A DNA stretch of 20,000 nucleotides from an uncultured virus (IMG/VR IMGVR_UViG_3300047160_009708) (IMGVR_UViG_3300047160_009708); one strand, 5' to 3'. Shown: positions 1 through 20,000, counted from the first letter of the stretch. A program made the numbers and translations. The notes: generated by a model from the sequence alone, not told the origin.

Positions 1-981
1 CGCCTCGTCGTGGGCGCGGGTGCCGACCCACTGCCCGAACGCGCGCGCCCACACTTCCGACTTCCTGGCCATGTAGTCAATGTAGCGGTGAATCCACGCG
101 TTGGTCAAAGTCACCGGTCCTCCCACGTCCATACGTGCCTTAGCCTTCATCAGATCCTTATACATGCGCGTCTTCTCAATCGCCGCGAACACCGGCGCGA
201 AGTAGGGGTCGTGGTCATAGTCGCGATCGGGATGGTGCGGTGCCAGATTGACGCCCGGCACACCCACGCCATCAAGCCAGTGACCGGTCTCGTGCGCGAT
301 CGCCAGGTAGGTCAGCCTGGAAAACGAATTGATCTCCAGGCTACTGCACGAGCCGTCATCCTTGAAGTAGGTGACCCCCTCATCGCCGGGCTGGCCCAGG
401 AATTCCTTGACCTGGATCGGCGCCAGCTTGCCGTCCGACATAATGCTATCAATGGATTTATATGTCTTCTCGAACGCGGCGCGCTTGTCCTCCACGCTTT
501 GGTCATACTTCACCATCGAGGACACCTTGGTCCCCTCGCCCGGCTGCACATGCACGTCCGCGACCGGACGCGCCACGCGCGGTCGGCGCGGCGGCTTGGG
601 CGCTTCGGTCGGCGTCGGCGTCTCGGCTGGCTTGGCCGGTGTGGGCTCGGGCGCCGCTGCGGGTTTGGGCTCGACCGGTCGGGGCGCCTCTACGAGCTTG
701 TGGCCGTTGCCCTTATCCGGCACCTTGGCGAACTCGCCCGCGTTCTCAGGCTGGCCCCTCGGGTGCTTCTGCTCGTCCCACCCCGACCGCGCGTACCGCT
801 CTTTCGCTTGCGCCTTGGGCGGGAACGTTTCGCCCTTCCTGAGATAACGGACGTCGCCACCCTCGAACAGCGTCATCAACTCACGCACCGCGCGCGCACG
901 CGACCAACCGAATCGCTTCATGATCTCCCGAATGCCCTTTTCGGTCGGCTTCCGGCCCGGTTGTGGCTGCGCGTACTTCAC
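1..981 (-). CDS. Putative virion-associated zincin metallopeptidase with HPRG motif (partial, runs off left edge; not in ORF track)
   Basis: Manual translation from GTG at 981 (GTGA overlap with the portal stop at 978-980) is open to base 1: MKYAQPQPGRK...KERYARSGWDEQKHPRGQPENAGEFAK...Pro/Ala linker...IAHETGHWLDGVGVPG...DRDYDHD...EVWARAFGQWVGTR. It is clearly paralogous to the portal C-terminal region. Confidence 0.85.
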   Translation of the reverse strand, partial: MKYAQPQPGRKPTEKGIREIMKRFGWSRARAVRELMTLFEGGDVRYLRKGETFPPKAQAKERYARSGWDEQKHPRGQPENAGEFAKVPDKGNGHKLVEAPRPVEPKPAAAPEPTPAKPAETPTPTEAPKPPRRPRVARPVADVHVQPGEGTKVSSMVKYDQSVEDKRAAFEKTYKSIDSIMSDGKLAPIQVKEFLGQPGDEGVTYFKDDGSCSSLEINSFSRLTYLAIAHETGHWLDGVGVPGVNLAPHHPDRDYDHDPYFAPVFAAIEKTRMYKDLMKAKARMDVGGPVTLTNAWIHRYIDYMARKSEVWARAFGQWVGTRAHDEA

Positions 982-3695
982 GGTTTCTTGATCCACCCTA
1001 ACTTCGTGAACATGGCATCAATCGCCTTGCCGATCGGCGCGAAATCCTCGTCCTGCCACTGGTCGGCAAGGTCGGGATTGCCCGCGCCCGGCTCGGGCTT
1101 CCAGGCGCGGTAGACGTTCAGATCCTTCATCATATCACGATCACGGCTGCGTGTCGCCACCCACTGCGCATACGCCCGCGCCCATACCTCGTGCGGCGCC
1201 AGCAGATAATCGACAAACCCCCCGAGATCATCCTGGCCGCCGCGCCCCTCCGCTTGCAGGTCGCGCCGCGCTTGATGAAGCGACTTGTACGCTTGCGACG
1301 CCTTCAAGGCCGCGAACACACCCTTAAAGTGTTCGTCGTGGTCGTAGTCGCGATTCTTGCCCATCTCGGTCCGGCCACCCGGTATGCCCACCGCGTCCAG
1401 CCAGTGCCCGCTCTCGTGCGCGACCGTCAACAGGGGATAATCCATTTTCGTGCTGAACATAATGCCGACCACGTTGTCGTCGTTGTCGAAAACCGTCGCA
1501 CCGGCCGCGCTCGTGCCCGGTGGCGCCGAGCCGATCACGATCGGGTACAAGTCACCGTCAGACATCAAGTGATCCATAATTTGATATGTCTGCTTCACTT
1601 CATCCGAGAATGGGAAGTGGGCGTCCAGATAGTAGCGCACCGCCTTCGAGATCGGCGCGCCCTTGCCGGGCCGGAACAGCGGCGTGCCCGCGTCGCGGTC
1701 GGCCTTGGGCTTGGGCGGCTTCGCAGTCGCCGTCATGGACGTCGCGGTCGGCCGCGATTCCTGAGTGGATGCGGGCTTCGTCGGCGCCTTGGGCTCGGCC
1801 TTCGGCTGGGCGCCCTTGCCGGTCGTGCCGCCCTGCCGGGGCGCGAACTCGCCCGCATTCTCAGGCTGACCGCGCGGGTGCTTCGTCTTGTCCCAGGTCG
1901 TCGCGGCGTACCGCACGCGCTCGTGCCGCTGGCGCTCGACCACGGGTGGCGGCGCGCCTTCGCCCTGCCGCGCGTAGGTCGGCGGTCGGCTCAGCACGCC
2001 ACCGGTCGCGTTCGGGCCGGGCGCCGTCCCACGTCGCGGCGCCTGGCCACCGAGCGCCATCCCACCGCCCGCCGCGCCCGCACCATTGCCACCGCTGGCC
2101 GGATAGGCGGCCTCGCCACCTGCCTGCGCGGGCGCGCCCTGGCCGCCCGGCATCATGCCGCCGCCCATCATCTGCTGCTGCTGTTGCATCTGCTGCTGCT
2201 GCACCGCCGCCATGATCCGCTGCGCCCGCACACCGAGCGCCTCGTCATCCTTCTTGGGCGACTTGAACCCGCCCAACTTGAGCACGTCCGCCTCGGCCAG
2301 CGTGCCGCCCATACCCACAATCAGCTGACCGGCCTGCAACCGCTCCAGCATGTTGGGCGTTTCCAGAATGCTCTTGAAGCGAATCTGGAACGGGAGTTCA
2401 TATCCAGATAGGACCTGATCTCCATACCGCCAGTGATTGAGCCGAATCAGCGGACCCAAAAGCTGGTCCGTGATCGTCTCGTCCAGCGAGGTCGCGTCCG
2501 ACCGAATGCGAATTGCCTCGACGTTGCCGCTGTACTCAATCGCCGACTCAGTGCGCGCGCCACCGGCACCCATCACCATCGATTGCTCGTTGATCCCCAG
2601 GATGTCGTACTCAATGATCGAATCGAAGTATTGCACCCACTGGTCGAACACCGGATAAGCGGCGGCTGATGCCTCGATGTGATGAATGTTCGACTGCGGA
2701 TCGCCCTGGCCCGGCTGCTTGGGCATCACGCCGACGTTGAAGTCCACGACATCCTTCACCGCCTGAATCACCGCCTGGCGGTCGGCCATGTCGCCCGACT
2801 GATAGAAACCAATGAGCATACCATTCACACTCAAGCGCTGTAATGCGTTCATCGCCCAGGAGAGAACCTCGGTGCGAATCCACCACTGGTGATAGACGCG
2901 AGACCGCATGCCGATGCCGTAGATCGCGGCGGCCATGTCGGCCTCATACTGGAAATCGGTGTCGCGCGGTTCGAAGGTGTGGATGACGAACTGGTCGCGG
3001 TCGGCGGCGTCGGTGAGAAAGAGCGCCATGCCGCGATCGGCGAGTTGGATAAGCTCCGACTTGCCGAACGGGCGATAGTCCGGGAACACAAAGATGCCTG
3101 GGGTCCCGTCCCACTTCCAGACAATTTTGTCCCCTTGCAGGGGTACATGCTTCTTAACGACAACACGGGATACGCCATTGACCATCTTTCTGGTATAAAC
3201 GACCTGCACGCCCGCCTTCCCGAAGAAGATCGCTTCCAGCAGCGAGTTGCGCAGGTCGTAGAAGCGCGGCGTCGCCTTCACCAGCCGCGTCACCTCCTCG
3301 GCGACCGCGATCTGGTACGGGTTCTCGGTGTCGTCCGGCTCTAGCTCCCAGTCGAGCGACGCCACCGGCAGCTTCCGCCGCGTCATCAACTTATCAATGA
3401 ATGCGTCACGCCGACATGCGAGCGCATCCGTCCAGTTGACACGTGTCGCTTCGTCGAACCACGTCCGGAACGTTTCGCTGACCGTGTTGTAGATCGCCGC
3501 CCATTGCTTCTCGGGCGAGATCACATAGCGGTCTAATTCCGGGATGCCCTGCTGATGCAGCCGCCGACCGGACAGTAGCTCGGGGAGCGCCGAGTCGGGG
3601 ATCGTGGACGCGACCTGACTGAGTATCTCAGCCACGCCCTCGATGGCGCTCTGGCCCAGGGTCGGTCGATTTTCAGGCTCGATGTCTTGCGTCAT
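978..3695 (-). CDS. Phage portal protein (DUF935/Mu gp29-like) with Gln/Gly-rich linker and C-terminal HExxH zincin domain
   Basis: The N-terminal ~490 aa has DUF935-like motifs (RKLPVASLDWELEP, LLEAIFFGKAGVQVVY, GIGMRSRVYHQWW) and the gene lies downstream of terL. WDKTKHPRGQPENAGEFA is at aa 601-618, followed by AHESGHWLD and EVWARAYAQW. Confidence 0.85.
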   Translation of the reverse strand: MTQDIEPENRPTLGQSAIEGVAEILSQVASTIPDSALPELLSGRRLHQQGIPELDRYVISPEKQWAAIYNTVSETFRTWFDEATRVNWTDALACRRDAFIDKLMTRRKLPVASLDWELEPDDTENPYQIAVAEEVTRLVKATPRFYDLRNSLLEAIFFGKAGVQVVYTRKMVNGVSRVVVKKHVPLQGDKIVWKWDGTPGIFVFPDYRPFGKSELIQLADRGMALFLTDAADRDQFVIHTFEPRDTDFQYEADMAAAIYGIGMRSRVYHQWWIRTEVLSWAMNALQRLSVNGMLIGFYQSGDMADRQAVIQAVKDVVDFNVGVMPKQPGQGDPQSNIHHIEASAAAYPVFDQWVQYFDSIIEYDILGINEQSMVMGAGGARTESAIEYSGNVEAIRIRSDATSLDETITDQLLGPLIRLNHWRYGDQVLSGYELPFQIRFKSILETPNMLERLQAGQLIVGMGGTLAEADVLKLGGFKSPKKDDEALGVRAQRIMAAVQQQQMQQQQQMMGGGMMPGGQGAPAQAGGEAAYPASGGNGAGAAGGGMALGGQAPRRGTAPGPNATGGVLSRPPTYARQGEGAPPPVVERQRHERVRYAATTWDKTKHPRGQPENAGEFAPRQGGTTGKGAQPKAEPKAPTKPASTQESRPTATSMTATAKPPKPKADRDAGTPLFRPGKGAPISKAVRYYLDAHFPFSDEVKQTYQIMDHLMSDGDLYPIVIGSAPPGTSAAGATVFDNDDNVVGIMFSTKMDYPLLTVAHESGHWLDAVGIPGGRTEMGKNRDYDHDEHFKGVFAALKASQAYKSLHQARRDLQAEGRGGQDDLGGFVDYLLAPHEVWARAYAQWVATRSRDRDMMKDLNVYRAWKPEPGAGNPDLADQWQDEDFAPIGKAIDAMFTKLGWIKKP

Positions 3696-3700
3696 CTAGC

Positions 3701-3952
3701 TCAGCCGGTCGGGTTCATCGGGTACGCGCTCGCCGCTTCCTTGGGCTTCGGTTGCACGCCGATCAGGAGCGACGCCGGGCCGTAGTCTGCGGGATGCGAC
3801 CGCACATTGGACGAACCGGCGATCAGGTCGCGCAGCAAGCGCACCTCGTCGCGGCTCATGTTATCGATGCACCGCAGCAGCATGCGCGGGGTCAGGATCG
3901 CATCCTTGAGCGTGCCGAACTCCTCCGTGCCGGGATCAGTGGTCGCGCTCAT
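3701..3952 (-). CDS. Hypothetical protein (83 aa)
   Basis: ATGA overlap with the upstream gene, GGAG RBS, and it ends 5 nt before the portal start. Confidence 0.7.
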   Translation of the reverse strand: MSATTDPGTEEFGTLKDAILTPRMLLRCIDNMSRDEVRLLRDLIAGSSNVRSHPADYGPASLLIGVQPKPKEAASAYPMNPTG

Positions 3953-4203
3953 GCGGGTGTCTCCGTGAGTTTGCGGGCCTTGGGATCAGCCTTGGCCGCG
4001 TCCAGCTTGCGCTGCGGCTCCTTGAGGAAACCGAGCACGGGCGCCGGGTCGGGCTCGCCCAGGTCGGCGCGCAGTTCGACCGTCAGCCTATCGATCTCGA
4101 ACACCCCGCGCCGCCGCCTGCTGCGATCCGACGGGTTCGCGATCGCGTCCATCATCTCGTCGCGGATCGCGGTCAGCCGTTCAATGATGTTTTGCGTGTT
4201 CAT
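3949..4203 (-). CDS. Hypothetical protein (MNTQNIIERL..., 84 aa)
   Basis: GAGGA RBS before ATG 4203; packs tightly between neighbours. The longer 4779 start in the ORF track overlaps another gene. Confidence 0.7.
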   Translation of the reverse strand: MNTQNIIERLTAIRDEMMDAIANPSDRSRRRRGVFEIDRLTVELRADLGEPDPAPVLGFLKEPQRKLDAAKADPKARKLTETPA

Positions 4204-4210
4204 ATTGTCC

Positions 4211-4843
4211 TCACTTGTGGCACTGGCACATGCGCACCACGCGTCGGTAGACCGAATCCTTGCGCACGTCGCGCGCGTTGCACTCGGTGCGCGCGAACCG
4301 GACGGTGCCGCGCGGCGCGCCCGACTCACTGACCGCCTCCTTGACCGCCTCGACGCCCTCTCTGATGCCGTGATGGAATCCGTGCGCCAACCCGTGGCCG
4401 AACGCGGCGACCGGTCCGTGTTCGCTGTGTCCGCCCACGTGGCCGCCGTGGCCGCCGACGTGGGGCAGGCCGTGGCCCGCCGCGTGCGCGGCCGGATGCA
4501 TCGCCTTGGCGCCGCCGGGCACCTTGGTCGGGCCGGGGGCTGGGGTCTTGGTGCCGCCGCCCGCGCCCGCCGCGCGCCATGCCACCGCGCCCGAATCGAC
4601 GCCGGGTATCGCCTTTGGCTTCCGGGGCGCGCGCGGCTTGGGCTGCTTGCCGGGGTCCATGCCGCCCGGCGGTCCGGCGATGTAGCGCTCCTTGCACGCC
4701 GCCCCTTCGTACTTGGCGTGGCCCGTCTCGCGCGCGTTCGACAGTGCCGCCGCCACCGCTTGCTTTTGCGGGTGGCCACTGTGGACCATCTCGCTGATGT
4801 TGTGTGAAATTGTTTCCTGACTGCTCCCAGGTCGTAACGGCAT
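4211..4843 (-). CDS. Phage protein with N-terminal MPL..GSSQ.TIS.NISE...[10 protein letters not shown] motif and His/Gly-rich region
   Basis: The N-terminal motif is one I recognise from small proteins in phage head-gene regions; GAGGG RBS; low-complexity His/Gly C-terminal half. Confidence 0.75.
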
Positions 4844-4858
4844 GGTGCCCTCGTGGTG

Positions 4859-5122
4859 TTAGGCGGCTACCCGGATCTCGGTTGCGAGGTATGTGTCGGG
4901 GTCGAGTGCCGAGTACATGATGCACGTGGCTGGGGTCGTGGTCGTATCGACAACCACGCACGGCCCATTGGCTGATAGATCGTCGTGCAGCGCTTGGTTG
5001 GCTGCGGTCAAGTTATCCTGGGCTGCTTGCAAGTCGGCGCCCGCCTGTTGCATCGCGGCCTGCGCCTGGTCGAATGCCGTCTTGGCGGCGAGCGCCGCGT
5101 CGATTAGCTCTTTGCTGGTCAT
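4859..5122 (-). CDS. Hypothetical Ala/Gln-rich coiled-coil protein (87 aa)
   Basis: AGGAG RBS upstream of ATG 5122 (MTSKELIDAALAAK...). Confidence 0.75.
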   Translation of the reverse strand: MTSKELIDAALAAKTAFDQAQAAMQQAGADLQAAQDNLTAANQALHDDLSANGPCVVVDTTTTPATCIMYSALDPDTYLATEIRVAA

Positions 5123-5139
5123 GACTTTGCTCCTGCGCC

Positions 5140-5397
5140 TTAGCTTTCCCATGCTCGGATAACGCCATGCGCATCCCATAAACAGCAGCACATCCGATAG
5201 TTGACATCCATGTTCACTTCACGATGATTGCAGTGGCCGGTCTGGTGCGGTGTACCTCGGAAATAACGGCACGAACCGCAGTTTGTCCCAGGTATGCCGC
5301 GTGGCAGCGTGATCAGGTCCACGTGCTTGGCGCGATGCAGGGCCTCGGGCACGAGGCCGCCGTTCTTGTCCTTCTTCTCACCAGCGCGGTCGGCCAT
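5140..5397 (-). CDS. Small Cys-rich protein, HiPIP-like Fe-S or metal-binding motif
   Basis: MADRAG...NCGSCRYF-x7-GHC-x13-CCCLW resembles the HiPIP Cys spacing. The start was chosen to minimise overlap with the upstream gene. Confidence 0.6.
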   Translation of the reverse strand: MADRAGEKKDKNGGLVPEALHRAKHVDLITLPRGIPGTNCGSCRYFRGTPHQTGHCNHREVNMDVNYRMCCCLWDAHGVIRAWES

Positions 5398-5590
5398 CGT
5401 GGTCGTAGCGCTCCGCGTTGTCCACAAGGCATTGGTAGAAGACGCCCGATCCTTGTTCGGGGTTGGCCACGTAGTAGACGTCGTGCTGTTGAATCGATCC
5501 GGCCAGGTAGCCGACCGGCTCGAATAGCTCATCGGTGTTCGCGTCCGGGGACGCGACGGCCTCATGGATGTCGATCTCTTGATAATTCAT
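5378..5590 (-). CDS. Hypothetical acidic protein (70 aa)
   Basis: GGAGG RBS and ATGA overlap with the KTSC gene stop (MNYQEIDIHE...). Confidence 0.7.
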   Translation of the reverse strand: MNYQEIDIHEAVASPDANTDELFEPVGYLAGSIQQHDVYYVANPEQGSGVFYQCLVDNAERYDHDGRPRW

Positions 5591-6210
5591 CGCTTGCCTC
5601 CCAAGAGCCGTCCCAGCCATTGCATGGCTCCTTGTTCGATCTTACCGAGCGTGGTCTGCGCCGTGGCGGTCGCTGGGCCGGGCGCGGTCGCATTGGTGGC
5701 GCGGGCCGCCGCCATGTCGCGGTCGCGCTGCAAGATGTTCCCCAGTCGGCCAGCGGGCAGCGGGCCGCCGAACAGTTGTGGGTGATCGCGGCGGTAGGCC
5801 GCGTAGCCGCCGGGATAGGTCGCGGCGGGCGGCTCAGCGAGGAAGATTTTGGCGTCGGGGTTCGGTGGCTTGCCGCCCGGCCCGGACATTTTGCGGTAAT
5901 TGATAATGCCCGCGCGACAACGGGGACGGAGCACATACCACACCCATTTGCCTTTGGATGAGGAGTTTTTGAAGTAATCCCAATCCTCGTTGGAAATGGG
6001 GTCATACTCATAAGCGGTGCCATTCTTGAACTCAATGCGCATGAAATGCCACTGCGGGTCGTAGCCGATCGCCGCCACGTTCGACGACTCGACCGGCATC
6101 ATGTTGTACGTCGGACGCGTCGAGATATTGACATACGGTGGCGGGTCGATCTTGCCGCGCAGCCGCGCGTAGCGTTCGGGGATAAAGCAGTCGGACGTGC
6201 GCTCTTTCAT
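5587..6210 (-). CDS. KTSC-domain protein with C-terminal extension
   Basis: MMPVESSNVAAIGYD...IEFKNG..YEY..I....W..F..SSSKGKW is a typical KTSC signature; ATGA overlap with terL. Confidence 0.85.
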   Translation of the reverse strand: MKERTSDCFIPERYARLRGKIDPPPYVNISTRPTYNMMPVESSNVAAIGYDPQWHFMRIEFKNGTAYEYDPISNEDWDYFKNSSSKGKWVWYVLRPRCRAGIINYRKMSGPGGKPPNPDAKIFLAEPPAATYPGGYAAYRRDHPQLFGGPLPAGRLGNILQRDRDMAAARATNATAPGPATATAQTTLGKIEQGAMQWLGRLLGGKR

Positions 6211-8009
6211 CGGAATCTCCAGCGCGCCGCGCCGTTCTCAGGCTGCCGCTTGCTGAACACCGCAGCGACCGAATCGACCCCGCGCGCCGCCTGCTGCTCT
6301 TCCGTGCGAAAGAACGGGGTCGCGTTGTGGTGCTGGTCGCGGATGGGGTAGGCGTGCGGGATCACGCGCTCGAACTTCACCTTTTCGGTGGCGATGGGGT
6401 AGTAGGCGAGCGCCATGGCGTCGAGGTCATCGGGTGAGCGGCCGAGGCGGGCCTTGATGCCGTGCTTGGGCTCGGCGACGCGGCGACCGACGGGATCGAG
6501 CCGATAGGTGATGCCGATGGCCTGCCGTCTAAGCTCCTGCTGCTGTTCGGTCGGGATCGGCGCGAGACAAAGCCGACCCATCGCCATCCGTTCCGCGAGC
6601 GCAAATAAGAGTTCGGATCGGACATTGGGGTACTTGTCCTCTTCGTGGGCCGTCGAGCCCGATCGGATGGGGATGAACTGGAACGTGACGCCCTGAGTGC
6701 GCAGCGGGTCTTGGGAGCGGCGGTCCTCATCGGTCGGCTCGGAGTAGCGTTGGTCGGTGACGCCGCCGCCCACGCCGTCGTCGTCGATCAGGACGGGGAT
6801 CTCGTAGGGTCGGACGTTGACGGCCGCCGCGTACTCGCGCGCCAGTTGCTTGAGCACGTTCGCCGTCTGGGTTGTGCTGTGCTTGCGGTAGGTGCGATGC
6901 TCCAGCGATTGGTCCCCCTGGCGGACGTGGATGCAGGTCGCGTCGTCGCCGAACCGGGCCACGTCGCAACCGATCACGGGGACTTCACGTGTTTGCTTAT
7001 CAATCTGTTTGCGCGCGGCCAGTTCGAAGGCCGCGTCGCTGAAGATCGAGTAGGCCGACTGGGCCGGGTAGCGCCCGAGCACGCGCGCTTCGCCGACCGG
7101 TCCGGGGCGCCAGAAGCGGGCCGGGAAGCCGGTTGTGATGCCGTGCAGGTGCGCGGCGGTGAAGTCGGCCAGTCCGTAGGTGGCGGGGTCGCCCAGGTCC
7201 ACGTCGGTCGGCTGCTCTTCGCCCTCCTCGATCCAGTCGCCCCAATCGTCCATGTTCTCGGCGAGTTGGGCGATGCGCACGGCTGCGGGGATCGGTGGGT
7301 CGGCGCCGCGTAGCTCCGCTTCAATGTTGGGATGTTCAAAGGCAGATACGTTGATAACGGTCCAGCCGCCCGATATCTCCTCGGTGTAGGCGTGGCTGCT
7401 ACTGTCGGTCGGGTTGCAGATGGCGAGCCAGCGGCAGATGCCACCGGACAGGACGCCACGGGCCGCGTCCCAGAATTCCTGATCGACGCCCACGCACTCC
7501 TCGAACACAACCAGCATTGCTTCTTCGTGCATGCCTTGAAATGACGTTGCATCGCTGGCCGTGAAGCCAGTCATGAGGTGACCGATGTGGTCCTCGATGC
7601 GCGGGCTCTTGGGATAGATGCCGGGCCGGTTGCCGTAGAGTCGGCGGATTTCCTTGAACGTGATGTCATTGACTTGCCGCTCAATGGGCGCCGTGAGAAT
7701 GATCAGGGCCGGATCGTTGGTCATGTAGAACCACACGCACGCCGCGCCGGCCAGCCAACTTTTACCGATATTGTTCGCGGACTTGACTAGCACGCGGTGC
7801 GGTGGCTCGACCAGCGCGCGCAGGATTTGCTCCTGCTTGGCCGTGAGGCTAGCGCCCAGCACCTCGCGCACGAACGCGACGGGATCGTTCTGGTACTTGG
7901 CCAGCCAGGCGTCGCGGTCAGGATTGCTTACCGGCTGACCCACCGACTCCACTTGATGGAGCAGGGAGGGCGGCAGGTTGGCTTCCAGCCAGTCTTCGAC
8001 CGACGGCAT
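6207..8009 (-). CDS. terL: Terminase large subunit
   Basis: Walker A VKSANNIGKS, Walker B-like LVVFEE, coupling motif CNPT, RVLGRYP, and RNase H-like nuclease motifs IGCDVARFGDD, IDDDGVGGGV and SPDDLDAMALA. Confidence 0.95.
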   Translation of the reverse strand: MPSVEDWLEANLPPSLLHQVESVGQPVSNPDRDAWLAKYQNDPVAFVREVLGASLTAKQEQILRALVEPPHRVLVKSANNIGKSWLAGAACVWFYMTNDPALIILTAPIERQVNDITFKEIRRLYGNRPGIYPKSPRIEDHIGHLMTGFTASDATSFQGMHEEAMLVVFEECVGVDQEFWDAARGVLSGGICRWLAICNPTDSSSHAYTEEISGGWTVINVSAFEHPNIEAELRGADPPIPAAVRIAQLAENMDDWGDWIEEGEEQPTDVDLGDPATYGLADFTAAHLHGITTGFPARFWRPGPVGEARVLGRYPAQSAYSIFSDAAFELAARKQIDKQTREVPVIGCDVARFGDDATCIHVRQGDQSLEHRTYRKHSTTQTANVLKQLAREYAAAVNVRPYEIPVLIDDDGVGGGVTDQRYSEPTDEDRRSQDPLRTQGVTFQFIPIRSGSTAHEEDKYPNVRSELLFALAERMAMGRLCLAPIPTEQQQELRRQAIGITYRLDPVGRRVAEPKHGIKARLGRSPDDLDAMALAYYPIATEKVKFERVIPHAYPIRDQHHNATPFFRTEEQQAARGVDSVAAVFSKRQPENGAARWRFR

Positions 8010-8358
8010 CGTTGACGACCTTCTCGAAGTCGTAGGAGTCGCGGAATCGCTCGGGGCGATAGCCCTTCAACAAGAACATGAGTAGCGAGTCGGAATACTC
8101 GGTTTGTTCGACGGGTTGGCCCGCGACCGAGACGGTCCGCTTGACACCGTTGACTGCCCGGCGTCGCGCTTCGTCTTCGAGCGCGTCGATCGAATCCTGG
8201 ATTGCCACGTCCCAGGCGTTGCGAAACTCGGTATCGACCTTGCGTCGCGCGTAGGCGGTGGTGCGGCTCACGCCCGCCTTGCGGCAGGCGCGGGAGATGG
8301 TGCCGTAGCGACCGATGTTCTTAAGGAATTCGGTTTCCCAATCAGGCGGTGCTTGCAT
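7918..8358 (-). CDS. terS: Terminase small subunit
   Basis: N-terminal HTH (GTISRACRKAGVSRTTAY), LEDEARRRAVNG and YSDSLLMFLLKG motifs; immediately upstream of terL. Confidence 0.85.
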   Translation of the reverse strand: MQAPPDWETEFLKNIGRYGTISRACRKAGVSRTTAYARRKVDTEFRNAWDVAIQDSIDALEDEARRRAVNGVKRTVSVAGQPVEQTEYSDSLLMFLLKGYRPERFRDSYDFEKVVNDAVGRRLAGSQPAALPAPSSGVGGSAGKQS

Positions 8359-8467
8359 GGGGGATCGCGCGCACCCGCGCGCCTGTCAGGTTGTTATGCA
8401 AACATGCGAACATGTGCGTTAGTCATGAGTACCTTGACGGCTGGTAGCGGTTTCGCGTTGTGTCGCA

Positions 8468-8560
8468 TGTTAGAATGAACGAGCCCACCGGGAGATGGAC
8501 TCGACTCCCGACGGGCTCTGACCACGGGCACCTTGATTGAGGCAAGGCACGTCATGGCTA
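8468..8560 (+). promoter_or_regulatory. Extended -10 promoter and structured 5' leader of HNH gene 1
   Basis: TG-n-TAGAAT at 8468-8476; stems gagccc/gggctc and cgggag/ctcccg; ccttg/caagg hairpin before the ATG; homologous to 10386-10475. Confidence 0.65.
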
Positions 8561-9126
8561 GGAAAAAGCATACCCGATCCATCAACGAAGAGAGCATACG
8601 GATCTACGGCGAGCGCAACAAAATCCTGCGCTCACTGGGATTCTCATCGTATGGCGACTACCTGGCCAGTGAACTCTGGGCAGGTATTCGTGCGCGTGTC
8701 CTCGCAGGCGCTCGGCACAAATGCGAGACGTGTGGCCGATATGCTTCAGAGGTCCATCATGGAGCATATACACGATCATCTCTTGATGGCAGAAACCTGA
8801 CTAAGCTATTCGCGATCTGTCGGATCTGCCATGAGGATATTGAGTTTCGCAAGCGCGACGGCGCCAAACTCAGTCCCGTCGAAGCCACCAGTAAGCTGTT
8901 GGGTAAGCGGTCGTACGTGCGGCAGAAAAAAAACCTTACCAAGCAGTCACGATCGGAACCACGGATCACGGAAGTGTTCCAGGAATACAATCGGCGCGGA
9001 GCCGAAATTGTGCGGCTGAAAGCCGTAGTGTCCTGGGCCAACCATGAGATGCTCGGGATGCGCGCCGAAATTGAGCGGTTGACGGCCGAACTAGCGCGCG
9101 CACAAAAAGCCGACACCCATCCTTGA
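8554..9126 (+). CDS. HNH endonuclease (Cys-type, CxxC...HH...CxxCH) with C-terminal coiled coil
   Basis: YGDYLASELW..IR.RVL....HKCETCG...EVHH...N...L..ICRICH; visibly lower GC than its flanks; antisense to neighbours. Confidence 0.85.
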   Translation: MARKKHTRSINEESIRIYGERNKILRSLGFSSYGDYLASELWAGIRARVLAGARHKCETCGRYASEVHHGAYTRSSLDGRNLTKLFAICRICHEDIEFRKRDGAKLSPVEATSKLLGKRSYVRQKKNLTKQSRSEPRITEVFQEYNRRGAEIVRLKAVVSWANHEMLGMRAEIERLTAELARAQKADTHP

Positions 9127-9156
9127 GCGTCGGCCTTCGTGGTTTGAACGTGTGGG

Positions 9157-10122
9157 TCATGCGACCTTGGCGACCTTGGTCCGTGACTTACGTGTTCGCT
9201 TGGCCTTGGGTCTGGTGGCCTCGGGCTCAGCGGTCGGGACGGTGCCGCCGGGTTGAAGTTTGACCATCAGGTCCACGGCCTTTTGTGCCGCGCTGGCGGC
9301 CGTGAAGATGGCTTTGTTGTCGGCCTTGAGGCATTTGAGCCAGTGTCCCAGGTAGCTCGCGTGGTCGGCCCGTGGCTCGTTCTCGATGCCCAGGTGGGCA
9401 CAGGTGAACGCGGCGCCCATTTCGGCGACTAGCTCCTCGGCCGCGTACTCGGGGTTACCGAAGAGGTTTTTGATGGACCGGTTGAGCCGCGTCTCGGCGC
9501 CCGTCCAGTGGGTCACTTCGTGGGCGAGCGTGCCGTAGTAGGCCGTGCGGTCCTTGAAGTTTTCGGGGTTGGGCATCTGGATGAAGTCGGCCGACGGCCG
9601 GTAGAACGCCTGATCGCCGCCGTGTCGGACGTCGGCGCCGGTGTTCTTGAAGAATTGCTCGGCGTGTGCCAGGTGCTCGAACTGGGTTTGCTCGGGGTTG
9701 GCGTCGGGTTGGACGCCGAAGCGTTCTTCAAGCCCTTCGGTCTGGTCCAGGTTAAAGACGCAATAGTCGCGGACGAACCAGAAGCCGCCGCGTTTGGTGG
9801 TGGTTCCGTCTTCGGCCTCTTCCTCTTCGCCGCCCGCCGTGCCCCAGTAGACGATGTGGGTGCCCTTGGAACCGGGCTTGACGAAGCCGCCGTACTGCTT
9901 GACCTGGTTAAACGTCATCCAGTAGGGGCTCTGAAAGCCTTCACGGTCGGCGGTAAGCCAGAGCACCAGGGTGTTAATTCCCCGATAGGGTACGCCGTTG
10001 TGGCGTAGGGGCGTGGCGATCGAGCCACCGCGCCCGGCCTTCCACGGCCGCGCCCACGGTCGGACGCCTTTTTCGAGGGCCTCGATGATCTGATTCGTGA
10101 TGCGGTCATAAATGTTCTGCAT
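9157..10122 (-). CDS. ardC: ArdC-family antirestriction / ssDNA-binding protein (ArdC-N plus zincin MPTase domain)
   Basis: IYDRITNQIIEALEKGVRPWARPW, YRGIN, WMTFNQ, VFNLDQ, AFYRPSADFIQMP, TLAHEVTHWTG..RLNR, YAAEELVAEMGAAF, HASYLGHWL..LK.D.KAIF.AAS.AQKA. Confidence 0.95.
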   Translation of the reverse strand: MQNIYDRITNQIIEALEKGVRPWARPWKAGRGGSIATPLRHNGVPYRGINTLVLWLTADREGFQSPYWMTFNQVKQYGGFVKPGSKGTHIVYWGTAGGEEEEAEDGTTTKRGGFWFVRDYCVFNLDQTEGLEERFGVQPDANPEQTQFEHLAHAEQFFKNTGADVRHGGDQAFYRPSADFIQMPNPENFKDRTAYYGTLAHEVTHWTGAETRLNRSIKNLFGNPEYAAEELVAEMGAAFTCAHLGIENEPRADHASYLGHWLKCLKADNKAIFTAASAAQKAVDLMVKLQPGGTVPTAEPEATRPKAKRTRKSRTKVAKVA

Positions 10123-10157
10123 ATTGCAAAGCTCCCTTCTAACCTTGGTACGGTTAG

Positions 10158-10186
10158 AATATAGCTTTGGTTCAATATGCAGTCAA
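10158..10186 (-). promoter_or_regulatory. Sigma70-type promoter of ardC
   Basis: TTGACT-17 nt-TATATT on the minus strand, with a GGGAG RBS downstream. Confidence 0.75.
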
Positions 10187-10201
10187 TTTAATTTCGGGCG
10201 G

Positions 10202-10372
10202 TCATCCCTGGACGATGAAGCCGAAGACTTTCCAGCCGATGATGACGAGGATGAGCCAGATCAGCAGGGTCGGACCCCACGCCTTGTATTCACGGGCCTG
10301 CGCGCGAAAGTTCCACCCGCAGAAGAGGAGCGTTCCGAGCATGAGTGCCCAGAACAAAATGGCTAGCAGCAT
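10202..10372 (-). CDS. Small two-TM membrane protein (56 aa; not in ORF track)
   Basis: Manual translation MLLAILFWALMLGTLLFCGWNFRAQAREYKAWGPTLLIWLILVIIGWKVFGFIVQG; GAGG RBS. Confidence 0.75.
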   Translation of the reverse strand: MLLAILFWALMLGTLLFCGWNFRAQAREYKAWGPTLLIWLILVIIGWKVFGFIVQG

Positions 10373-10385
10373 GGGCGGGCCTCGC

Positions 10386-10475
10386 TATAATGAAGCGAGC
10401 CGAACGGGCGTCGTTACTCACCCGCGCGGCTCTCGCCACAACCAACCTTGATCAGAGCAAGGCACGTCATGGCTA
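10386..10475 (+). promoter_or_regulatory. -10 box and structured 5' leader of HNH gene 2
   Basis: TATAAT at 10386-10391; stems gagccg/cggctc and cggg/cccg; ccttg/caagg hairpin; homologous to 8471-8560. Confidence 0.65.
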
Positions 10476-11008
10476 CTAAGCATCGTACATTATCCTGTGA
10501 AGAGTGGCGCGCGGTTCCGGGCTATGAGGGCTGGTACGAAGTATCGAGCATGGGCAACATGCGCCGCGTTGGTCCGATCAAGGGACGACCGGTTTGCCGC
10601 GAACTGCGACCGGCCACCAGTGGCAGGGAATACAAGCATGTTGGCCTTCGCAAAGGCGGTTCCAAGAAGGTATTCAACGTGCACAGACTTGTTGCGATCG
10701 CGTTCCTTGGACCGCCGCCGACTCCGAAGCACCAGATCAATCACATCGACGGCAATAAGTTAAACAACAATGTAAGCAATCTTGAATGGGTGACGAGCGC
10801 TGAAAACGAAGCACACGCTGCGCGGATGGGCCTTAAGGCTCGTGGGAGTGAGAATGGGGCTGCAAAGCTAACAGAGTCAGACATTCCTGCGATCCGTGCC
10901 TTGAAGGGCCATGAGCCACACCGCGTGACAGCAACGAGATATGGTGTCTCAGAGGTCGCCATTAGCCTCATTCAGTTAGGTAAAACTTGGAAACATATTA
11001 AATCGTAA
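10469..11008 (+). CDS. NUMOD4-HNH homing endonuclease (I-HmuI-like) with C-terminal HTH
   Basis: EEWRAVPGYEGWYEVSSMGNMR (NUMOD4); VHRLVAIAFLG...INHIDGNKLNNNVSNLEWVT..EN (HNH_3); GSENGAAKLTE...YGVS..AISLI..GKTWKHI. Confidence 0.93.
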   Translation: MATKHRTLSCEEWRAVPGYEGWYEVSSMGNMRRVGPIKGRPVCRELRPATSGREYKHVGLRKGGSKKVFNVHRLVAIAFLGPPPTPKHQINHIDGNKLNNNVSNLEWVTSAENEAHAARMGLKARGSENGAAKLTESDIPAIRALKGHEPHRVTATRYGVSEVAISLIQLGKTWKHIKS

Positions 11009-11021
11009 TCGCGACATCCAG

Positions 11022-11040
11022 GCTCTCCCCACGGGAGAGC
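11022..11040. terminator. Hairpin between convergent genes, possible terminator
   Basis: gctctccc-cac-gggagagc lies between the stops at 11008 (+) and 11053 (-); there is no strong U-tract. Confidence 0.45.
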
Positions 11041-11052
11041 ATATAATCATGG

Positions 11053-11835
11053 TCACCTAAAGCCAGCGCCGCCACCGAGTACGTAGGGCATACCGTACGA
11101 CGACGACGGCGCTGGCAGAAATGAACTCGTACCATACTGTGTGAACGACGGCTGCTGTGCCTGGTAGGTGACGACGCGCGGCGCTTGCTGCGCGGTGCTG
11201 GCGCGCCAAGTAGCCATTGCTTGATCATATGCGTTTAGGACATCAAGATCCTTGAGTAACGCGATCAGGCTGGGGTTCGAATATTCGACGCCTCGATCAG
11301 TCTTGCCGTGGAAGCGGCGCGGGGTGAACCACACGCCAGCGGGGAGGCTCACGCGCTCGGATTCATCATCGTCTGGCGCCGGCTTCGGCGGTGGATCGCG
11401 ATGGTTCACTTGCGTGCGCAGGATCGCGTGTGCGATCGGGATATCGGGCGTACGGTCGGGCTCGGGCCAGTCGTCGGGCGATGTGGCGATAACGACCGGC
11501 GCCGGAAGTGCTCGTGTGGCCGGTGCCGGAGTGACCGGCGCGGGCGACGGTGGCACGACCAGCGTCGGTCGCTTAAGCGGCTCAACCGGCTTGTCACTTA
11601 GGCCAACGGCGGCCAGGGGAAGCCGTTGGCTATGGACTTGCGGCGGAACCGTGTTCGGTCTGCCGTGCGGCGCCCACTGGCTGCGCGCCACGATTGCGCC
11701 CAGGACAACGATCGCGGTCGGCTGCCAGTAAGCGCTTATGCAATGCACCAGCGCTTGAGCCTGGTGCGCCGCTCGCGTAACTCCATTGATACCAATCATT
11801 AAGCGCCTGCCTTGCATTAAGCGCTTAACGTGCAT
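11053..11835 (-). CDS. Pro-rich, probably membrane-anchored or secreted hypothetical protein (start uncertain)
   Basis: Hydrophobic stretch TAIVVLGAIVA followed by a long Pro-rich region; collinear with the CAP gene. Confidence 0.55.
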   Translation of the reverse strand: MHVKRLMQGRRLMIGINGVTRAAHQAQALVHCISAYWQPTAIVVLGAIVARSQWAPHGRPNTVPPQVHSQRLPLAAVGLSDKPVEPLKRPTLVVPPSPAPVTPAPATRALPAPVVIATSPDDWPEPDRTPDIPIAHAILRTQVNHRDPPPKPAPDDDESERVSLPAGVWFTPRRFHGKTDRGVEYSNPSLIALLKDLDVLNAYDQAMATWRASTAQQAPRVVTYQAQQPSFTQYGTSSFLPAPSSSYGMPYVLGGGAGFR

Positions 11836-11842
11836 AACGCGC

Positions 11843-12475
11843 TTAACGCACGTTCAATGTGGCGTATCGGCCAGCCGCCGCGAGACCGGCGACTGTTGCG
11901 GTTCGCGACAGCATGATGTTGCGGTGCGGCGCACTGGCGTACCACATCTGCGCGGCCGAGTGGGACGAGCCGGTCATGGCGACGCACTGCATCGCGCCGC
12001 CCGTAACGTGGTGGCCCATGCCGCGTCGGGCCTGGTGGGCGTTGTTGGTCGCGGCGTGCGCGGCCAGGTTACCGTCCCAGCGTAAGGGTGGCAGGCCGTG
12101 GCGGGCGCGGATCGCATTGATCGGTGCCAGTGGGTCAACGTAGGTTGTGGGCGGTGGCGGTGGCGGCAGCGCGGGTCGCTCTTGCGGGGTCGCCTTCGGG
12201 GGCGCCTGGGGTGTGGACTTGGCCGGTGGCGGCGGCGCGGGCAGTTGGACGGCCTGCGGCGTAGCGTAGACGTACTGGGGCGCCGGGCAGCTTGTGGTCG
12301 TGCACGTCGGCGCATAGCCGCACGGCTCTTGGTAGCAACCCGTGTAGACCGTTTGATGCTTGGACTTGTGTCCGCAGCAGCCGCCGCCGTGGTGGCGGGC
12401 CTTGCGGTGGCAGCAGGCGTCTGCGGTGACGGGGATCAGGCAGATCGCGATCAGGGTGAACAGGACGCGGCGCAT
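11843..12475 (-). CDS. Secreted CAP (SCP/Tpx-1/Ag5/PR-1) domain protein
   Basis: GAGGTG RBS; signal peptide MRRVLFTLIAICLIPVTADA; Cys/His- and Pro-rich linker; INAIRARHGLPPLRWDGNL...MGH...MWYASAPHRNIML. Confidence 0.88.
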   Translation of the reverse strand: MRRVLFTLIAICLIPVTADACCHRKARHHGGGCCGHKSKHQTVYTGCYQEPCGYAPTCTTTSCPAPQYVYATPQAVQLPAPPPPAKSTPQAPPKATPQERPALPPPPPPTTYVDPLAPINAIRARHGLPPLRWDGNLAAHAATNNAHQARRGMGHHVTGGAMQCVAMTGSSHSAAQMWYASAPHRNIMLSRTATVAGLAAAGRYATLNVR

Positions 12476-12524
12476 CGGATCACCTCGTGTGTAGGGTGAA
12501 CGGGTTTCGAATGACCGCACACCC

Positions 12525-12731
12525 TTACCCCCGCGCGGGGTAGCGCGCCAAGATCAATCCCTGGGCGCGGGCCGCCTTGCGCAGTTGGTAGCGCGCGTGT
12601 GCGTGCGCTTTTGAGATCCCCAAGAGGATCGCGATCTGCGCGAACGACAGCCCCTTCTCGTCCCGTAGTTTTTCGATGCGTTCATCGCGCTGGCGTTGCC
12701 GCTGCGCGTTCAGTTCCCGCCGTGTCATCAT
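12525..12731 (-). CDS. Small HTH DNA-binding protein (sigma70 region 4-like)
   Basis: RDERIEKLRDEKGLSFAQIAILLGISKAHAHARY. Confidence 0.75.
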   Translation of the reverse strand: MMTRRELNAQRQRQRDERIEKLRDEKGLSFAQIAILLGISKAHAHARYQLRKAARAQGLILARYPARG

Positions 12732-12854
12732 TGAGCAATATCACGACAAGCGTGGTTGCAATGCAAGAATTCGTCCAGTCTTATGTGCGCAAGTGCTTAC
12801 GCGATGGCGACTTAGTGCATTCGGACCGTCTTTAGACCGATTGGCACGTCATTA

Positions 12855-12884
12855 TTGACAGGCGGCCGCGCGATCGATTACGTT
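12855..12884 (+). promoter_or_regulatory. Possible sigma70 promoter for the 12912 gene
   Basis: TTGACA-18 nt-TACGTT. Confidence 0.4.
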
Positions 12885-12911
12885 GCGTGCGCTGGCGCGA
12901 GGGCATCCGGC

Positions 12912-13574
12912 ATGAATGCGCTTTCGATCGGCGCACTCAACACACTTACATATCTGGGCCAGTTAGACGAGACGACGCCGACGCTGCCAGCGGTCTGCGC
13001 CGCGCTCGGGGAGCGGTCGGCGATTCGGCATCTGGGCCGCCTGTACGATGACGGTCTGATCGAGACGGTGCGCGTGGGCGACGAGGACGCCGTGCGGCTG
13101 ACCGAGCGCGGTCAGGACGCGTACCTGCTGCGGCACGCGATGCTGGCGCGGATCGGCAAGCGTAAGGCGGGCTGCAAGCGGCGCTGTCCGAACGCGACCG
13201 ACGCGGGCATTGACATGGACACGATCGGCACGATCGCGACCGACCCGGCGCGGCGTCTTGAGGCGCACGAGGAGCAGGTGGCGCTGGCGCGGCGGTGGCA
13301 GTCGTACCGGCTCGACGAGCCCTGGCCGCTCTTGATCATCGGCATTGACTTGCAGTGGCCGGTGCCGGGCCAGTCGCGTGCGCCGGCCGGTCCGGACGTA
13401 CCCGGCCGCAACGGGCACCACGCATTGAACGGCCATTGCTACGCGTGCGAGGGCATCAATCGCCGGCGCCGGTTCTGCACGTGCTGCGATCGGCCCGGTT
13501 ACGCGGGTCGTATTGCCAACGAGCCCCCACACCGTAAGCCAAGGCCACCCCACTTACGCGGAGGATGCGGTTAA
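12912..13574 (+). CDS. Putative winged-helix protein with C-terminal Cys cluster
   Basis: GAGGG RBS; AIRHLGRLYDDGLIE...VRLTERG is a wHTH-like wing; C-terminal CYAC...CTCC. Confidence 0.6.
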   Translation: MNALSIGALNTLTYLGQLDETTPTLPAVCAALGERSAIRHLGRLYDDGLIETVRVGDEDAVRLTERGQDAYLLRHAMLARIGKRKAGCKRRCPNATDAGIDMDTIGTIATDPARRLEAHEEQVALARRWQSYRLDEPWPLLIIGIDLQWPVPGQSRAPAGPDVPGRNGHHALNGHCYACEGINRRRRFCTCCDRPGYAGRIANEPPHRKPRPPHLRGGCG

Positions 13575-13603
13575 TCCACACGTGACCATGCTTCTCCTGA
13601 TAG

Positions 13604-14272
13604 TCAAGCGTCGGACGCGCCGTTGCTCTCGGGCGCGGGCGTCGGGTGGCTTTGCTTGTAGAGTCGCGTGGCCTCGAACACGCGGGCCTTGAGCTGGCTG
13701 TCAAACTCACTGAGTATGGCGTTCAATGCCGCGACCTTGGCGTCGGCGCGCTCCACGGCGTCGTGAAGGCGCTGGCGTCGCTTCTTGCCGCCCTTGCGGT
13801 GCTCGGACGCCTCGGCCACGCGGCCGAGATCGAGCGCCAGCGCGCTCTTGGCTTCGTTGAGGCGCTTGAGGGTAGCGTCCAGCCGCTCCTTGCCTTCAGG
13901 ATCGACCGCGTTGAGGGCCTCGATGGCCGCGATCCGATCCGACTGGGGCACGTCGCGCGGGTCAACGTCGGCCACTTCGAACCACCCGCCCTCGGGGAAC
14001 AGTTGGGAATCGATCAGATCGCCCAGGGTCTTCTTGATTTGCCTGACCGCGATGCCTTTGGTCAGTTGCACCCGCGCCCGGTCCAGGAGATCGTGGAGTT
14101 GGGTGCTGCTGCGGATATTGGTGGTACAGATTGCGCGCTCGTCGTCGCCGATCACGACGATGATGTTCGGCTCTTCGTCGAGCACGGCGCTGGCCATCTT
14201 GGCGACCGCCTCACTGATCGCGCCCAGCAGGGTCTTCTGCGTCTTGGTCGAAATGGTTTTGAGTGTGCGCAT
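13604..14272 (-). CDS. Hypothetical protein with C-terminal coiled coil (222 aa)
   Basis: GAGG RBS; last gene of the coupled minus-strand array. Confidence 0.75.
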   Translation of the reverse strand: MRTLKTISTKTQKTLLGAISEAVAKMASAVLDEEPNIIVVIGDDERAICTTNIRSSTQLHDLLDRARVQLTKGIAVRQIKKTLGDLIDSQLFPEGGWFEVADVDPRDVPQSDRIAAIEALNAVDPEGKERLDATLKRLNEAKSALALDLGRVAEASEHRKGGKKRRQRLHDAVERADAKVAALNAILSEFDSQLKARVFEATRLYKQSHPTPAPESNGASDA

Positions 14273-14286
14273 GGTTGCCTCTTGAG

Positions 14287-14598
14287 TTAGGGGTTGAAGG
14301 TATTGAGTGCAAACTCGGTGGCGTCACCGTCGGGCCTCGGTTCCCAAAGGGTGCGCTCCTTGCCATTCTGGTTGATCCAGACCAGGGGCCAGCCGCGCCC
14401 CTCGGCGTGCCGCTGCGCCTGGCCGACGGCGACCGTGAACGAGCCGGCGCAGTCCATGATCCACGCGAACCCGAGTCGCCAGCTTTGCTCATAAACTTCG
14501 TAGCTAGGGCCGAAGCCCGAGTTGGTGGACGAGCGCAGGACCACGCGCTCGACCTTCGGCCCATTGTGCTCCGCGTAACCAAGTGCATCAGGCATCAC
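14287..14598 (-). CDS. Hypothetical protein
   Basis: GGAGGAG RBS; overlaps the upstream stop. Confidence 0.7.
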   Translation of the reverse strand: MMPDALGYAEHNGPKVERVVLRSSTNSGFGPSYEVYEQSWRLGFAWIMDCAGSFTVAVGQAQRHAEGRGWPLVWINQNGKERTLWEPRPDGDATEFALNTFNP

Positions 14599-14840
14599 TC
14601 CTCCTCGTAGCCGTTACAAACGCCACACCAGGTCATCGGGTCAGCCGACCAGGATAAGGCAAGGTTCAGACTATCGTGACCCACCAGATAGCCGTGGTCC
14701 TCGCAAACGGTCCACCACGGCATTTCGTTGCTAAGGTCAGACTGATCTGCCTTGTAGACGCCGACCAGCCGACGAGTCTGACGAGATCGCCGTTGCACGA
14801 CGCAACCGGCAATTCCATTGAAGTTGTATTGTCTGCTCAT
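14595..14840 (-). CDS. Hypothetical protein with CxxH...WCxxC metal-binding motif
   Basis: MSRQYNFNG...WWTVCEDHG...TWCGVC; GAGGTG RBS; ATGA overlap. Confidence 0.75.
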   Translation of the reverse strand: MSRQYNFNGIAGCVVQRRSRQTRRLVGVYKADQSDLSNEMPWWTVCEDHGYLVGHDSLNLALSWSADPMTWCGVCNGYEEE

Positions 14841-15052
14841 CTCTTCACCTCCTCCCTCGGATCGTCGATGTAGCGGCCGCGCATCGCTCCGCACTGGGGA
14901 CAGCGCTGCATCTGCACGCGCGGCGGTCGGCTGCTGGGCAAACCCACGTCTTGCCACTGACACGCGGCGCACGGCACGGGCACTTTGCCCAGGCCGCCGA
15001 TCAGGATCGGCGTGGTCACCCACGCGCCGTCAGGTTGCTGATACGTTTTCAT
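14837..15052 (-). CDS. Small Zn-ribbon protein
   Basis: CAAC...CPQCG; GGAGGTG RBS; ATGA overlap. Confidence 0.7.
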   Translation of the reverse strand: MKTYQQPDGAWVTTPILIGGLGKVPVPCAACQWQDVGLPSSRPPRVQMQRCPQCGAMRGRYIDDPREEVKR

Positions 15053-15405
15053 ATCGTCACCTCCCTCTGCATCGCCACGATGCGCTGCTCGGCATCGTCG
15101 AGTCGTTCAGCGCGGTAGGCATAAGACTGTGCAGCGGAATGGAGATTAGCCGTGGCTTCCTCCACATCCTTGCGGTAGTGGGTCAGGTAGGCTTCGATGG
15201 CCTCTGCGCGACTACCTCTGTTGCCGGTGGCCAGCAGATCCTTGGTGTGTTCCGTGAATTCGCGTCCATCCGTAATTTGGTAGGTGATTTTGCCGCCCGC
15301 TTGCTTCACGATTGGGTAGATCAGGATTTCGCAGGTGCCTCTGCCGTCGTCAGAGCGGGTGCGGACGCGATAGAGCGTATTGGACTCGATACGGGTTTTC
15401 TTCAT
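15049..15405 (-). CDS. Hypothetical protein (MKKTRIES...)
   Basis: GGAGGTG RBS; ATGA overlap. Confidence 0.72.
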   Translation of the reverse strand: MKKTRIESNTLYRVRTRSDDGRGTCEILIYPIVKQAGGKITYQITDGREFTEHTKDLLATGNRGSRAEAIEAYLTHYRKDVEEATANLHSAAQSYAYRAERLDDAEQRIVAMQREVTI

Positions 15406-15878
15406 CGGTTCACCTCCTCGGTATGGTTGCCCAGCGCGGCCAGCCAGTCGTGGACGGACCGCCAGATCCGCCACTCATGCCAGTCGGTGGTTCGAAACGT
15501 CTTGAGTGCGGGATAGCTCGTGCCGTCGGTCTCGATGCCGCCCCACGATCGGGCGGCGTCGATCTGCGCGTGCACGTTGTGACGCGTGTCGTCCTCGGGC
15601 GCGCCGATACACGACCACGCGCTCCGCCACTCCTTCGCGGTCTGCGGCCGGTGCACCGTGCCGCGCTGCACGTAGAGCACGTCGTCGTCCTCGGGGTCCC
15701 TCCAAAACTCGACGACACTGGCGTAGCCGTACGGCTCCCAGTCGCGCGGATCGTAGAAGTAGCCGCCGTGGTCAATGGCATTACAGTCGCCGATATAGCT
15801 GCAACCGTAGTGCGCGGCGACGTCCCAGCCGCTCAGGCTGGCGACCTGTTGCCACCCTGCCTTTTCTGCCGTAGTCAT
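15402..15878 (-). CDS. Hypothetical phage protein (158 aa)
   Basis: Globular composition (YIGDCNAIDHGGYF); AAGG RBS; fits the gene array. Confidence 0.75.
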   Translation of the reverse strand: MTTAEKAGWQQVASLSGWDVAAHYGCSYIGDCNAIDHGGYFYDPRDWEPYGYASVVEFWRDPEDDDVLYVQRGTVHRPQTAKEWRSAWSCIGAPEDDTRHNVHAQIDAARSWGGIETDGTSYPALKTFRTTDWHEWRIWRSVHDWLAALGNHTEEVNR

Positions 15879-15882
15879 ATGA

Positions 15883-16059
15883 TTAGCCTTTCAGTTGAGC
15901 GCGGATGTAGCTCACTAGCTCCGCGCGGTGCTGACGGATGAACTTGGGTAGAGCGGCGTCCATCGCATCGCCGTTGCCGCCGCTGAACGCGAGCGCCCAG
16001 TTATACAAGCGCTCGTCGTTCAGCACCCACTCACGGATTTCGTCGTTGTCGATTCTCAT
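15883..16059 (-). CDS. Small hypothetical phage protein (WVLNDERLYNW motif)
   Basis: MRIDNDEIREWVLNDERLYNW...FIRQHRAELVSYI; ATGA overlap. Confidence 0.72.
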   Translation of the reverse strand: MRIDNDEIREWVLNDERLYNWALAFSGGNGDAMDAALPKFIRQHRAELVSYIRAQLKG

Positions 16060-16283
16060 GGTGCTTCCTTCCTGGGGAAGAGCGGGACAACAAACGCCAC
16101 GGGCACCCGGACAACATTGAGCAGGCCCGGCTTCGTCGGGTCGGTCTGCACGAACACGGTGGCGTGGCCGCCGTGCTCGGACTGGAACCAACCGGCCCGG
16201 CCGGTCGGCACGACGCCAAAGCACGTGTGCGCGTCCCGCGTGAACCGGACGCAATCGCCATATTCGAGTTTATTGGTGTTCAT
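16056..16283 (-). CDS. Small hypothetical protein
   Basis: AAGGAG RBS; ATGA overlap (MNTNKLEYGDCV...). Confidence 0.7.
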   Translation of the reverse strand: MNTNKLEYGDCVRFTRDAHTCFGVVPTGRAGWFQSEHGGHATVFVQTDPTKPGLLNVVRVPVAFVVPLFPRKEAP

Positions 16284-16663
16284 GACTGGCTCCTTTCGAG
16301 TTGCTCTAGCTCCTCGCGGTAGAAGTCGGCCCAAAGCTCGGTGACCTCGCTCGGGCTCTCCTCGATAGCTTCGGCGACATATCGCACGCCGTCGGTCGTC
16401 AGGGGGTTCTCCAGAAACGCGCCGACCTTGGTACCGTCGGACAGCGTGATCGCGTTCAAGCAGTGCTCGTGGTTGCCGCAATGCTGCGGGCAATCCGACT
16501 CACCGCCGCCGTCGGTGAACGGTCCCTTCGGAAACTCGCCGCTGTCATAGCTGGTCTGGTCGTGTTCACAAGCCGGTGCGTGGCCCTCCCAGCGAATGCG
16601 CCTGCGAATCTTCTCAGCACACTCCTCACAGTAGACGTCGGCGTCGTAGATGTAGGCGTTCAT
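16280..16663 (-). CDS. Hypothetical Cys-containing phage protein
   Basis: YDADVYCEEC...ESDCPQHC...FLENPLTTDGVRYV; purine-rich leader. Confidence 0.8.
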   Translation of the reverse strand: MNAYIYDADVYCEECAEKIRRRIRWEGHAPACEHDQTSYDSGEFPKGPFTDGGGESDCPQHCGNHEHCLNAITLSDGTKVGAFLENPLTTDGVRYVAEAIEESPSEVTELWADFYREELEQLERSQS

Positions 16664-16719
16664 TTTCGTGTCCTGCCTTTCTACCTATACTACGCTCGCC
16701 GTATGCAATTGGTTTTATA

Positions 16720-17121
16720 TTATGGGATCGACTCGGGCGGCACGTAGCCTGCTGGCGGCAGGTCGGTGTCCCAAAGCTGCTGGGGGAGGGTCGTGTAATC
16801 GCTCAGTTGTCCATTCACCAGGTCGGGGAACAGGGGCGGGAACGGGTCCGGATAGCCTGGCGGCACGTTCGACTGCATCGCCACCAGGCTAGAGGTGACG
16901 CTGACCCAGATGAACTTGTGGCCCTCGACGAACGGGCGGATCTGGGGCCCACCGGCCCAGAGGCAGATTTGCGGCCAGGCCGCCGCCGCCGCGTTCTGGA
17001 TGGTGTCGCTGGCGATCACGATCGGCGCGGGCGTGGGGCCGATGGGCGCGATCGGGCCGACGTGCGGGATGCCGCCGTTGCCTTCGATCCACGCCTGAAC
17101 GGTCACGTGGTAGGTATTCAT
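16720..17121 (-). CDS. Hypothetical Pro/Trp-rich protein
   Basis: GGGAG RBS; has its own upstream promoter candidate. Confidence 0.65.
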   Translation of the reverse strand: MNTYHVTVQAWIEGNGGIPHVGPIAPIGPTPAPIVIASDTIQNAAAAAWPQICLWAGGPQIRPFVEGHKFIWVSVTSSLVAMQSNVPPGYPDPFPPLFPDLVNGQLSDYTTLPQQLWDTDLPPAGYVPPESIP

Positions 17122-17151
17122 GATGTCGCGCTCCCAGGGTTAAAACGTTCC

Positions 17152-17180
17152 AGTATTACGTACGGTCTATAGACAGTCAA
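17152..17180 (-). promoter_or_regulatory. Sigma70-type promoter candidate
   Basis: TTGACT-17 nt-AATACT. Confidence 0.55.
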
Positions 17181-17275
17181 AAGTTTTGCGGTTACCGGTG
17201 GCAGAGCACGGGTGTGCATGATAGAGTGAGGTTTCGGTCGTTTTCGAGGCAACAGAATTACTCAGGAGTTTACCC

Positions 17276-17950
17276 ATGAAACGGTTCTTGTGGGCGGTGT
17301 TTGCCCTGGCGGCGCTGGCGGTTCCTGCGGCGGCGCAGGCGGGGTTGATCGTCGAGACGGACAGTGGCTCAATCGGCGCGTTCAGCGCCATGAACAAGGG
17401 CGTGGTCGCGGGCACGGCCACCATCGTGTTCGACGTTCCGAACGTATCGGCATTCATGGATTCGGTGAACGGCGGGTTCATCCCGCCCGAAGCCACGGCA
17501 GTCAATGCACCGGTCACGATGCTCGTGAAGATGACGAGCCCAGACGTGTACAAGGTCACCCTGGTTCCCATGACGTATGTGCAAACGATCGGGGCCACGG
17601 TGGGCATGCAGGCGATGCTCGACTTCTCGCTTGACCGGGGCGCGACGCCGAACGCGCTCAACAATTTTTTCAATGTCAGCGGCTTTATCACCAGTGTTGC
17701 TGCCAATAGCAACCCGCTGTTCGACTTCAGTAATTTCAAGAACACCGGCACCATCAACATCACGTTCACCGCAACCACGTTTGGCGGCGGCGCGTCGGAC
17801 TTCGTGTCATTCATCGCCACGCCGGGCGCGACGGCGGTGGGCAACGGCTCGTTCAGCGAGGCGGTCGTGCCCGAACCGACCTCGGTGCTGCTCATGGGCC
17901 TCGGGCTCCCGGCCGTTGCCATGACCCTGGTCGTGAGCCGCCGCCGGTAA
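17276..17950 (+). CDS. PEP-CTERM sorting-domain surface protein
   Basis: AGGAG RBS; signal peptide MKRFLWAVFALAALAVPAAAQA; C-terminal VPEPTSVLLMGLGL + TM + RRR. Confidence 0.92.
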   Translation: MKRFLWAVFALAALAVPAAAQAGLIVETDSGSIGAFSAMNKGVVAGTATIVFDVPNVSAFMDSVNGGFIPPEATAVNAPVTMLVKMTSPDVYKVTLVPMTYVQTIGATVGMQAMLDFSLDRGATPNALNNFFNVSGFITSVAANSNPLFDFSNFKNTGTINITFTATTFGGGASDFVSFIATPGATAVGNGSFSEAVVPEPTSVLLMGLGLPAVAMTLVVSRRR

Positions 17951-17963
17951 CGTCTCGGGATGC

Positions 17964-18040
17964 CGAGCGCGCCCGGTAGCGGGCGTTCCGCGTTCGTAAG
18001 GCTCACGCGGTTCGGCGGGGTGCAACTCCCCGAGCGCTCG
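17964..18040 (+). ncRNA. tRNA-like cloverleaf element (non-canonical)
   Basis: Closing stem cgagcgc/gcgctcg with arms gcccg-gtag-cgggc, ccgcg-13 nt-cgcgg and cgggg-TGCAACT-ccccg; no CCA. Confidence 0.4.
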
Positions 18041-18057
18041 ATGATGGAAATGTGCAG

Positions 18058-18085
18058 CCAGCGCCCCGTGTTCGCGGGGCGTTGG
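18058..18085. terminator. GC-rich hairpin between convergent genes
   Basis: ccagcgccccg-tgttcg-cggggcgttgg; U-tracts are weak. Confidence 0.45.
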
Positions 18086-18128
18086 TCGTGTTATAGTGGA
18101 ACCGTTGGTTGCCTCCGCGCGGCGGGCC

Positions 18129-18368
18129 TCATGAGGAGTGCTCGCCGCGTGTTTCTTCCTTGATGAACTGGCCGGTGTCGGCCCAGTGTTCCAGGTGTTG
18201 GGCTAGCTCGCGCACCTCGGAGCCGGTGAGCGTCTGGGCGTGGGCGTCGATCGTGAGGCAGGTGCCGGTCGCCGTGACGACCGGCTGCGTGCTCTTGAGC
18301 CGCTTGAGGTACAGGCCGTGCTCGATTGAGTAGTCGCCGTGCACGGCGCGCGTGACGTCGAAGTGCAT
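18129..18368 (-). CDS. Hypothetical protein (79 aa)
   Basis: GGAGG RBS; ends with ELAQHLEHWADTGQF. Confidence 0.72.
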   Translation of the reverse strand: MHFDVTRAVHGDYSIEHGLYLKRLKSTQPVVTATGTCLTIDAHAQTLTGSEVRELAQHLEHWADTGQFIKEETRGEHSS

Positions 18369-18369
18369 G

Positions 18370-18639
18370 TCAATCCTCCTGGGGTTGCGGGGTCGCGTTG
18401 CCGTACGAATCGACGAAGTAGAGCGGCAGCTTCCGTGCTACGCTCTCGTATGTGCCCGCCACCCGCGCGGCGGTCCGGGTCGCGTGCATGCTGAGGCAGC
18501 GGATCTCCTCGCCGTCCTCGGTGCACAGGCTGACACAGTAGGGCTCGAAGCTGGCGTCAGGCGCGCCATCGAGCGAGGCTTCGTGGATATCGTGGTCAAA
18601 CCACACATCGATGCGTTGCGAGACTTTGATGTGTTTCAT
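18370..18639 (-). CDS. Hypothetical protein (MKHIKVSQ...)
   Basis: AGGAGG RBS; ATGA overlap. Confidence 0.72.
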   Translation of the reverse strand: MKHIKVSQRIDVWFDHDIHEASLDGAPDASFEPYCVSLCTEDGEEIRCLSMHATRTAARVAGTYESVARKLPLYFVDSYGNATPQPQED

Positions 18640-18953
18640 GGCTGTCCTCCTTCCTCTTGCTCCCACTGTTGCCAGCGCTCGAACGCCTTGACCTCGGGGT
18701 CGCTGTCCTCGCCCCACCGGCAGTCGAGGGCCTTCTCCACCATGCGCCCGCACAGGCGCTTGGCGTCGTCGAGTGTCGCAAAGTGCTCCAGCACCTCGGC
18801 GGGCTCGTAGCATTCCACCACGGTGTCGCCGCCCGCCTCATAGTGCTCCTCGCACATGGCGAACACCGAGTCCACGAATGCGATCTGCTCGGGGGTCGCC
18901 GTGGCGAGCCAGTCCGTGTAGATCGGCAGCGTTCCGGACTTGAGCCGTTTCAT
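18636..18953 (-). CDS. Hypothetical phage protein (105 aa)
   Basis: EEHYEAGGDTVVECY; GGAGGTG RBS; ATGA overlap. Confidence 0.78.
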   Translation of the reverse strand: MKRLKSGTLPIYTDWLATATPEQIAFVDSVFAMCEEHYEAGGDTVVECYEPAEVLEHFATLDDAKRLCGRMVEKALDCRWGEDSDPEVKAFERWQQWEQEEGGQP

Positions 18954-19201
18954 TGCTCACCTCCTCGATAGTTGCGTATGATCGCCGCGACCTCATAGAG
19001 ACCAAGGCCATAGCGGGTCCCGGCCCAGTGGCCGGTCGGCGGGTTGTACTCGCAGCTAATCGTGTAACCGAATGCGCCGCAAAACACCTCGAACACCCTG
19101 AAATGTTCGTCCACGCACCGGCCCAGGATCAGGTCACTATCTCCCTGATTCATGGCCCGTAGCCGACTCATAATTTCCGTTGCCGTCAGTTCGCGTCTCA
19201 T
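18950..19201 (-). CDS. Hypothetical protein (MRRELTAT...)
   Basis: AAGGAG RBS; ATGA overlap. Confidence 0.68.
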   Translation of the reverse strand: MRRELTATEIMSRLRAMNQGDSDLILGRCVDEHFRVFEVFCGAFGYTISCEYNPPTGHWAGTRYGLGLYEVAAIIRNYRGGEQ

Positions 19202-19758
19202 GATTGGGCTCCTTTCTCCTCGATCGCCTTGGCGATCGCCTTGGCGACCTTGACGTTGTTGCATGGGCTGCTGGCCAGGTACTCCACGTAGTCGAGCAGG
19301 GTCAGCGGTTGGCCGGTCTGGCGGTCCGTGAAGCCGTACGGATGTGGCTTCGTCTTGAGCGTGTCCCTGGCTTCGTCGAGCCGGGTCACCACACCCTTCG
19401 CCCACTCCCACTCGGCGGCCTCCTTGGCCAACCGCTTGGCCCGGTCGGCCTCGCGTTTGGCTAGCCGCTTCTGACCCTCGGCTGACTTACGATAGGCTTC
19501 GACTTCGGCGGAAAGCTGATTGTCGATGCGGCCGAGTTTCCGCACGCAGTCGCAACCCACCTTGAACTGCTTGCCGTCAATGCCTTCGATCAGGAAACAG
19601 TAGCGGATCGCAGTCATGCAAAAGTCGCACGAACTGCCCGGCTGGACCGGTGCGCCATCACAAGCCTGATAAGTCTTCTCGACCATGCCCGTGCAGTGGA
19701 ACGGGGCCTTGCCGAGTCCGGCCTTCTCGAACGGGTGTACCTCGGTGTTTTTGTTCAT
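19198..19758 (-). CDS. Hypothetical phage protein with Cys cluster (CDFC...GCDC) and coiled coil
   Basis: HPFEKAGLGKAPF...SCDFCMTAIRYCFLI...FKVGCDCV...PHP; first gene after a strong promoter. Confidence 0.8.
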   Translation of the reverse strand: MNKNTEVHPFEKAGLGKAPFHCTGMVEKTYQACDGAPVQPGSSCDFCMTAIRYCFLIEGIDGKQFKVGCDCVRKLGRIDNQLSAEVEAYRKSAEGQKRLAKREADRAKRLAKEAAEWEWAKGVVTRLDEARDTLKTKPHPYGFTDRQTGQPLTLLDYVEYLASSPCNNVKVAKAIAKAIEEKGAQS

Positions 19759-19784
19759 CGTTTCATCCTGCCTTTCCACCTACC

Positions 19785-19813
19785 AGTATAGCACCGGCTC
19801 TATATGGTGTCAA
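19785..19813 (-). promoter_or_regulatory. Strong sigma70-type promoter
   Basis: TTGACA-17 nt-TATACT. Confidence 0.8.
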
Positions 19814-20000
19814 GGCCATGTGGCTGTGTGCTCCTTGAACACACGCTCGACGGCGAGCACGAAGTAATACCAATTCCAGCCGTTAGCGTCGAAGACATCG
19901 CTCGCCCACGTGTGCTCCGACATCCACTCCTCGACGGCCACGGGCAAGCGCTCGAAGCGCTCGCCCTTGTTGGCCAGGTCCACCGCGACCGTCACGACCA
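19810..20000 (-). CDS. Hypothetical protein (3' part; starts beyond right edge)
   Basis: The frame is open from the window edge to the stop at 19810. Confidence 0.6.
   Translation of the reverse strand, partial: VVTVAVDLANKGERFERLPVAVEEWMSEHTWASDVFDANGWNWYYFVLAVERVFKEHTATWP

Follow-up and report, generated by a model that had tools for sequence, protein, structure and literature searches.

Among the selfish genes of phages, homing endonucleases are the commonest, and what keeps them harmless to their carrier is, to our knowledge, understood mainly from a few T4 hairpins. The window analyzed here, a stretch of 20,000 nt from the uncultured virus IMGVR_UViG_3300047160_009708, raises this question in the region from 8,468 to 11,008, where one element of about 90 nt occurs in two copies (8471-8560 and 10386-10475), each ahead of an unrelated HNH gene: what does a leader common to two such genes do, and on which strand does it act?

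Two copies of one leader in the window

A sequence-only reading of the window had seen in these two stretches a shared, structured 5′ leader of the nuclease genes. Both were found in the sequence where it had placed them, with the pair listed as D8 by the repeat finder, and in a MAFFT alignment the −10-like boxes, the two stems and the start codons of the copies coincide. On the gene strand, the following features were assigned:

8471-8476, plus strand: TAGAAT, −10-like box for the HNH A mRNA (on the minus strand, part of a U-rich tail)
8531-8547, plus strand: predicted mRNA-side hairpin 2 A (CCTTG/CAAGG), containing the SD AAGG (8544-8547)
8554-9126, plus strand: HNH A gene, Cys-type HNH endonuclease, 190 aa
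10386-10391, plus strand: TATAAT, −10-like box for the HNH B mRNA (also part of the antisense U-rich tail)
10446-10462, plus strand: predicted mRNA-side hairpin 2 B, containing the SD AAGG (10459-10462)
10469-11008, plus strand: HNH B gene, NUMOD4 + HNH_3 endonuclease, 179 aa

The last 19 nt of the copies, at the start codon, are identical as described (8542-8560 and 10457-10475, 19/19); this 19-mer occurs twice in the window, where 0.01 matches are expected, and none of 200 shuffles reached two. The compensatory change reported for stem 1 (GAGCCC/GGGCTC versus GAGCCG/CGGCTC) is real, and each copy on its own adopts the proposed fold architecture on the gene strand, with −34.3 kcal/mol for copy A (z −2.47; 5/200 shuffles equally good) and −32.6 kcal/mol for copy B (z −3.64; 0/200 shuffles equally good). 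Identity between the copies amounts to 34/36 at paired and 23/42 at unpaired positions (Fisher p 7.5e-5), a test that is partly circular because the structure was derived from these same sequences.

The downstream proteins belong to different classes, as had been proposed. HNH B combines NUMOD4 with HNH_3 (Pfam 9.1e-8 and 4.9e-15; phrog_59 of PHROG at 7e-52), while HNH A matched PHROG HNH families at E 1e-7 to 1e-3, had 5303 relatives at E ≤ 1e-3 and gave no match in the Pfam search; BLASTP of A against B returned E 10. Two further observations of the earlier reading also hold, namely the lower GC over the HNH genes (0.53-0.57 versus 0.62-0.68 in the flanks) and their orientation antisense to their neighbors, the remaining plausible genes of the window all lying on the minus strand. 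The described divergence of the two ORFs after a few codons applies to the proteins, which show no likeness, but not entirely to the DNA: local alignment found no significant likeness past +7 (616/2000 shuffles as good), yet both ORFs carry an opposite-strand TANNNT box at +14..+19, and about 20 nt of coding sequence therefore belong to the shared module. A peptide homology of the N-termini past codon 2 was rejected as protein similarity, the DNA signal there being the antisense −10 box, and a minus-strand ORF spanning the leader was rejected as well, given that indels between copies A and B shift the frame.

Searches for relatives of the window phage found no close relatives of its large terminase subunit (TerL) in viral contigs or genome contigs and no megablast match of the whole window among phages. 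Among sequencing runs, no RNA run containing the window was found, and contigs from four soil runs yielded nothing but identical pieces about 150 nt long, among which neither a variant nor an empty site was seen. Close relatives of HNH A were not found in viral contigs; HNH B had four distant loci, none with the leader according to covariance model R1. Neither target-site duplications nor terminal inverted repeats were found flanking either HNH gene.

A portable leader and its cargo genes

Pattern scans and covariance models yielded 40 distinct copies after duplicate removal, two in the window and 38 in IMG/VR contigs, with cargo of several families, so that the element is portable, as had been surmised, and not private to the window phage. 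The stem 1 pattern alone returned 35 loci, three of which contained the whole leader; most of the other 32, including L037 and L017, are chance or unrelated hairpins. Two wider pattern scans gave 11 loci, all 11 of them full-length model matches (37-96 bits), and 41 loci, respectively. Diverged copies lie ahead of an annotated GIY-YIG gene in Gordonia phage ODay, an HNH gene in Gordonia phage Apricot and a short ORF in Thermobifida phage P1312. Blastn of the leaders of A, B and L076 against phages and plasmids returned insignificant matches only, and a weak match in P1312, insignificant at first, later proved to be a real copy. Exact-pattern scans on the 19-mer and hairpin 2 found nothing in viral contigs, and the matches of these patterns in metagenome contigs (L005 and L006) lie inside coding regions and are due to chance. 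The single match (L007) of a pattern of two stems plus ATG is also due to chance; a strict two-stem pattern had no match in genome contigs. Because the search patterns fixed the letters GAGCC, GGCTCT, CCACAAC and ATGGC in 38/40 copies, the conservation of these words, together with the P1 wobble pairs built on them, is partly search-imposed; only six copies (L027, L021, L033 and those of ODay, Apricot and P1312) were found free of the fixed-letter constraint.

The suspected association with nucleases is borne out by the cargo. Homing-type nucleases of three catalytic families make up 25 of the 40 genes (20 HNH/EndoVII-type, four GIY-YIG and one LAGLIDADG), five are recombinase-related (three DUF2924, one resolvase, one tyrosine integrase) and ten are without family. 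The leader is a portable control cassette, and in soil and actinobacterial phages it precedes many selfish genes for DNA-cutting enzymes.

Empty-site alleles, which the earlier reading had recommended looking for in relatives, were seen in Gordonia phages, where the −10 box, the leader and the nuclease gene either all occur or are all missing. The block that sets Apricot apart from Crater and Asapag measures ~770 bp, begins 14 nt upstream of the −10 box and extends ~45 nt beyond the stop codon of the HNH gene. Between ODay and Apricot the difference is ~480 bp, beginning 37 nt upstream of the box and ending at the stop codon of the GIY-YIG gene. Since these close relatives lack exactly box, leader and nuclease, the three form one insertion unit. 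Presence and absence with sharp boundaries, by which free-standing homing endonucleases are recognized, is thus established for the Gordonia relatives and not for the window.

Covariation and the strand of the structure

In a MAFFT alignment of 43 copies, including the three from cultured phages, that was not fitted to any structure, ten of the 13 stem 1 pairs show double changes, in agreement with the conserved covarying structure claimed before; the 64 double-change cells compare with 22.4 ± 3.6 in shuffles (0/500 as high). In the antisense alignment, 85.4% of cells pair, with 136 double-change cells versus 55 ± 6.3 (0/500 shuffles) and a score of 0.317 versus 0.05-0.10 for slid partners.

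Such a stem might also act as DNA, be it as a palindrome for a dimeric repressor or as a recombination or nuclease recognition site for mobility. Stem 1 is indeed palindromic in DNA and scores on both strands, and the five recombinase-related cargo genes would fit this role. Its arms, however, are not a constant distance apart (24 versus 26 nt in the two window copies, with a wider range in the family), and the letters of the upper stem covary freely, with wobble pairs tolerated, which fits a folded single strand and not a duplex protein site. As the Gordonia insertion boundaries moreover fall outside the element, a DNA-level site appears very improbable.

Read on the minus strand, the two window copies would comprise:

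8468-8559, minus strand: predicted SymR-like antisense RNA A, about 90 nt, from the antisense fold and the geometry of E. coli symR/symE; 5′ end opposite +6 of the HNH A ORF, 3′ end in the U-rich tail; fold −43.1 kcal/mol, z −5.27, 0/200 shuffles as good
8567-8572, minus strand: putative antisense −10 box TATGCT, 7 nt 5′ of AGCCAT, in HNH A codons 5-7
8521-8558, minus strand: predicted antisense 5′ stem-loop (P1/P2) A, from fold and family covariation (columns 1-14/28-41); spans start codon and SD, loop complementary to the loop of the mRNA SD hairpin
8481-8518, minus strand: stem 1 A, read as putative antisense terminator hairpin, from fold and family covariation
10383-10474, minus strand: predicted SymR-like antisense RNA B, from the antisense fold; −45.1 kcal/mol (sense −32.6), z −4.25, 0/200 shuffles as good
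10482-10487, minus strand: putative antisense −10 box TACGAT, 7 nt 5′ of AGCCAT, in HNH B codons 5-7
10435-10473, minus strand: predicted antisense 5′ stem-loop (P1/P2) B, from fold and family covariation
10397-10432, minus strand: stem 1 B, read as putative terminator hairpin of antisense RNA B, from fold, covariation and strand stability

The sequence-only reading had taken the structure for a 5′ leader of the mRNA. Fold stability, strand-specific wobble pairs, a promoter-like box inside the ORF and a sub-threshold match to SymR favor the antisense strand instead. Fold z averages −5.07 on the antisense and −3.08 on the sense strand, the antisense value being the lower one in 40/43 copies, an asymmetry that is not pure functional evidence because the gene strand is C/A-rich in unpaired parts (CC 15 versus GG 6, AA 8 versus TT 2), and such richness alone favors folding of the complementary strand and raises A.C over G.U. 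Stem 1 is stabler on the antisense strand in 32/43 copies (p 4.4e-5) and the start region in 41/43 (p 1.5e-8), and a two-domain antisense fold, with the 5′ stem-loop followed by the terminator hairpin, is seen in 40/43. In columns 7-9, which the search patterns left unfixed, all variants keep pairing with their antisense G/U partner (GU 29 + AU 5; AU 24 + GU 7; CG 20 + UG 14), and the wobble pairs form on the antisense strand only. An antisense TANNNT lies 7 nt upstream of AGCCAT in 18 copies and 6 nt upstream in nine (27/43 in total), and occurs at any other tested offset once at most; it is absent at 6-7 nt in 16/43 copies, including all three from cultured phages. Taken together, these sequence features make it likely that the conserved element is a SymR-like cis-antisense RNA over the ribosome site of the nuclease, holding the nuclease down.

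Alternatively, the structure could act solely in the nuclease mRNA, with a 5′-terminal hairpin stabilizing the transcript, a second one hiding SD and start, and no antisense RNA at all. In line with this, both window copies adopt the sense fold, and the minimum-energy fold puts the SD word in or beside a short hairpin in 43/43 copies. In 26/43 copies, stem 1 is preceded at 4-5 nt (once 7 nt) by a gene-strand TANNNT, so that the mRNA would begin at the hairpin foot, and in L053 a full TTGACA-17-TATCTT promoter farther upstream would transcribe the whole leader. SD-sequestering hairpins are, in addition, established in T4 homing endonucleases (PMC2988022). The sense fold is, however, the weaker one in the 40 copies named above, and its closing helix measures only 3 bp (CCA/UGG) compared with 8-14 pairs, including wobble, on the antisense strand. 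The predicted accessibility of the start region is ordinary in the window copies (0.44 and 0.48, mid rank of 27 starts, many of them unverified), and a purely mRNA-borne structure leaves unexplained both the TANNNT inside the ORF, at its fixed 6-7 nt from AGCCAT, and the match to SymR. For these reasons we regard it as unlikely. As the mRNA necessarily carries the mirror-image hairpins, its SD hairpin may nevertheless add to repression. T4 I-TevI, I-TevII, I-TevIII, segB and mobE are likewise restrained post-transcriptionally by RNA structure at the ribosome site (PMC2988022). Their hairpins differ in that control lies in promoter choice, with a late promoter inside the hairpin, and in being non-homologous across genes, and the cited passages describe no antisense RNA (PMC2988022). 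A promoter inside the SD-sequestering hairpin, as in T4, was not encountered in the present family, where the gene-strand box lies upstream of both hairpins.

At the 3′ end of the predicted antisense RNA, the U-rich tail has a mean of 4.7 U per 10 nt, and the spacer of 4-5 nt between hairpin and U run is poor for an intrinsic terminator. The poor tail is not a habit of the host, because a canonical terminator with a proper U run exists elsewhere in the window phage (9100-9141, minus strand). Another reading is that the element is a composite promoter-terminator cassette of the PeSL type, which would only insulate, drive transcription and supply homology for shuffling, with any antisense transcript a mere by-product. 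The order of box, stem-loop, SD and start codon before varied genes in plastic regions is as published for PeSLs (PMC2839356); copies without TANNNT keep a minus-strand U-rich run after the hairpin, e.g., GUUUUGUUUG in L056 and L069, and L037 has a nearly identical stem that forms a canonical terminator with eight U behind it. PeSL stem-loops, on the other hand, terminate on the strand of their promoter, whereas the cassette lacks a U run behind the hairpin on its gene strand, and a bare terminator needs neither a conserved SD/AUG stem-loop nor a fixed +6 start nor an inner promoter box. This reading of the element seems improbable. The PeSLs of T4-type phages do resemble it as short, repeated intergenic modules before accessory genes that were proposed to serve modular shuffling (PMC2839356; PMC4122927). 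They are, in contrast to the cassette, sigma70 early promoters with a same-strand terminator and other sequences, and the account cited does not tie them specifically to nucleases and describes no antisense RNA for them (PMC2839356).

Likeness to SymR and a possible mechanism

The earlier reading had recognized no named RNA family in the leader. This stands insofar as no Rfam family exceeds its cut-off, but SymR (RF01809) is a clear relative of the antisense strand. RF01809 matched the antisense strand in 4/16 loci searched with 39.1-43.0 bits (E 6.5e-5 to 5.6e-4; E 1.6e-5 to 1.4e-4 when the same four were searched alone), spanning positions 1-77 of 77 in alignment with the helices of the model, and gave no match at E ≤ 0.1 in the other 12/16. 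No SymR score reaches the curated gathering cut-off of 61 bits, and none of five whole records passes it; the whole-record search missed the L066 copy found by the locus search, and the first-look filter therefore loses weak copies. The window copies had no SymR match at E ≤ 10, their best minus-strand Rfam match being ctRNA_pGA1 with 17 bits. The profile likeness is reciprocal, as our model R2, run on 10 kb of E. coli, found the symE/symR locus as its sole match (25.2 bits, E 4.7e-7).

The annotated start of E. coli symR lies opposite +6 of symE, with TAGAAT 7 nt upstream of this start, and the SymR promoter is embedded in the coding sequence of its target (Kawano, Aravind and Storz, 2007; PMC1891008). 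The RNA predicted here would, like SymR, be a cis-antisense RNA of about 77-90 nt with its 5′ end opposite +6 of the target ORF and a promoter in the first codons of the target (TAGAAT at 7 nt in E. coli, TANNNT at 6-7 nt in the 27 copies given above). Common to both are a 5′ stem-loop over AUG and SD, a linker UUGUG(A/G)UUAG and a terminator hairpin. This likeness could be partly convergent, because any antisense RNA over SD and AUG must carry CAU and an anti-SD. Unlike SymR, which targets the AbrB-fold SymE on enterobacterial chromosomes, the cassette heads HNH, GIY-YIG and LAGLIDADG nucleases, recombinases, DUF2924 genes and unknowns in actinobacterial and soil phages, and it is demonstrably mobile with its cargo in the Gordonia phages.

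We infer that either RNA is made, that the two pair and that pairing represses translation. A self-contained, mobile cassette of about 110 bp for the control of expression would stand at the beginning of each HNH gene, running on the gene strand from a −10-type box through a GC-rich hairpin, a C/A-rich linker (CCACAAC) and the SD hairpin to ATGGCT, with a reverse-facing −10 box inside codons 5-7 as its last part. This inner box would drive an opposite-strand RNA of about 85-90 nt, its 5′ end opposite +6 of the ORF, that may fold into a long 5′ stem-loop with the complement of the SD in its loop, and for which the GC-rich hairpin and U-rich tail would serve as terminator. Since it would be fully complementary to 5′ UTR, SD and start codon, the antisense RNA is expected to pair with the nuclease mRNA, contact probably beginning loop to loop. 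Pairing would stop ribosome binding or set off mRNA decay, so that synthesis of the nuclease would require its mRNA to outrun the antisense RNA.

By analogy, logic and geometry of this proposed control are the same as in E. coli SymR/symE and in art200/tnpA of IS200. IS200, too, is a selfish element that holds its own DNA enzyme low, with pairing that starts at loops (PMC4513863), and its left end contains a terminator hairpin, an SD-sequestering hairpin and the antisense sRNA art200 (PMC4513863). Its terminator hairpin is described as lying upstream of the tnpA start site and separate from art200 (PMC4513863), and the cassette heads many unrelated ORFs compared with the one fixed transposase of IS200; the two are likened by description, not by sequence. 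Actinobacteriophage repeats at the translation starts of unrelated genes are also represented by the SAS/ESAS of Cluster K mycobacteriophages, some of which are preceded by an inverted repeat whose spacer varies, and whose function is given as unknown (PMC3203893). SAS differ in being a 13-bp motif of other sequence with 11-19 occurrences per genome, and the cited account reports no link to nucleases or an antisense promoter (PMC3203893).

Two further candidates were dropped. A nut/boxA-like antiterminator resembles the leader only loosely, and the GCUC lies inside the stem; the R″ consensus of integron attC sites does not fit CCACAAC.

The analysis points to a conserved, mobile and SymR-related antisense-RNA control module common to HNH, GIY-YIG and LAGLIDADG genes and recombinases. 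This idea is directly testable, because the cultured Gordonia phages offer natural alleles with and without it. If it is true, control resembling type I toxin-antitoxin systems would extend to actinobacterial phages, where the toxicity of the nuclease behind this likeness is assumed; type I systems have so far been described from Proteobacteria, Firmicutes and Tenericutes (PMC12390103). In the literature covered, which is not complete, control of homing endonucleases by antisense RNA was not found to be described. The leader could serve as an annotation marker for free-standing nuclease cassettes and is a candidate compact repression module for toxic genes.

More tentatively, the SymR-type module might be an old, portable safety catch swapped among DNA-acting selfish genes across phyla, with the conserved ~110 bp as homology for the exchange of nuclease ORFs behind ATGGCT. 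Type I toxin-antitoxin-like control would in that case be general in homing endonuclease biology, also in Actinobacteria. The carriers of such a module would include all homing-endonuclease catalytic families, serine and tyrosine recombinases, DUF2924 genes and SymE itself, and its span would run from actinobacterial phages to enterobacterial chromosomes.

Two nuclease leaders and the search for further copies

The window is of high GC content and phage-like character, and its genes and leader elements of relevance here are the following:

minus strand: genes for a Mu-type portal, TerL, TerS and an ArdC-like anti-restriction protein
8471-8560: leader copy A, before HNH A
8554-9126, plus strand: HNH A, matching PHROG HNH families at 1e-7, with 5303 relatives and no Pfam match
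10386-10475: leader copy B, before HNH B
10469-11008, plus strand: HNH B, with NUMOD4 and HNH_3 domains

The observation made from the sequence alone, that HNH A and HNH B share a leader, stands. Copies A and B could be aligned as described there, the 19-mer which they share across the start codon occurs twice in the window (0.01 expected), and each copy folded on its own yielded the same shape of two hairpins, namely a GC-rich stem 1 and a short second hairpin around the Shine-Dalgarno (SD) region. Conservation of the structure was also seen in the positions identical between both copies (34 of 36 paired versus 23 of 42 unpaired positions, p 7.5e-5), although this comparison is partly circular. 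The downstream proteins belong to different classes and are unrelated, and GC content dips over both of their genes. The predicted accessibility of both start regions was ordinary in comparison to 25 other putative starts of the window, which makes it less likely that the mRNA by itself strongly blocks its own translation.

An Rfam search over the window yielded nothing, and the covariance model R1, built from the two window copies, found only those two in it. Pattern scans on the most conserved 3′ part returned nothing real, and searches for TerL and HNH protein relatives, by blastn of the leaders and in soil metagenome reads were likewise fruitless. Using stem 1 alone as scan pattern gave 35 viral loci, of which three, picked by R1, contained the whole element with differing letters in the second hairpin. 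From these three the motif GGCTCT-nn-CCACAAC was derived. Two later scans returned 11 and 41 loci, with all 11 of the former being full-length matches to a second covariance model, R2 (37-96 bits). After removal of duplicates, 40 distinct copies were obtained, including the two of the window. As GAGCC, GGCTCT, CCACAAC and ATGGC were fixed by the patterns in most copies, the conservation of these letters is not usable as evidence; all other positions, as well as the type of cargo gene, were left free by every pattern. A blastn search with one typical copy additionally revealed matches in cultured actinobacteriophages: Gordonia phage ODay carries the element before gene 50, an annotated GIY-YIG endonuclease, Apricot and five relatives before an HNH endonuclease, which is gene 49 of Apricot, and Thermobifida phage P1312 before a 33-codon ORF overlapping the start of the next gene. 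Together with these diverged copies of ODay, Apricot and P1312, the set analysed comprises 43 copies.

Covariation and the strand of the conserved fold

In a plain MAFFT alignment of the 43 copies, double changes were found in 10 of the 13 pairs of stem 1, far above shuffled and slid controls, which bears out the covarying stem first noticed in only two sequences. A TANNNT box precedes stem 1 by 4-5 nt (once 7 nt) in 26 copies. The earliest hint concerning the strand came from the mismatch cells of the gene strand, where A.C (34) outnumbered G.U (9). When both strands were folded, the complement was more stable for stem 1 in 32/43 and for the start region in 41/43 copies; this asymmetry is by itself not decisive, since unpaired parts of the gene strand are generally C/A-rich. 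A MAFFT alignment of the antisense strand showed a 14-pair 5′ helix and a terminator with 85.4% of cells paired, and contained 136 double-change cells versus 55 ± 6.3 in shuffles. Columns 7-9, which were not fixed by the patterns, exhibited only changes that keep an antisense wobble or Watson-Crick pair. For the window, the predicted antisense RNA reaches -43.1 kcal/mol (z -5.27) in copy A and -45.1 kcal/mol (z -4.25) in copy B, versus -34.3 and -32.6 kcal/mol for the sense strand. A two-domain antisense fold is common to 40 of the 43 copies, and all 43 present an anti-SD word at the apical loop.

The E. coli antitoxin RNA SymR (Rfam RF01809), a cis-antisense RNA of symE, offers a known geometry for comparison. 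Its annotated start faces +6 of symE, TAGAAT lies 7 nt upstream of that start, and PMC1891008 places the symR promoter inside the coding sequence of symE. By the same geometry, transcription would be expected to begin opposite +6 of the nuclease ORF, from a promoter located within it. A TANNNT box was found upstream of AGCCAT at exactly 7 nt in 18 and at 6 nt in nine of the 43 copies, and any other offset tested occurred in at most one copy each. This inner box persists within the coding sequence of unrelated proteins, often with -35-like TTG words 16-18 nt farther upstream. In the window the boxes are:

8572-8567, minus strand: antisense box TATGCT, in the HNH A ORF
10487-10482, minus strand: antisense box TACGAT, in the HNH B ORF

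When 16 family loci were examined with cmscan, four aligned to SymR end to end on the strand opposite the gene, at 39-43 bits (E 6.5e-5 to 5.6e-4), which does not reach the cut-off of 61 bits; searched alone, the same four loci gave E-values of 1.6e-5 to 1.4e-4. AG-CAUGAUU, UUGUG-UUAG and a terminator hairpin are common to SymR and the antisense strand of the matching loci. In the reverse direction, R2 run on 10 kb of E. coli had symE/symR as its sole match (25.2 bits, E 4.7e-7). Taken together, the SymR match, the inner promoter box and the antisense covariation decide us, at the level of sequence, in favor of a putative functional fold on the strand opposite the nuclease gene.

Proposed mechanism and known relatives

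On the basis of these comparisons, a cis-antisense RNA is predicted which would cover the 5′ UTR, the SD and the start codon of the nuclease mRNA. Stem 1 would serve as its terminator, and the second hairpin proposed for the mRNA would be the mirror image of the antisense 5′ stem-loop. Ahead of stem 1, the A/T-rich box probably does double duty, as the -10 box of the mRNA and as part of the U-rich tail of the antisense RNA.

Among known systems, SymR/symE is the nearest relative of the cassette. The mobile element that resembles it most is IS200 with art200 (PMC4513863), whereas the promoter-stem-loop cassettes of T4-type phages (PeSL; PMC2839356) and the T4 hairpins (PMC2988022) are alike in modular layout or purpose and not in the mechanism proposed here. 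A literature search for antisense control of homing endonucleases found no report. New in this case are the occurrence in a lineage of high-GC actinophages, the link to SymR in both search directions, the location of the inner promoter box and the natural alleles with and without the cassette in cultured phages.

Cargo genes, mobility and neighboring repeats

Of the 40 distinct copies, 20 are followed by nucleases of HNH or EndoVII type, which differ in architecture, four by GIY-YIG proteins (three with NUMOD3) and one by a LAGLIDADG protein. DUF2924 genes are located behind three copies, a serine recombinase and a tyrosine integrase behind one each, and genes of no family, several of them very short ORFs, behind 10. 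One 73-kb provirus contig carries two near-identical cassettes ~29 kb apart (L056 and L069), each followed by a DUF2924 gene; their GUUUUGUUUG tails are the best U-tracts of the family, and the gene-strand TANNNT box is missing from both. In the P1312 locus (L095, 1586-1687), the stop of the 33-codon ORF overlaps the GTG start of P1312_055, an annotated hypothetical gene of 384 aa; either the two are translationally coupled, it seems, or the start is wrongly annotated.

Apricot and its relative without the cassette, Crater, are near-identical until 14 nt upstream of the -10 box; the Apricot-specific block then consists of box, leader, HNH gene and ~45 nt, after which homology returns; the genes on either side of the block directly adjoin each other in Crater and Asapag. 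At another site, ODay contains ~480 bp absent from Apricot, a block which begins 37 nt upstream of the box and ends with the stop codon of the GIY-YIG gene. In these Gordonia phages (Apricot/Crater/Asapag and ODay/Apricot), the blocks indicate that the cassette belongs to the nuclease gene and not to the resident genome. In the ODay locus (L096, 1400-2100), the GIY-YIG cassette is situated among tRNA-like sequences beside the tyrosine integrase, with a weak tmRNA-like Rfam match just downstream (19 bits, E 7.8e-4); these surroundings may be an attP region.

Several further hairpins and repeats were observed. On the minus strand, 9100-9141 forms an intrinsic terminator of canonical type (UUUUU behind a long GC stem, z -2.59) after the ArdC-like gene, overlapping the final codons of the oppositely oriented HNH A, which shows that the host machinery uses ordinary U-tract terminators. 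At the start of the ArdC-like gene (10122, minus strand), an 18-nt inverted repeat (10127-10169, 83% complementary, arms 7 nt apart) spans the SD region and a predicted sigma70-type promoter, TTGACT-17-TATATT (10186->10158). An mRNA initiated here would not include the 5′ arm and would be open, and upstream read-through would have the SD paired, a layout like the I-TevI-style arrangement of T4. The stretch 11021-11052, 13 nt past the HNH B stop, contains a third exact copy of GGCTCTnnCCAC, which forms an 8-bp hairpin (GCTCTCCC/GGGAGAGC) and is followed by TATAAT and CATGG. The count of this motif is not significant (4 versus 1.5 expected; 17 of 200 shuffles as high) and R1 did not detect the stretch, which might represent either the remnant of a second cassette or the terminator of HNH B.

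In L037, one of the loci returned by the scan with stem 1, there is a canonical terminator on the other strand (601-637, hairpin then eight U) whose stem nearly equals stem 1 of copy A (GAGCCCACCGGGAG...), which is either chance or a hint at the origin of the cassette's terminator. L051 carries, 1.3 kb from its main copy, a further and more diverged element with the same arrangement (93-183, minus strand; R2 19.6 bits): TACAAT is followed by a hairpin of GGCCCG...CGGGCC, a short linker and, ahead of ATG, an SD hairpin. This suggests that the class is wider and includes cassettes whose stems differ in sequence. Finally, direct repeats D1, D5 and D11 between 1-1113 and 1124-2240 of the window (spacing 1115-1133 nt, 74-79% identity) suggest a tandem duplicated segment in or beside the 905-aa portal-fusion gene, which has a weak LPD1 domain match.
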